Part shown: positions 1-39,836 of the stretch, one piece after another
Layout of the letters: each line of letters begins with the position of its first letter
How positions within the stretch are numbered: position 1 is the stretch's first letter
Sequence record: OZ035739.1
Length of the DNA stretch: 39,836 nucleotides
From: Kayfunavirus AN24P4
Reading direction: 5' to 3' (one strand)
Made by a program: the position numbers and the translations under genes
Notes under the pieces: generated by a model
Databases searched by the model: none
What the model was told of the DNA's origin: nothing
What the model saw: only the letters and a program-made list of their open reading frames with translations

Positions 1-29
1 TACAAAACGATTAAAGGAGGTGGTAAAAC

Positions 30-293
30 ATGACGCAGATGGACTTAGAGAAGTTCCTCTTAATGCTAGATACTGAACGTGCTCGACTCATGCTGCAAGA
101 CCTGCGGGATGACACTAAGCGTTCACCTCAGCTCTACAACGCCATTGAGAAGCTGCTTGCTCGTCACAACTTTGTGTTAAGCAAGGTGTCCGTGGACGAG
201 AAGACGCTGGCTGATATGGAGGCCCTGAACGCAGAGTACGATAAGGTGCTCTCAGCGACTGAGGATAATGACACCGGGTATGGTGTTCAATAA
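30..293 (+). CDS. small terminase subunit / DNA maturase A (T7 gp18-like)
   Basis: 87-aa ORF with aaaggagg RBS; N-terminal FLxMLDT...RSPQLYNAI region resembles T7 gp18; lies upstream of spanin and large terminase genes as in T7. Confidence 0.8.
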   Translation: MTQMDLEKFLLMLDTERARLMLQDLRDDTKRSPQLYNAIEKLLARHNFVLSKVSVDEKTLADMEALNAEYDKVLSATEDNDTGYGVQ

Positions 294-296
294 GTG

Positions 297-345
297 TTAG
301 ACTCAAGGTCATTACTATGTGTAGTGGCCTTTATGGTTAACACTA
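297..345 (+). promoter_or_regulatory. RNase III-type processing hairpin (R18.5-like), copy 1 of a conserved element
   Basis: ttagactcaaggtcattactatgtgtagtggcctttatggttaac; arms aaggtca / tggcctt pair with one G-U wobble; same element recurs at 9341 and 16527 in intergenic positions matching T7 R1.1 and R4.7. Confidence 0.5.
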
Positions 346-354
346 GGAGGGTAT

Positions 355-759
355 ATGGAAGGACAATATTTAAGCGGTGGTTATTATAAAGTAACTATCA
401 ATGGTAAGGTTCACGGGGTTCATCGGGTTAAATGGGAGACGGCGCATGGGCCAGTTCCGGCTGGCTACGTCATTGACCATATAGACCGGAACACTCTGAA
501 CAATGAGCTATCAAACCTAAGGGCAATACCTAAAGGCGCTAATGGTGCTAATACCTTATCGTCTAGAGAGTTACCAAAAGGAGTCTACTCACGGTTCGCT
601 AAAAGGCTTAACGCTACAGTGTACTATGGAGACATACGCATTGGTGGCATCAAGAGAACCCATGAGCCTACTACCAATCTACAGAAAGTTGAGGACTGGG
701 CTAAAGAGACCCACGCAAATCTTCTTAAGGAGGTGTATGGTGTGGTTAACGTTTATTAA
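355..759 (+). CDS. HNH homing endonuclease (free-standing), possible C-terminal AP2-like DNA-binding region
   Basis: 134-aa ORF with RBS ctaggaggg; HNH-type motif (VIDHIDRNTLNNELSNLR); AT-richer than flanking genes; inserted between gene 18 and the spanin gene. Confidence 0.75.
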   Translation: MEGQYLSGGYYKVTINGKVHGVHRVKWETAHGPVPAGYVIDHIDRNTLNNELSNLRAIPKGANGANTLSSRELPKGVYSRFAKRLNATVYYGDIRIGGIKRTHEPTTNLQKVEDWAKETHANLLKEVYGVVNVY

Positions 760-1177
760 GAGAGTGGTCCCTTGGCTAGTGGCAGGACTCCTGTTCGCCT
801 CTGGTTACTGGGTAGCTGACAATAAGTGGGAGGCTAAAGTAAATGAAGAATACATCACGAAACTTGAGGCACGAGAGAGTCAACGAACTGCTATCCAAGC
901 ACGAGTCGATGAAGTCTCAGCGGAGTGGCAGGACAAGATGTCCTCACTGGAAGGCTCTACTGATAGGATTATTAATGACCTTAACCGCGATAACAAGCGG
1001 TTGCTCGTCAAAGTCAAGACCTCAGGTCTCAGCGAGCCAGATTACAGTCGATGCTTCCCTAATGGTCGAGTCGAACTACACCCAGAGACTTCTAAAAGTC
1101 TTATCCGAATAACGCAAGAAGCTGACCTTAAGGAGAAAGCTCTACAGGAAACCATAAGGAGGTTGCGTGGCGAATAA
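737..1177 (+). CDS. i-spanin / Rz-like lysis protein (T7 gp18.5-like)
   Basis: Internal start of the 542..1177 ORF at ATG 737 preceded by aaggagg; [22 protein letters not shown] segment then [18 protein letters not shown] region resembling T7 gp18.5. Confidence 0.8.
843..1112 (+). CDS. o-spanin / Rz1-like lipoprotein embedded in +1 frame of the Rz gene (T7 gp18.7-like)
   Basis: ORF wholly inside the Rz gene in another frame; lipoprotein-type signal [17 protein letters not shown] with Cys lipobox; C-terminal VDASLMVE region as in T7 gp18.7; exact start uncertain (alternative M at 909). Confidence 0.65.
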   Translation: MKNTSRNLRHERVNELLSKHESMKSQRSGRTRCPHWKALLIGLLMTLTAITSGCSSKSRPQVSASQITVDASLMVESNYTQRLLKVLSE

Positions 1178-2936
1178 GAAAACACCTGCTGAAAGACAGG
1201 CAGAAATGACCAAAAGGATGAGGGATGACTTCGTGTTCTTCATCTTCGTTCTATGGAAAGCTCTGAGCCTTCCTGTTCCAACACGCTGCCAGATAGATAT
1301 GTGTAAGAAGCTGGCGGCTGGAGATAATCGCCGCTTCATCCTTCAAGCATTCCGTGGTATTGGAAAGTCGTTCCTGACCTGTGGTTTCGTGGTCTGGAAG
1401 TTATGGAATAACCCGGACTTGAAGTTCATGATTGTGTCGGCCTCAAAGGAACGAGCCGATGCGAACTCCATCTTCATCAAGCGAATCATCGACCTAATGC
1501 CTCAGCTTCAGGACCTCAAACCTAAGCAGGGACAGCGAGATGCGGTTATCAGCTTCGACGTTGGGCCAGCAAAGCCAGACCACTCACCTTCTGTTAAGTC
1601 CGTTGGTATCACTGGTCAGTTGACTGGTAGTCGTGCTGACATCCTGATTGCAGATGACGTGGAGGTTCCTAATAACTCTGCGACTCAGGCTGCACGAGAC
1701 CGTCTGTCAGAGCTTGTTAAAGAGTTCGACGCTATCCTGAAGCCGGGAGGTACAATCATCTATCTGGGTACTCCTCAGAACGAGATGACCCTGTATCGTG
1801 AGCTTGAAGGTCGTGGGTATACCACTACTATCTGGCCAGCTCGTTATCCACGCGACAGGAAGGACTGGCAGTCTTACGGCGACCGTCTGGCTCCTATGCT
1901 TCAGGCAGAGCTGGAAGAGGACCCTGAGTCCTTCTACTGGCGTCCGACTGATGAAGTACGCTTCGATGATACGGACCTGAAGGAACGTGAGCTGTCCTAC
2001 GGTAAAGCTGGCTTCGCTCTACAGTTCATGCTTAACCCGAACCTGAGTGATGCCGAGAAGTACCCTCTTAAGCTCCGTGACCTTATCGTAGCCGACTTGG
2101 ACCCAGCGTCCAGCCCAATGGTCTACCAATGGTTGCCGAACCCTCAGAACAAGCGTGAGGACGTTCCTAACGTTGGACTCATGGGTGACTCGTACCACAC
2201 GTATCAGACTGTAGGTTCTGCCTTCAGCTCATACACCCAGAAGATTCTGGTCATTGACCCTAGTGGTCGTGGTAAGGATGAAACTGGATATGCGGTACTG
2301 TACCAGCTCAACGGCTACATCTTCGCTATGGAAGTTGGTGGCATGCGTGGTGGTTATGAAGACTCTACGCTGGAAGCCTTGGCTAAGATTGGTCGTAAGT
2401 GGAGGGTCAACGAATACGTCATTGAGGGTAACTTCGGTGATGGTATGTACCTTGAGCTATTCAAGCCTGTAGCGGCCCGTATCCATCCTGCGGCTGTAAC
2501 TGAAGTGAAGAGTAAGGGTCAGAAAGAACTACGCATCTGTGACGTTCTGGAGCCTATCATGGGGTCTCACAGACTTATCGTTAACGCTGCTGCTATCGTC
2601 CAAGACTACCAGACAGCCTCTGACAAGGATGGTGTTCGTAACCCTATCTACTCTCTATTCTATCAGATGACACGTATCTCTCGTGAGCGTGGAGCCTTGG
2701 CACACGATGACCGACTTGATGCGCTGGCTATCGGTGTACAGTTCTTCGTTGAGTCGATGGCTAAGGATGCCAACAAAGGCGAACGTGAAGTCACTGAGGA
2801 ATGGCTGGAGGAACAGATGGAGAACCCACGGAAAGGCTTCGAGTCCATCCACACTGAGTTCTGGGACAATGGGGTCCGGGTAACTCACGATACGGACGAC
2901 GAGCTTGGACTAGGGTCATACGTTACGTTCCACTAG
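1167..2936 (+). CDS. large terminase subunit / DNA maturase B (T7 gp19-like)
   Basis: 589-aa ORF, GTG start after aaggagg; extensive collinear similarity to T7 gp19 ([48 protein letters not shown]). Confidence 0.95.
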
Positions 2937-2943
2937 CTGAATG

Positions 2944-2993
2944 AATAACTATAGGTGAAAGCTGCATGAATAAGCAGCTAGTAACCTATAGTT
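2944..2993 (+). repeat. compound inverted repeat immediately 3' of the terminase gene
   Basis: aactataggt (2947-2956) is the reverse complement of acctatagtt (2984-2993); inner hairpin agctgc-N8-gcagct; no U-run follows. Confidence 0.5.
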
Positions 2994-3030
2994 ACTACCA
3001 GTCTAACATACTGTTTTACAAGGAGTTTGG

Positions 3031-3053
3031 ACTTAACTATCACTATAGGGAAG
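3031..3053 (+). promoter_or_regulatory. phage RNAP promoter (phiOR-like, downstream of gene 19)
   Basis: acttaactatcactataGGGaag; matches the 23-bp promoter repeated 11 times in the window; +1 G about 3048. Confidence 0.75.
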
Positions 3054-3233
3054 ACCCCCGGTTACTTATAGTATTACTGTAGTGAATATACATATGCAGA
3101 CTTTATGCAAGACCTTAGGAGGCAGACTCCGAGTTCTTACCTAAGGCTTGCACCGATGGAAGGAGGGTGATATTAATCATAATCCCTCCAATACAGATAG
3201 TCACCGACCATAGATACAGGAGGTATGTAGCAT

Positions 3234-3392
3234 ATGGCAAAGACCAAAGCTGTACTTAAAGCTCTGGCGACCAATCGAGCTACATACAGGTTTCTTGCTG
3301 CTGTTCTACTTGCTGCTGGCGTTACTGCTGGAAGTCAGTGGGTCGGGTGGGTCGAGACTCTCGTATGTTCTCTGGTCTCTAAGTGTAATTAA
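3234..3392 (+). CDS. small hydrophobic protein at gene 19.5 position
   Basis: 52-aa ORF (below ORF-track cutoff) with ggagg RBS, after the phiOR-like promoter; hydrophobic FLAAVLLAAGVTAG segment; assignment by position only. Confidence 0.45.
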   Translation: MAKTKAVLKALATNRATYRFLAAVLLAAGVTAGSQWVGWVETLVCSLVSKCN

Positions 3393-3628
3393 CGCAATCA
3401 TGATAACAATCAACGAAAGGAGGTAGGGATGGACGAGGAGTCTTATGGGTCGTTCTCTGACGAAGATTATCAGACGGAGTGGGAATACGCGCATTGAAGA
3501 CCTAAGGTCAGTTCATAGCTGACGCTACTCTACTGACCTTAGCTACTGTAGTCAAGGACTTTAGGTAACACCTTAAGAGAAGCTCACTTAGGGTCATCCT
3601 ACTTATTGGTCTATCCTAGTGTCGCCTG

Positions 3629-3675
3629 ACCTACGGTCCTTGACCTACAGTGGCTGTGGCCTACAGTAGTGACGA
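3629..3675 (+). repeat. short direct repeats (ACCTACAG family) flanking the terminal repeat, right-end side
   Basis: gacctacggtccttgacctacagtggctgtggcctacagtag; analogous in position to the short ACCTAAAG-type repeats at T7 genome ends. Confidence 0.5.
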
Positions 3676-3705
3676 TGAGTTTTGGACCAAAAGTTTGAGA
3701 CCACA

Positions 3706-3900
3706 TCTCACAGTTCAAGAACCTCAAGTCTCCCCATAGGCCCTCTTTCAGTCCAGACCAATAGTCCCTACCCAGTCTATCATAAGGTTAGACCGATGGT
3801 CAAGACTTCAGGTCAACGATAGGTTGTGGCTATGGCTTAGGGAAGGACGATAGGTAGGGACTATTGGTCTGTCTTTGAGTCTCTATCTGTATCAGACCTT
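3706..3900 (+). repeat. probable direct terminal repeat / concatemer junction (collapsed single copy); boundaries approximate
   Basis: Begins with tctcacag (as the T7 left end TCTCACAGTG) and ends near gtctttgagtctctatctgtatcag resembling the end of the T7 terminal repeat; non-coding; lies between right-end genes and early promoters. Confidence 0.45.
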
Positions 3901-3902
3901 GA

Positions 3903-3985
3903 GTCACTACCTACAGTCTAACTACCTACAGTCATCGATCATCGGTAATGCCGCTACCTACAGTCAGAGACCTACGGTTAATAGA
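3903..3985 (+). repeat. short direct repeats (CTACCTACAGTC family), left-end side
   Basis: cactacctacagtctaactacctacagtcatcg...gctacctacagtcagagacctacgg; three to four copies of a CTACCTACAG core. Confidence 0.5.
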
Positions 3986-4230
3986 CACAAGGCTATAGAC
4001 TTAAGGTCTAAGACATGTTAGTCAAAGACTACATCCTCTTACACCATGGGGCCGACGATAGCTTAATCAATATTATTTCAAATTACCTATTGACTATAGG
4101 TCCAGATTATGGCCTAATAGCTTCCGTCAACACGACACGGCAACAACCGGATAGTGAAGACGCCTGGTCATCCCGGTTAAGTAGACAGCCTGATAAGTCA
4201 TACGAACAACAGGCAGATGACAGAAAGTAG

Positions 4231-4260
4231 TTGACAAGCAGTAACGATAAGATGTAAGCT
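4231..4260 (+). promoter_or_regulatory. candidate host sigma70 early promoter (T7 A2/A3-like)
   Basis: TTGACA (4231-4236), 18-bp spacer, TAAGCT (4255-4260); flanking sequence resembles the T7 A2/A3 region (gataagtagacagcctgataagtc ... gtaccacat); a second weaker candidate has TTGACT near 4090. Confidence 0.35.
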
Positions 4261-4449
4261 GTACCACATCGAAACAACGGTGACGACCGACACTGAAACG
4301 GTCTACCTGAAGTCCTCTGACTGAAGGGAATGCTCTTTAACAATCTGGATAAACTCTTAATGTGCGCCGATAGCGACTAACTACAGGGTCTTTGAGTCTA
4401 CATCTGAAGGCCCTGACTGATAGTCACTAACAACCTAAGAGGATTCATT

Positions 4450-4728
4450 ATGAGACTGAACAAAGCTACAGCAGAAGCCTTTCGCAAGGAGCTTGAATCA
4501 AGATTATTGTGTGGAGTGGCGGAAGGAGCCGCTCGATATAAAGAGAATGGTCTAACGTTCAAGCGCTTTATGTGGGATTGCTATCACGGAGTGGGCCATA
4601 AAAAGTCGCAGGAAATAATCACCAGCAACAATGCAGAAGTGCAAGTGATAGGAGGATATATGGCTAACGTGAAGGATTCACACATCGAGACCATGCTTAA
4701 GAATGCACTTAAAGATGTAGCCTACTAG
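4450..4728 (+). CDS. hypothetical early protein (92 aa), first gene of the early operon, upstream of ocr
   Basis: ORF with RBS taagagga 7 nt upstream; no match to T7 proteins I can recall; position 0.3 in T7 is occupied by ocr, here shifted one gene downstream. Confidence 0.65.
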   Translation: MRLNKATAEAFRKELESRLLCGVAEGAARYKENGLTFKRFMWDCYHGVGHKKSQEIITSNNAEVQVIGGYMANVKDSHIETMLKNALKDVAY

Positions 4729-4808
4729 TGATTAACTACAGGTCGTTAGACTGATAGCGGCCTGACTGATAGTCACTAAAACATACTTAACTTTGAGAGG
4801 ATATAACT

Positions 4809-5141
4809 ATGGAACGTAACGCTAACGCATACTATGAGCTGCTGGCTGCAACCGTTGAAGCATTTAACGAGCGTATTCAGTACGACGAAATAGCTGAAGG
4901 AGATGACTACCACGATGCGCTGCATGAAGTCGTAGACGGTCAGGTTCCGCACTATTACCACGAGATTTTCACGGTGATGGCTGCTGATGGTATTGACCAT
5001 GAGTTTGAAGACTCTGGGCTGATGCCTGATACCAAGGATGTGACGCGTATACTGCAAGCTCGCATCTATGAGGCGCTTTATAACGACGTGGCTGATATCT
5101 TGGATGTAGTCTGGTTTGAGGCTGAAGAGGGAGACGAGTGA
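4809..5141 (+). CDS. ocr: Ocr DNA-mimic anti-restriction protein (T7 gp0.3-like)
   Basis: 110-aa acidic ORF; collinear with T7 Ocr ([63 protein letters not shown]); acidic C-terminal tail. Confidence 0.9.
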
Positions 5142-5296
5142 TGGTAACTTACGGTCTCTGTCAGCATCACGTCACCAACGCCCGGAGTATGGTCAAGACC
5201 GGGCAATTAAACCACGATGCGACTATGCGTCACCTGAAAGCGGTCTATGAGGGCCGCAAGCGCATACACGACAGTTTGCACGCTGAGGATAAGTAA
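5141..5296 (+). CDS. small early protein (51 aa), gene 0.4 position
   Basis: ATG overlaps ocr stop (TGATG), implying translational coupling; same size as T7 gp0.4 but no sequence similarity seen. Confidence 0.4.
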   Translation: MVTYGLCQHHVTNARSMVKTGQLNHDATMRHLKAVYEGRKRIHDSLHAEDK

Positions 5297-5409
5297 CGTG
5301 TATCATAGCCTGACCATAACGCTGACAGGCGGGTACTGAGTGATAGACGAGAGGTCATCGACTGATAGGTGGCCTCAAAGATTACCACTTGAATTAATAG
5401 GAGTTAACT

Positions 5410-5499
5410 ATGAGTGTGGGATATTGGGTCTGCCTAGCGCCAGTTATCTGGATGATAGGCTATGGGTTATATGACTGTATTAAACGGAAATCACTATGA
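5410..5499 (+). CDS. small hydrophobic peptide (29 aa)
   Basis: RBS aataggag; hydrophobic YWVCLAPVIWMIGYGLY; stop overlaps the next start (ATGA). Confidence 0.35.
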   Translation: MSVGYWVCLAPVIWMIGYGLYDCIKRKSL

Positions 5500-5693
5500 G
5501 TCTTGCACTATTGATAGCCATAGGCTATGGACTTATCGCCTACGTGCTGGTGAGTGACATTAACAAGGCGCGTAAAGTCTACAAATTCAACTATGTACGT
5601 CTGGGCCGCTGGACCGTACGTCAACCTAACGGACGATTCATGCGCAACCTAGCGAACGTATGGGATATAGCAACCTTAGGGAGCAAACTGTAA
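5496..5693 (+). CDS. small membrane protein (65 aa), early region
   Basis: N-terminal TM helix LALLIAIGYGLIAYVLV then basic tail; coupled to the upstream peptide ORF. Confidence 0.5.
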   Translation: MSLALLIAIGYGLIAYVLVSDINKARKVYKFNYVRLGRWTVRQPNGRFMRNLANVWDIATLGSKL

Positions 5694-5743
5694 TGCGCAA
5701 GACTTGTAGCAAGCGCACTCAAATATCTTCAGGAGAATAAGTA

Positions 5744-5962
5744 ATGAATATAATTAAGGCAGCCACGGAGTCTATTAGCGCCATATTCCTACCACGGCAA
5801 GAGGTATGTACCTCCCACAAGTTCGTACTATCTTGCGTTGTCGGCGACGAGTTTGATGGTTTTGATAAGCTCGTTGTATGTGATTATTGTGGTCAAGAAG
5901 CTATACAGCACTCAAACGGTAAATTCGAACTAATTAACGAGGAAGGGGGACGGCGATGGTGA
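5744..5962 (+). CDS. Cys-rich small early protein (72 aa), possible zinc ribbon
   Basis: RBS aggaga; Cys pairs (C-x6-C and CDYC) suggest a metal-binding fold; unknown function. Confidence 0.5.
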   Translation: MNIIKAATESISAIFLPRQEVCTSHKFVLSCVVGDEFDGFDKLVVCDYCGQEAIQHSNGKFELINEEGGRRW

Positions 5963-6249
5963 ATAACAAAAACAACGTATTTGGATACTTGGTGACAGGC
6001 TACCGACACGGAACCTCAAGTCACACCGCACGTCAACAGCAGGAGCGGGACCGGGTACTGCAAGCAAGACTCCGGGCTGAGGGCCATAAGTCCGAACTGT
6101 TGTGTCTGGCGTATGGTGGACGACCAATCACTGATGATGGTAAACTTCTGGTCTCAGGCTGGAAGGCGATAGACCAACGGTCAACCATCAAGCACACGAC
6201 CCATGGTGACTTCAGCCATCTTCACGCTAACCCACTGATATGCAAGTGA
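5956..6249 (+). CDS. hypothetical early protein (97 aa)
   Basis: ORF overlapping the previous gene end; basic, His/Arg-rich; sits where T7 has the gp0.7 kinase but is far smaller and lacks kinase motifs. Confidence 0.5.
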   Translation: MVNNKNNVFGYLVTGYRHGTSSHTARQQQERDRVLQARLRAEGHKSELLCLAYGGRPITDDGKLLVSGWKAIDQRSTIKHTTHGDFSHLHANPLICK

Positions 6250-6254
6250 TTCTG

Positions 6255-6277
6255 ACTTAACTATCACTATAGGACTC
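6255..6277 (+). promoter_or_regulatory. phage RNAP promoter directly upstream of the RNAP gene
   Basis: acttaactatcactataGGActc; +1 about 6272; followed by tandem gactttaagt / aagtgaaagac repeats up to the RNAP ATG. Confidence 0.7.
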
Positions 6278-6346
6278 AAGGTCTAAGACTCCAAGTGAAA
6301 GACCAAAGAGACTTTAAGTGAAAGACTAATAACAAGGACTTTAAGT

Positions 6347-9028
6347 ATGAGCGTCATCTCTATTGACAAACACGACTTCTCTGATGTGTCTAACGCCATT
6401 GAGCCGTTTAACCTGCTGGCTGACCACTACGGGCAAGACCTTGCAGTCAAACAGCTTCAGCTTGAGCACGAGGCATACACTGAAGGCGAGCGACGTTTCA
6501 TCAAAAACCTTGAGCGACAGACTGAGCGCGGGGAACTGGCAGACAATCAGGTAGCCCAGCCTTTGATGCAGACTCTGGTCCCTAAGATTGCGCAAGCCGT
6601 CAGGGAGTGGCATGAAGGTCCAGACGGGAAGCTGTCAACCTCTCGTCCGAGCGTATCGTTCACCATGTTAAGCACTGAAGAGAAGGCCGTCAAGGACCGC
6701 TCTCTTCGCATCTCCTGCGAGTCTGCTGCGGTTATCATACTGAAGGTCATCCTCTCCAAGCTGGTCAAGCCTGAAGGTATACCGATTACACCGATGGCCT
6801 CCGCGATAGGTCGCACACTTGAGGATGAAATCCGATTCGGTCGCATTCGTGACAAGGAGAAGGAGCACTTCAAGAAGGCGATAGCTGATAACCTGAACAA
6901 GAGAGCCGGGGCATCATACAAGAAAGCCTACATGCAAGCGGTCGAGACATCCATGCTGGAGCAAGGCCAACTAGAAGATGCGTGGGGAACTTGGAGTCCG
7001 ACCGAGGCTGTCCACGTTGGAATCAAGATGCTGGAGATTGTCATCCAGTCAACACAACTGGTCGAGCTTAAGCGTTACGGTGCTGGCAATGCAGCGGCTG
7101 ACGTTGAGATGGTCCACCTGTCAGACTTCTGGGTCAAGAAGATGGCACAACGCGGCTTCAGCCTTGCGGGTATCGCTCCAGTCTACCAACCTTGCGTAGT
7201 TCCACCTAAGCCGTGGACTGGTGTCGTAGGCGGGGGGTACTGGGCCAAAGGTCGCAGACCATTACCACTGATTCGCTTAGGGTCTAAGTCTGCGGTGGAA
7301 CGTTACGAAGACGTGTATATGCCTGAAGTCTATGACGCTGTTAACATCATCCAGAATACACCTTGGAAAGTGAACAAGAAGGTTCTGGACGTGGTGAACA
7401 TGGTCGAGAAGTTGAACAACACGCCTATTGATGACATCCCTCAGATGGAGCCACTGAAGCCTGAAGAATATGCGGGTGAGACTGAAGAGGAACTCAAGGC
7501 GTGGAAGAAAGCGGCTGCTGGTATCTATCGCCGCGAGAAGGCCAGACAGTCACGCAGGTTGTCGCTGAGCTTTATCGTTAACCAAGCGAACAAGTTCTCT
7601 CAGTTCAAGGCCATCTGGTTCCCGTATAACATGGACTGGCGCGGTCGCGTCTACGCTGTGCCGATGTTCAACCCTCAGGGTAACGACATGCAAAAGGGTC
7701 TCCTGACTCTGGCAGTCGGTAAGCCTATTGGTGCTGATGGTTTCAAATGGCTGAAGGTCCACGGGGCAAACTGTGCGGGTGTCGATAAAGTCACCTTCGA
7801 GGAGCGCATCAAGTGGGTGGAAGACAACCACGACAACATCATGGCTGCTGCTAAGGCACCGATGGATAGCATTGAGTGGTGGGGCAAGTTAGACTCTCCT
7901 TTCTGCTTCCTTGCGTTCTGCTTCGAGTATGCTGGCGTGATGCACCACGGATTGTCTTACTCCTGCTCGCTGCCGATAGCTTTCGATGGGTCCTGCTCTG
8001 GGATTCAGCACTTCAGCGCTATGCTTCGTGACCACATCGGTGGACATGCAGTAAACCTAACGCCATCCGGTAAGGTCCAAGACATCTACCGCATCGTGTC
8101 TGACCGCATTGAGGAGGAGCTTAAAGTCCTGCTGGTTAACGGCACGGATAACGAGATGGTAACTCACGAGGACAAGAAAACTGGTGAGATTACCGAGCGT
8201 CTCAAGCTGGGGACACGAGAGCTGGCCCGGCAGTGGCTGACTTACGGTATGTCACGCAAGGTTACTAAGCGCTCAGTCATGACTCTGGCCTATGGGTCGA
8301 AAGAGTACGGCTTTGCAGACCAAGTTTACGAGGACATCGTGATGCCAGCGATTGACTCAGGGTCTGGCGCTATGTTCACTGAACCAAGCCAAGCGTCTCG
8401 CTTCATGGCTAAGATGATTTGGGAAGCTGTGAGTGTGACCGTAGTTGCTGCAGTTGACGCGATGAAGTGGCTTCAAGGTGCTGCCAAGCTGCTGGCGGCT
8501 GAAGTGAAGGACAAGAAGACTGGAGAAATCCTGAAGCCTTGCCTTCCGGTACACTGGGTCACACCTGATGGGTTCCCGGTCTGGCAGGAATACCGCAAGA
8601 AGGATACCACTCGTCTGAACCTGATGTTCTTAGGGTCCTTCAACCTTCAGCCTACCGTCAACAAAGGCACGAAGAAGGAGTTGGATAAGCACAAGCAGGA
8701 GTCAGGAATTAGCCCGAACTTCGTCCACTCACAAGATGGTAGCCATCTCCGCAAGACTGTAGTCCACACTCACCGCAAGTATGGCGTGATGTCATTCGCA
8801 GTGATTCACGATAGCTTCGGGACCATCCCGGCTGACGCTGAGTATCTGTTCCGTGGTGTCCGTGAGACGATGGTCGAGACCTACCGCGATAACGATGTGC
8901 TGCTTGACTTCTACGAGCAGTTTGAATACCAACTTCATGAGAGCCAGCGCGACAAGTTGCCTGAGCTTCCGAAGAAAGGTAAACTGAATATTGAGGACAT
9001 TCTATCTTCAGACTTTGCATTCGCTTAA
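6347..9028 (+). CDS. single-subunit DNA-dependent RNA polymerase (T7 gp1-like)
   Basis: 893-aa ORF collinear with T7 RNAP over its whole length (FGRIRD, PWTG..GGGYWA, FPYNMDWRGRVYA, GIQHFSAMLRD, HDSFGT, C-terminal SDFAFA). Confidence 0.97.
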   Translation: MSVISIDKHDFSDVSNAIEPFNLLADHYGQDLAVKQLQLEHEAYTEGERRFIKNLERQTERGELADNQVAQPLMQTLVPKIAQAVREWHEGPDGKLSTSRPSVSFTMLSTEEKAVKDRSLRISCESAAVIILKVILSKLVKPEGIPITPMASAIGRTLEDEIRFGRIRDKEKEHFKKAIADNLNKRAGASYKKAYMQAVETSMLEQGQLEDAWGTWSPTEAVHVGIKMLEIVIQSTQLVELKRYGAGNAAADVEMVHLSDFWVKKMAQRGFSLAGIAPVYQPCVVPPKPWTGVVGGGYWAKGRRPLPLIRLGSKSAVERYEDVYMPEVYDAVNIIQNTPWKVNKKVLDVVNMVEKLNNTPIDDIPQMEPLKPEEYAGETEEELKAWKKAAAGIYRREKARQSRRLSLSFIVNQANKFSQFKAIWFPYNMDWRGRVYAVPMFNPQGNDMQKGLLTLAVGKPIGADGFKWLKVHGANCAGVDKVTFEERIKWVEDNHDNIMAAAKAPMDSIEWWGKLDSPFCFLAFCFEYAGVMHHGLSYSCSLPIAFDGSCSGIQHFSAMLRDHIGGHAVNLTPSGKVQDIYRIVSDRIEEELKVLLVNGTDNEMVTHEDKKTGEITERLKLGTRELARQWLTYGMSRKVTKRSVMTLAYGSKEYGFADQVYEDIVMPAIDSGSGAMFTEPSQASRFMAKMIWEAVSVTVVAAVDAMKWLQGAAKLLAAEVKDKKTGEILKPCLPVHWVTPDGFPVWQEYRKKDTTRLNLMFLGSFNLQPTVNKGTKKELDKHKQESGISPNFVHSQDGSHLRKTVVHTHRKYGVMSFAVIHDSFGTIPADAEYLFRGVRETMVETYRDNDVLLDFYEQFEYQLHESQRDKLPELPKKGKLNIEDILSSDFAFA

Positions 9029-9044
9029 TAACAGGAGAGACAAC

Positions 9045-9245
9045 ATGCAATTCGAACACCGTGTATCAAACGTACCTGGTGGTAACAAGGTCGTAACAGT
9101 AACAATGGCGGCTGGCAAGGGTCTATTCAAAGTTACTATGGTCCCGACTGGAACGGCTAAGGCCAAAGGTATCAGCCAGAAGGAGCTGATTCAGGTAATC
9201 CAGTGGTCGCACGAGAAGGCCCTACGGGAAGAGGCAACCAAATGA
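9045..9245 (+). CDS. hypothetical protein (66 aa) immediately after RNAP
   Basis: Internal ATG at 9045 with RBS caggagag; ORF-track start 8991 overlaps RNAP and is unlikely. Confidence 0.5.
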   Translation: MQFEHRVSNVPGGNKVVTVTMAAGKGLFKVTMVPTGTAKAKGISQKELIQVIQWSHEKALREEATK

Positions 9246-9320
9246 CAGACCTACAGTTACTGGCCTTGTGGCTGGGAGCACTAGCAGTATTCATTTTAGT
9301 CCAACGCAGAAGAGGTTAAC

Positions 9321-9343
9321 CCTAAACTATCACTATAGGATTA
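9321..9343 (+). promoter_or_regulatory. phage RNAP promoter (phi1.1-like)
   Basis: cctaaactatcactataGGAtta; +1 about 9338. Confidence 0.75.
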
Positions 9344-9385
9344 GACTCAAGGTCATGACTCAAAGTCGTGGCCTTCATGATTAAC
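9341..9385 (+). promoter_or_regulatory. RNase III-type processing hairpin (R1.1-like), copy 2
   Basis: ttagactcaaggtcatgactcaaagtcgtggccttcatgattaac; same arms as copies at 297 and 16527. Confidence 0.5.
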
Positions 9386-9416
9386 CCTAAATAAACACTA
9401 CTGGAGATTTAACCGT

Positions 9417-9596
9417 ATGTATCAGAACACTATCAACTTCGAGCGCATCCGTGAACGTCAGCAGACTGAAGGTTACATCCCGAAGGGCCGCAAGCTGAAC
9501 AAGACCAAGCGTGGCGGTGGTATCAAAGGCGCTTTCCGAAACGCTGAAGGTAAAGACTCTCTGGTCAACCAAGAGAAATACTTCGTAGGAGCATAA
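9417..9596 (+). CDS. gp1.1-like small basic protein
   Basis: 59-aa ORF (below ORF-track cutoff); basic RKLNKTKRG motif as in T7 gp1.1; precedes the gp1.2 homolog. Confidence 0.65.
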   Translation: MYQNTINFERIRERQQTEGYIPKGRKLNKTKRGGGIKGAFRNAEGKDSLVNQEKYFVGA

Positions 9597-9600
9597 CTCT

Positions 9601-9858
9601 ATGGGCCGACTTTATAGTGGCAACCTCAACGCTTTCAGAGCAGCGTGTAACAGGCTTTATCAGTTAGACTTCTGCGTGATACAGCAGGACTGGTACGACG
9701 CGCATCTTCGGAAAGAGTGCATGAGACTTCAAGTCGAGGACCGAGCTGGTAACATCTTCGCGCTTAAGACCTTCGCACACCGCGATGAAGACGTACTGTA
9801 CAACACTGCAACAGGCTTCATTAACTGTCTCGCTAACCAACTCGACACATGGAGATAA
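9601..9858 (+). CDS. gp1.2-like dGTPase (Dgt) inhibitor
   Basis: 85-aa ORF strongly similar to T7 gp1.2 (MGRLYSGNL.AF.AA.N.L.QLD..VI..DWYDA...K.C.RL..EDR.GN). Confidence 0.85.
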   Translation: MGRLYSGNLNAFRAACNRLYQLDFCVIQQDWYDAHLRKECMRLQVEDRAGNIFALKTFAHRDEDVLYNTATGFINCLANQLDTWR

Positions 9859-9862
9859 CACA

Positions 9863-10948
9863 ATGACAACTATTAAAACTAACCCGCACCGCTCTGTAGA
9901 TTACTCTGAGTCTGGCGTTAAGAAGGCTTTGGAAGCTGCCGGGTCTCTCGAAGCTGAAGTGAAGTACGATGGTGTCCGGTTGAACCTTCCGGTCTTCCCT
10001 ACTGGTGAGACTCAATGGTTGAGCCGTGAGTCTAAACCTCTTCCAGCCTTGGAGTGGATGAACTCTGAGTTAGGTAATGCGTGGACCCAAGCTGACTGGC
10101 GATGGTTCCTGCGTCAAGCTGGCTACGAAGGCGTGGGCTTGATGATTGATGGCGAGGTAATGGTCAAAGGCGTGGACTTCAATACCTCCTCAGGTCTCAT
10201 CCGAACGAAGTGGCTCAAGCCTAACAACGAGGAGTTCGCTGAATACTATTCGCCGGGCCGTGGAAAGAAGCTCCCGTTCTGGGGAGCCAGGTCACGACTT
10301 CAGGTTGTGGTATATGGCGTTGTCGATATGACAACCATAGCAGACCCGAAAGCAGAAGGTCCTATCCATAGCGTAACCCGCCTGAAGGCTGAAGCTATCG
10401 TCCCTCTCCTCCAGAAATACTTCCCGGAAATCGACTGGGTTCTGTCTGAGTCACACACGGTCTATGACCTTGAGTCGCTCAACTCCCTGTACGAACAGAA
10501 GCGTCTGGAAGGACATGAGGGTCTGGTAGTCAAGGACCCACTGGGTAAGTACAAGCGTGGCAAGAAGTCTGGCATGTGGAAAATGAAGCCTGAGGAGACC
10601 ATCGACGGGACCGTGTGTGGCCTCGTGTGGGGGACTCCTGGTAAGGCTAACGAAGGTAAGGTCATCGGCTTTGAGGTTCTACTGGAGGATGGCATGGTGG
10701 TCAACGCCTGTGGTCTGACTGAAGAACAGAAGGACGAGTTTACGGCTAAGGTCAAGGAGGACACGCTTGCTGCGGTTGGCATCTTTGCGCCGTACGGCAT
10801 TGGTGGTAACGAACCTTGCTTCGATAACCCATACGAAGGCTGGCAGTGTGAAGTCCTCTTCATGGAGAGGTTCCCTGATGGCTCCCTTCGTCACCCCAGC
10901 TTCAAGTGCTGGCGTGGAACCGAAGACAACCCAACGGTGAAGTCATGA
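9863..10948 (+). CDS. ATP-dependent DNA ligase (T7 gp1.3-like)
   Basis: Start at internal ATG 9863 (RBS ggaga); IKTNP, KYDGVR (adenylation Lys motif), EGHEGLVVKDP, WKMKPE, GSLRHPSF collinear with T7 ligase. Confidence 0.92.
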   Translation: MTTIKTNPHRSVDYSESGVKKALEAAGSLEAEVKYDGVRLNLPVFPTGETQWLSRESKPLPALEWMNSELGNAWTQADWRWFLRQAGYEGVGLMIDGEVMVKGVDFNTSSGLIRTKWLKPNNEEFAEYYSPGRGKKLPFWGARSRLQVVVYGVVDMTTIADPKAEGPIHSVTRLKAEAIVPLLQKYFPEIDWVLSESHTVYDLESLNSLYEQKRLEGHEGLVVKDPLGKYKRGKKSGMWKMKPEETIDGTVCGLVWGTPGKANEGKVIGFEVLLEDGMVVNACGLTEEQKDEFTAKVKEDTLAAVGIFAPYGIGGNEPCFDNPYEGWQCEVLFMERFPDGSLRHPSFKCWRGTEDNPTVKS

Positions 10949-11124
10949 GTACACAACTTTATATCAACATAGCAAGTGGTCAACTCTACGCTGTGGTAAA
11001 TGGCGAGCTGTGGTATCGTAAACTCAAGAAGTGGGCCAAGTCCTACTACGATGAAGAGACAATATCAACCATGAGTCATCGCTACCGTAAGGCTGCTAAG
11101 GTGAACAACTTTAAGATGCGTTAA
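10945..11124 (+). CDS. small protein (59 aa), gene 1.4/1.5 position
   Basis: ATG overlaps ligase stop (ATGA); assignment by position only. Confidence 0.45.
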   Translation: MSTQLYINIASGQLYAVVNGELWYRKLKKWAKSYYDEETISTMSHRYRKAAKVNNFKMR

Positions 11125-11128
11125 CGTC

Positions 11129-11167
11129 AACCCAGTGGTCTTAGGACTGCTGGGTTTCTTTGCTTCT
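11129..11167 (+). terminator. putative intrinsic terminator for host RNAP (TE-like)
   Basis: aacccagtggtc-ttag-gactgctgggtt: 12-bp stem with two G-U pairs and a tetraloop, followed by tctttgcttct. Confidence 0.45.
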
Positions 11168-11183
11168 GGGCCACCAGCTAGAC

Positions 11184-11206
11184 CCTAAGCTATCACTATA
11201 GGACAA
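11184..11206 (+). promoter_or_regulatory. phage RNAP promoter (phi1.5/1.6-like)
   Basis: ccctaagctatcactataGGAcaa; +1 about 11201. Confidence 0.7.
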
Positions 11207-11232
11207 CCCTAACCGACCAAAGGAGAAACCTT

Positions 11233-11487
11233 ATGTCTAAAAACTTAATGTTCAACCGATTTACTCGAAGCTTCCACCTGTCGCATAGCCCATTCAGCTT
11301 CCATAAAGCTAATCAACCATTACCCCGCTTTGGTAAGACAGTGGCTCTGTCTCCAGCAGTTCATGCGCTAGTCACCCGCAAGTCTATGCTGAAGGCTATG
11401 GATAAAGAACAAGTTGATGTGCCTGTGGTCATTACAAAATGGCCTCGCATTAAGCTGGCACTTCTGGTAATTAAGGAGGCGCTCTGA
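11233..11487 (+). CDS. gp1.6-like protein
   Basis: 84-aa ORF; resembles T7 gp1.6 as far as I recall (LSPAVHALVTR, C-terminal LLVIKEAL); my recollection of that protein is imperfect. Confidence 0.55.
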   Translation: MSKNLMFNRFTRSFHLSHSPFSFHKANQPLPRFGKTVALSPAVHALVTRKSMLKAMDKEQVDVPVVITKWPRIKLALLVIKEAL

Positions 11488-11819
11488 TGACATACTGTGA
11501 TAGCACCACATACTGTGAAGCGTGTAATGGTGACGACCGCTTCCCGCACGTTGGTAAACTTGTAGGTAACAAACTACAAGAAATTGATGACGTCCGCAAG
11601 CCGTCCCACTATCAGGTCTTTGATAGCGTGGAATCCATTGAGATTATCGCACGGTCAATGACTGTGAGTGAGTTCCGTGGGTTCTGCATGGGTAACGTCC
11701 TGAAGTATCGACTCCGGGCTGGTAAGAAGTCCGAACTGGCTACTATGGAGAAGGACCTGAACAAAGCATCCTTCTATCAGAAGCTGTTCGACTTGCATAA
11801 AGGTAAGTGCTATGCTTAA
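11487..11819 (+). CDS. gp1.7-like nucleotide kinase (C-terminal-type domain)
   Basis: 110 aa; KPSHYQVFDSVESIEIIARSMTVSEFRGFCMGNVLKYRLRAGKKSELA..EKDL.KA.FY..LF..HKGKCYA closely matches the T7 gp1.7 C-terminal half. Confidence 0.7.
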   Translation: MTYCDSTTYCEACNGDDRFPHVGKLVGNKLQEIDDVRKPSHYQVFDSVESIEIIARSMTVSEFRGFCMGNVLKYRLRAGKKSELATMEKDLNKASFYQKLFDLHKGKCYA

Positions 11820-11899
11820 TGATATTGTGTATTACTGTGTAGTATGCGCCGGAGTTGGAGCACTAATCCTTTTAATATATTGGGCCATAGAGGTGTAAT

Positions 11900-11998
11900 A
11901 TGGAAAAGCCGAGTGAGTGGTGCGAGCGTAAATTTGAGGAGACAGGTAACGTCGATTACCTTCAGCTCTACAACTTATGGAAGGAGCGTGGTCTATGA
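11900..11998 (+). CDS. gp1.8-like small protein (32 aa)
   Basis: [11 protein letters not shown]...[12 protein letters not shown] resembles T7 gp1.8; stop overlaps the next gene start. Confidence 0.45.
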
Positions 11999-12153
11999 CT
12001 GACGTAGAGAAGAAGTACATCGTGGAGCTTGAGGGTCGCATTCAGTCCTTCGAGGTTCCGGTGTACGCAAAGTCTCTTGAAGAGGCTACCCTGAAGTCCC
12101 AAGAGTATGAGGACGCTGGGTTTGTGGTCGGACGGATTCGCCCTGAGACCTAA
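11995..12153 (+). CDS. gp2-like host RNA polymerase inhibitor
   Basis: 52 aa; [14 protein letters not shown] and C-terminal GF.V.R.RP resemble T7 gp2. Confidence 0.6.
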
Positions 12154-12171
12154 ACTATCACTGTAGGACAG
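12149..12171 (+). promoter_or_regulatory. phage RNAP promoter variant (phi2.5-like)
   Basis: cctaaactatcactGtaGGAcag; one substitution at about -3 relative to the consensus. Confidence 0.55.
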
Positions 12172-12210
12172 ACGTCCAGTTCGTAACTTTAAATTAGGAG
12201 ATTTACACCG

Positions 12211-12909
12211 ATGGCTAAAGAGCAACTGAAGACTTTCACCACTCCGGTAGCTGGTATCGTTGAGCCTTACGCATGGCTGAACAAAGCAGACACCAAGTTT
12301 AATGAGCGTGGTGAGCATAAGGTTAACCTGACTTTCAGTCTGGATGACCCGAAGGTCCGTAAGATGATTGATGTCTTACAGAAGATTCACGACGATGCGT
12401 ATGCGAAAGCACTCGCAGACCACGAGAAGAACCCACCTCAGGTTCAGCGTGGCAAGAAGCCTATCGAGCCGCGCGAAGGCGATATGCCGTGGATTGAGAA
12501 TGGGGACGGTACTGTTACCATGAAGTTTAAATGCTTTGCGTCTTACCTGAAAGACGGCAAGTCAGAGCCTATCGTATTACGGTTCTACGACACTGATGCT
12601 AAGTTAATCCGTGACGTCCCGAATATTGGCGCTGGCTCCAAACTGAAGGTCAAGTTCAAAGTCCTGCCGTTCAAGTGGAACGCTGCGACTGGTGCAAGCG
12701 TTAAGCTCCAGCTTGAGTCCTGCCTTCTGGTAGAACTGAAGGAGTGGAAAGGTGATGGTGCTGGTGGTGATGGTGGCTGGGGTGACGATGAAGACCTCGG
12801 TACTGGGTACAAAGCGTCAACCGATGGTGACTTCGGGTCTGATGACTTCGGTGACGATGGTTCCGAAGGTGGTGACGACTCCAGCTCTGGTGGCGATTAC
12901 GACTTCTAA
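12211..12909 (+). CDS. single-stranded DNA-binding protein (T7 gp2.5-like)
   Basis: 232 aa; OB-fold region plus Gly/Asp-rich acidic C-terminal tail ending in F (GGDYDF), the gp2.5 hallmark. Confidence 0.92.
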   Translation: MAKEQLKTFTTPVAGIVEPYAWLNKADTKFNERGEHKVNLTFSLDDPKVRKMIDVLQKIHDDAYAKALADHEKNPPQVQRGKKPIEPREGDMPWIENGDGTVTMKFKCFASYLKDGKSEPIVLRFYDTDAKLIRDVPNIGAGSKLKVKFKVLPFKWNAATGASVKLQLESCLLVELKEWKGDGAGGDGGWGDDEDLGTGYKASTDGDFGSDDFGDDGSEGGDDSSSGGDYDF

Positions 12910-13364
12910 TGGCCCAATGGTCTGCAAAACGGGGGCACTCTGTGGGTGCCTACCGCTCTGGACTTGAAGCCAAGAACCAGCAGTGGCTGGAACAGAACGG
13001 CGTCAAAGCGGAGTACGAAAGCCATTATATCAACTATGTGATTCCGGCTTCCGACCACAAGTACACACCAGATTTTATCCTTCCAAACGGTATCATCGTG
13101 GAGACCAAAGGTATCTTCGATAGTGATGACCGTAAGAAGCACCTTCTGGTACGAGAACAGCACCCAGAGTTAGACATCCGGTTCGTGTTCTCAAGTTCAC
13201 GCTCCAAGCTATACAAAGGGTCCCCGACCACGTATGGCGCATGGTGCGAAAAGAACGGCTTTAAGTTTGCCGACAAGTTTATCCCTGTTGAGTGGCTGCG
13301 AGAGGCGACTGTACGTCTGCCTTCAGGTATACTCATTCCCAAGAAGAAAGGAGTTAAGAAATGA
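12909..13364 (+). CDS. endonuclease I, Holliday-junction resolvase (T7 gp3-like)
   Basis: 151 aa; YVIPAS.H.YTPDF.LPNGI.VETKG...SDDRKKHLL.REQHPELDIR.VFSSSR.KLYKGSPT.YG collinear with T7 gp3. Confidence 0.92.
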   Translation: MAQWSAKRGHSVGAYRSGLEAKNQQWLEQNGVKAEYESHYINYVIPASDHKYTPDFILPNGIIVETKGIFDSDDRKKHLLVREQHPELDIRFVFSSSRSKLYKGSPTTYGAWCEKNGFKFADKFIPVEWLREATVRLPSGILIPKKKGVKK

Positions 13365-13852
13365 GCCAGAAGTTTAAACTGTTAGTAGATATATGTGGTT
13401 GGCCTCGTGGGACTATCGTTACCAAGTGTAAGAAGGGCCCAGCTCCGTTGCCTGGCCTTACCCTAGTTGAGTGCCAGACTCCAGGCAAATACAAACATGG
13501 GCCTAACGGCTTCAATACTCAGCCTAAGGGCATGTGGGGAGCATGGATTGCTGACAGATATATTGAGGAAATCAAACCAGAAGAGGAACTCACTGGTGTA
13601 CAGACCACTCAAGTCCTTCCAGCTTCGAGCGTACCTCCTGTGACAGTGAAACGCGAAGTCCTGACAATCGACAAGATTGGGGTGGGCCAGACGTTCATCG
13701 TCCACGGAAAGCCTGACGAAGTTTACGTGAAGATCAGCAACTCACACGTCTTCAACCATAAGCGTCTCCAGATGCATACCACGGACGCACAACGCTTCAC
13801 CCAGCATCTGAATCTAGTGGTCGTAGAATTGGTGGTGTACAATGGTAAGTAA
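13361..13852 (+). CDS. hypothetical protein (163 aa) inserted between endonuclease I and lysozyme genes
   Basis: ORF overlapping gene 3 stop (ATGA) and overlapping gene 3.5 start; no counterpart in canonical T7 gene order; no recognisable motifs. Confidence 0.65.
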   Translation: MSQKFKLLVDICGWPRGTIVTKCKKGPAPLPGLTLVECQTPGKYKHGPNGFNTQPKGMWGAWIADRYIEEIKPEEELTGVQTTQVLPASSVPPVTVKREVLTIDKIGVGQTFIVHGKPDEVYVKISNSHVFNHKRLQMHTTDAQRFTQHLNLVVVELVVYNGK

Positions 13853-14300
13853 GGTACAGTTCAAACCGCGCAGCCGTACAGACGCAATCTTCGTCCACTG
13901 TAGCGCAACCAAGCCAGAGATGGACATCGGGGTAGAGACCATCCGTATGTGGCACAAGCAGCAAGGCTGGCTGGACGTAGGCTACCACTTTATCATCAAG
14001 CGCGACGGTACTGTGGAAGAGGGTCGCCCGGTCAATGTCGTAGGGTCACACGTTAAGGACTGGAACTCACGGTCTGTAGGCGTCTGCCTTGTAGGTGGAA
14101 TTGACGCTAAGGGCAAGTTTGAAGCTAACTTCACTCCGGCCCAGATGAACTCACTGCGCAACAAGCTGGCTGACCTGAAGGTCCTGTATCCTCAGGCAGA
14201 AATCAAAGCACACCATGACGTAGCACCAAAGGCGTGTCCAAGTTTCGACTTGCAACGCTGGCTGTCTACCAATGAACTGGTAACTTCCGACCACGGTTAA
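13842..14300 (+). CDS. lysozyme / N-acetylmuramoyl-L-alanine amidase, RNAP inhibitor (T7 gp3.5-like)
   Basis: 152 aa; DAIFVHCSATKP, WLDVGYHFIIKRDGTVE, SIGVCLVGGID.KGKF.ANFTPAQM, HH.VAPKACPSFDL nearly identical in pattern to T7 gp3.5. Confidence 0.93.
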   Translation: MVSKVQFKPRSRTDAIFVHCSATKPEMDIGVETIRMWHKQQGWLDVGYHFIIKRDGTVEEGRPVNVVGSHVKDWNSRSVGVCLVGGIDAKGKFEANFTPAQMNSLRNKLADLKVLYPQAEIKAHHDVAPKACPSFDLQRWLSTNELVTSDHG

Positions 14301-14323
14301 TAAACTCTAAAGGAGAACACTCA

Positions 14324-14539
14324 ATGATTAAACTTATCGAATTTCTTGGTCGTCTGGTGGTGCGTGGTTATCGTCGTGCTGCGGTTATGGAACGAAAGGT
14401 AGCAGAGAAGACTGCCGATGGTGCGGCGGATGCTGCTGCTCTGGCTGACAAGCTGACCATCGCGTCACTGGAAGCTGGCATGAAGGCGCGTCAGGCTGAC
14501 ACCAAAGCCGACCAGTTGTCTCAGTTCTTCAAAGCCTAA
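14324..14539 (+). CDS. small conserved T7-group protein (71 aa), N-terminal hydrophobic helix and Ala/Lys-rich C-terminus
   Basis: RBS aaaggaga; MIKLIEFLGRLVV then coiled-coil-like AEKTADGAADAAALADKL, ends QLSQFFKA; resembles a small T7 gene-4-region protein but exact ortholog uncertain. Confidence 0.55.
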   Translation: MIKLIEFLGRLVVRGYRRAAVMERKVAEKTADGAADAAALADKLTIASLEAGMKARQADTKADQLSQFFKA

Positions 14540-14557
14540 ACTATCACCTTAGGGATG
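14535..14557 (+). promoter_or_regulatory. degenerate phage promoter-like sequence upstream of gene 4
   Basis: cctaaactatcacCTtaGGGatg; two substitutions at about -4/-3; probably weak. Confidence 0.35.
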
Positions 14558-14604
14558 GGACCGTGAGTCCTGTCCCTCTGTTCGCATTTGTGATTAAGGA
14601 GTGA

Positions 14605-16308
<1,704 letters not shown>

Positions 16309-16323
16309 ATGTCAATGCCCTGA

Positions 16324-16524
16324 GTGCGATTGGAAGTCACCATACGGAGGACACCATTAGTGTTTAAGAAACTTAAAGCTCGATACCATCGGTTCATGTA
16401 CAAATGGTGGAGCGATGAAGCAACCTGCCTGTCGAACATTCTGGGAGACCAGCGGTTCAACTCTGCGGCATGGAAGAAAGCTAACCGGAAGTTCATGTAT
16501 CACTTCTTGCGTACAGACTTCTAG
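16324..16524 (+). CDS. hypothetical small protein (66 aa), gene 4.3-4.7 position
   Basis: ORF between primase-helicase and DNA polymerase; basic; assignment by position only. Confidence 0.45.
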   Translation: MRLEVTIRRTPLVFKKLKARYHRFMYKWWSDEATCLSNILGDQRFNSAAWKKANRKFMYHFLRTDF

Positions 16525-16526
16525 GT

Positions 16527-16570
16527 CTAGACTCAAGGTCATTCACATCGAGTGGCCTTTATGATTAGAC
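16527..16570 (+). promoter_or_regulatory. RNase III-type processing hairpin (R4.7-like), copy 3
   Basis: ctagactcaaggtcattcacatcgagtggcctttatgattagac; same arms as copies at 297 and 9341. Confidence 0.5.
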
Positions 16571-16587
16571 TAAACGGAGGATTAACC

Positions 16588-18603
16588 ATGTTTGACCTTA
16601 AGAGTATCTGGGGTTCTGACATAGAGACCAACGGTCTCCTTGATACAGTCTCCCAGTTTCACTGTGGGGTCCTGATTAACGCCGAGTCGAATGAGACCCT
16701 TAAGTACGGGGTAGCTCCGATGGTCGGTATCGTCGGTGGCTTCAAAGAGTATGTTCATAAAGTGGAAGAGATTGCCGCATCGCCTGATGGTATGCTGGTA
16801 TTCCACAACGGTATCAACTATGACGTCCCGGCTATTGACAAGCTGAAGCGTCTGTACTTTGGGAAACGATTTAACTTCCCGAAACACAAGATGATTGATA
16901 CCTTGGTGCTGGGTCGCTTGATGTATCCAAACATTAAGTTCTCAGACATGGGCGCAGTGAAATCTGGTCGTCTGCCACCTAAGATGATGGGACGCCAGTC
17001 TCTTGAGGCTTGGGGCTATCGTCTCGGTGAGATGAAAGGTGAGTACAAACACGATTACGTTGCCAAGTGCAAGGCTGAAGGTATCGAATATAAGGCTGGG
17101 GACGAATGGTTGTTCCCGTCTCAGGAGATGCTGGACTATAACGTTCAAGACGTTGTGGTCACACTGGCGTTGTTCAAGAAGTTCCTGACTGACAAGTATT
17201 ACTTCCAGTCTGAACAGTTCGCTTTCGACCAGATTTATGCGTTGCGTCTGGAACATGACGCTGCTTGGACCTGTGCGAAGATGGAGCGTAACGGCTATCC
17301 GATGAACACCGAGATGGTTGAAGGCTTATATCGTGAACTCACCGTCAAACGTGCGGAGCTGCTGGACAAGCTGCGTTCGACTTTCGGCAGCTGGTATGCA
17401 CCAAAGGGAGGCAAGGAGTTCTTCAGGCACCCACGGACAGGTAAGGACCTTCCGAAGTATCCGCGAGTCGTGTATCCTAAGGTCGGGTCAGTATTCAAGA
17501 AGCCGAAGAACAAAGCTCAACGCTTAGGTCTGGAGCCTTGCGAGTTCGACTCACGAGACACGATGGAGGGAGCACCGTTCACACCTATCACTTACGTTGA
17601 GTTCAATCCGGGGAGCGGAGACCACTTAGCGAAAGTCTTGATGGAGCGTGGCTGGGAACCTGTGGACTTCACTGACACCGGGAAACCTGTAGTCGATGAC
17701 GAGACGTTAGAACACGTTAAGTTGCCAGACGAAGAGGCTCAGGCTTGCGTAGAGCTGGTCCGTGAGTATTTGGTAGTCCAGAAGCGCATCGGTCAGGCTG
17801 CTGAAGGTAAGAACGCATGGTTGAAACTTGTAGGCCCAGACGGACGTATGCACGGTTCAATCAACCCTTGTGGTGCAGTAACAGGACGTGCGACCCATAG
17901 CTCACCAAACATGGCTCAGGTTCCTGCTAACGGTGCTCCGTATGGTGAGACTTGCCGTGGTGCTTTCGGTGCAGCGTGGAACAAGAAGGACGGTGAGCCA
18001 GACCCTTGGATTCAAGTAGGCGTGGATGCTTCAGGTCTTGAGCTTCGTTGTCTGGGGAACCGAGCGGCTCCGTTTGATGGTGGAGACTATGCGAAGACTG
18101 TGGTCGAAGGGGACATCCACTGGGCCAACGCAGTAAACGCTGGGTTAGCACCTAACGTCCCACGCGATAAGTCGAACCACGACCATGAGGCTTTCCGCAA
18201 CAACGCCAAGACGTTCATCTATGCGTTCCTGTATGGCGCAGGGGCCGCTAAGATTGGACTTATAGTCGGCGGTGGTAAGAAGGAAGGTTCAGCTCTCATG
18301 AAGAAATTCATTGAGGGTACACCAGCCATCAAGGACCTCAGGGAAGCTGTGAGTAATACGTTAATATCAGACTCTAAGTGGGTGGACGGTGAGAACATCG
18401 TCAAGTGGAAACGCCGCTGGCTGAAAGGTCTAGATGGTAGACGTATCCACATCCGGTCGCCACACTCAGCACTTAACGCTCTACTTCAGGGTGATGGTGC
18501 GGTAGTCTGTAAGCACTGGATTGTCGAGACCGAGCGTATGCTGGAAGCCGAAGGATATGTCCACGGCTGGGATGGAGACTTTGCGTACATGGCATGGGTG
18601 CAT
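16588..18603 (+). CDS. DNA polymerase (T7 gp5-like), exon 1
   Basis: Start at ATG 16588 after ggagg; collinear with T7 gp5 (SDIE.N.LL, FHNG..YDVPA, KSGRLP, NP.GAVTGRATH, DASGLELRC, KTFIYAFLYGAG, DGDFAYMAWVH) but the frame ends at TAA directly after ...AWVH, 51 codons short of the T7 C-terminus. Confidence 0.9.
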
Positions 18604-19201
18604 TAACATCATGGTGCACATTAAATCTGGTGAACTCGGTGAACTCCTAATGGGACAATACCGAGCCAAGCCATAGGGAGGATGTATGAGAGGCAAGAAG
18701 TTAATTCTTGAGGCCACTGAGACTGGCTGCATAATCCCTACGTCACATAAATTGAATCAGGATGGATACTTCCGAAAGAGGACTAACGGTGTCCTTGAGA
18801 TGTATCATAGAACTGTATGGATTAAAGCTAATGGTCCAATACCTGAAGGTTTCGAAGTAGACCACAAGTGTCGGAATAGAGCTTGTTGCAACGTCGAACA
18901 TCTACAAGTATTAGACCGGGACTCACACTTAGTAAAGACCAACCAAGAGCGATACGCTGCTAGGAAGCTAGAAGCACGAGACTACTGGGTAGATACTGGG
19001 TGTACTGGAACGAAGTTAGCCGAAATATTCAATGTGTCGTTCTCAGCCGCCTGTGGGTGGATTAGGGAGTGGAAGGCGTAGAGACTATCCGAAAGGAGTA
19101 GGGCCGTGGGTGAGATTCCCACGTAACCCGAAGCGCCAGACAGTCACCTCAAAGACTGATGATATAGTCCGACACTTCCAGTAATGGGAGAATACAGAAA
19201 G
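18604..19201 (+). mobile_element. intervening sequence in the DNA polymerase gene, probably a self-splicing group I intron carrying an HNH endonuclease ORF
   Basis: About 598 nt between in-frame exon 1 end (...GTG CAT) and exon 2 start (GAT GAG...); last exon-1 base is T (U) and last intervening base is G, as at group I splice sites; contains an independent ORF with its own RBS; AT-rich. Confidence 0.7.
18686..19081 (+). CDS. HNH homing endonuclease (intron-encoded)
   Basis: 131-aa ORF with RBS gggagg; HNH-type motif (EVDHKCRNRACCNVEHLQ); lies entirely inside the intervening sequence in a different frame from the polymerase. Confidence 0.8.
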   Translation: MRGKKLILEATETGCIIPTSHKLNQDGYFRKRTNGVLEMYHRTVWIKANGPIPEGFEVDHKCRNRACCNVEHLQVLDRDSHLVKTNQERYAARKLEARDYWVDTGCTGTKLAEIFNVSFSAACGWIREWKA

Positions 19202-19357
19202 GATGAGTTACAGATTGCTTGTCGTACTCAAGAAATAGCAGAACGTACAGTCGAAATTGCTCAGCTTGCTATGCGTAAGGTGGGTGAGTTCTATAACTTT
19301 AAATGTGTCCTTGATACCGAAGGTAAGATTGGACCAACGTGGAAGGAGTGTCACTAA
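19202..19357 (+). CDS. DNA polymerase (T7 gp5-like), exon 2
   Basis: 51 codons DELQIACRTQEIAERTVEIAQLAMRKVGEFYNFKCVLDTEGKIGPTWKECH match the T7 gp5 C-terminus (DEIQVGCRTEEIAQ...LLDTEGKMGPNWAICH), in frame with exon 1 once the intervening sequence is removed. Confidence 0.85.
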   Translation, partial: DELQIACRTQEIAERTVEIAQLAMRKVGEFYNFKCVLDTEGKIGPTWKECH

Positions 19358-19647
19358 TGGCTATGACCAAACGTATGCGAGTTTCGTTCTCGCTGGGTGC
19401 TGTGTTGTCAACTGAAAACGTGGAGAACTTCAAGAAGACTCTCTGCGAGCTTAGCCGTAAGGTCCTCAACGGAGAGAAGACCACTGGTTTTGAGCGTAAG
19501 ATGGTAGAGGTTGGTGTGACTGAAGGTCTGGAAGCTGTAGTAGAATTGATCTTCAAGAAAGGTATCGTCGAGGGGCTGAAAGAAGACCTGAGCAGTTACG
19601 CTGACCAGCCAAGCTTTGGTAACTTCCGGGTGGAGTTCGAACGATGA
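19357..19647 (+). CDS. gp5.5-like protein (H-NS-binding protein family)
   Basis: Start MAMTKRMRVSF at ATG 19357 overlapping polymerase stop (TAATG); resembles T7 gp5.5 (MAMTKKFKVSF...). Confidence 0.8.
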   Translation: MAMTKRMRVSFSLGAVLSTENVENFKKTLCELSRKVLNGEKTTGFERKMVEVGVTEGLEAVVELIFKKGIVEGLKEDLSSYADQPSFGNFRVEFER

Positions 19648-19853
19648 GTGAATACTTACGGGTCCTAGCGGCCCTTAAGTCCTGCCCGAAGACCTTCCAG
19701 TCCAACTATGTGCGCAACAACGCTGCACTTGTGGCTGAGGCTGCGAGTCGTGGACATCTAAGCTGCCTGTCTATGGATGGGCGTAACAACGGTGCGTGGG
19801 AGATTACAGCTGCTGGCACCAAATTCCTGAACCAACACGGAGGATGCCTGTGA
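19644..19853 (+). CDS. gp5.7-like protein
   Basis: 69 aa; MSEYL.VL.A..SCPKTFQSNYVRNNA.LVAEAASRGH.SCL...GRN.GAWEITA.GT.FL...GGC near-identical pattern to T7 gp5.7. Confidence 0.85.
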   Translation: MSEYLRVLAALKSCPKTFQSNYVRNNAALVAEAASRGHLSCLSMDGRNNGAWEITAAGTKFLNQHGGCL

Positions 19854-20716
19854 GCGAAAAGAAAATAGCTCTGGTGCTAGACGGTGACTACTTAGTGTTC
19901 TCTTCTATGGCTGCTGCCGAGGACGAGACAGACTGGGGTGATGGCATATGGACCCTTATCTGCGACCATGAGAAGGCTCGTCGTATCCTTGAGAACACCA
20001 TCGCTGAAATCGTTAAGAAGCGTAAGGCGTGGAAAGACGCTAAGATTGTGATGTGCTTTACTGACGATAACAACTGGCGTAAGGACGTGCTACCTACCTA
20101 TAAGGCCAATCGTAAAGGTTCCCGCAAGCCTGTAGGTTACAAGAAGTTCGTAGCCGAAGTGATGGCTGACCCACGGTTCAACAGCTTCCTGCGTCCTACG
20201 CTTGAGGGCGATGACTGTATGGGTATCATCGGGACCAGACCTCAGATTGTTGGATGTGACCATGCGGTTCTGGTGTCCTGTGATAAGGACTTCAAGACCA
20301 TCCCGAACTGCGAGTTCTTCTGGTTAACCACTGGTGAAATACTAAGTCATACGACTGCTGAGGCAGACTACTGGCACATGGAGCAGACCATCAAGGGTGA
20401 CACTACAGATGGTTATGGCGGGATTCCTGGGATGGGTGAGGACACCACTCGTGCGTTCCTTGACGAGCCGTACTACTTCGTGCAGGAGAGCCGTGAGCTT
20501 AAGACTGGCAAGAACAAAGGCCAGATTAAGACTGAGTGGAAGAAGTACCCTAAGCGTGAAGACATGACGCTGTGGGACTGCATGGTGACTCTGGCTGCTA
20601 AAGCTGGGATGACCGAGGAGGAACTTCTGGTCCAAGCTCAGGTAGCTCGTATTTGCCGAGCCTCTGACTATGACCCTAAGTCAAAGGAGGTCATCCTATG
20701 GACACCATCCATGTAA
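19844..20716 (+). CDS. 5'-3' exonuclease (T7 gp6-like)
   Basis: Start at internal ATG 19844 (RBS cacggagg); DGD.LVF, CDH.KAR.ILE, KANRK...KPVGY, LEGDD.MG.I, SCDKDFKTIPNC, QTIKGD.TDGY.GI.G.G, LWDC...AKAGMTEE collinear with T7 gp6. Confidence 0.92.
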   Translation: MPVSEKKIALVLDGDYLVFSSMAAAEDETDWGDGIWTLICDHEKARRILENTIAEIVKKRKAWKDAKIVMCFTDDNNWRKDVLPTYKANRKGSRKPVGYKKFVAEVMADPRFNSFLRPTLEGDDCMGIIGTRPQIVGCDHAVLVSCDKDFKTIPNCEFFWLTTGEILSHTTAEADYWHMEQTIKGDTTDGYGGIPGMGEDTTRAFLDEPYYFVQESRELKTGKNKGQIKTEWKKYPKREDMTLWDCMVTLAAKAGMTEEELLVQAQVARICRASDYDPKSKEVILWTPSM

Positions 20717-20790
20717 TATACTGGGCCGGACTTCTGGCCCTTTACTGCATGTATAAGTGGTTCGGGTCGAACAACCGTCCTAAACACTGA
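20698..20790 (+). CDS. small hydrophobic protein (30 aa), gene 6.3 position
   Basis: RBS aaggagg 8 nt upstream; hydrophobic core YWAGLLALYCMYKWF; overlaps the end of gene 6. Confidence 0.4.
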   Translation: MDTIHVIYWAGLLALYCMYKWFGSNNRPKH

Positions 20791-20842
20791 GTCTAACAGA
20801 TAGTCATATCCTATCAATCCAATAGTCATCCATAGGTGAAAC

Positions 20843-20865
20843 ACTAAACTATCACTATAGGGACT
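20843..20865 (+). promoter_or_regulatory. phage RNAP promoter (phi6.5-like)
   Basis: cactaaactatcactataGGGact; +1 about 20860. Confidence 0.75.
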
Positions 20866-20926
20866 TTAGGACCTAAGATATGACTATAAGATAGACTTTA
20901 GTCTTAACTTAAAGAGGAGATTCAAG

Positions 20927-21199
20927 ATGGCGATTAATGCTATTGAAAACGTTGTTAAGCAGTTACAGGAAGAAAGACTCGATGTCCCGAACATCTCCCA
21001 GTCTGCCATCCAGTTCATGCACGTATTGTTTAACGCAAGCTACGCTGAGAAGATGGGAGCTATCAGTCTCCTCAAGCAGCAAGGCTACAGCGATGCGTTC
21101 ATTGCCGGATTCATCAAGGGTCTCCAGTATTGTTCTGACACTCTCGACTCTGCGATTGCTATGCGTCGTGAGCTGAAAGATACCGTTCAGTTCGATTAA
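20927..21199 (+). CDS. gp6.5-like protein
   Basis: 90-aa ORF with RBS agaggag downstream of the phi6.5-like promoter; assignment mainly by position. Confidence 0.6.
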   Translation: MAINAIENVVKQLQEERLDVPNISQSAIQFMHVLFNASYAEKMGAISLLKQQGYSDAFIAGFIKGLQYCSDTLDSAIAMRRELKDTVQFD

Positions 21200-21213
21200 C
21201 TGTAGGAGGGACT

Positions 21214-21438
21214 ATGTGTTTCAGTCCAAAGATTAGCACTCCGAAGCCTTCGGTCCAAGCACCTGAACCAGCACCTCTGAGTGAGGAAGTTGCGTCAGTT
21301 GACATCGGGGCTGAATCGGATGTGGACACAAACGAGACCAAAGGTATCAAAGACCTTAAGGTTAAGAAGGAGTCTGCACCTAAAGATAAATCGTCAGTGA
21401 GCCGCGCTATGCGAGCCTCTGGCGTAAACATGGGGTAA
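21214..21438 (+). CDS. gp6.7-like virion protein
   Basis: 74 aa; MCFSPKI.TPK...EPAPL..EV.SV resembles T7 gp6.7. Confidence 0.8.
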   Translation: MCFSPKISTPKPSVQAPEPAPLSEEVASVDIGAESDVDTNETKGIKDLKVKKESAPKDKSSVSRAMRASGVNMG

Positions 21439-21442
21439 GACA

Positions 21443-21847
21443 ATGCTACCATATCTCAACTCACGCGAAGGTCGCCACATGTGCTCCTGTCGCCTCTGGG
21501 AAGACGGGCAGTCTAACTTCAAGTCATTCGAGGACTTCAAGGCTCATACCTACCGTATGGCTGACGAGTTCGAAGGTGAAGAGTACACAATCTACGATGT
21601 CTCAGGTCAACCAGTAGCGTATCTCTACATGCTGGCTACCGCATCTTGGCACCGACCGACTCCCGGTCTTGACCTTTCAATCGTCGCTATTCGTCGTGAC
21701 TCGCAGTCCTCCCGCAAGGTTCTTGAGACTGTCAGGCACATCATAGATGAAGAGTGCAAGCGTTGGGGTCTTGGCTGGTATTCTCGTGTCAAGCATGTTT
21801 CCGGGTCGGTAGACATCGTAACAACTAAGGAGATTAACCGTGGGTAA
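21443..21847 (+). CDS. gp7-position protein (134 aa), function unknown
   Basis: ORF between 6.7 and 7.3 homologs; assignment by position. Confidence 0.6.
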   Translation: MLPYLNSREGRHMCSCRLWEDGQSNFKSFEDFKAHTYRMADEFEGEEYTIYDVSGQPVAYLYMLATASWHRPTPGLDLSIVAIRRDSQSSRKVLETVRHIIDEECKRWGLGWYSRVKHVSGSVDIVTTKEINRG

Positions 21848-22091
21848 ATCAATCAGTAAGGCTTTCAAGAAAGTGGTGAACAGTGCGCTAGGGACCGTTG
21901 GTCTCGGCAAGGACGATGCACCTAAGGTTGTTGAGGCTCCGACCCCAGCAGCAGCACCAGTGGAAGTCCCGAACGACAAAGTGGAGGATGTGGATACTGA
22001 ATCAACCGCATCTGACGAGAAGAAAGTGAAGCGTTCCGGTAAGCGTAGCCTTCAGGTCTCTCGCACCTCTGGTGGCGGTATTTCTATTTAA
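21840..22091 (+). CDS. gp7.3-like tail/virion protein
   Basis: 83 aa; MGK...K..KKV start and C-terminal SGKRSLQVSRTSGGGISI matching the T7 gp7.3 C-terminus (KKSLSVARSSGGGINI). Confidence 0.8.
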   Translation: MGKSISKAFKKVVNSALGTVGLGKDDAPKVVEAPTPAAAPVEVPNDKVEDVDTESTASDEKKVKRSGKRSLQVSRTSGGGISI

Positions 22092-22102
22092 GGAGGTGAC
22101 GA

Positions 22103-23671
22103 ATGGCTGAACGTGAAGGGTTCGCTGCTGAAGGAGCCAAAGCGGTCTATGACCGACTGAAGAACGGTAGACAGCCATATGAGACACGCGCTCAGAACTG
22201 TGCTGCTGTCACTATCCCGTCACTGTTTCCTAAGGAGTCAGACAACTCATCTACTGAGTATACCACTCCGTGGCAATCCGTAGGTGCTCGCTGCTTGAAC
22301 AACTTGGCTGCAAAGCTGATGTTGGCGTTATTCCCTCAGTCACCATGGATGAGACTGACAGTCTCCGAATATGAGGCAAAGACCTTGAGTCAGGACTCAG
22401 AGGCCGCTGCTCGTGTTGACGAAGGGCTGGCTATGGTCGAGCGGGTGTTGATGGCCTACATGGAGACTAACAGTTTCCGTGTCCCATTGTTCGAGGCCTT
22501 GAAGCAGCTTATCGTCTCCGGTAACTGTCTGCTCTACATCCCTCCTCCAGAACAAGGAACCTACAGTCCGATGCGGATGTACCGCTTAGTGTCTTACGTT
22601 GTTCAACGTGATGCGTTCGGTAACATCTTGCAGATTGTGACTCTCGACAAGGTAGCTTTCAGTGCTCTACCGGAAGACGTGAAGTCTCAACTCAATGCAG
22701 ACGACTATGAGCCTGACACCGAGCTGGAAGTGTATACGCACATCTACCGTCAGGACGACGAGTATCTGCGCTACGAGGAAGTGGAAGGAATTGAGGTAGC
22801 AGGGACCGAGGGTTCTTACCCACTGACTGCATGTCCGTACATCCCGGTACGAATGGTTCGACTGGATGGTGAAGACTACGGTCGTTCTTATTGCGAGGAG
22901 TATCTGGGAGACCTGAACTCGCTGGAGACGATTACAGAAGCTATCACCAAAATGGCTAAGGTAGCCTCCAAGGTGGTGGGCCTCGTTAACCCGAACGGTA
23001 TCACGCAACCTCGTCGTCTGAACAAGGCGGCTACAGGTGAGTTCGTGGCTGGTCGCGTTGAGGACATCAACTTCCTGCAACTGACGAAAGGTCAGGACTT
23101 TACGATTGCCAAGTCGGTGGCTGACGCTATCGAGCAACGTTTAGGCTGGGCCTTCCTTCTTAATAGTGCTGTTCAGCGTAATGCCGAGCGAGTCACTGCT
23201 GAAGAGATTCGTTATGTTGCTGGAGAACTGGAGGCGACCTTAGGTGGCGTGTACTCAGTACAGTCACAAGAGCTTCAGTTACCTATCGTCCGTGTTCTGA
23301 TGAACCAGCTTCAGTCTGCTGGAATGATTCCTGACCTTCCGAAAGAAGCGGTAGAGCCTACGGTCTCCACTGGTCTGGAAGCGTTAGGTCGTGGTCAAGA
23401 CTTAGAGAAGCTAACTCAGGCAGTCAACATGATGACCGGGCTACAGCCTCTGCAACAGGACCCAGACATTAACTTGCCGACCCTGAAGCTGCGACTGCTG
23501 AATGCCTTAGGTATTGACACTGCTGGCTTGCTGCTGACCCAGGACGAGAAGTTGCAACGTATGGCTGAACAATCCGCTCAAGGAGCTGTGGTCAACGGTG
23601 CGTCTGCTGCTGGTGCTAACATGGGAGCTACTGTTGGACAAGTAGCTGGTGAGGACGTGGCTCAAGCCTAA
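22103..23671 (+). CDS. portal (head-to-tail connector) protein (T7 gp8-like)
   Basis: 522-aa ORF in the conserved position upstream of scaffold and capsid genes; size and order match T7 gp8. Confidence 0.93.
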   Translation: MAEREGFAAEGAKAVYDRLKNGRQPYETRAQNCAAVTIPSLFPKESDNSSTEYTTPWQSVGARCLNNLAAKLMLALFPQSPWMRLTVSEYEAKTLSQDSEAAARVDEGLAMVERVLMAYMETNSFRVPLFEALKQLIVSGNCLLYIPPPEQGTYSPMRMYRLVSYVVQRDAFGNILQIVTLDKVAFSALPEDVKSQLNADDYEPDTELEVYTHIYRQDDEYLRYEEVEGIEVAGTEGSYPLTACPYIPVRMVRLDGEDYGRSYCEEYLGDLNSLETITEAITKMAKVASKVVGLVNPNGITQPRRLNKAATGEFVAGRVEDINFLQLTKGQDFTIAKSVADAIEQRLGWAFLLNSAVQRNAERVTAEEIRYVAGELEATLGGVYSVQSQELQLPIVRVLMNQLQSAGMIPDLPKEAVEPTVSTGLEALGRGQDLEKLTQAVNMMTGLQPLQQDPDINLPTLKLRLLNALGIDTAGLLLTQDEKLQRMAEQSAQGAVVNGASAAGANMGATVGQVAGEDVAQA

Positions 23672-23689
23672 ACTATCACTATAGGAACA
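23667..23689 (+). promoter_or_regulatory. phage RNAP promoter (phi9-like)
   Basis: cctaaactatcactataGGAaca; +1 about 23684. Confidence 0.75.
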
Positions 23690-23786
23690 CCGAAAGTAAG
23701 AGCGACTAAGCAGACCATATGGTAGCCGTTAGTTCCACACTGCAAGTAGGTGTTTACCTATTAACGACTTAAAGGAGAACGACTCA

Positions 23787-24674
23787 ATGTCTCAATCAGT
23801 TTATGCCGAGTTCGGCGTTAGCTCTAATGCAATCACTGGTTCCGTTGAGGACCTGAACGAACACCAAAAGTCTATGCTTGAACAGGACGTAGCTGTTCGT
23901 GATGGTGACGACGCTATTACCTTCAAGCAACTGGAAGCCGAAAACGAAGAGGCTACCGAAGAAGACGAGAACGTCGAAGAGGCTGAAGGTGAAGAAGAAG
24001 ACCACGAGTCCGATGACGAAGAGTCTGAGACCGATGGTGAGCAGCCTGAGTTCATTGAACTGGGTGATGCACCGAAAGAGCTGACCGAAAGTGTCACCGC
24101 TCTGGATGAAAACGAAGCTGCATTCGACGACATGGTGTCTTCTGCTGTGGAAGCTGGCAAGGTCACTGCTGATGAAATTACCGCTATCAAGGCTGAATAC
24201 GCCAAGGACGGTAAGCTGTCTGACGCATCCTACGCTAAGTTGCAGGAAGCAGGTTACACCAAGCGTTTCGTAGATTCGTTTGTCCGTGGTCAGGAAGCTC
24301 TGGCTGAACAGTATGCTACTGGAGTGGTTCGCTACGCTGGTGGAGCTGAACAGTTTAACCGCATTCTGTCTCACCTTGAGTCAACCGACCCGTCAACTCG
24401 TGAGGCACTGGAAGCTGCTATCGTTCGTAAGGACATTGCGACTACCAAAGCTCTGCTGAATCTGGCTGGCAAGACTCTTGGTAAAGCTGTAGGAGTTAAA
24501 CCTCAGCGTACCATCACCAATCGGGCTAAACCTGTGGTAGCACCTAAGGCTCCTAAGACCGAAGCATTCAGCTCTAAGGCTGACATGATTAAGGCTATGA
24601 GTGACCCGCGATACCTGCGTGACGCTAAGTACACGATGGAAGTGCGCGCTAAGGTAGCTGCATCGAGCCTGTAG
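23787..24674 (+). CDS. capsid assembly scaffolding protein (T7 gp9-like)
   Basis: 295 aa, very acidic (Glu/Asp-rich tracts), located between portal and major capsid genes. Confidence 0.9.
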   Translation: MSQSVYAEFGVSSNAITGSVEDLNEHQKSMLEQDVAVRDGDDAITFKQLEAENEEATEEDENVEEAEGEEEDHESDDEESETDGEQPEFIELGDAPKELTESVTALDENEAAFDDMVSSAVEAGKVTADEITAIKAEYAKDGKLSDASYAKLQEAGYTKRFVDSFVRGQEALAEQYATGVVRYAGGAEQFNRILSHLESTDPSTREALEAAIVRKDIATTKALLNLAGKTLGKAVGVKPQRTITNRAKPVVAPKAPKTEAFSSKADMIKAMSDPRYLRDAKYTMEVRAKVAASSL

Positions 24675-24675
24675 G

Positions 24676-24698
24676 ACTAAACTATCACTATAGGGAGA
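24676..24698 (+). promoter_or_regulatory. phage RNAP promoter (phi10-like), closest to full consensus
   Basis: actaaactatcactataGGGAGAcc; +1 about 24693; drives the major capsid gene. Confidence 0.8.
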
Positions 24699-24800
24699 CC
24701 AAGAGACAGATTCAAGGTTTCCCTATTACTTCAGTCCATACGGATTGGGCGTACAGTAAGTAATAAACTTTATCTTTCAATTTAATAGGAGAATTATCAT

Positions 24801-25850
24801 ATGGCAAACGTTCCGGGTCAGAAAATTGGTACAGACCAAGGTAAAGGCAAATCCAGTTCCGACGCTCTGGCGTTGTTCCTGAAGGTATTTGCTGGTGAAG
24901 TCCTGACCGCATTCACTCGCCGCTCTGTAACTGCTGACAAGCATATTGTCCGTACCATTCAGAACGGTAAGTCTGCTCAGTTCCCGGTCATGGGTCGCAC
25001 ATCTGGTGTGTATCTGGCTCCTGGTGAGCGACTGTCCGATAAGCGTAAAGGTATCAAACATACCGAGAAAGTGATTACCATTGACGGTCTGCTGACTGCC
25101 GATGTGATGATTTTCGACATTGAAGACGCGATGAACCACTATGACGTGGCTGGCGAGTACTCCAACCAGTTGGGTGAGGCTCTGGCTATCGCTGCTGATG
25201 GTGCGGTTCTGGCTGAAATGGCTCTCCTGTGCAACCTCCCGGCTGCATCCAACGAGAACATTGCCGGTCTGGGCACTGCGTCAGTACTTGAAGTTGGTAC
25301 TAAAACCGACCTGAACACTCCGGCTAAGCTGGGCGAAGCAATCATCGGTCAACTGACCATTGCTCGTGCGAAGCTGACCTCCAACTACGTTCCTGCTGGC
25401 GACCGTTACTTCTACACCACGCCGGACAACTACTCTGCAATCCTCGCGGCTCTGATGCCGAACGCTGCTAACTATGCTGCGCTGATTGACCCAGAGACTG
25501 GTAACATCCGTAACGTGATGGGCTTCGTTGTTGTTGAAGTCCCGCATCTGGTACAGGGTGGCGCTGGTGAGACTCGTGGTGACGATGGCATCTCTATCGC
25601 TTCCGGTCAGAAACACGCATTCCCGGCAACTGCTACTGGCGACGTTAAAGTTGCTATGAACAACGTTGTGGGTCTGTTCTCTCACCGTTCTGCTGTGGGT
25701 ACTGTGAAGCTGCGTGACTTGGCGCTGGAACGTGACCGCGACGTCGATGCTCAGGGCGACCTGATTGTTGGTAAGTATGCTATGGGTCACGGTGGTCTGC
25801 GTCCTGAAGCAGCGGGCGCACTGGTTTTCACAGCAGCGTCAGCGGGTTAA
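24801..25850 (+). CDS. major capsid protein 10A (T7 gp10A-like)
   Basis: 349 aa; near-collinear with T7 gp10A (LALFLKVF.GEVLTAF.R.SVT, SAQFPV.GRT, KHTEKVITIDGLLTADV.I.DIEDAMNHYDV, NVMGF.VVEVPHL, GTVKLRDLALER, KYAMGHGGLRPEAAGA). Confidence 0.97.
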   Translation: MANVPGQKIGTDQGKGKSSSDALALFLKVFAGEVLTAFTRRSVTADKHIVRTIQNGKSAQFPVMGRTSGVYLAPGERLSDKRKGIKHTEKVITIDGLLTADVMIFDIEDAMNHYDVAGEYSNQLGEALAIAADGAVLAEMALLCNLPAASNENIAGLGTASVLEVGTKTDLNTPAKLGEAIIGQLTIARAKLTSNYVPAGDRYFYTTPDNYSAILAALMPNAANYAALIDPETGNIRNVMGFVVVEVPHLVQGGAGETRGDDGISIASGQKHAFPATATGDVKVAMNNVVGLFSHRSAVGTVKLRDLALERDRDVDAQGDLIVGKYAMGHGGLRPEAAGALVFTAASAG

Positions 25851-26113
25851 CGACCTTTAAGGCCCTCTCTACCGAGGGTCCTACCTTAGAGACGTATAGT
25901 TCTACGGTGGGGACCAGCCTGAAGGTTGACTTCCCTGAGCTTTCAGATGTGACCGATTGGTCGCTGCTTGAGGTGACTACGCCTGATGGTGTTAGCTACT
26001 CCCGTAGAACCAACAGTCTCTACTTCAAGGCCACCTCTGGCGTGGAAGGTCTGGTGATTGTTGGGTATGACGGTTCGCCTGTGCGTTCCTTCAACGTATC
26101 TTTCACAAACTAA
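25823..26113 (+). CDS. predicted capsid 10B C-terminal extension reached by -1 ribosomal frameshift
   Basis: Slippery heptamer G GTT TTC at 25823-25829 near the end of 10A; the -1 frame is open from 25808 to 26113 and ends 4 nt before the Tphi-like terminator; the ORF track shows its distal part as 25907..26113. Confidence 0.55.
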   Translation, partial: GFHSSVSGLTTFKALSTEGPTLETYSSTVGTSLKVDFPELSDVTDWSLLEVTTPDGVSYSRRTNSLYFKATSGVEGLVIVGYDGSPVRSFNVSFTN

Positions 26114-26116
26114 TTG

Positions 26117-26157
26117 AAACCCCTTGGGTGCCTTCGGGTGCTTGAGGGGTTTTTTGC
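26117..26157 (+). terminator. Tphi-like transcription terminator after the capsid gene
   Basis: aaaccccttgggtgccttcgggtgcttgaggggttttttg closely resembles T7 Tphi (aaccccttgggg...cttgaggggttttttg): GC-rich hairpin plus T6 run. Confidence 0.75.
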
Positions 26158-26271
26158 TTAAGGAGGGACTATGGTCCTTATTTACACAGGGTTAGCACTA
26201 TTCGTCTTATTCTGGGCGTACCTGCTGTCCAGCTCACCGTCTAGCGCCTATGACCGTTAAGGAGTAAACCT

Positions 26272-26838
26272 ATGGCTCAATACATTCCACTGAATGCTAA
26301 CGATGACTTAGACGCCATCAACGATATGTTAGCTGCTATCGGTGAACCAGCAGTCCTACAGCTTGACGAGGGGAACGCTGACGTATCGAACGCTCAACGT
26401 ATCCTGCATCGTGTCAATCGTCAGGTCCAAGCTAAAGGATGGAACTTTAACATTAATGAAGCTGCTGTCCTGACACCTGATGTCCAAGACAACAGGATTC
26501 GATTCTTGCCGTCATACCTTCGTGTAATGACCGCTGGGGCCACCAGCTACTACAGCAACATGGGTGGATACCTGTACGACCTGTCCACTCAGTCCACCAC
26601 TTTCACCGACCCTATCATGGTAGAGCTTGTGGAGATGAAGCCATTCTCCGAGATGCCTGTGGTCTTCAGGGACTACATCGTCACTAAAGCTAGCCGTGAG
26701 TTCAACGCTAAGTTCTTCGGTAGCCCAGAGTCTGAACTGTACCTTCGTGAGCAGGAAGCAGAACTCTATCAGCAGGTCATGGAATACGAGATGGACACTG
26801 GTCGCTACAACATGATGTCCGACATCGGGAGGGACTAA
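26272..26838 (+). CDS. tail tubular protein A (T7 gp11-like)
   Basis: 188 aa; IN.MLAAIGEP.V..L.EGNADV.NA.RIL..VNRQ.QAKGWNFNI.E, GGY.YD...QS, YEMD.G.YNM resemble T7 gp11. Confidence 0.93.
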   Translation: MAQYIPLNANDDLDAINDMLAAIGEPAVLQLDEGNADVSNAQRILHRVNRQVQAKGWNFNINEAAVLTPDVQDNRIRFLPSYLRVMTAGATSYYSNMGGYLYDLSTQSTTFTDPIMVELVEMKPFSEMPVVFRDYIVTKASREFNAKFFGSPESELYLREQEAELYQQVMEYEMDTGRYNMMSDIGRD

Positions 26839-27065
26839 TGGCTAGTCACAACCTGAAGATTCACCGCCAGCACTTTGGTCCGGTACAACTAGGTCTAAAG
26901 ACAGCAGAGCTGAGACTTAACGACCGGGACTTTAAGGTTGGCGACTGGCTTATCCTGAATGAGTGGGACAACGGGTATACTGGACAACAGGTAGCACGTA
27001 AGGTTGTCCACATTGCTGACGTTGGTGACATCGCTGAGGGATACGTCCTAATGAGTATGATTTAA
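26838..27065 (+). CDS. small DUF3850/ASCH-like (PUA-fold) protein inserted between tail tubular genes
   Basis: 75 aa, start overlaps gp11 stop (TAATG), RBS gggaggg; HxLKIxxxxFxPVxxGxKTxELRxNDRDFxVGDxLxLxEW...YTG pattern typical of the small ASCH-like family; no equivalent gene in canonical T7. Confidence 0.6.
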   Translation: MASHNLKIHRQHFGPVQLGLKTAELRLNDRDFKVGDWLILNEWDNGYTGQQVARKVVHIADVGDIAEGYVLMSMI

Positions 27066-27074
27066 GGAGGGCAT

Positions 27075-29432
27075 ATGCCACTAATTACTCAATCAATCAA
27101 GAACCTTAAAGGTGGCATTAGCCAACAGCCTGACATCCTGAGGTTCTCGGACCAAGGCGAGGAACAGGTAAACTGCTGGTCATCAGAGAGTGATGGCCTA
27201 CAGAAGCGTCCACCTACAGTCTTCAAGCGACGTCTTAACATCGACGTTGGGAGCAACCCTAAGTTCCACCTGATTAACCGTGATGAGCAGGAGCAGTATT
27301 ACATCGTGTTCAACGGGTCCAACATTCAGGTAGTTGACTTGAGCGGTAATCAATACTCAGTTTCCGGTGAGGTAGACTACGTTAAGTCGTCCAACCCGCG
27401 AGATGACATCCGTGTCGTTACTGTTGCAGACTATACGTTCGTCGTTAACCGTAAGGTTGTCGTTAAAGGTGGAAGCGATAAGTCACACTCTGGTTATAAT
27501 CGTAAAGCACGCGCTTTAATTAACCTGCGCGGGGGACAGTATGGTCGCACCCTTAAGGTAGGAATCAACGGTGGAGTTAAGGTCTCGCATAAGCTGCCAG
27601 CAGGTAATGATGCCGAGAATGACCCACCTAAGGTGGACGCTCAAGCCATTGGTGCAGCTCTGAGAGACCTTCTTGTTGCTGCCTATCCTACCTTCACGTT
27701 CGACCTTGGGTCTGGCTTCCTGCTAATCACAGCTCCTTCAGGGACCGACATTAACTCAGTGGAGACTGAGGATGGATACGCTAACCAGCTAATCAGCCCA
27801 GTCCTCGACACGGTGCAAACAATCTCTAAGTTGCCTCTTGCGGCTCCAAATGGGTACATCATTAAGATTCAAGGTGAGACCAACAGTAGCGCCGATGAAT
27901 ATTACGTGATGTACGACTCCAACACTAAGACGTGGAAGGAGACAGTAGAGCCGGGAGTGGTCACTGGGTTCGATAACACCACAATGCCACATGCTCTGGT
28001 GAGACAATCTGACGGCTCCTTTGAGTTCAAGACTCTGGACTGGTCCAAGCGTGGTGCTGGTAATGATGACACAAACCCTATGCCTAGCTTCGTGGCATCC
28101 ACGATTAACGATGTGTTCTTCTACAGGAACAGGCTGGGGTTCTTGTCAGGTGAGAACGTAATCATGAGCCGTTCAGCCAGCTACTTTGCGTTCTTCCCTA
28201 AGAGTGTGGCGACACTGAGTGATGATGACCCTATTGATGTAGCTGTAAGTCACCCTCGAATCTCAATCCTTAAGTATGCCGTTCCGTTTAGCGAGCAGCT
28301 ACTACTTTGGTCTGATGAGGTTCAGTTCGTGATGACAAGCTCTGGGGTGCTTACCTCGAAGTCTATCCAGCTTGATGTAGGCTCAGAGTTTGCCTTAGGA
28401 GATAATGCCAGACCGTTCGCTGTAGGACGCTCAGTCTTCTTCTCAGCGCCTCGTGGGTCATTCACCAGCATTAAGCGATACTTCGCTGTAGCAGATGTGT
28501 CTGACGTGAAGGATGCCGATGATACCACTGGTCACGTACTGTCCTATATCCCTAACGGGGTGTTTGACATTCAAGGTACAGGGACTGAGAACTACATCTG
28601 CGTCAACTCTACAGGTGCATACAACCGAATCTACATCTATAAGTTCTTGTTTAAGGACGGCGTACAGCTTCAAGCCTCTTGGTCGCACTGGGAGTTCCCT
28701 AAAGCTGATAAGATTCTGGCGTCTGCTTCGATTGGCTCTACCATGTTCATTGTTCGTCAGCACCAAGGCGGCGTGGACCTTGAGCACCTTAAGTTTATCA
28801 AGGAGGCAACCGACTTTCCGTTAGAGCCATATAGACTCCACGTTGACTCCAAGGTGTCTATGGTAATACCAATTGGCTCATACAACGTTGACACCTATAA
28901 GACTACGGTTGACATTGGTTCTGCTTATGGTGGAAACGCTCCGTCTCCCGGTCGGTACTATCTTATTGACAGTCAGGGTGCCTACGTGGACCTTGGTGAA
29001 TTGACAGACATCTCAACTGTGGCTATACTAAATGGCGATTGGTCAGGACGTACAGTGTTCATAGGACGGTCTTATCTGATGTCCTACAAGTTCTCACGGT
29101 TCCTGATTAAGATTGAAGACGATAGCGGCACTCAGTCTGAAGACACTGGTCGTCTACAACTTCGTCGGGCTTGGGTCAACTACAAGGACACTGGCGCTCT
29201 TAGACTCATTGTCAGAAACGGTGAGCGGGAGTTCGTGAATACCTTTAATGGGTACACCCTTGGTCAGCAGACCATTGGGACTACCAACATTGGTGACGGT
29301 CAGTATCGCTTCGCTATGAATGGTAACGCATTAACCACGAGTCTAACCTTAGAGTCAGATTATCCTACCCCAGTGTCCATCGTTGGCTGTGGCTGGGAGG
29401 CGTCATACGCTAAGAAAGCTCGTTCCGTCTAA
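27075..29432 (+). CDS. tail tubular protein B (T7 gp12-like)
   Basis: 785 aa; N-terminus M.LI.QSIKNLKGGISQQPDILR..DQG...VN.WSSE..GLQKRPP as in T7 gp12. Confidence 0.95.
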   Translation: MPLITQSIKNLKGGISQQPDILRFSDQGEEQVNCWSSESDGLQKRPPTVFKRRLNIDVGSNPKFHLINRDEQEQYYIVFNGSNIQVVDLSGNQYSVSGEVDYVKSSNPRDDIRVVTVADYTFVVNRKVVVKGGSDKSHSGYNRKARALINLRGGQYGRTLKVGINGGVKVSHKLPAGNDAENDPPKVDAQAIGAALRDLLVAAYPTFTFDLGSGFLLITAPSGTDINSVETEDGYANQLISPVLDTVQTISKLPLAAPNGYIIKIQGETNSSADEYYVMYDSNTKTWKETVEPGVVTGFDNTTMPHALVRQSDGSFEFKTLDWSKRGAGNDDTNPMPSFVASTINDVFFYRNRLGFLSGENVIMSRSASYFAFFPKSVATLSDDDPIDVAVSHPRISILKYAVPFSEQLLLWSDEVQFVMTSSGVLTSKSIQLDVGSEFALGDNARPFAVGRSVFFSAPRGSFTSIKRYFAVADVSDVKDADDTTGHVLSYIPNGVFDIQGTGTENYICVNSTGAYNRIYIYKFLFKDGVQLQASWSHWEFPKADKILASASIGSTMFIVRQHQGGVDLEHLKFIKEATDFPLEPYRLHVDSKVSMVIPIGSYNVDTYKTTVDIGSAYGGNAPSPGRYYLIDSQGAYVDLGELTDISTVAILNGDWSGRTVFIGRSYLMSYKFSRFLIKIEDDSGTQSEDTGRLQLRRAWVNYKDTGALRLIVRNGEREFVNTFNGYTLGQQTIGTTNIGDGQYRFAMNGNALTTSLTLESDYPTPVSIVGCGWEASYAKKARSV

Positions 29433-29438
29433 CTTATT

Positions 29439-29491
29439 GAAGGGCCTATAGATTTACCTTAACTATCACTATAGGGACTATAGGCCCTTAA
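29439..29491 (+). promoter_or_regulatory. inverted repeat enclosing the phi13-like promoter (possible RNase III site R13 or read-through attenuator)
   Basis: agggcctatag (29441-29451) and ctataggccct (29478-29488) are exact reverse complements with the promoter in the 26-nt loop. Confidence 0.5.
29457..29479 (+). promoter_or_regulatory. phage RNAP promoter (phi13-like)
   Basis: ccttaactatcactataGGGact; +1 about 29474. Confidence 0.75.
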
Positions 29492-29508
29492 GGTTATAAG
29501 GAGACTTT

Positions 29509-29979
29509 ATGTATATTCGCAAGGCTACGGAACCAGATGTCCACTACTTTCTGTGGCATCTTTCAGCAGATGATGTTAATGAATGCAAAGCAAACTACGG
29601 GTCAACCGTGGGTCTCTCAGAGAGACTGCTTAAGCACCTATCTCCATCATCTGTGGTTTTAACGAACGGTGTAGGTGAAGTGTTTGCCTATGGTGGAAAC
29701 CAAGGGGATAACGTATGGTTCTTGACTTCTGGTCTGGTCTACAAGCTGGGGCCTAAAGAGAAGCGAGAGTTCATAAAGTGTATCTCTGAGTACAGGGACT
29801 TAATGTTAGACCAATACGGGACCATCTGGAACTACGTGTGGTCAGGCAATAAGTCTCACATTAAATTCTTGAAGTTGCTTGGCGCTAAATTCCATGATGA
29901 TTGGACTGTAAGCCCGGTAACTGGTGAGCGTTTTCAACTATTCACTATCTCTAAGGAGGACGTATGTGCGAGCCAGTAA
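29509..29979 (+). CDS. internal virion protein A position (gp13-like)
   Basis: 156-aa ORF with RBS taaggaga directly downstream of the phi13-like promoter and upstream of gp14; assignment by position. Confidence 0.6.
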   Translation: MYIRKATEPDVHYFLWHLSADDVNECKANYGSTVGLSERLLKHLSPSSVVLTNGVGEVFAYGGNQGDNVWFLTSGLVYKLGPKEKREFIKCISEYRDLMLDQYGTIWNYVWSGNKSHIKFLKLLGAKFHDDWTVSPVTGERFQLFTISKEDVCASQ

Positions 29980-30551
29980 GTATCGGCATGGGTATTATGG
30001 CTGTAGCTGGTGCCGCTATGTCCGCTTCTAGTCAGGCCAAAGCTGAGGGTGCTGCTATCGACGCTCAGAACCGTCAGGCTCAGGAGATGGTTAAGCAGAT
30101 GAACTACTCTGACGCCAACCTGAAGATGCAGGAGCGAGACCTGAAGGAGCAGCAGATGGCTGAACTGACAGAGACCACGTTAAACGGTATCCGCAATCAG
30201 GGTATGGTCCGAGCTGCGGTAGCTGAGTCCGGTCTGGAAGGTAACTCTATGGACAGGATTGAACGTCAAGTCGCGGGAGACACAGTCAAGGAGAGAGCCG
30301 GGATTACCGAAAGCTACAACCGTGACTATGCGGCTATCTTCGGGAACCGTATCGCCAACATTGAGAACACCAAGTCTGCTATCCGTGGTCAAGGTAAAAT
30401 CATCAAGACCAGCCCACTAGCTCATGCACTTAATGTTGCTAACGCCGGGATGCAAGGGTACGCTGCTGGCAAGTCAATATCTGGGGCATCAAGCTCCGGT
30501 GGTGCCGCACCGATTAGTGCTGCTAAAGGCACACCTACAGGTCATAGCTAA
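29964..30551 (+). CDS. internal virion protein B (T7 gp14-like)
   Basis: 195 aa; N-terminal MC...hydrophobic AGAAMSA segment, Gln/Ala-rich coiled-coil region and C-terminal A.KGT.TG resemble T7 gp14. Confidence 0.85.
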   Translation: MCEPVSIGMGIMAVAGAAMSASSQAKAEGAAIDAQNRQAQEMVKQMNYSDANLKMQERDLKEQQMAELTETTLNGIRNQGMVRAAVAESGLEGNSMDRIERQVAGDTVKERAGITESYNRDYAAIFGNRIANIENTKSAIRGQGKIIKTSPLAHALNVANAGMQGYAAGKSISGASSSGGAAPISAAKGTPTGHS

Positions 30552-30562
30552 GAGGAGGACTA

Positions 30563-32845
30563 ATGGCTAGTAATATTGAATCAGCTCTGGCTAATCGGAC
30601 TATGGGTCGTGGCAGGGCTCCGGGTAAAACTATCGCCGTCAACTATCAAGCAGCCAGCGTTCAGGCTCCAACTGGTGACTCAGGTCTGGCTCGGGCGTTA
30701 ACCAACTTCGTTGAGTCTGGTACTGGATTATACAAGCAGTTCAAAGACGAGGAGAAGACACGGGCCGACGAGCGGTCTAACGAGATTATCCGTAAGCTGA
30801 CACCTCAGCAAAGACGTGAGGCTATCCAGAACGGTACATTGCTGTATCAGGATGACCCTTACGCTATGGAAGCACTTCGAGTCAAGACGGGCCGTAACGC
30901 TGCCTTTGCGGTTGATGACGAGATTAACGTTAAGATTCAGAACGGTGAGTTCCGTACACGTCAGGACATGGAAGAGTATCGCCACCAGAGACTTCAGGAC
31001 GCCGCTAAGTCCTATGCTGAAGAGGCGGGTATTAACCCTACCGACGAGTTCTTCCAGCGCGGGTTCAACGATAACATCACAGACCGAAACATCGCTATCT
31101 ATGGGTCTTTCAATAAGTATTTCAGCAAGCAGTCTGAAGAGACAGCAATGTTGAACACTCGTATTGAGATGAACTCGTTCCTTAACGATGGGGACCTGAT
31201 GCGTTCGCCTGAGTCTGGAAAGACCTTCATGGCCTACCTTCGGGATGGACTGACGACTGCTGCTATCCCTTCGGACCAGCGAGCACGAGAGGTAATCACC
31301 CAGACGGTCCGTGACGCAATCCAGAAGTCAGGAGGCTCAAACTTCCTACAGCAAGTCCGTGGCGAGCGTATCACCCTTAACGGTATTGATGCTACCATCG
31401 AAGAGATTGTAGGCCCTGACGTCTTCAATGCTGCTGTGGTTGAGGCTCAAGGTACCGAGTACAAGTTGGTGGCTAAGTATCAGGAAGACTTATCGTTAGG
31501 CGTTCAGTCTGCGATTCTTCAGGACGACCCAACCATCGGTCTGGCCCAGATTCAGAAACTCAAGGAGCAGAACAACCTGCTTCAGCCGGGGGAAGAACTC
31601 ACGCCTCAGCGTCAGATGCTTATTAATGCCGAAGCCAGCTTACTGGAAGCGGTCAAGCGTAAGTCTGCTGAACAGGCGAAGGAGAACACTAAGTTAATCC
31701 AGACTCAGAACAAGCAACTGGTCATCGACCAAGTGTATCAGCGACGTCTGGCTGGGGACAACGTGTCCACCAACTATGAGGACCTTCCGGTCTCTGAAGC
31801 TACAGGAGAGTTCAAGCGTTCAGACATGAACAACTATGCGTCTGCAAAGCTACAGCAGATTGACCAGATGGACATCCCTGAGGCTGCTAAGGACGCTCAG
31901 AAGGTGGCATTGTTAAGAGCTGACACTAACAACGGTCCGTTCCGTAATGCATTCCAGACGCTTACTCAGGACGCTGCTGGTGAGTGGCAAGCTGCGGTCA
32001 TCCGTGGACAGTACGACCCAGACAAGATGCAACGCTTCGAGCCTCTTCGTCGTGCCTACACTCAGGACCCTTCAAGTTTTGCTGCTCTGTATCCTGACCA
32101 AGCTCAGTTGTTCTCTACGTTCGACCAGATGGACAAGATGGGTCTGGACCCTCAGACGATGATTGAAGCTGATAAGCAAGCTGCAAGTCAAAGCCGTGAG
32201 ATGCGCATGGAGTCAGACAAGGCGTGGCAGGAGCTGAAGAACGACTCCAAGAACACCCAGTTGTCTCGCCTCCCAACGTCTCTGGACTCAAGTGCTCGTA
32301 AGGTATGGGACTCATGGTACTACCGTACAGGTAACGCTGATGCTGCAACTCAGCAGACTCAACGATGGCTGAATGAAAATACCGTAACGTTCCAGTCTGA
32401 AGGTTCTGACGGTAAGTCCATCGGCATGGTGTCAAAGCACCAGCTTATGGTCGGGGATAACCCAGAGTCGTGGCAGGTTGGTCGAGACATTATCGACACC
32501 GCTCGTAAGCAGCTCATTAAGGCCAACCCTTGGGTAGTGAACTCTCAGTTGTCCGTTGTTGAACAGAACGGCTCTATCTTCCTCCAAGACGCTACAGGGA
32601 CTATTCGTATTCGCTACGATAAAGAACTTGTAGGTAAACTCTACCGCGAACAACAGCAGAAGGCACAAGATGCCGCATACGCTCAGGCAGAACGTGACGC
32701 TAACAAGCGAGCGCGTATCGTCGGGACTAAAGCTGCTGGTGACAAACGTCGAGCTGACCGAGAGGCCAACATCGAGAAGCGCGGAGGGATGTACAATGAC
32801 GTCTCATTGGAGGGTATCGCAAACGTACTAATCGGTAAGGAGTAA
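30563..32845 (+). CDS. internal virion (core) protein C (T7 gp15-like)
   Basis: 760-aa ORF between gp14 and gp16 homologs; size close to T7 gp15. Confidence 0.88.
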   Translation: MASNIESALANRTMGRGRAPGKTIAVNYQAASVQAPTGDSGLARALTNFVESGTGLYKQFKDEEKTRADERSNEIIRKLTPQQRREAIQNGTLLYQDDPYAMEALRVKTGRNAAFAVDDEINVKIQNGEFRTRQDMEEYRHQRLQDAAKSYAEEAGINPTDEFFQRGFNDNITDRNIAIYGSFNKYFSKQSEETAMLNTRIEMNSFLNDGDLMRSPESGKTFMAYLRDGLTTAAIPSDQRAREVITQTVRDAIQKSGGSNFLQQVRGERITLNGIDATIEEIVGPDVFNAAVVEAQGTEYKLVAKYQEDLSLGVQSAILQDDPTIGLAQIQKLKEQNNLLQPGEELTPQRQMLINAEASLLEAVKRKSAEQAKENTKLIQTQNKQLVIDQVYQRRLAGDNVSTNYEDLPVSEATGEFKRSDMNNYASAKLQQIDQMDIPEAAKDAQKVALLRADTNNGPFRNAFQTLTQDAAGEWQAAVIRGQYDPDKMQRFEPLRRAYTQDPSSFAALYPDQAQLFSTFDQMDKMGLDPQTMIEADKQAASQSREMRMESDKAWQELKNDSKNTQLSRLPTSLDSSARKVWDSWYYRTGNADAATQQTQRWLNENTVTFQSEGSDGKSIGMVSKHQLMVGDNPESWQVGRDIIDTARKQLIKANPWVVNSQLSVVEQNGSIFLQDATGTIRIRYDKELVGKLYREQQQKAQDAAYAQAERDANKRARIVGTKAAGDKRRADREANIEKRGGMYNDVSLEGIANVLIGKE

Positions 32846-32849
32846 CATA

Positions 32850-35800
32850 ATGGCGACTCGTGGTATTCGCAATAACAATCCGGGTAACATCCGGGTAAGT
32901 AAGGACCAATGGGAAGGAATGACTGGAGATGATGGCGCATTCGTCACCTTCGATAGTCCAGAGTCTGGCGTCCGAGCTTTAGGTAAAAACCTGCTGTCCT
33001 ACGGTCGCCAAGGTTATGATTCCATCGAGAAGATTATCAACAGATGGGCACCTCCTAACGAGAACGACACTAAGGCTTATATTGACTCAGTGGTGGCTGC
33101 AACTGGTATTCCAGCTACACAGAGTCTCGACCTATCGGACCCTGACACCCTGTCTTCTCTGGCACAAGCTATCAGCTTCCATGAGACAGGCTCACGGTAC
33201 GACCCTGAAGTCTATCAGAAGGGAGTCGCACGGGCACTCAACGGCATTAGCCCAAAGACTCCACCAGTAAGCGCTAACGTATTTGACGCACTCACGGAAG
33301 GACTCAAGGCTAAACCTAAAGTAGCTCTGGGTGAGAACCTTCCGACCGCTGCTGGTCTGAACATTGAGGGTCAAGCACCTGAAGCTCCCAACGAATCGTT
33401 CGGTGAGATGTTCTATAAGGCTACTGGAGAGACCATGCAGGAGCAAGAGGACCGCTCTACGTGGTTCGGTTTCGGTGCGGCTACAGAAGCTGAAGTGAAG
33501 AACTCTATGGTCGGCGTGGCTATACGAGCTGGTCAGACTGAGGACTCACTGGATGTCATTGGCGATGTGTTCAACCCAACCAGATGGAACAACCATAAGT
33601 GGTCTCGTGAGGAGCTAGACCAGATTCGTAACGCTGGGGTTTTGCCTCAGTATTACGGAGTCATTACTGGTGGCTCTCCTCAGAACCTGACCGAGCTTAT
33701 TAACTTGGCGCTTGAGAACCAGAAGTTGGACCAAGAGAAGGCCAAGGCTGGGACTGGTGCTCAACTGGCGGCTGGTGTGATTGGTGCTGGCGTGGACCCT
33801 CTGACCTACGTTCCTATTGCTGGGCAGGTAGGTAAAGGGGGTAAGCTAGTCAACAAGATGTTCACTGTGGCTGCTCAGTCTGGTGCTCTGGCTGGGGCAT
33901 CCGAGATTGCTCGAACCTCAGTTGCTGGTGGGGACGCTCATGTTGCTGAAGCTATCCTTGGTGGTGCTCTCTTCGGTGGTGGCATGACTGCTATCGCTGA
34001 TGGACTAGGCAGAGCCTTAGGTCGCAACACTAATGAGTTTGCTGGTCCAGCTACACGTTTGGAAGCTCGTGAGACCGCTCGTAACGTTGATGGTCAGGAC
34101 CTGTCCCGTCTCCCTATTCAGGAAGGTGAGCAGACCTTTAGTCATCAAGGCGTTAAGTTCGCTGACGTTCCGAATGAGCCGGGAAGTGTACGATTAGAAG
34201 ACGGTTCAATCCTGATTGGTGAGAACCCTCTGAACCCTAAGACACGTCAAGTCTTTGATGAAGTGATTGAGCCGGAACGTGCCGCTGCTGGTGTGAACCT
34301 TGGTGGACTTACCGAGATTGGCCTGAAGCTGCTTCGGTCTGAGAACCCTGAGATTCGTGGAGTAGCTGCTGACTTAGTGCGTTCACCTACTGGTATGCAG
34401 TCTGGGGCCTCAGGTAAAATCGGGACAACTGCGTCAGACGTGTTCGAGAGACTTCGTTCTGTGGACCATCGGTTCTACAACGACATCGACGATGCGGTTA
34501 CTGAGGCACTAAAGGACCCGTACTTCCAGACTGCATTCTGGCGAGACTCTGGCGCATTCCGTCAGGACATCTACCAGCGTGTGTCTATGGCTATCGAAGA
34601 TGGTAGCGGAAACCTGAAGGCTGAACTTACTCCGGGAGAACTGAAAGTCTATGACCTACTGAAGAACCAGTTTGACGCCAAGCGTGAGATGATGGAGAAC
34701 CCGTCTATGTTTGGGCGTCAAGACGCTCAGTCTATCTTTCCGGGTAGCCGCTTCAAGGGAACCTACGTCCCTCATGTGTATAGCAAACAGATGAAGGAGC
34801 TGTACACCAAGGAGCTTGGGAGTCCAGAGGCGTTGCAGGAGGTCATCAAGAAGTCATGGTTGACCAGCTATGCGTCTCGACCTGAGGTCAAGAAACGTGT
34901 GGACGAGGCACTCTTAGAGGCTGACCCTACGTTGACTCCAGAAGGACTTGCGGCTGCGGTCGATAAGTACGCCAACGATAAGGCTTATGGTATCTCTCAC
35001 ACCGAGCAGTTCGAGCGTTCATCCGTAATGGAGGAGAACATCAACGGGCTGGTGGGTCTGGAGAACAACAGCTTCCTTGAGGCTCGTAACCTGTTCGATA
35101 GCGATATGTCAATCGTTCTTCCTAACGGTCAGACCTTCAGTGTCAACAACCTGCGTGAGTGGGACATGGACAAGATTGTCCCGGCCTACAACCGTCGAGT
35201 TAATGGTGATATTGCTATCATGGCTGGTACGGGCAAGACCACGAAGGAAATGAAGGACTTAGTTGAGACCATGATGAACAAGGCTGGCGATGACGGAAAG
35301 TTGAAAGGTGAAGTATCTACCTTACGTGACACCCTGAAGATTCTCACTGGTCGTGCTCGACGTGATGGTGCTGATGATGCGGCCTTCGCTACCGTGATGC
35401 GCACGATGACAGACCTATCGTTCTTCGCTAAGAATGCCTACATGGGTGTTCAGAACTTAACGGAGATTGGTGGTATGCTGGCTCGTGGTAACGTTCGTGC
35501 ACTGCTACACGGAGTACCGATGTTCCGTGACCTAGCCTTCCGTAACAAGAAGGTCGGGGCCTCGGAGATTAAGGACCTGCATAATGTTATCTTCGGTAAA
35601 GAATTGGACGACTCAATCCGTCCGTCTAAACAGGATGTTATCGACCGTCTGCGATCTTACAGTGACCTTAGTCGTGGTACAGCTACAGCTCTGGGGACTG
35701 CTAAGTATTACACTGGTGAACTTGCAGTACGCTCTCCGTTCACTAAAGTCCTCAACGGTACGACCAACTACCTGTTAGATGCTGGACGTCAAGGCTTCCT

Positions 35801-36737
35801 GTCTGACATCGTGGAGCATAGCCTGACTGGTAGTAAGCGTAAGTTCGATGACCGCTGGCTGAAGACCGCTGGTATATCTGACGAGCAGTGGAGTGGAATT
35901 AAGTCCCTAATCCGTGAGTCAGTGACTCGTGGGCCAGACGGGAAGTACACCATCAAGGATAAGAAGGCGTTCAGTCAGGACCCAAGGGCTATGGACCTGT
36001 GGCGTATGGGTGACACCATCGCTGACGAGACGTTACTCCGGCCTCATAAGCTGTCAAACATGGACGCCAAGGCTTATGGTCCTCTCGCTAAGACTGTCCT
36101 TCAGTTTAAGAACTTCGTCATCAAGTCTATCAATGGGAGAACCATGCGAACCTTCTATAACGCCACGAAGAACAACAGAGCGATTGACGCTGCACTGTCG
36201 ACCGTGATGTCTATGGGTCTGGCTGGTATCTACTACATGGCTCAGGCGCATGTCAAGGCTTATGCTATGCAGGATGGTCGAGACCGTGACTACCTTAAGC
36301 AAGCTCTGGACCCAACGATGATTGGCTATGCGGCCCTGTCCCGTAGTTCACATCTTGGTGGCCCACTTGGGGTAGCTAACATTCTGGGAGGTATCGCTGG
36401 ATATGAGGACACTAAGATGCTCCGTTCGTCTATCCTACCTCGTTCTCCTACAGAGAAGCCTGAGCGTGCCATCGCGTATGGTGCAGCTACAAGTGACCCT
36501 GTGATGAATGTTGTTGGTAACTTCTTGGAGCAGGTTCCAGCTTTCGGATATGCTGCTAACGTTGGCGCTTCGGCTTACAACTTGGCTGGCTACCTCAAGG
36601 CTGATACTCGTGTCAACGAGCGTGACTACATGACCGGGATGTATAATACGTTCCGTGAACTGGTTCCGAACGACCCCATTACCCAGAAGCTGCTGCTTGG
36701 AACGTTTGAGGAGCAAGGCATCCACATCAAGGACTAA
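32850..36737 (+). CDS. internal virion (core) protein D (T7 gp16-like) with divergent N-terminal domain
   Basis: 1295 aa; from about residue 200 collinear with T7 gp16 (TWFGF..A.EAE..NS.VG.A.RAG, GAGVDPL.YVP, RLEARETARN, LVRSPTGMQSGASGK, FPGSRFKGTYVPHVY, NYLLDA.RQG, YGAA...P..N..G); first ~130 aa lack the T7 transglycosylase signature. Confidence 0.93.
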   Translation: MATRGIRNNNPGNIRVSKDQWEGMTGDDGAFVTFDSPESGVRALGKNLLSYGRQGYDSIEKIINRWAPPNENDTKAYIDSVVAATGIPATQSLDLSDPDTLSSLAQAISFHETGSRYDPEVYQKGVARALNGISPKTPPVSANVFDALTEGLKAKPKVALGENLPTAAGLNIEGQAPEAPNESFGEMFYKATGETMQEQEDRSTWFGFGAATEAEVKNSMVGVAIRAGQTEDSLDVIGDVFNPTRWNNHKWSREELDQIRNAGVLPQYYGVITGGSPQNLTELINLALENQKLDQEKAKAGTGAQLAAGVIGAGVDPLTYVPIAGQVGKGGKLVNKMFTVAAQSGALAGASEIARTSVAGGDAHVAEAILGGALFGGGMTAIADGLGRALGRNTNEFAGPATRLEARETARNVDGQDLSRLPIQEGEQTFSHQGVKFADVPNEPGSVRLEDGSILIGENPLNPKTRQVFDEVIEPERAAAGVNLGGLTEIGLKLLRSENPEIRGVAADLVRSPTGMQSGASGKIGTTASDVFERLRSVDHRFYNDIDDAVTEALKDPYFQTAFWRDSGAFRQDIYQRVSMAIEDGSGNLKAELTPGELKVYDLLKNQFDAKREMMENPSMFGRQDAQSIFPGSRFKGTYVPHVYSKQMKELYTKELGSPEALQEVIKKSWLTSYASRPEVKKRVDEALLEADPTLTPEGLAAAVDKYANDKAYGISHTEQFERSSVMEENINGLVGLENNSFLEARNLFDSDMSIVLPNGQTFSVNNLREWDMDKIVPAYNRRVNGDIAIMAGTGKTTKEMKDLVETMMNKAGDDGKLKGEVSTLRDTLKILTGRARRDGADDAAFATVMRTMTDLSFFAKNAYMGVQNLTEIGGMLARGNVRALLHGVPMFRDLAFRNKKVGASEIKDLHNVIFGKELDDSIRPSKQDVIDRLRSYSDLSRGTATALGTAKYYTGELAVRSPFTKVLNGTTNYLLDAGRQGFLSDIVEHSLTGSKRKFDDRWLKTAGISDEQWSGIKSLIRESVTRGPDGKYTIKDKKAFSQDPRAMDLWRMGDTIADETLLRPHKLSNMDAKAYGPLAKTVLQFKNFVIKSINGRTMRTFYNATKNNRAIDAALSTVMSMGLAGIYYMAQAHVKAYAMQDGRDRDYLKQALDPTMIGYAALSRSSHLGGPLGVANILGGIAGYEDTKMLRSSILPRSPTEKPERAIAYGAATSDPVMNVVGNFLEQVPAFGYAANVGASAYNLAGYLKADTRVNERDYMTGMYNTFRELVPNDPITQKLLLGTFEEQGIHIKD

Positions 36738-36755
36738 ACTATCACTATAGGAAAC
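36733..36755 (+). promoter_or_regulatory. phage RNAP promoter (phi17-like)
   Basis: ggactaaactatcactataGGAaac; +1 about 36750. Confidence 0.75.
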
Positions 36756-36801
36756 TGGAGGCGCTACCATAGGTCTCCATTTAAATCACAAAGGAGGCAT
36801 A

Positions 36802-39333
36802 ATGTCCACGATTACACAATTCCCTTCAGGAAACACTCAGTACAGGATTGAGTTCGACTACCTAGCCAGAACGTTTGTTGTTGTTACGCTGGTGAATAGC
36901 TCTAACCCTACCCTGAACCGTGTACTGGAAGTTGGTCGAGATTACCGATTCCTTAATCCAACGATGATTGAGATGTTGGTTGACCAATCAGGTTTCGACA
37001 TAGTTCGTATTCACCGTCAGACTGGAACTGACTTAGTGGTAGATTTCAGGAATGGCTCAGTGTTGACAGCTAGTGACCTGACCAATTCAGAGCTTCAGGC
37101 TATCCATATTGCAGAAGAAGGTCGAGACCAAACGGTTGACTTAGCGAAGGAATATGCCGATGCTGCTGGTAGCTCTGCTGGCAACGCTAAGGATAGCGAG
37201 GACGAAGCACGCCGAATCGCTGCGAGTATCAGGGAAGCTGGTCTAATTGGCTATATTACCCGTCGCTCCTTCGAGAAAGGCTACAACGTTACAACATGGA
37301 GCGAGGTCCTGCTATGGGAAGAGGATGGTGATTATTACCGCTGGGATGGTATGCTTCCAAAGAACGTTCCTGCTGGTTCAACTCCTGAAACTTCCGGTGG
37401 GATTGGATTAGGTGCGTGGGTTAGTGTTGGTGATGCTGCTTTAAGAAGTCAGATTTCAAACCCTGAAGGGGCAATACTCTACCCGGAATTGCAGATGGCA
37501 AGATGGCGTGATGAGGGTGATGTTCGAGGCTGGGGTGCTAAAGGGGATGGTGTAACAGATAGTACGGAGAATATAGCTGCTTCACTAAATTCTCAAAAAG
37601 CTGTCGTAGCATCAGAAGGTGTATTCTCTAGTTCTGGTATTAATAGTAATTACTGTAACTTAGACGGTAGAGGTAGTGGGGTGCTAAGTCACCGTTCCAG
37701 TACAGGTAACTACTTAGTATTTAACAATCCACGTACAGGTCGCTTAAGTAATATTACGGTAGAAAGTAATAAGGCGACTGATACAACTAAGGGACAGCAG
37801 GTATCTCTTGCGGGTGGAAGTGATGTTACTGTAAGTGACGTTAACTTCTCAAACGTTAAAGGTACTGGTTTCAGTTTAATCGCATACCCTAATGATGCGA
37901 CACCTGATGGACTTATGATTAAAGGCATTCGAGGTAGCTATTCCGGCTATGCTACTAATAAGGCAGCCGGATGCGTACTTGCTGACTCCTCAGTTAACTC
38001 CCTCATAGATAACGTCATTGCTAAGAACTACCCCCAGTTCGGAGCAGTAGAGTTGAAAGGTACAGCCCGTTACAACATAGTCAGTAATGTTATAGGGGCA
38101 GATTGCCAGCATGTAACTTACAACGGCACTGAAGGGCCAATAGCTCCTTCTAATAACCTTATAAAGGGGGTGATGGCTAATAACCCTAAGTATGCAGCGG
38201 TTGTTGCAGGCAAAGGAAATACGAACTTAATCTCAGACGTGCTCGTAGATTACTCAACTTCTGATGCTAGGCAGGCTCATGGTGTTACCGTAGAAGGGTC
38301 TGATAACGTCATAAATAATGTGCTTATGTCAGGATGTGATGGTACTAACTCTTTAGGACAAGGGCAGACTGCTACAATTGCACGCTTTATAGGTACAGCT
38401 AATAACAACTATGCGTCTGTATTTCCTAGCTACAGTGCTACAGGTGTTATTACTTTCGAATCCGGCTCTACCCGTAACTTCGTAGAGGTAAAGCACCCTG
38501 GCAGGAGAAACGACCTTCTCAGTTCTGCTAGTACTATTGACGGTGCAGCTACTATTGACGGCACTAGTAATAGTAACGTAGTGCACGCACCTGCCTTAGG
38601 GCAGTACATAGGTAGTATGTCAGGTAGGTTCGAATGGCGGATTAAGTCCATGTCACTCCCTTCAGGCGTTCTTACTTCTGCTGATAAGTACAGAATGCTG
38701 GGGGATGGTGCTGTGTCATTAGCTGTAGGTGGTGGTGCATCTTCTCAAGTTCGACTATTTACTTCTGATGGTATTTATCGGACAGTATCCCTCACCAACG
38801 GCAACGTGCGTCTTCCTACCAGTAGCACAGGTTATTTGCAGTTAGGTTCTGATGCAATGACCCCAGATAGTACTAATACATACGCATTAGGTTCCGCAAG
38901 TAGAGCATGGTCTGGCGGTTTTACTCAATCAGCATTCACTGTTGTCTCAGATGCTAGGGATAAAACAGAGCCTCTTAATATCTCAGATGCTTTACTGGAT
39001 GCTTGGTCTGAAGTTGACTTTGTGCAGTTTCAGTACTTGGACCGAATTGAGGAGAAGGGTGCAGACTCAGCTAGATGGCACTTCGGCATCATCGCTCAGC
39101 GAGCTAAGGAGGCCTTCGAACGTCACGGTATAGATGCACATCGCTATGGCTTCCTGTGCTTCGACAGTTGGGATGATGTATACGAGGAAGATGCCAATGG
39201 CTCTCGTAAACTGATTACACCAGCAGGTTCCCGCTACGGTATTCGTTACGAGGAAGTACTGATATTAGAGGCTGCGTTGATGCGGCGTACTATTAAGCGT
39301 ATGCAGGAAGCATTAGCTGTTATGTCTAAGTGA
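36802..39333 (+). CDS. tail fiber / tailspike (gp17 position): T7-type N-terminal adaptor, beta-helix depolymerase-like central domain, C-terminal autoproteolytic chaperone domain
   Basis: 843 aa; first ~150 aa resemble T7 gp17 N-terminus (FDYLAR.FVVVTL, DYRF, D.VVDF.NGSVL.ASDL...Q..H.AEE.RD); central region has repetitive NxxIxxN/V beta-helix-like pattern and AT-rich codon usage; C-terminus has SDARDK motif plus conserved region typical of endosialidase-type intramolecular chaperone domains. Confidence 0.93.
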   Translation: MSTITQFPSGNTQYRIEFDYLARTFVVVTLVNSSNPTLNRVLEVGRDYRFLNPTMIEMLVDQSGFDIVRIHRQTGTDLVVDFRNGSVLTASDLTNSELQAIHIAEEGRDQTVDLAKEYADAAGSSAGNAKDSEDEARRIAASIREAGLIGYITRRSFEKGYNVTTWSEVLLWEEDGDYYRWDGMLPKNVPAGSTPETSGGIGLGAWVSVGDAALRSQISNPEGAILYPELQMARWRDEGDVRGWGAKGDGVTDSTENIAASLNSQKAVVASEGVFSSSGINSNYCNLDGRGSGVLSHRSSTGNYLVFNNPRTGRLSNITVESNKATDTTKGQQVSLAGGSDVTVSDVNFSNVKGTGFSLIAYPNDATPDGLMIKGIRGSYSGYATNKAAGCVLADSSVNSLIDNVIAKNYPQFGAVELKGTARYNIVSNVIGADCQHVTYNGTEGPIAPSNNLIKGVMANNPKYAAVVAGKGNTNLISDVLVDYSTSDARQAHGVTVEGSDNVINNVLMSGCDGTNSLGQGQTATIARFIGTANNNYASVFPSYSATGVITFESGSTRNFVEVKHPGRRNDLLSSASTIDGAATIDGTSNSNVVHAPALGQYIGSMSGRFEWRIKSMSLPSGVLTSADKYRMLGDGAVSLAVGGGASSQVRLFTSDGIYRTVSLTNGNVRLPTSSTGYLQLGSDAMTPDSTNTYALGSASRAWSGGFTQSAFTVVSDARDKTEPLNISDALLDAWSEVDFVQFQYLDRIEEKGADSARWHFGIIAQRAKEAFERHGIDAHRYGFLCFDSWDDVYEEDANGSRKLITPAGSRYGIRYEEVLILEAALMRRTIKRMQEALAVMSK
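38947..39333 (+). other. C-terminal intramolecular chaperone / self-cleaving domain of the tailspike (peptidase S74-like)
   Basis: Begins at Ser of VVS-DARDK (predicted cleavage between S and D); about 128 aa; cleavage motif matches the S-D-x-x-x-K site of endosialidase-type tailspikes as I recall it. Confidence 0.6.
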
Positions 39334-39557
39334 GTAATACTGGTACGGTATTTTCGCACAATGAAATCGTTGAACACACTGACGAGGAGGGTAATGTCAC
39401 TACTACGGAAGGACCTGTATACACCGAGGTGGTTATTCACGAAGAGGGTGAGGAGTGGGGTGTTCGGCCTGACGGAATTTTCTTTGCTGAAGCCGCTTAT
39501 CAGAGAAGAAAACTGGAAAGAATCGAAGCCAGACTTTCTGCTCTTGAACAGAAGTAA
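39330..39557 (+). CDS. hypothetical acidic small protein (75 aa) between tailspike and holin genes
   Basis: GTG start overlapping tailspike stop (GTGA); acidic N-terminal half (EHTDEEGNVTTTEGPVYTEVVIHEEGEEWG) and C-terminal coiled-coil-like RRKLERIEARLSALEQK; no T7 counterpart at this position. Confidence 0.5.
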   Translation: MSNTGTVFSHNEIVEHTDEEGNVTTTEGPVYTEVVIHEEGEEWGVRPDGIFFAEAAYQRRKLERIEARLSALEQK

Positions 39558-39587
39558 TAAACAAAACCATTTTGCCATTAAGTTGGT

Positions 39588-39598
39588 GGGGGGGGGGG
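39588..39598 (+). repeat. homopolymeric G11 tract in the intergenic region upstream of the holin gene
   Basis: ttggtgggggggggggtagag: 11 consecutive G read directly from the sequence; only long homopolymer in the window. Confidence 0.9.
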
Positions 39599-39674
39599 TA
39601 GAGACTAACTACACGCTAACCAACGTATGTAACAACTTTGGGTCACGGACGACCCGCTTTAAACTGGAGGTTTT

Positions 39675-39836
39675 ATGATTGAGTTAGACTTCAAGAATGA
39701 GGTCCTTAAAGCCTCTCCTATCGTCGGGACCGCTGCGGCTGATGGTGCCAGTCGGTTCTTCTTCGGACTTACACTGAACGAATGGTTCTACGTTGCAGCT
39801 ATCGCGTACACCGTTGTCCAGATTGGTGTTCTAGTC
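39675..39836 (+). CDS. holin (T7 gp17.5-like), 3'-truncated by window end
   Basis: ATG 39675 after ggagg; MIELDFKNEVLKASPIVGTAAADGASRFFFGLTLNEWFYVAAIAYTVVQIG closely matches T7 gp17.5 (M.SLDFNNELIKAAPIVGTG.AD.SARLFFGLSLNEWFYVAAIAYTVVQIG). Confidence 0.8.
   Translation, partial: MIELDFKNEVLKASPIVGTAAADGASRFFFGLTLNEWFYVAAIAYTVVQIGVLV

Follow-up and report, generated by a model that had tools for sequence, protein, structure and literature searches.

A predicted −1 frameshift in gene 10 of Kayfunavirus AN24P4 that would add an Ig-like domain to a minor capsid protein

Gene 10 of Kayfunavirus AN24P4 very probably encodes two capsid proteins from a single start. The reading favored here, to which a probability of roughly 0.85 is given from sequence comparison, is that a 437-amino acid protein, 10B, is made through a −1 slip of the ribosome at the heptamer G GUU UUC and that an Ig-like domain is displayed by a fraction of the capsid subunits. 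The DNA analyzed is the whole of sequence record OZ035739.1 (39,836 nucleotides), referred to below as the window. Its source is a K1F-like Kayfunavirus of the T7 family. The long 10B arrangement is real and is not new in kind; it is already annotated in close relatives.

Gene 10 and its shifted reading frame

All features described here lie on the + strand. On the 5′ side of gene 10, at 24685..24698, there is a putative promoter core for the phage RNA polymerase, the equivalent of phi10 (TCACTATAGGGAGA, a perfect match), which we take to resemble the T7 promoter consensus. When up to two mismatches are allowed, the motif has five matches in the whole window, where 0.36 would be expected, and all five are on the + strand. 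Gene 10A, the gene of the major capsid protein, occupies 24801..25850 as an open reading frame (ORF) of 349 amino acids (36.4 kDa). The product is a Gp10A-like capsid protein of the HK97 fold (Pfam PF21703, E = 4.5e-104), and at the nucleotide level the gene is 95–96% identical to Kayfunavirus capsid genes. The Shine–Dalgarno (SD) pairing at its start amounts to −7.3 kcal/mol.

An open −1 frame runs from 25808 to 26113, as an earlier sequence-only reading had stated, giving 101 codons and a stop, with a TGA upstream at 25805. The next longest open run in the −1 frame within gene 10 is 47 codons. The 10B-specific coding sequence would occupy 25829..26113 (94 codons and TAA), and the earlier estimate of about 95 added residues is borne out by a count of 94, all following Phe343. 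The predicted 437-residue product (46.0 kDa) reads ...AAGALVF up to the shift and HSSVSGLTTFK...NVSFTN beyond it, and consists of 343 residues of 10A, a flexible linker of ~16 residues and an Ig-like beta-sandwich of ~75 residues. The tryptic peptide spanning the shift in 10B is predicted to be YAMGHGGLRPEAAGALVFHSSVSGLTTFK, those of the extension would run from ALSTEGPTLETYSSTVGTSLK onward, and the C-terminal peptide of 10A would be YAMGHGGLRPEAAGALVFTAASAG.

The proposed shift site, a slippery heptamer reading G GTT TTC, occupies 25823..25829, and the 0-frame codons across it are CTG (25821), GTT (25824) and TTC (25827). It had been placed nine codons before the 10A stop. The heptamer and its position stand, and the codon that contributes the first G (CTG) is the ninth, but TTC is seven codons before the TAA at 25848..25850. 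Its description as an X XXY YYZ site is right as to register and too generous as to fit, because re-pairing in the P site from GUU to GGU is imperfect. The same heptamer occurs in gene 10 of T7 and K1F, in the same register and behind a matching peptide ...GA(L/V)VF. In the case of T7, the G_GU-type heptamer is accepted as a −1 site and the shift has been mapped to it (PMC5009743), with 10B arising in about 10% of translations (PMC1635266). The T7 shift work (Condron, Atkins and Gesteland 1991) is taken here via these two reviews.

There is one copy of GGTTTTC in the window, against 4.1 expected by chance, and the heptamer by itself is not improbable. What goes beyond chance is its register, position and conservation, taken jointly with the long −1 ORF. 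Among the first 24 loci compared, the site reads GGTTTTC in 22, AGTTTTC in one and CGTTTTC in one; in the KP32 set it reads GGTTTTC in 40 and CGTTTTC in three, and the register is unchanged in both groups. As the first triplet is imperfect, and degenerates in relatives to A GUU UUC or C GUU UUC, the efficiency of the shift could be low.

The proposed route of expression would start from a gene 10 mRNA that spans the region from the phi10-like promoter to a Tphi-like terminator. The majority of ribosomes would stay in frame to the TAA at 25848 and produce 10A. A minority would slip by −1 at 25823..25829, with the P-site tRNA-Val now paired to GGU instead of GUU and the A-site tRNA-Phe to UUU instead of UUC, and would continue through CAC AGC AGC to the TAA at 26111, yielding the minor capsid protein 10B. 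We infer that 10B is incorporated into the virion by co-assembly with 10A and that some capsid subunits thus bear the domain on the outer surface, an external location suggested by the display of GFP and of adhesins at the 10B C-terminus of K1F. Such a surface domain would most likely let the virion adhere weakly to carbohydrate or other surfaces, a function that we infer entirely by analogy with what has been proposed for other phage Ig-like domains. Virion proteomics of the phages SH3 and SH4, which used a predicted-ORF database, lists the major capsid protein and no long 10B (PMC4925675).

Conservation of the extension and other routes to its expression

The −1 relation behind xGTTTTC is kept in all 24 of the relatives first examined, and in at least five genera. 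The comparison covered Kayfunavirus, KP32-type Przondovirus, Ningirsuvirus JA10 and a Pektosvirus, with Caroctavirus CR8 added afterwards. Among the relatives, the 10A tail past the site is 3–7 codons long and the extension 91–103 amino acids. Since these lengths vary and the −1 frame is nonetheless kept, every indel must have been a multiple of three.

The conservation of the site also bears on whether the domain is reached through some other event near the 10A stop, such as P-site slippage at GGU UAA (25845..25850), termination followed by reinitiation, or transcriptional slippage of the phage RNA polymerase at the run of T residues. A −1 event anywhere in 25808..25850 would give a product of almost equal size, and reinitiation is conceivable in the phages LS2, RDN8.1, PE3-1 and TH20 because a TAATG stop–start overlap there gives an 87-amino acid ORF. 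The window, however, reads TAACG, a stop without an overlapping start codon. Slippage at GGU UAA was rejected because its context is not conserved among relatives, which have GGC TAA, GTC TAA, CCG TAA or GCC TAA, whereas TTTTC is universal. Transcriptional slippage is known from runs far longer than four T residues, and the run here is too short by that standard. With the T7 shift mapped to the same heptamer (PMC5009743), an event of any of these kinds is considered improbable as the source of the domain in the window.

The −1 slip at the heptamer is further consistent with the pattern of substitution. Summed pairwise comparisons, drawn from only 16 related window-type sequences, give a pN/pS of 0.24 over the whole extension in the −1 frame, against 1.36–1.59 in the other two frames. 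The −1 frame value is 0.21 in the 18 codons from the 10A stop to a GTG at 25907 and 0.25 downstream, while the other two frames give 1.16–1.56 in those two segments. Judged by these ratios, purifying selection in the −1 frame reaches upstream of the sole candidate start codon.

The extension opens with a flexible linker (residues 1–16, 25829..25876; AlphaFold2 pLDDT <50), the start of which overlaps the last seven codons of 10A in a different frame. The length and sequence of this linker differ between lineages. Residues 20–94 (25886..26110) are confidently predicted to form an Ig-like beta-sandwich of seven strands, and profile matches to BACON, He_PIG and Big_1 repeat proteins corroborate the fold. 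No relative of the extension was found by sequence among solved structures, no Pfam family matched it at E values up to 1, and there was no detectable sequence relation to the Big_2 extension of T3 (hhalign probability 0.5%). It thus falls outside the recognized Ig-like sequence families (Big_2, I-set, FN3 and the like) and matches only phrog_7473, a family of “unknown function” (E = 3.4e-37). The predicted fold would add another sequence-orphan family to the known frameshift-appended phage Ig-like domains, a class covered by a review (PMC5009743) and exemplified by T3 10B.

Most GenBank records treat the extension as an independent 68-amino acid protein that starts at GTG 25907. The mechanical ORF does exist (25907..26113), and this part of the extension is annotated separately by gene callers; automated pipelines list the fragment in many relatives as “hypothetical protein” or “major head protein”, and PHROGs keeps it as its own family, phrog_7473. 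The sequence-only reading had seen no convincing ribosome binding site before the GTG, and the anti-SD pairing of −2.9 kcal/mol agrees with this. The value lies at the 48th percentile of all positions, which is background, and neighboring late genes reach −7.3 to −13.4 kcal/mol. There is no ATG, GTG or TTG in the −1 frame from 25808 to 25906, and both the homology and the same-frame selection reach upstream of the GTG, the latter through 18 codons of this stretch. In the AlphaFold2 model the first beta-strand comprises extension residues 21–26 and the GTG corresponds to residue 27, and a protein begun there would lack that strand. The starts called in homologues are scattered rather than conserved (products of 49–87 amino acids), and an independent gene would have no need for a fixed −1 relation to 10A across repeated indels. 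A separate protein is therefore very improbable, and the 68-amino acid ORF is judged to be an annotation artefact. The earlier preference for frameshifting over an independent gene gains support from the conservation of frame and site, the selection upstream of the GTG, the lack of SD pairing and a domain that starts before the GTG.

It is scarcely credible, finally, that the −1 ORF is what is left, silent or in decay, of a cassette once picked up by recombination, with 10A as the sole product. In favor of this, the extension is swappable, as the same flanks enclose a short T7-like tail in K1F and other Kayfunaviruses, the distal half of the domain has gone from one IMG/VR genome (L014), and T7 10B is dispensable. 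Against it, the pN/pS is 0.24 across the entire extension and the fold is confidently predicted. Among 454 phage records with homologues of the extension, the domain is intact in 349 (coverage of at least 80%), and conserved residues persist at identities as low as 41%.

RNA structure downstream of the shift site

The frame entered by a −1 slip at G GUU UUC ends just before a Tphi-like intrinsic terminator at 26116..26153 (GAAACCCCTTGGGTGCC TTCG GGTGCTTGAGGGGTTTT and a T-run; dG −25.2 kcal/mol, z −4.7). A hairpin of this type had been proposed 4 nt past the extension stop. The hairpin itself is present, but its start is 2 nt past the stop and that of its CCCC/GC core 6 nt past it. K1F and CR8 have a near-identical terminator sequence after the 10B stop, and T7 has the AACCCCTTGGGG motif there; the terminator of the window likewise bears AACCCC. 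It has been reported for T7 that the CCCC in the Tphi terminator is necessary for efficient frameshifting (PMC5009743). The duplex energy between the 28 nt past the heptamer and the 5′ arm of Tphi was no better than that of shuffled sequences in the window, T7, K1F, CR8, KP32, LS2 and a Pektosvirus; a fraction of 0.19–0.81 of the shuffles did equally well or better.

The region 25830..25900, which had been put forward as the place of a possible stimulatory structure, folds unremarkably (z −1.3). The folds of 25830..25900, 25830..25930 and 25835..25880 have z values of −1.3 to −1.6, and there is nothing at the canonical spacing of 5–9 nt past the site. Locally, just one structure stands out: an mRNA hairpin at 25855..25891 (dG −15.0 kcal/mol, z −2.4), a candidate cis-element whose start is 26 nt past the heptamer and 5 nt past the 10A stop. 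Its outer stem pairs 25855–25862 with 25884–25891, its inner stem pairs 25863–25867 with 25874–25878, and its block-level rank within gene 10 is 0.068. Across eight window-type sequences 94% of cells are paired, and the covariation consists of a single double-change pair, which 39–51 of 500 shuffles equal.

In the KP32-type phages (21 distinct sequences), the counterpart position holds a 16-bp hairpin with 97.9% pairing, in which compensatory double changes swap two pairs and alter the encoded amino acids. Other lineages have sequence-unrelated hairpins in the equivalent place, about 22–62 nt past the heptamer. T3 has no comparable hairpin at +10..+60, the only one being at +62 (block rank 0.09), so that gene 10 frameshifting does not invariably go with such a hairpin.

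It is conceivable, albeit doubtful, that the recurring hairpin is maintained by selection as a cis-element and tunes recoding in gene 10, for instance by setting the 10A:10B ratio or by influencing what becomes of ribosomes at the 10A stop. Support is strongest in the KP32-type phages and weak for the hairpin of the window. If the suggestion is true, the hairpin would act as a stimulator of an unconventional kind, at a distant spacing, and might bear on the need of T7 gene 10 frameshifting for sequences far from the shift site. The stimulation of frameshifting in T7 gene 10 is still listed as unexplained (PMC5009743). The hairpin is a side result that may be new, and a conserved hairpin past the site is the sole element here that could lead to something new.

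Comparison with known gene 10 systems

T7 resembles the window in its homologous capsid gene, in the identical heptamer a few codons before the 10A stop, and in a −1 extension that ends just before the Tphi terminator with its AACCCC motif. It differs in the shifted part, which in T7 comprises 56 residues without a Pfam match and of unrelated sequence, whereas that of the window comprises 94 residues with a predicted Ig-like domain. The sequence-only reading had compared the extension with about 50 residues for T7 10B; it is indeed the longer of the two, but its length is not unusual for the family, as the 433-amino acid 10B of T3 has ~89 shifted residues. The distance from the shift site to the terminator CCCC is ~290 nt here versus ~180 nt as measured in T7, for which “over 200” has been given (PMC5009743).

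T3 gp10B is likewise a capsid protein made through a −1 shift, with one Ig-like domain of comparable size at its C-terminus (433 versus 437 amino acids in total). In T3, however, the slip site lies in a CCCAAAG region without TTTTC, the domain is a Pfam Big_2 domain (E = 4.5e-10), whereas that of the window has no Pfam match, and the terminator is located ~160 nt past the 10B stop. A role in adhesion, to surfaces or to mucin, has been discussed for the T3 10B domain (bioRxiv 10.64898/2026.06.25.734500).

The arrangement has been annotated in three relatives. Escherichia phage Peacock (MK903279), with 95.5% nucleotide identity over the region, has a joined 437-amino acid coding sequence (CDS) named “minor capsid protein”. 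Citrobacter phage CR8 (NC_023548) has a 430-amino acid gp10B described as “predicted translation by a −1 internal frameshift”. Its 10B extension is 51% identical to that of the window (E = 3e-27). The CR8 gp10B record also reads “matches in mass spectrometry analysis”, without specifying there whether extension or junction peptides are meant, and the CR8 genome announcement makes no mention of mass spectrometry of the long 10B. In Escherichia phage PE3-1, the gp10A note states that it “may be translated via slippery sequence”. These three differ from the window in strain-level sequence only, and their records describe neither the fold of the extension nor the downstream hairpin. The annotation of the present genome should accordingly hold a joined 437-amino acid “minor capsid protein 10B” CDS in place of a 68-amino acid hypothetical protein. 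Most of the 454 phage records with the domain mis-call it as a small separate ORF and need the same change.

K1F, the type Kayfunavirus, shares both the heptamer and the Tphi sequence directly past the 10B stop, and differs in having a short T7-like tail in place of the Ig-like domain; 44 added triplets have been reported for its 10B (PMC6277420). K1F with GFP fused to the C-terminus of 10B is stably maintained as a fluorescent phage (PMC6277420), and Ig-like adhesins have been engineered onto the K1F 10B locus (PMC13370021). Kayfunaviruses thus serve as display and therapy scaffolds via the gene 10B locus (PMC6277420, PMC13370021), and it is therefore useful that many natural members would already show a small exchangeable Ig-like module there. 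The extension is a cassette that has been exchanged between conserved flanks, the heptamer on one side and Tphi on the other.

The proposed shift site and open -1 frame of gene 10

Gene 10A, encoding the major capsid protein, occupies 24801..25850 on the + strand (349 aa; Pfam Gp10A-like, E 4.5e-104), with a putative phage-promoter core, TCACTATAGGGAGA, at 24685..24698 (+) as a perfect match. Five such sites occur in the window, all on the + strand and with at most two mismatches, against 0.36 expected. Many phages of Escherichia, Salmonella and Klebsiella that are classed as Kayfunavirus (the K1F-like part of the T7 subfamily Studiervirinae) share 95-96% identity with the window over 24700..26300.

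The slippery heptamer GGTTTTC lies at 25823..25829 (+), where the sequence-only reading had placed it, in the 0-frame register CTG GTT TTC; the 10A stop codon TAA is at 25848..25850. The -1 frame was also correctly described as open from 25808 to 26113 (+): it runs from behind a TGA at 25805 to the TAA at 26111..26113, a total of 101 codons; all other -1 runs within the gene are of 47 codons or fewer. The reading as a T7-type programmed -1 frameshift that generates a long 10B is well supported by the comparative evidence described below. The predicted product is 343 + 94 = 437 aa (46.0 kDa, against 36.4 kDa for 10A), so the anticipated long extension stands, with 94 added residues rather than about 95. 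Its expected adjacency to the Tphi-like terminator hairpin at 26116..26153 (+; -25.2 kcal/mol, z -4.7, T run next) also holds, although the gap is 2 nt and not 4 nt.

Counting both strands, the window has a single GGTTTTC, that of gene 10, where dinucleotide shuffles predict 4.1 copies; 100 of 100 shuffles contained at least one. The presence of the heptamer alone therefore carries no weight; its significance lies in register, position and conservation. The low count may reflect avoidance of the heptamer elsewhere, for which one genome is too small a sample.

Between the terminator and gene 11 (tail tubular protein A, start 26272) resides a 29-aa hydrophobic ORF, MVLIYTGLALFVLFWAYLLSSSPSSAYDR, at 26172..26261 (+), with a strong Shine–Dalgarno (SD) sequence, AAGGAGG (-12.6 kcal/mol). 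It has no Pfam match. The records of some relatives list it as a hypothetical protein, and those of T7 and K1F have no annotated gene in this gap. Tail tubular genes 11 and 12 are separated by an inserted 75-aa DUF3850/ASCH-domain ORF with a good SD (26838..27065, +; Pfam E 1.9e-19). Several relatives possess it; no gene of this type is called or annotated there in RDN8.1 or CR8, and in KP32 the place is taken by an endonuclease VII gene.

Translation and predicted fold of the extension

An independent gene would have to begin at the GTG at 25907, the first ATG, GTG or TTG in the extension frame. At -2.9 kcal/mol, the anti-SD pairing upstream of this codon ranks at the 48th percentile among all positions; neighbouring late genes reach -7.3 to -13.4. 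This agrees with the earlier remark that no convincing ribosome binding site is present. Across 16 sequences of the window's type, the -1 frame has a pN/pS of 0.21 over the 18 codons from the 10A stop to the GTG and 0.25 for the remainder, while identical nucleotides in other frames give 1.16-1.56. The low value ahead of the GTG argues that this upstream segment is translated in the -1 frame, despite having no start codon. The preference for frameshifting over an independent gene is thus upheld by the conserved -1 frame, pN/pS and the background-level SD.

Searches of a 5.8-billion-protein collection and of a library of 1.84 billion representatives gave only homologues called as short ORFs (49-87 aa), whose starts are scattered; where assembly is complete, their contigs measure ~40 kb. 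No in-frame capsid fusion was seen in either collection. This is how gene callers would view a frameshift-dependent C-terminal extension.

The extension has no Pfam match but matches phrog_7473 (‘unknown function’) over residues 15-94, so that the match begins upstream of the GTG. In an AlphaFold2 model that draws on 20 homologues, residues 1-16 are predicted as a disordered linker and residues 21-93 as an all-beta domain of seven strands (pLDDT about 87-90), with strand 1 at residues 21-26, ahead of the GTG at residue 27. The top Foldseek match of the model in the PDB is a lambda domain, and the N4 capsid is also among the PDB matches; the single strong viral match is to Pectobacterium phage PP81, in a 76-aa ‘minor capsid protein’. 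The family profile also matches multi-repeat BACON, He_PIG and Big_1/invasin proteins (E 2.7e-11 to 5e-6). From the predicted model and these weak profile matches, it is concluded that the extension is probably an Ig-like beta-sandwich from a family that Pfam does not yet include.

Conservation, cassette exchange and downstream structure

The relatives compared comprised IMG/VR loci (L005-L019), contigs encoding distant homologues (L020-L025) and the GenBank genomes of Peacock, KP32, JA10, a Pektosvirus, T7, T3, K1F, CR8, PE3-1 and TH20. Every genome with an extension homologue has it in the -1 frame of 10A, preceded by xGTTTTC in the same register. Nearly all have G as the first base; L017 has A and the JA10 group C. 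Extensions span 91 to 103 residues, and the 10A tails past the shift site read TAASAG, SPAAP, SLA, SQP, KAAAPQG, TAA, TSASA and TAP.

Many Kayfunavirus records match only the two flanks of 25780..26160, which indicates that the 10B extension is mosaic and an exchangeable cassette. In such genomes, for instance BDX03P1, PRF-SP3, FFK3 and K1F, the 10A end and terminator are matched, and the identical flanks (heptamer ... TAATTGAAACCCC) enclose a short T7-like tail.

The 10A stop, TAACG in the window, is TAATG in L022/L023 (RDN8.1), L024 (LS2), L033 (PE3-1) and L034 (TH20), where an 87-aa ORF begins on the stop codon. Termination-reinitiation could provide a second route in these phages, yielding the domain as a free protein. 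The RDN8.1 capsid gene (MN414250, 705..1501 of L022) appears in the public record as two Gp10A-like ORFs (153 and 111 aa), a split likely caused by a frameshift error in sequencing or assembly. One natural deletion variant, L014 (IMGVR_UViG_2974604219_000001, 1480..1779), has the first half of the Ig-like domain joined in frame to the small hydrophobic ORF, and the distal half and terminator are absent. This suggests either that the domain is dispensable or an assembly error.

Folding revealed no stable structure 5-9 nt past the heptamer; in 25830..25900, where a stimulatory structure was to be sought, the notable local fold is a hairpin at 25855..25891 (-15.0 kcal/mol, z -2.4). Gene 10/10B was scanned in 45-nt windows with no position picked by eye, and the windows that start +10..+40 past the heptamer were set against blocks of the same size from the rest of the gene. 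The share of these blocks that contain as stable a window was 0.07 for AN24P4, 0.000 in KP32, JA10 and RDN8.1, 0.04 in T7, 0.04-0.23 in the CR8-like group, 0.10 in a Pektosvirus, 0.20 in K1F and 0.82 in L017.

In the KP32-type (Przondovirus) loci (L026, L027, L036-L077), a 16-bp hairpin at +22..+60 is 97.9% paired across 21 distinct sequences. Two pairs are swapped by double changes, A-U to G-C in 8 sequences and C-G to U-A in 6, counts which may reflect few independent events as the sequences are related. These changes are non-synonymous in the 10B frame. None of 500 shuffles matched the observed values, and slid controls collapse. In the hairpin of the window's type, a double change is seen at a single pair, a result equalled by 39-51 of 500 shuffles. 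A hairpin ~22-62 nt past the slip site recurs in lineages with the Ig-like cassette, its sequence differing by lineage. Located about 5-16 nt past the 10A stop, it is too distant from the slip site for canonical stimulation. The shift-site region and the terminator were no more complementary than expected by chance.

Relation to known frameshift systems

The domain is present in 454 of 50,697 phage records (tblastn), mainly of Klebsiella Przondovirus and Kayfunavirus, and is a hypothetical protein in most annotations. The Peacock record contains a joined 437-aa ‘minor capsid protein’, and that of PE3-1 notes the slippery sequence. The CR8 10B (430 aa), whose extension is 51% identical to the window's (E 3e-27), is recorded as ‘predicted translation by a -1 internal frameshift’ with ‘matches in mass spectrometry analysis’.

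The T7 heptamer is identical, following GAVVF, and its G_GU type is on record in the review by Atkins and colleagues, as is an unexplained requirement for the terminator CCCC (PMC5009743). Frameshift efficiency in T7 is ~10% (PMC1635266). Its shifted-frame part has 56 residues, is unrelated in sequence, lacks a Pfam match and stops 10 nt before Tphi. The window's extension is longer, as had been proposed, but not unusually so, T3 and CR8 being comparable. K1F shares the heptamer and terminator sequence and has a short T7-like tail instead of the long extension (PMC6277420). In T3, the slip site differs, and no counterpart of the downstream hairpin was found; the extension of its 433-aa 10B is a Pfam Big_2 domain (E 4.5e-10), with no sequence relation found to the window's domain.

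The probable gene 10 shift is a case of a textbook mechanism, its predicted product already annotated in close relatives. To this are added the predicted Ig-like fold for an unclassified domain family, evidence of mis-annotation in most database records, the apparent cassette character of the extension and a conserved hairpin downstream of the shift site.

Follow-up and report, generated by a model that had tools for sequence, protein, structure and literature searches.

The phi13-like promoter between genes 12 and 13 of Kayfunavirus AN24P4 (sequence record OZ035739.1; the whole stretch of 39,836 nucleotides that was analysed is called the window below) sits inside an RNA hairpin that is, in our assessment, probably the Kayfunavirus (K1F-group) counterpart of R13, the RNase III processing site around phi13 in the T7 group. 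Judged by comparison of sequences, the reading of this hairpin as a putative processing site on read-through RNA is supported by positional homology and by covariation across the whole family. The architecture of a promoter within a hairpin is already known as R13 (and, in its geometry, as R6.5) since the genome annotations of T7 and T3, and the site opens no new biological question.

The phi13-like promoter and the transcripts that cross it

An exact search with CACTATAG returned nine sites on the + strand that share a motif of about 19 nt with the consensus TAAACTATCACTATAGGGA. When up to three mismatches to the 19-nt motif were allowed, these nine sites and two degenerate ones were obtained, where zero are expected by chance, and none was found on the - strand. 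The degenerate promoter-like sites, at 12151-12169 (TAAACTATCACTGTAGGAC) and 14537-14555 (TAAACTATCACCTTAGGGA), are two to three mismatches off the consensus and may be weak or decayed promoters. The promoter studied here, which belongs to a phage single-subunit RNA polymerase, extends over 29457-29479 on the + strand (-17 to +6), with the G at 29474 as +1, and the records of CR44b, T7 and T3 likewise carry a promoter at this position. Upstream of it lies gene 12 (27075-29432, + strand, 785 aa), encoding the tail nozzle or tail tubular protein B (Pfam PF25675, Phage_nozzle, E=0), with its TAA stop codon at 29430-29432, and downstream gene 13 (29509-29979, + strand, 156 aa), encoding the internal virion/scaffold protein gp13 (PF11090, Phage_T7_Gp13, E=1.6e-41), with the Shine-Dalgarno sequence AAGGAG at 29498-29503. 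The spacer between the two genes, 29433-29508, is 76 nt long. Since the flanking open reading frames are gp12 and gp13, followed according to Pfam by gp14, the name phi13-like is right.

The RNAs that reach the spacer from upstream can be deduced from the regulatory sites before it. Gene 11 (26272-26838, PF17212) is separated from the capsid region by a recognisable Tphi-like terminator with a T-run, placed at 26131-26148 or, as CCTTCGGGTGCTTGAGGG and then GTTTTTTGCT, at 26131-26158, and the next phage promoter after this terminator is phi13; the motif search, with up to three mismatches, gave no promoter-like sites between 24696 and 29459. With this terminator upstream and no promoter between 24696 and 29459, every gene 11-12 message is therefore read-through RNA that carries both arms of the hairpin described below.

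Further features of the window concern other promoters and the genome as a whole. At 24693-24735 the transcript of a phi10-like promoter opens with a 5' stem-loop (GGGAGACC...GGUUUCCCUA), which resembles the well-known leader hairpin of T7 phi10. The promoter at 6257-6275 (+1 at 6272) is located 75 nt upstream of the gene for the phage RNA polymerase (6347-9028, 893 aa, PF00940/PF14700), an arrangement that could allow the enzyme to transcribe the gene that encodes it; gene 1 of T7 is not known to be preceded by a phage promoter. Compared with the K1F record DQ111067 the window is circularly permuted, the spacer region occupying 25289-25379 in that record but 29425-29515 in the window, a shift of about 4136, and since the terminase gene is found at 1167-2936, the physical genome ends fall inside the window.

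A 12-bp inverted repeat encloses the promoter

A repeat search in the window identified two arms of 12 nt on either side of the promoter, AAGGGCCTATAG at 29440-29451 and CTATAGGCCCTT at 29478-29489 (both given on the + strand), which are 100% complementary and separated by 26 nt. An earlier, sequence-only reading of this DNA had described an inverted repeat at the same place with arms of 11 bp (29441-29451 and 29478-29488), which is right but one A-T pair short. It had also put the promoter from -17 to -1, as well as +1, in the loop, and this agrees with the coordinates: with +1 at 29474, the 26-nt loop (29452-29477, + strand) holds the promoter from -17 to -1 together with +1 to +4, while the 5' arm corresponds to -34 to -23 and the 3' arm to +5 to +16. 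RNA begun at the promoter consequently has the 3' arm only, as had likewise been claimed, the 5' arm being placed upstream of the start. The beginning of the 3' arm is a near-exact tandem copy of the promoter from -4 to +4 (ACTATAGGG / ACTATAGGC).

It had further been proposed that read-through RNA of gene 12 contains both arms and could fold, and structure prediction bears this out. The RNA 29425-29510 has a minimum free energy (MFE) of -27.8 kcal/mol (z = -3.6), which was equalled by none of 200 shuffles, and on read-through RNA ten of the 12 stem pairs have probabilities of about 1.0, the two outermost reaching 0.63 and 0.90. The helix consists of 12 continuous bp below the 26-nt loop, and is extended by a lower helix that is short and rich in A and U. 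In the consensus structure of the genus, the predicted strands of this lower helix are UAACU at 29430-29434, which takes in the gene 12 stop codon, and GGUUA at 29492-29496 (both + strand), so that the consensus helix comes to about 17 bp in total (12 plus 5 bp), interrupted by an internal loop. The MFE fold of the single sequence differs from the genus consensus in that it forms the lower helix from 29433-29437 and 29496-29500, and contains 21 pairs that span the promoter. The sense strand of the window spacer folds at -27.6 kcal/mol compared to -23.2 kcal/mol for the antisense strand, a weak asymmetry, the arms being perfect Watson-Crick. We also considered a bistable arrangement in which the 5' arm pairs with CUAUAGGGACU of the promoter itself (9 of 11 pairs), and rejected it given an energy of -7.7 kcal/mol, compared to -20.4 kcal/mol for the main helix, and an ensemble probability of zero. 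A scan of 29350-29580 against Rfam gave a single hit, to a miRNA model and at chance level (13.2 bits, where the gathering score is 52; E=3.8).

How surprising is such a repeat? There is one perfect inverted repeat of at least 12 bp with a loop of at most 60 nt in the window, where dinucleotide shuffles contain 0.13 on average; a 12-bp repeat is by itself mildly improbable genome-wide, and is suggestive but not decisive. That the repeat is non-random follows from its placement astride the promoter in a spacer of 76 nt, combined with the fold z of -3.6 and the conservation of its arms. Perfect repeats of at least 11 bp number three in the window, where 0.5 are expected per shuffle. The 11-bp perfect inverted repeat TAACTATAGGT / ACCTATAGTTA at 2946-2994, inside which an AGCTGC...GCAGCT hairpin is nested, starts 10 nt past the stop of the terminase large-subunit gene (2936) and lies about 50 nt before a promoter with +1 at 3048; its arm resembles that promoter minus TCAC. 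A further perfect repeat of 11 bp, CTAAGGTCAGT / ACTGACCTTAG, occupies 3502-3542 with a loop of 19 nt.

The arms are invariant in K1F-type phages

Within the T7 group (Studiervirinae), the window belongs to the K1F-like phages. Over 28900-30100 it shares 100% identity with Escherichia phage vB_EcoP-22664UKE3-2 and 90-99% with many Kayfunavirus genomes. The 91-nt stretch 29425-29515 occurs in K1F itself at 100% identity and has matches in 220 phage records, of which 108 reach 99% or more. Within 23 related loci, the 9-nt core of the 5' arm (29443-29451) is 99.5% identical and that of the 3' arm 100% (23/23), whereas identity at third codon positions of genes 12 and 13 (neighbouring 300 nt) is 68% and 77%, with minima of 40-46%. 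For 13 Kayfunavirus spacers, RNAalifold returned a 9-bp upper helix, GGCCUAUAG/CUAUAGGCC, and a 5-bp lower helix, UAACU/(A/G)GUUA, in which columns 4-8 pair with columns 66-70 and one pair varies between U-A and U·G.

The same RNAalifold analysis found no compensatory changes among the 13 spacers, only five one-sided G·U changes. As there is no variation in the arms, the genus by itself is uninformative as to whether RNA pairing or some other constraint maintains them, and the conservation of the 3' arm could in part come from constraints on the initially transcribed sequence. Three Kayfunavirus-type loci (L018, L023 and L025; at about 1430-1475 of the locus) have an altered promoter specificity region, for example AAACTATTACACCCTCACTATAGGGA, and unchanged arms, which implies an apparent replacement of the polymerase-promoter specificity that left the hairpin as it was.

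Pairing is maintained across the T7 group

We extended the comparison with two IMG/VR scans with gp13, which yielded 24 close loci and about 38 more distant ones; the final set consisted of 67 gene 12-13 spacers (66 fetched loci and the window), representing 47 distinct sequences. A helix was counted as spanning the promoter if its 5' strand lay upstream of -17 and its 3' strand at or after -10. By this definition, the MFE fold contains a promoter-spanning helix in 46 of the 47 distinct spacers. The helices of the T7/T3/K11-type spacers include one to four G·U pairs each, and nearly all spacers of the T7 group fold worse in antisense than in sense. Taken over the family, the G·U pairs and the poorer antisense folding point to an RNA structure of the sense strand rather than a DNA element.

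The paired sequences themselves vary widely. In the T7/T3/K11 types a 5' arm UCUCCC... meets a 3' partner ...GGGAGA, while the corresponding pairs are GUUGGGUUAGUAGUG and CACUAUUAGCCCAAC in lineage L058, ACCCUAUG and CAUAGGGU in L051, where the partner lies downstream of the start, GUCCCCUAUGG and CUAUAGGGGAC in L045, and GAGUGUCUC and GAGACACUC in L086. As a test that is neutral with respect to structure, we calculated RNAduplex energies for the upstream region of every lineage against the start region of every lineage. For nine of the 12 lineages the best partner of the upstream arm is the lineage's own start region, and own pairs (the diagonal) average -22.8 kcal/mol compared to -14.6 kcal/mol off the diagonal; the observed diagonal was reached in 0 of 20,000 permutations (p<5e-5). 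RNAalifold on the T7/T3/K11-type set scored compensatory changes at four of the ten consensus pairs. The pairing is thus kept across the T7 group while the paired sequences diverge.

A second enclosed promoter in the window

The other promoters of the window served as an internal control, in which the complementarity between -70 to -18 and -10 to +40 was compared with that of shuffled sequences for each of the nine strong promoters. Complementarity beyond the shuffles was seen at only two of the nine, namely those with +1 at 29474 (z -3.8) and +1 at 20860 (z -7.1). The latter is enclosed by perfect arms of 11 bp, ATAGTCATATC at 20801-20811 and GATATGACTAT at 20878-20888, with a spacer of 66 nt, and the resulting hairpin (20801-20888) is situated between the gene 6 exonuclease and the gp6.5 homologue (20927-21199, PF10911). 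The two enclosed promoters thus occupy the phi6.5 and phi13 positions, which are also where T3 annotates RNase III stem-loops around promoters, and this match with R6.5 and R13 of T3 is independent of the observation from which the analysis started.

A model for processing at phi13

If the hairpin is indeed an R13 counterpart, the following course of events is suggested. Read-through transcripts of genes 11-12 are predicted to fold into the 12-bp helix, which host RNase III would cut, so that genes 11-12 and genes 13-17 end up on separate messages. The RNA on the upstream side of the cut would keep a 3'-terminal hairpin that could shield it from 3' exonucleases, while RNA started at phi13, which begins with GGGACUAUAGGCCC... 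and is devoid of the 5' arm, would escape cutting. Both the cut by RNase III and the stabilisation of the upstream message are inferred here from position and family. Cellular RNase III substrates are generally constrained in length, to less than about 20 bp, with an ideal of 22 bp, and cuts of a single strand by the enzyme leave stabilising 3' hairpins (PMC3867540). As modelled, the genus-consensus helix of about 17 bp would be in the range of such cellular substrates. T7 grows without RNase III (PMC6938266), and any effect of the site is therefore likely to be subtle. In evolutionary terms, the window site could be an R13 of the T7 type whose 3' partner has shifted downstream through a small duplication. 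A literature search for Kayfunavirus combined with RNase III found no paper, and a broader search returned nothing specific.

Alternative explanations

The main live alternative, which we nevertheless consider unlikely, is a functional RNA hairpin that RNase III leaves uncut, and which, on read-through RNA, blocks 3'-5' exonucleases or insulates the folding of the gene 12 and gene 13 messages from one another. In its favour stand the strong prediction and the conservation of the RNA helix, and with 12 continuous bp and a 26-nt loop the hairpin is below the ideal 22-bp substrate of RNase III. On the other hand, T3 and phiYeO3-12 annotate an RNase III site at this position, R13 is among the listed RNase cleavage sites of T7 (PMC6938266), and in the middle of a polycistronic message a 3'-protective hairpin has nothing to protect unless there is an endonucleolytic cut nearby. 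One could also speculate, with little expectation of being right, that the Kayfunavirus hairpin is an RNase III-independent device, working through stability or insulation or as a DNA repeat that tunes opening, which marks read-through RNA as distinct from phi13-initiated RNA; if this were true, the downstream duplicate of the start would have evolved to free the promoter from doubling as a helix arm. An action of the repeat in the DNA itself had been part of the sequence-only reading, in the form of an effect on promoter melting, and this part gained no support from the analysis. That a cruciform, or melting helped or hindered by the repeat, tunes the activity of phi13 seems to us very unlikely: the arms of the genus are perfect Watson-Crick and invariant, which speaks in its favour, but the T7-group helices hold G·U pairs, whose counterparts in DNA or antisense are C·A mismatches, the sense RNA forms a more stable fold than the antisense RNA, and the arms are unchanged where the promoter specificity region has been swapped. 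Considering general cruciform energetics, a spacer of 26 nt would moreover make extrusion costly. The contact region of T7-type polymerases excludes the 5' arm (-34 to -23), which also counts against an effect at the level of DNA.

For the folded read-through RNA, processing and attenuation had both been put forward, and the two have fared differently. Processing gains from the R13 annotations of T3 and phiYeO3-12 and from the pairing in the T7 group. An attenuator, terminator or pause site for the phage RNA polymerase, limiting read-through from gene 12 into gene 13, would make use of the stable hairpin on read-through RNA, but the 3' arm is followed by UUAAGGUUAUAAGG, with no U-run, and no terminator-like site is present in 29200-29700; the homologous hairpins of T7 and T3 also lack a U-run, whereas the Tphi-like terminator of the window has its T-run, so that attenuation strikes us as highly improbable. 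To translational control of gene 13, with a lower structure that masks the ribosome-binding site until processing or initiation at phi13 frees it, we give hardly any credence. The MFE fold does pair AUAAG and AGAC, beside the Shine-Dalgarno sequence, with upstream CUUAU and GUCU; the accessibility of the Shine-Dalgarno sequence in the partition function is, however, 0.56 in read-through RNA and 0.57 in RNA started at phi13, and the lower helix of the consensus lies upstream of that sequence and excludes it. Given equal accessibility in both RNA forms, masking of the Shine-Dalgarno sequence was rejected. The hairpin is almost certainly not a functionless by-product that arose by chance from the palindromic CTATAG/GGCC content of the promoter and a local duplication. 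Its 3' arm does begin as a near tandem copy of part of the promoter, and a 12-bp perfect inverted repeat turns up in roughly one in eight shuffles; the arms are, however, conserved well beyond the flanking synonymous positions (99.5-100% compared to 68-77%), and every T7-group lineage examined has an analogous pairing of unrelated sequences.

Consequences for annotation

The records of K1F and CR44b contain no stem-loop at this site; K1F has no promoter annotated there either, and CR44b has a 'predicted promoter'. Among 60 of the 220 matching phage records, none carries a stem-loop feature under the match, and a few annotate the promoter. Labels could be transferred from T3 and phiYeO3-12, namely 'putative RNase III site R13' to the present site and 'R6.5' to 20801-20888. 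Under the R13 reading, the T7 group would follow a design rule in which a processing hairpin encloses a late promoter, giving read-through and promoter-initiated messages different ends, and the K1F group indicates that the helix can persist while its 3' arm moves off the promoter. For the engineering of K1F-type phages and the reuse of their promoters, it is of practical relevance that a promoter transferred together with its flanks brings along half or the whole of a putative processing site.

Comparison with R13 and R6.5 of T7, T3 and phiYeO3-12

In the T3 RefSeq record NC_003298, a stem_loop at 25443-25480, 'RNase III recognition site R13', is annotated around 'T3 promoter phi13' at 25457-25479. 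Like the window site, it is found in the gene 12-13 spacer, with its 5' arm a few nt past the gene 12 stop and upstream of the promoter, and because of this position of the 5' arm the whole site is, in T3 as in the window, present on read-through RNA only. The annotated T3 segment folds as GUCUCCCUGCGGUG...CUCACUAAAGGGAGAC. Its 3' arm is the promoter's own -7 to +7 (CUCACUAAAGGGAGAC) and its loop measures 8 nt, whereas in the window the 3' arm is a separate segment, +5 to +16, and the 26-nt loop, unlike that of T3 R13, encloses almost the entire promoter; the 5' arms also differ in sequence (GUCUCCCUGCGGUG in T3, AAGGGCCUAUAG in the window). The record of Yersinia phage phiYeO3-12 (AJ251805) lists a 'putative RNase III site R13' at 26209-26246 over phi13 (26223-26245), between genes 12 and 13. 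That site was assigned by comparison, as is the one in the window, and is of the T3 type in geometry and sequence.

For T7, the annotation tables contain no RNase III site at phi13, only the promoter. Dunn and Studier, in 1983, are said to have placed the T7 R13 cleavage at coordinate 27281. In the T7 spacer we predict a helix, UUCUCCCUGUGGUGG / UCACUAUAGGGAGAA, that spans phi13 (promoter annotated at 27274; z = -4.4). It shares position and logic with the window site, and differs from it in that the T7 promoter itself forms the 3' arm, with three G·U pairs. The difference holds for the T7/T3/K11 types in general, where the promoter's own -9 to +7 is the 3' arm, while the window uses a separate downstream segment; in sequence, the window arms AAGGGCCUAUAG/CUAUAGGCCCUU stand against (U)UCUCCCUGUGGUG paired with CACUAUAGGGAGA(A) in these types. 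Compared with R13 of T7 and T3, the arms are unalignable beyond the core CCUAUAG, the complement of CUAUAGG in the promoter. Downstream of phi13 in T7, at 27279-27299 (480-500 of locus L001), CAATACGACTACGGGAGGG resembles a degenerate partial copy of the promoter, and T7 ACUACGGGAG is a second possible partner for the upstream arm CUCCCUGUGGU, which parallels the use of the downstream duplicate as 3' arm in the K1F group.

The geometry of the window site has its closest parallel at the other enclosed T3 promoter discussed here. R6.5 of T3 is a stem_loop at 17135-17206 around phi6.5 (17160-17182) and, like the window phi13 site, it has arms that flank the promoter and hold it towards the apex of a long hairpin; unlike the window site, it is located at the gene 6.3/6.5 junction and its helix is longer and interrupted. 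We therefore describe the window site as the positional and structural counterpart of R13, for which common descent is plausible.

Follow-up and report, generated by a model that had tools for sequence, protein, structure and literature searches.

Kayfunavirus AN24P4 very probably carries a KflA-type K5 capsule lyase that replaced an endosialidase core on a K1F-like tailspike anchor

The tailspike gene of Kayfunavirus AN24P4 (36802..39333) is predicted to encode a known KflA-type lyase of the K5 (heparosan) capsule, which is mounted on a K1F-like T7-family anchor and equipped with a self-cleaving folding domain. The gene was analyzed within the whole deposited stretch of 39,836 nucleotides (OZ035739.1), referred to below as the window; all features lie on the plus strand, except for the two recombination junctions, which have no strand. 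Judged from sequence comparisons, it is very probable that the gene encodes a K5-lyase tailspike and that it arose by a K1-to-K5 cassette replacement. The enzyme, its structure, the self-cleaving chaperone, and the swapping of tailspike modules are already known, such that nothing is new in kind, and the identical fusion protein has already been deposited in GenBank and the PDB. The modest addition is evolutionary: a single K1F-like genome holds what appears to be the complete scar of a K1-to-K5 switch, comprising both junctions and a relic of 72 codons, and its relatives represent three independent stages of relic decay. The genome would thereby serve as a textbook case of cassette replacement that is clean and can be dated, in which one crossover fell in a conserved motif and the opposite one in a microhomology.

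A preliminary description of the region had proposed a mosaic tailspike gene with three modules, namely anchor, beta-helix, and chaperone. The open reading frame is real and has the start, length, and stop given there (ATG, 843 amino acids, TGA); it is the gene 17 equivalent. All three modules were borne out by matches to Pfam and to PDB entries 2x3h and 3gud. A ribosome-binding site, AAAGGAGG (36790..36797), was read from the sequence four nucleotides before the ATG. Further upstream, at the position of T7 phi17, a phage-RNA-polymerase promoter motif was found (36738..36754). The motif, ACTATCACTATAGGAAA, had ten matches with at most three mismatches, all of them on the plus strand, compared to 0.04 expected by chance, and its promoter function is proposed by analogy with T7-family promoters. 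A scan of the region for sigma-70 promoters and terminators yielded matches that were not above those in shuffled sequence; the promoter type relevant to the tailspike gene is that of the phage RNA polymerase. Genome-wide nucleotide similarity points to the genus Kayfunavirus (K1F-like Studiervirinae), the backbone being 94–97% identical to CLB_P1, K1F, AN17P1, and others over 95–100% of a 21.8-kb query. The tailspike is 99% identical to 843-aa proteins encoded on Kayfunavirus contigs of 39–40 kb, and 13 phage genomes in the databases, as well as PDB 9vvr, contain this same 843-aa protein.

The K5 (heparosan) lyase catalytic domain was assigned to about residues 254–597 (37561..38592) as a single-chain right-handed parallel beta-helix, based on near-identity to 2x3h. 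The crystallised K5 lyase KflA (PDB 2x3h) aligned to residues 242–716 (E = 2.8e-289) with only scattered substitutions, the full profile of phrog_14895 matched residues 209–843 with 1300 bits, and the DNA identity to the lyase gene of Vectrevirus VEc3 was 97–100% from about nucleotide 37640. The motif [NDST]x[LIVF][LIVT]x[NDGS][LIV] recurred at residues 399, 451, 474, and 501. An AlphaFold2 monomer model showed a series of short strands with a pLDDT of roughly 84–93 for most of residues 240–540. When this model was used for a Foldseek search, 2x3h ranked top (E = 4e-53; target-normalised TM-score 0.72), ahead of further beta-helix tailspikes, the AlgE4 epimerase, and polygalacturonases. Structure prediction thus confirmed the central beta-helix that had been proposed before. 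The model was poor for residues 1–149 and about 600–723, and therefore no conclusions were drawn from these parts. Of the central stretch of about 500 residues that had been ascribed to the beta-helix, the portion up to about residue 597 stood, whereas residues 598–715 or so are not a single-chain beta-helix.

Residues E417, K419, and Y440 (38050..38121) are putative catalytic residues. They correspond to E206, K208, and Y229 of KflA, with a numbering offset of 211 that was taken from the alignment with the VEc3 orthologue. We take the three KflA residues to be catalytic, as reportedly described by Thompson et al. in 2010; a full-text literature search on the catalytic-residue names gave no relevant match. 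E417 and K419 were invariant in 19 of 19 lyase homologues, the most divergent of which had 50% identity; Y440 was conserved in 18 of the 19. About 14 substitutions relative to KflA were counted manually on the printed alignment in the 2x3h-aligned region from residue 254 on, none of which affected E417, K419, or Y440. The K5A and K1-5 lyases cut poly(GlcA-GlcNAc) at the alpha-1,4 bond (PMC5380687), and Kayfunavirus phages with this gene annotate the product as "K5 lyase" (PMC8614997). We therefore assign the enzyme as KflA, the lyase of heparosan, which forms the E. coli K5 capsule; it is predicted to act by beta-elimination and is therefore not a generic hydrolase. Activity, cleavage, and host range of this protein are expected to follow those of homologues that are about 96–99% identical. 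The gene would thus set the host range, predicting infection of K5-encapsulated, often uropathogenic, E. coli, and the protein would be usable as it stands as a lyase for heparosan and heparan.

Heparan sulfate has heparosan as its precursor, which carries no sulfate, and those regions of heparan sulfate that are not sulfated are cut by K5 lyase. In addition, phage ES17 has a tail-fibre protein that is distantly related to K5 lyase in structure and binds to heparan sulfate proteoglycans (PMC7885116). These observations would fit a tailspike that also tethers the virion to mammalian heparan sulfate and, like ES17, places the phage on mucosal surfaces. We regard this as unlikely, because the ES17 protein and KflA share no more than a remote similarity (E = 4e-12) and sulfation inhibits K5 lyase (PMC7885116), and because a true lyase would cleave its ligand rather than hold it. 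A little more doubtful still is an action of the virions on the epithelium of the gut or urinary tract, where they would attach to, or trim, heparan sulfate domains that lack sulfation; this is conceivable because the unsulfated backbone of heparan sulfate has the same chemical structure as heparosan. If true, the phage would be concentrated where K5 uropathogenic E. coli live, and a lyase would provide the kind of mucosal targeting that has been proposed for ES17.

The predicted capsule lyase is joined to a T7 gp17-type particle-binding anchor at residues 1 to about 150 (36802..37251). The Pfam family Phage_T7_tail (PF03906) matched residues 10–115 with 58 bits (cut-off 25.2), the T7 gp17 chains 7boz and 8dsp matched residues 6–116, and the anchor region was 96–100% identical to K1F at the DNA level. 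Binding to the tail would occur at the adaptor/nozzle. Two modelled tailspike chains in the tail structure of phage E1004 (9vvr) comprise just 121–140 residues, which are 100% identical in the alignment, and these short chains are taken to be the anchor region. The T7 gp17-like part had been put at about 150 residues; PF03906 at residues 10–115 is in line with this, but the conserved anchor module extends to about 253 amino acids and includes two elements that the first reading missed. The first is a small beta domain, Tail_spike_N (PF18668; residues 156–211, 37267..37434; Pfam E = 3.9e-19, 69 bits), which matched the N-terminal domains of CBA120 TSP1/3/4 and G7C gp63.1 and was modelled with a pLDDT of 72–86. 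The second is a helical neck or linker (residues 212–253, 37435..37560) with modelled helices at 211–244 and the motif GWGAKGDGVTD at its end. This segment was 91–99% identical to the Gamaleyavirus K5 lyase, but just 66–89% to K1F.

Residues 598 to 715 (approximately; 38593..38946) lie within the 2x3h match and probably form a triple-stranded beta-helix stalk in which the chains of the trimer interdigitate. In the KflA trimer, the beta-helix is succeeded by a triple-stranded beta-helix (PMC8822698), and together with the near-identity to 2x3h this suggests the same arrangement here. The confidence of the monomer model fell off from about residue 598 to 715, and the pLDDT was below 50 over residues 604–658 and 686–723, as is expected for an obligate intertwined trimer.

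The last 128 residues (716–843, 38947..39330) were assigned as a C-terminal intramolecular chaperone and autoprotease. Pfam Peptidase_S74 (PF13884) matched residues 716–776 with 52.8 bits (cut-off 22), the GA-1 chaperone 3gud matched residues 716–834, 3gw6 matched residues 683–838, and the model contained a terminal helix at 816–840. The sequence VVSDARDK starts at residue 714 and provides S716 (codon 38947–38949) and K721 (codon 38962–38964), i.e. a lysine at S+5, in agreement with the previous proposal of a VVS-DARDK chaperone domain. S716, D717, and K721 were conserved in 19 lyase homologues and in the K1F-type endosialidase. In endosialidases, the serine and lysine at S and S+5 form an autocleavage dyad, which is active only after trimer folding (PMC3742443), and K5 and K1-5 are presumed to use this mechanism as well (PMC4690869). 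For the K1-5 lyase, a precursor of 67 kDa and a mature form of 52 kDa are described (PMC5380687). By analogy, the last 128 residues of this protein would be released autoproteolytically via S716/K721. The literature is at odds concerning the side of the serine on which the cut occurs: for T5 pb1 and K1F, the serine is reported to leave with the chaperone (PMC4690869), whereas the last residue of the deposited mature KflA chain (2x3h) is the one aligned to S716.

Comparison with known systems placed these modules in context. KflA of coliphage K5A and gp46 of K1-5 (Vectrevirus) have the same catalytic beta-helix, triple beta-helix, and C-terminal chaperone, and share the S/K cleavage dyad and the conserved E/K/Y residues; the VEc3 orthologue has about 91% protein identity over its whole length. 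However, KflA and gp46 comprise 632 amino acids and dock non-covalently on a separate adaptor via the N-terminal heptapeptide MAKLTKP, whereas in AN24P4 the cassette is covalently fused to a K1F-type anchor of 253 amino acids. The E1004 tailspike (PDB 9vvr, "Structure of the bacteriophage E1004 tail", released 2025-11-12) has the same 843-aa architecture, and 9vvr_A matched over the full length, with about 30 of the 843 residues substituted (manual count on the printed alignment); a literature search for a paper on 9vvr or E1004 returned spurious matches only. The architecture is also shared by the Kayfunavirus phages AN17P1, vB_EcoP-101120B2, PM131, IME177, R1, and others, the genes of which are 96–99% identical in DNA. 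From E1004 and these 843-aa proteins, the AN24P4 tailspike differs by point substitutions only. The record OR594182.1, labelled "UNVERIFIED", was left out, as its annotation appears offset from the sequence.

K1F gp17 (endoNF) occupies the same genomic slot, with the same promoter and ribosome-binding site context, and its N-terminal 253 codons and the type of its self-cleaving C-terminal chaperone match those of the AN24P4 tailspike. In contrast, its core is a sialidase beta-propeller (1064 aa, K1 capsule hydrolase) in place of the beta-helix lyase, and the last 40 residues of the two chaperone domains have an identity of just about 28%. An identity of the AN24P4 protein as an endosialidase of this kind was rejected: no K1F homology was present between 37560 and 39344, and a Pfam search of the tailspike found no endosialidase domains. 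The 784-aa K5 lyase of the Gamaleyavirus (N4-like) phages UE-S5b and UE-M6 is homologous from residue 205 or so to the end and for 16 nt past the stop codon. Its locus has 93% DNA identity over 37416–39349, including the neck and the TACGG junction sequence, but its N-terminal attachment region is different. In the 73-kb Schitoviridae genome, this gene adjoins an endosialidase gene, resulting in a dual-specificity arrangement.

Mapping of the homologies delimited the exchanged segment. K1F homology covered 36701–37560 and 39344–39836 with about 95% identity (95.9% DNA identity up to 37560), while the K5-lyase gene of VEc3, a K5/K1-5-type Vectrevirus, covered 37555–39337 with 95.8% DNA identity. 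The left junction, from K1F-type to K5-phage-type sequence, therefore lies at 37555..37560, where in blastn the K1F match ends at 37560 and the VEc3 match begins at 37555; the alignment placed the crossover in the shared GGTGCTAAAGGGGATGG stretch (GAKGDG). The right junction was located by alignment at 39344..39349 in a TACGG(T) microhomology, 10–16 nt past the stop codon: the Gamaleyavirus K5-lyase locus can be aligned up to 39349, and K1F again from 39344 on. Horizontal acquisition, which had previously been proposed, could thus be demonstrated directly by the junctions and the leftover fragment of the displaced gene. Sliding identity showed that codons of about 260–620 are closest to VEc3 (97–100%), and those of about 660–843 to Gamaleyavirus UE-S5b (97–100% in most windows, compared to 89–99% for VEc3); codons of about 205–255 are also closest to UE-S5b. 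The cassette is thus itself a mosaic.

This switch within the cassette would also be found in a three-way mosaic, the chaperone domain having been acquired separately from the lyase domain. Such a history is improbable, because every K5 lyase examined, in three lineages, has the same chaperone type right after the same triple beta-helix, the pattern holds even in 50%-identical homologues of 778–820 amino acids, and the chaperone is functionally coupled to the triple beta-helix that it folds. As the chaperone always directly follows the triple beta-helix, the internal switch is best read as recombination between allelic K5-lyase genes. Lyase and chaperone travel together in three phage lineages, and they appear to have arrived in AN24P4 as one cassette, not as two independently acquired modules. 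The mosaic wording in the title of the preliminary description implies a separately acquired chaperone.

A short distance past the stop codon of the tailspike gene (39344..39557), an out-of-frame relic of the 3'-end of a K1F-type endosialidase gene was found, which comprises the last 72 chaperone-domain codons and the stop codon. Of its 72 residues, 70 (97%) are identical to residues 993–1064 of K1F gp17, and it matched positions 885–954 of phrog_1171. The relic was searched for an ATG and a Shine-Dalgarno sequence, and neither was present. A 75-aa open reading frame (39330..39557) was rejected as a real gene because it lacks both of these signals, is out of the tailspike frame, represents a fragment of a larger domain, and was shortened by deletion in relatives. 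An overlapping 105-aa frame (39361..39678) was likewise rejected: PHROG gave no match to it, and it extends across both the relic and the intergenic region. That the intact relic of 75 codons is expressed and functional is less likely than the binding or trimming of non-sulfated heparan sulfate domains considered above. The relic is complete in AN24P4, but was shortened by deletion in IME177, R1, PDP21P1, Midid, and 22664UKE3-2. The right junction is common to these five relatives, and three different internal deletions have since shortened the relic; together, this indicates one ancestral event that was followed by relic decay. The direction of the exchange, from K1 to K5, is read from the relic, for which a later recombination bringing it in would, in principle, be a confounder.

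The history, as shown by the sequence comparisons, and the proposed function can be outlined as follows. In a K1-specific, K1F-like ancestor, the endosialidase core was replaced by a lyase-plus-chaperone cassette of about 1.8 kb, from a K5-lyase gene pool common to Vectrevirus (K5, K1-5 type) and Gamaleyavirus (N4-like). The crossovers occurred in the conserved GAKGDG-coding stretch on the left and in 5–6 nt of microhomology on the right, leaving behind the endosialidase relic of 72 codons; the host range would thereby have been switched from the K1 to the K5 capsule. In the virion, six trimers would be attached to the tail through the T7 gp17-type anchor (residues 1 to about 150), followed by the small beta domain (156–211) and the helical neck. 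The KflA-type right-handed beta-helix (about 254–597) would bind heparosan and cleave it by beta-elimination, letting the virion pass through the capsule to the outer membrane. The triple beta-helix (about 598–715) would lock the trimer together, and the last 128 residues would nucleate trimer folding and then cut themselves off at S716 with the S716/K721 dyad.

The codon composition was compared with this history. A shift to A/T-ending codons had been noted before, and quantification of GC3 along the gene verified it (0.33 versus 0.56). In the best two-breakpoint fit, GC3 was 0.327 in codons 189–738 (37366–39015), compared to 0.558 for the 22 other genes pooled, and for codons 176–725 it was 0.333 (Fisher p = 8e-25 versus the pooled 22 genes). 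The extent given previously, 37400..38900, was roughly right, but the low-GC3 tract is slightly wider at both ends. The lyase segment had a GC3 of 0.340, and elsewhere no window of 462 codons fell below 0.468. GC at codon positions 1 and 2 was steady at 0.49–0.50, and therefore the amino-acid content does not explain the GC3 shift. The low GC3 matches that of donor-type phages (0.31–0.38 in Gamaleyavirus genes). However, the GC3 of K1F gp17 was 0.39 overall, 0.23 in codons 189–253, and 0.38 in the endosialidase core. Low GC3 alone is no proof of recent import, because the displaced core was similarly low and the tract begins about 64 codons upstream of the K1F/K5 junction.

The low GC3 of K1F gp17, the early start of the tract, and its recovery after about codon 738, i.e. 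inside the imported cassette, would all be compatible with low GC3 as a general trait of receptor-binding-protein genes, due for example to expression-level or translational constraints, and with a gene that is an old resident. We give this little credence in view of the discrete homology breakpoints, the relic of the displaced gene, the presence of the same cassette in three unrelated phage backbones, and the unchanged GC at codon positions 1 and 2. It is most economical to assume that the receptor-binding modules move about within a common AT-rich gene pool, in which case the composition reflects horizontal origin generally and not this particular exchange.

Among more distant relatives, the similar shapes of HK620, the CBA120 TSPs, and polygalacturonases in the weaker Foldseek matches, and a sub-threshold pectate-lyase-like Pfam match over residues 241–275, could suggest a generic hydrolytic depolymerase or an O-antigen-specific tailspike, which is extremely improbable for a protein whose catalytic domain is near-identical to that of KflA, a biochemically defined heparosan lyase, whose DNA is 97–100% identical to K5-phage lyase genes across most of the beta-helix, and whose hydrolase-type matches have just 10–15% identity. 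Of the earlier suggestion of a capsule- or O-antigen-degrading enzyme, the capsule alternative was thus retained (K5, from the near-identity to KflA) and the O-antigen was dropped. The 820-aa homologues P0041 and P0042, which are encoded in the E. coli chromosome or prophages, had 56–57% identity over about 72% of the query. Their chaperone domain is the same and the E/K/Y residues are retained, but these homologues have another N-terminus, are far more divergent, and reside in bacterial genomes. Presumably they represent the ElmA-type second K5 lyase, a name that reportedly goes back to Clarke et al. in 2000.

The tailspike gene was found at 36802..39333 on the plus strand, with an ATG start, 843 codons and a TGA stop, exactly where the preliminary description had placed it. 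A strong ribosome-binding site (AAAGGAGG, 36790-36797) lies upstream of the ATG, and a 17-nt motif (ACTATCACTATAGGAAA, 36738-36754, plus strand) precedes the gene. The motif ACTATCACTATAGG occurs ten times in the window, on the plus strand only (at 3036, 6260, 9326, 11189, 12154, 20848, 23672, 24681, 29462 and 36738), at a chance expectation of 0.04. The count is a direct observation; as to function, we infer that the copies are presumably phage-RNA-polymerase promoters of this T7-family Kayfunavirus.

Three domains of the tailspike were above the Pfam threshold, namely Phage_T7_tail (residues 10-115), Tail_spike_N (PF18668, residues 156-211) and Peptidase_S74, 'chaperone of endosialidase' (residues 716-776). 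In a search against solved structures, T7 gp17 was aligned to residues 6-116 and KflA, the K5 (heparosan) capsule lyase of coliphage K5A (PDB 2x3h, 'K5 lyase'), to residues 242-716 (E = 2.8e-289); the GA-1 intramolecular chaperone (3gud) was aligned to residues 716-834, and the K1F endosialidase chaperone (3gw6) to residues 683-838. The last residue of the deposited KflA chain aligns with S716. The motif VVSDARDK starts at residue 714, and therefore S716 and K721 of the proposed self-cleaving domain had been numbered correctly. The chain 9vvr_A (843 aa, 'Tail spike protein') matches the tailspike along its entire length, and about 30 substitutions were counted in the printed alignment; the entry is entitled 'Structure of the bacteriophage E1004 tail' (released 2025-11-12), and its two tailspike chains are modelled over just 121-140 residues.

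An AlphaFold2 monomer model, built from a 36-sequence alignment, showed stacked short strands at residues 240-540, which were mostly confident (pLDDT ~84-93). Confidence was moderate in the domain at 150-210 and in a large part of the chaperone domain, and quality was low at residues 1-149 and ~600-723. With this model, the top Foldseek match was 2x3h (E = 4e-53), followed by further right-handed beta-helix proteins, i.e. the CBA120 and HK620 tailspikes, the AlgE4 epimerase and polygalacturonases. The predicted beta-helix was thus recovered over 240-540, but residues ~598-715 were not modelled as a monomer, which is explained by the fold described for KflA, where a triple-stranded beta-helix comes after the trimeric beta-helix (PMC8822698). 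The 'Asn/Val ladder' of the preliminary description corresponds to a coil-like motif, [NDST]x[LIVF][LIVT]x[NDGS][LIV], recurring at residues 399, 451, 474 and 501.

Among 19 homologues, down to 50% identity, E417 and K419 were invariant and Y440 was nearly invariant. With an offset of 211, these residues correspond to E206, K208 and Y229 of KflA, which are reportedly the catalytic residues (Thompson et al. 2010). We take E417, K419 and Y440 to be the putative catalytic residues of the tailspike. By analogy with close homologues, the gp17-type anchor would attach six trimers to the tail, and the beta-helix would bind heparosan and cut its alpha-1,4 GlcNAc-GlcA linkage via beta-elimination, as described for K5 lyase homologues (PMC5380687, PMC7885116). 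The C-terminal domain would nucleate the triple beta-helix and, after trimer formation, excise itself via the Ser/Lys dyad, a self-removal known from related proteins (PMC3742443, PMC4690869). Sources are at odds as to whether the serine is kept by the mature spike (PMC4690869; deposited KflA chain).

The backbone is that of a Kayfunavirus: over a 21.8-kb stretch upstream, K1F, CLB_P1, AN17P1 and further phages of this genus match at 94-97% identity. The tailspike gene was found at full length, with 96-99% identity, in 13 phage records, of which every classified one is a Kayfunavirus, and the 843-aa fusion was also counted in 17 protein clusters. Partial matches start at gene nt 615 in Gamaleyavirus (N4-like) phages of 73-76 kb, where the annotation is 'K5 lyase', and at gene nt 762 in Vectrevirus phages (K5, VEc3, K1-5-type). 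The enzyme (KflA, PDB 2x3h), the Peptidase S74 chaperone, the anchor and modular tailspike exchange are all established. Swaps of K1 and K5 tailspikes have been discussed for K1E, K5 and K1-5 (PMC5380687), a publication on Kayfunavirus (PMC8614997) names the gene 'K5 lyase', and the same fusion is already deposited (13 phage genomes, PDB 9vvr). The interpretation of the preliminary description is upheld overall, with refinements, and is correct, but it was known before; the sole addition is that the recombination scar is now documented.

Pairwise blastn delimited this scar. Homology to K1F covers 36701-37560 (95.9%) and resumes at 39344-39836 (94.7%), while the K5-lyase gene of the Vectrevirus VEc3 matches 37555-39337 (95.8%) and that of the Gamaleyavirus UE-S5b matches 37416-39349 (93.0%). 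The left crossover lies within GGTGCTAAAGGGGATGG, coding for GAKGDG, the opening motif of endosialidase and lyase catalytic domains alike. On the right, the crossover maps to a TACGG(T) microhomology, 10-16 nt past the tailspike stop codon. Directly after it, at 39344-39557 and in a frame different from that of the tailspike, 72 residues are 97% identical to residues 993-1064 of K1F gp17, the endosialidase tailspike, and match phrog_1171 at positions 885-954. They are the last part of the chaperone domain that belonged to the endosialidase itself, and the segment is a remnant of the displaced endosialidase gene. Junctions and relic together give direct evidence of the horizontal acquisition that had been proposed. 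The right-junction sequence is common to five other K5-lyase Kayfunavirus genomes, in which the relic has lost internal sequence through three different deletions, all bordered by short repeats: one common to IME177, R1 and PDP21P1, one in Midid and one in 22664UKE3-2. The window's copy is the most complete. The common junction and the separate deletions point to a single ancestral acquisition followed by independent decay of a dispensable relic.

A poly-G run (GTGGGGGGGGGGGTA) was observed at 39588-39597, in the intergenic region that separates the relic from the holin gene; in K1F and 22664UKE3-2, the sequence at this site is longer and not homopolymeric. The run may be a weak spot of sequencing or assembly, or a deletion end-point.

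The nearest relative in sliding identity changes along the tailspike: K1F from codon 1 to ~200 (96-100%), the Gamaleyavirus version at codons ~205-255 (91-99%, versus 66-89% for K1F), VEc3 at codons ~260-620 (97-100%), and again the Gamaleyavirus version at codons ~660-843 (97-100% in most windows, versus 89-99% for VEc3). This pattern shows that K5-lyase alleles from three unrelated phage backbones continue to recombine mutually. Among 79 homologues with the N-terminus alone in common, the alignment ended at residues 220-229 in 46 cases and at 260-269 in 13. To judge from these alignments, the natural exchange points are located beyond the PF18668 domain and the neck rather than at residue 150.

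The K5-lyase cassette is joined to virions in three ways. In the window, it is covalently fused to a K1F-type anchor, whereas in the K1-5/K5 type it docks on a separate adaptor protein via the N-terminal heptapeptide MAKLTKP (PMC6872550), which was also visible in our alignment. In N4-like phages, the K5 lyase has a different N-terminus and its gene adjoins an endosialidase gene. This tandem arrangement, present in UE-S5b (PP301341.1, 1-5918), resembles the dual specificity of K1-5, although the backbone is unrelated. The 3' end of the UE-S5b endosialidase gene is 97.7% identical to the window's relic.

The reported shift to A/T-ending codons was confirmed. GC3 was 0.380 for the whole tailspike gene, 0.327 for codons 189-738 (nt 37366-39015; best two-breakpoint fit) and 0.340 for the lyase segment (codons 254-715), compared with 0.558 for the 22 other window genes pooled and 0.468 for the lowest 462-codon window elsewhere (Fisher p = 8e-25 against the other genes for codons 176-725, GC3 0.333). 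Because GC at the first and second codon positions was steady at 0.49-0.50, the shift is synonymous. However, the low-GC3 tract starts ~64 codons upstream of the K1F/K5 junction, and GC3 rises again within the imported chaperone domain; similarly low values occur in K1F gene 17 (0.38 in its endosialidase core and 0.39 for the whole gene) and in Gamaleyavirus genes generally (0.31-0.38). Low GC3 is therefore a mark of a shared receptor-binding-module pool rather than of this particular exchange.

Several further observations concern homologues and neighboring genes. Two homologue clusters, P0041 and P0042 (384 member sequences in the latter), comprise widespread 820-aa E. coli chromosomal or prophage proteins with 56-57% identity to lyase plus chaperone, which probably represent the second K5 lyase, of the ElmA type. 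In Escherichia phage ZG49 (NC_047777.1, 3001-6241), the segment corresponding to window positions 38141-38850 is duplicated in tandem, which splits the phage's K5-lyase gene into the 'tail spike' CDSs gp38 (686 aa, without chaperone) and gp39 (386 aa); the duplication is either real and disruptive or an assembly artefact. The feature table of OR594182.1 (vB_EcoM_SHAK7854, 'UNVERIFIED') is apparently ~2.5 kb out of register, and the tailspike sequence sits beneath features labelled holin, terminase and spanin. In the window itself, a 134-aa HNH endonuclease ORF at 355-759 (phrog_99, E = 3e-21) overlaps with the beginning of a 211-aa ORF at 542-1177. As the Rz-like spanin match of the latter is confined to residues 69-210, the spanin gene probably starts close to 746, and the HNH gene appears to have been inserted between the gene for the small terminase and that for the spanin.

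Follow-up and report, generated by a model that had tools for sequence, protein, structure and literature searches.

The DNA analysed here (the window) is a stretch of 39,836 bases which BLAST assigns to a Kayfunavirus, a K1F-like relative of T7. The closest record was AN17P1 (OZ035755.1), with 97.6% identity across the structural half, and the next was SHAK7854 (96.3%). Every gene and promoter of the window is on the + strand, and the core genes are all intact, none of them being frameshifted. The phage promoter CTAAACTATCACTATAGGR is found in 11-12 copies, one of which (36728-36752) is located upstream of the tailspike gene. The window represents the genome as a rotated circle, with the holin gene split over the two ends, and the same rotation has been used in several OZ0357xx/OZ0358xx Kayfunavirus records. 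The product of this gene is annotated in relatives as class II holin or gp17.5, and its stop codon overlaps the ATG of gene 18 at base 30. The features of the region extending from the tailspike to the holin are listed below.

36802..39333, + strand: tailspike gene, 843 aa (Pfam PF03906, PF18668 and PF13884).
39330..39557, + strand: 75-aa ORF, 3'-end relic of an endosialidase gene (tail of the C-terminal chaperone domain), as judged by protein and DNA identity to K1F.
39558..39587, + strand: 3' flank travelling with the endosialidase cassette (TAAACAAAACCATTTTGCCATTAAGTTGGT), common to the N4-like phage UE-S5a up to GGTGGAGGGG.
39585..39609, + strand: G-rich junction motif GGT-G11-TAGAGACTAAC, defined by alignments.
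39588..39598, + strand: G11 homopolymer, read directly; the homologous site is variable among relatives.
39610..39674, + strand: conserved backbone leader of the holin gene, defined by invariant alignment columns.
39675..39836 and on into bases 1-33, + strand: class II holin gene (17.5), of which the 5' part lies at this end; 64 aa in total by translation across the circular junction.

Direct reading of the assembled sequence confirmed the run of 11 G at 39588..39598, in the context ...TAATAAACAAAACCATTTTGCCATTAAGTT GGT GGGGGGGGGGG TAGAGACTAAC... (immediately, AAGTT GGT G11 TAGAGACTAAC). It is the only homopolymer of more than 6 bases in the window, the runners-up being G6 at 7232 and T6 at 26150. 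Under an independent-base model, 0.015 G runs of at least 11 are expected in the window (0.018 if G or C is counted) and a first-order Markov model gives 0.008. With an expectation of just 0.008-0.018, the run is far beyond chance. As the earlier note had placed it, the tract lies between the 75-aa ORF and the ribosome binding site of the holin gene: it is 3' of the double stop TAATAA (39555..39560) which closes the ORF, 68 nt before the GGAGG sequence (39666..39670) and 77 nt from the ATG of the holin gene, the position of which has been corrected from 39676 to 39675. The same note held that such long homopolymers are rare in T7-like genomes, and two lines of evidence back this statement. The Kayfunavirus DNA sampled, about 170 kb, has G or C runs of at least 7 at the G11 site alone, and in the other long Kayfunavirus loci runs of at least 7 of any base occurred only at the homologous site, besides one T7 in the record SHAK7854, which is flagged UNVERIFIED. 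In a published survey, Kayfunavirus has 0.02-0.07 runs of at least 6 per kb, which places it in the bottom three genera (PMC12633550). With its 11 residues, the tract exceeds the 6-7 nt from which a simple sequence repeat is able to slip.

The tailspike gene encodes a T7-tail N-terminal adaptor and, at its C-terminus, its own Peptidase_S74 chaperone (Pfam). The 75-aa ORF that follows gave no match in a Pfam search, and its residues 4-75 share 97% identity with the 72 C-terminal residues of the K1F gp17 endosialidase. At the DNA level, the homology to K1F begins at 39344, directly after the tailspike stop codon. Judged on these identities, the ORF is an endosialidase leftover and not an independent gene, probably a non-functional remnant of tailspike replacement, the 843-aa tailspike being the cassette that displaced the endosialidase. 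Part of this ORF is annotated as 'tail fiber protein' in MZ234022.

The fate of the relic in related phages revealed several lesions. It is interrupted by an in-frame stop codon in AN17P1 and by a frameshift in 101120B1-2, and 173 nt (39344..39516, ACTGG-flanked) have been deleted in SHAK7854 and 22664UKE3-2. In ZG49, an ACAC-flanked deletion of 237 nt (39378..39614) has removed most of the relic and the entire G tract, and the same type of deletion is apparently present in PDP21P1, EcoIv10b_Midid and IME177, as indicated by two-piece BLAST matches. These four phages have the same tailspike as the window and an intact holin leader. In Vec13, a deletion has occurred between two GTGGGGT repeats, one within the coding part of the relic and the other in the flank motif. 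The relic is thus being erased in relatives by three independent microhomology-flanked deletions (ACAC, ACTGG and GTGGGGT). Since several independent lesions are carried by cultured, plaque-forming phages, the 39334-39614 segment should be under little or no selection. The ZG49 deletion shows that the G tract is not required; a quantitative effect is compatible with it.

Mosaicism at tail-fibre and tailspike cassettes is a known feature of T7-like phages. According to a review on the architecture of depolymerase receptor-binding proteins, exchangeable cassettes lie between a conserved region for the N-terminal adaptor (5') and conserved backbone (3') (PMC6872550). The homology breakpoints around the tract were located with a 201-nt query spanning it. 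In Kayfunaviruses with unrelated tailspikes, homology to the window starts only at 39584-39594; SEA1f, SP7, ZCEC02, CLB_P1, ST31 and L028 match from GGTTGTGGAGGTAGAGGCTAAC on only, their backbone starting with GGTTGTGGAGGTAGAGGCTAACTACACGC... On the other side, the match with N4-like and other non-Kayfunavirus K1 phages possessing the endosialidase cassette (UE-S5a etc.) ends at about 39600, and the cassette flank terminates with ...AAGTTGGTGGGGTAGA in K1F and ...AAGTTGGTGGAGGGGTGGA in UE-S5a. The breakpoints of independent lineages therefore coincide at the tract (starts at 39584-39594, ends at about 39600), and the relic of the displaced module, 72 codons of endosialidase, is adjacent to it.

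Each of the two partners that meet here has a short G-rich motif at its edge: in the cassette it is GGTGGGG-TAGA, in the backbone GTGGAGG-TAGAG. K1F has the two in tandem, GGTGGGGTAGATGTTAGAAGGTT then GTGGAGGTAGAGGCTAAC. The pair GGT-G4/5-TAGATGTTAGAAGGTT followed by GTGGAGG-TAGAGGC is common to K1F, Pipis and 01KA, and SHAK7854 also has both motifs. A single collapsed copy is found in the window, AN17P1, 101120B1-2, Esher6 and ERZ809152.200. The locus thus resembles the cassette boundaries of T7-like phages in that the breakpoints of many phages meet at a short motif, of which duplicated and collapsed copies exist, and in that a relic of the previous cassette is present; it differs from them by the growth of a homopolymer within the junction motif, in one sub-lineage. 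As far as the sequences of the Vec13 deletion tell, the junction motif would act as microhomology.

About 25 alleles of the site were read among more than 170 matching records. The main ones are the following.

Window: GGT-G11-TAGAGAC.
AN17P1: GGTGT-G7-TAGAGAC.
SHAK7854, second copy: GT-G9-TAGAGAC.
101120B1-2: GGT-G4-TAGAGAC.
Esher6: G4.
Metagenome contig ERZ809152.200: G3.
01KA: G5.
Mt1B1_P3, Esher2 and Zappy: GTGGAGG.

In most relatives the site is GTGGAGG or GGTGGGG. The long runs are confined to the sub-lineage marked by TAGAGAC, in which G4, G7, G9 and G11 occur, and G3-G5 are found at the same motif in other relatives. The slip-prone and variable site that had been expected from the window is therefore borne out by the comparison between relatives: G3, G4, G5, G7, G9 and G11 all exist, and the length is not the same in all of them. 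Five sisters of 101120B1-2 (MZ234023 and MZ234044-47) gave matches to the 201-nt query equal to its own in length and identity. Aligned over the whole genome, the window and AN17P1 differ by 28 indel events, mostly in two replaced patches; the 19.8-kb collinear structural half contained just 3, one of which is the G tract. Short A, C and T runs immediately 5' of the tract (AAACAAAACC, CCATTTTGCC) show 1-nt differences among relatives as well, as expected under relaxed constraint. Pattern searches added no further long allele. A variable-gap pattern gave 0 matches in IMG/VR; an allele-specific pattern gave 0 metagenome matches and 1 viral match (PE3-1), devoid of a long G run; and a pattern derived from the invariant leader matched 3 metagenome, 7 viral and 0 bacterial genome contigs, with no long G run in any of them. 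Part of the length polymorphism between relatives could be technical, since SHAK7854, the source of the G9 allele, is UNVERIFIED and one of its other runs is longer by a T.

Downstream of the tract, the holin leader contains a hairpin, GGGTC-ACGGAC-GACCC (39640-39655), and the GGAGG ribosome binding site (39666-39670). It is invariant from about 39637 in the sampled relatives. The G tract is outside this invariant part, and the ZG49-type deletion, which ends at 39614, leaves the leader untouched. The 39637-39674 segment is invariant even in Kayfunaviruses with unrelated tailspikes and is more conserved than the flanking coding DNA. It had no match in Rfam and may serve the holin gene as an element for translation or for RNA processing.

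The region of the tract was scanned for known signals. The best score for a phage promoter in 39540-39680 was -1.0, versus 29.8-35.8 for the 11 real promoters of the window, from which the position weight matrix (23-nt scoring window) had been built. No sigma-70 promoter and no intrinsic terminator were detected at the tract, Rfam gave no match with E up to 10, and the RNA fold was not significant (z = +0.78). A weak hairpin rich in G.U pairs can be drawn, with ATTTTGCCA (39569-39577) as 5' arm, a loop at 39578-39583 and a 3' arm extending from 39584 into the G tract; since five of its pairs are G.U and no U run follows, it lacks the GC-rich stem and the T/U run of a terminator. Nor does the tract have the four G3+ runs with short loops of a canonical G-quadruplex. 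The failure to find a recognisable signal does not prove the lack of a function.

Three explanations other than a neutral slippage hotspot have been weighed. According to one of them, the tract lies inside a real gene, either a 105-aa frame or a small ORF preceding the holin and coupled to it, and its length toggles expression. The 105-aa frame runs in the window from 39361 through the tract to a TGA overlapping the holin ATG (39678), and in SP7 a 39-aa hypothetical protein is annotated in the equivalent leader frame. The 105-aa frame is, however, open in the window only: it stops just past the tract in AN17P1, 101120B1-2, K1F and Mt1B1_P3, and its upstream part is the +1 frame of the endosialidase relic. 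The small leader frame, which ends in an ATGA overlap with the holin, is broken among relatives by 1-nt indels (GTATGTAAC, GTATGGTAAC, CATAAGGTAAC), and Pfam gave no match. Moreover, the frame of the holin itself is closed by a TAA at 39660, 15 nt upstream of its ATG, so that no tract length can extend the protein. The earlier remark that length changes would alter the frame open downstream is formally true, as an open frame does cross the tract, but it has no biological weight, this frame not being conserved and the holin frame being closed. A coding switch is accordingly given a probability close to nil. A second explanation concerns regulation: the tract would be a hypermutable intergenic site, the length of which tunes either read-through by the phage RNA polymerase or the late mRNA that reaches the holin, terminase and other downstream genes (its stability or its translation), by R-loop or G-quadruplex formation or by transcriptional slippage. 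The G-rich strand is indeed the non-template strand for all late transcription, an orientation reported to impede T7 RNA polymerase (Belotserkovskii et al., PMC3561996, PMC5499740), and contingency loci have recently been described in phages (PMC12633550). A G4-aware folding model with generous energies gives a two-tetrad quadruplex from G8 upwards (G8-G14), but a three-tetrad quadruplex would take G15; the quadruplex would therefore be a formal possibility of the model, without comparative support. The templates of Belotserkovskii et al. share with the window a G run on the non-template strand and a polymerase of the same type, yet on intact DNA, without a nick, the effect of a G16 insert is negligible, with 0.6% blockage (PMC3561996). 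The blockage by G11 should be smaller still, and the run of the window is in addition about 2.9 kb downstream of its nearest promoter (36728). For the same reason (less than 1% blockage of T7 RNA polymerase by G16 in the literature), a transcription attenuator was considered and rejected. Comparison with relatives also argues against regulation: most Kayfunaviruses have no run at this site, ZG49-type phages have lost the site altogether, the tract is not part of the invariant leader, 77 nt separating it from the holin ATG downstream, and there is no promoter of which it could change the spacing. We consider this explanation improbable. The influence on holin or late-gene expression that the earlier note had envisaged thus finds no support in the promoter, terminator, Rfam and folding searches, and the ZG49-type deletion leaves the holin leader unchanged.

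The third explanation is a sequencing or assembly artefact, by which a real run would have a miscalled length, or the run itself would have been made by a consensus error (homopolymer miscall or two-colour poly-G). Runs of at least 9 are the hardest sites on most platforms, relatives from different laboratories are reported with different lengths, and SHAK7854, besides being UNVERIFIED, exceeds its relatives by one base in another homopolymer. Against a wholesale artefact, both flanks of the tract are collinear, base for base, with those of relatives, the run replaces a G-rich motif and does not interrupt unrelated sequence, and AN17P1 displays a substitution (GGTGTG7) in addition to the change in length, which is not compatible with a pure length miscall. 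Long runs are found in two independent relatives at this same site and nowhere else. None of the core genes is frameshifted, so the assembly gives no hint of being prone to homopolymer errors. The physical ends of the genome are about 3.7 kb downstream (K1F coordinates), and the tract is therefore not at a run-off poly-G terminus; a two-colour poly-G artefact, expected at a read or contig end and without homologous counterpart, does not correspond to an assembled tract having collinear flanks and G7 and G9 counterparts. On these sequence comparisons a wholesale artefact is unlikely, and of the suspicion raised by the earlier note mainly the part bearing on the exact length stands, as the 11 may be miscalled. 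Taken as a whole, miscalled length included, the artefact explanation has in our estimation a low but real probability.

Poly-G tracts in the receptor-binding genes of Campylobacter phages are contingency loci. The tract of the window has several characters of such phage loci: it is a slippable mononucleotide run, its length varies among close relatives and it adjoins a host-range module, the tailspike. Phage contingency loci are, however, within reading frames, where an indel turns a protein on or off with a demonstrated phenotype, whereas the G11 tract is intergenic, is associated with neither a conserved frame nor a promoter, neither lying in a coding frame nor between promoter elements, and belongs to DNA that relatives have deleted. 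In a recent preprint on homopolymer contingency loci of T2 and T4, a few intergenic simple sequence repeats are mentioned and no function is assigned to them (Gomez, Barrick and Waters 2025, PMC12633550). A true intergenic contingency locus, with high-frequency length change within populations which would tune read-through or late mRNA stability and generate heterogeneity in lysis timing, seems very improbable here. Should late transcription really be modulated by the tract, T7-like phages would have their first intergenic contingency locus; the present evidence is against such a modulation.

A true terminator, with a hairpin and a T run, is found at the equivalent position in CLB_P1, IME207, ST31 and ERZ506143.157. 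Like these terminators, the tract is immediately 3' of the stop codons of a chaperone domain, and the GGTGGGG sequence resembles the 3' arm of their hairpins (CCCCGCTTCGGTGGGG). Unlike them, the window has neither a GC-rich 5' arm nor a T run, and the terminator scan was negative; the site is at most a degenerate relic of a terminator of this type. An origin of GGTGGGG as the 3' arm of a terminator hairpin kept by other cassettes is suggestive only, the alignment being short and gappy.

The G11 tract is thus probably a neutral and functionless homopolymer hotspot, expanded by slippage at a cassette/backbone junction, in decaying and dispensable DNA. From the alleles, the breakpoints and the losses in relatives, we infer slippage as the mechanism, the neutrality of the tract and the following order of events. 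A cassette exchange would have brought together two G-rich motifs, GGTGGGG and GTGGAGG. An uninterrupted G run would then have arisen by collapse of the two copies, by point changes removing the interrupting A or T, or by both. In the TAGAGAC sub-lineage, the run would have gained and lost G residues by replication slippage, giving G4, G7, G9 and G11, the last being the longest state sampled; its length would be free to change because the DNA is non-functional. The whole 39334-39614 segment would be a leftover of the tailspike swap, eroding by point mutations and microhomology deletions. The tract would be transcribed as part of the late read-through RNA from gene 17 to gene 17.5 without having a role in the expression of the holin or of the late genes. 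A harmless hotspot is likelier than a switch of a lysis gene since the tract is located in a leftover of the tailspike swap which is deleted in viable relatives.

For users of these genomes, the G tract would be the one spot, in DNA poor in homopolymers, where assemblies will disagree, and the differences there should not be taken for biology. No gene should be annotated for the 75-aa ORF, a pseudogene fragment, nor for the frames that cross the tract. Beyond annotation and quality control of assemblies, the tract is of low interest. The locus is nevertheless a small and clear case in which a tailspike swap leaves relics that are erased by microhomology deletions, and in which a junction motif can seed a homopolymer.

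Some additional observations were made on the same records. Most of what separates the window from AN17P1, in indels and in divergence, is concentrated in two patches, at 362-1170, around gene 18.5, and at 18605-19602, in a mid-genome region of small genes; they look like replaced mosaic modules. Near position 3905 of the window, a 15-nt unit (ACTACCTACAGTCTA) has two additional copies in AN17P1, a variation in the copy number of a tandem repeat; this region is expected near the physical genome end and the early region. The annotation of SHAK7854 (OR594182.1) is out of register with its sequence: the holin is annotated at 36129 and its sequence is found near 38700, where the terminase large subunit is annotated. 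Finally, a 49-nt direct repeat (TTAGACTCAAGGTCAT...GGCCTT.ATG.TTAAC), the copies of which are 82% identical, is present at 297-345 and 9341-9389. The copies follow, respectively, gene 18 and the promoter at 9316, a partial third copy lies at 16522, and these repeats may be candidate processing hairpins of the RNase III type.
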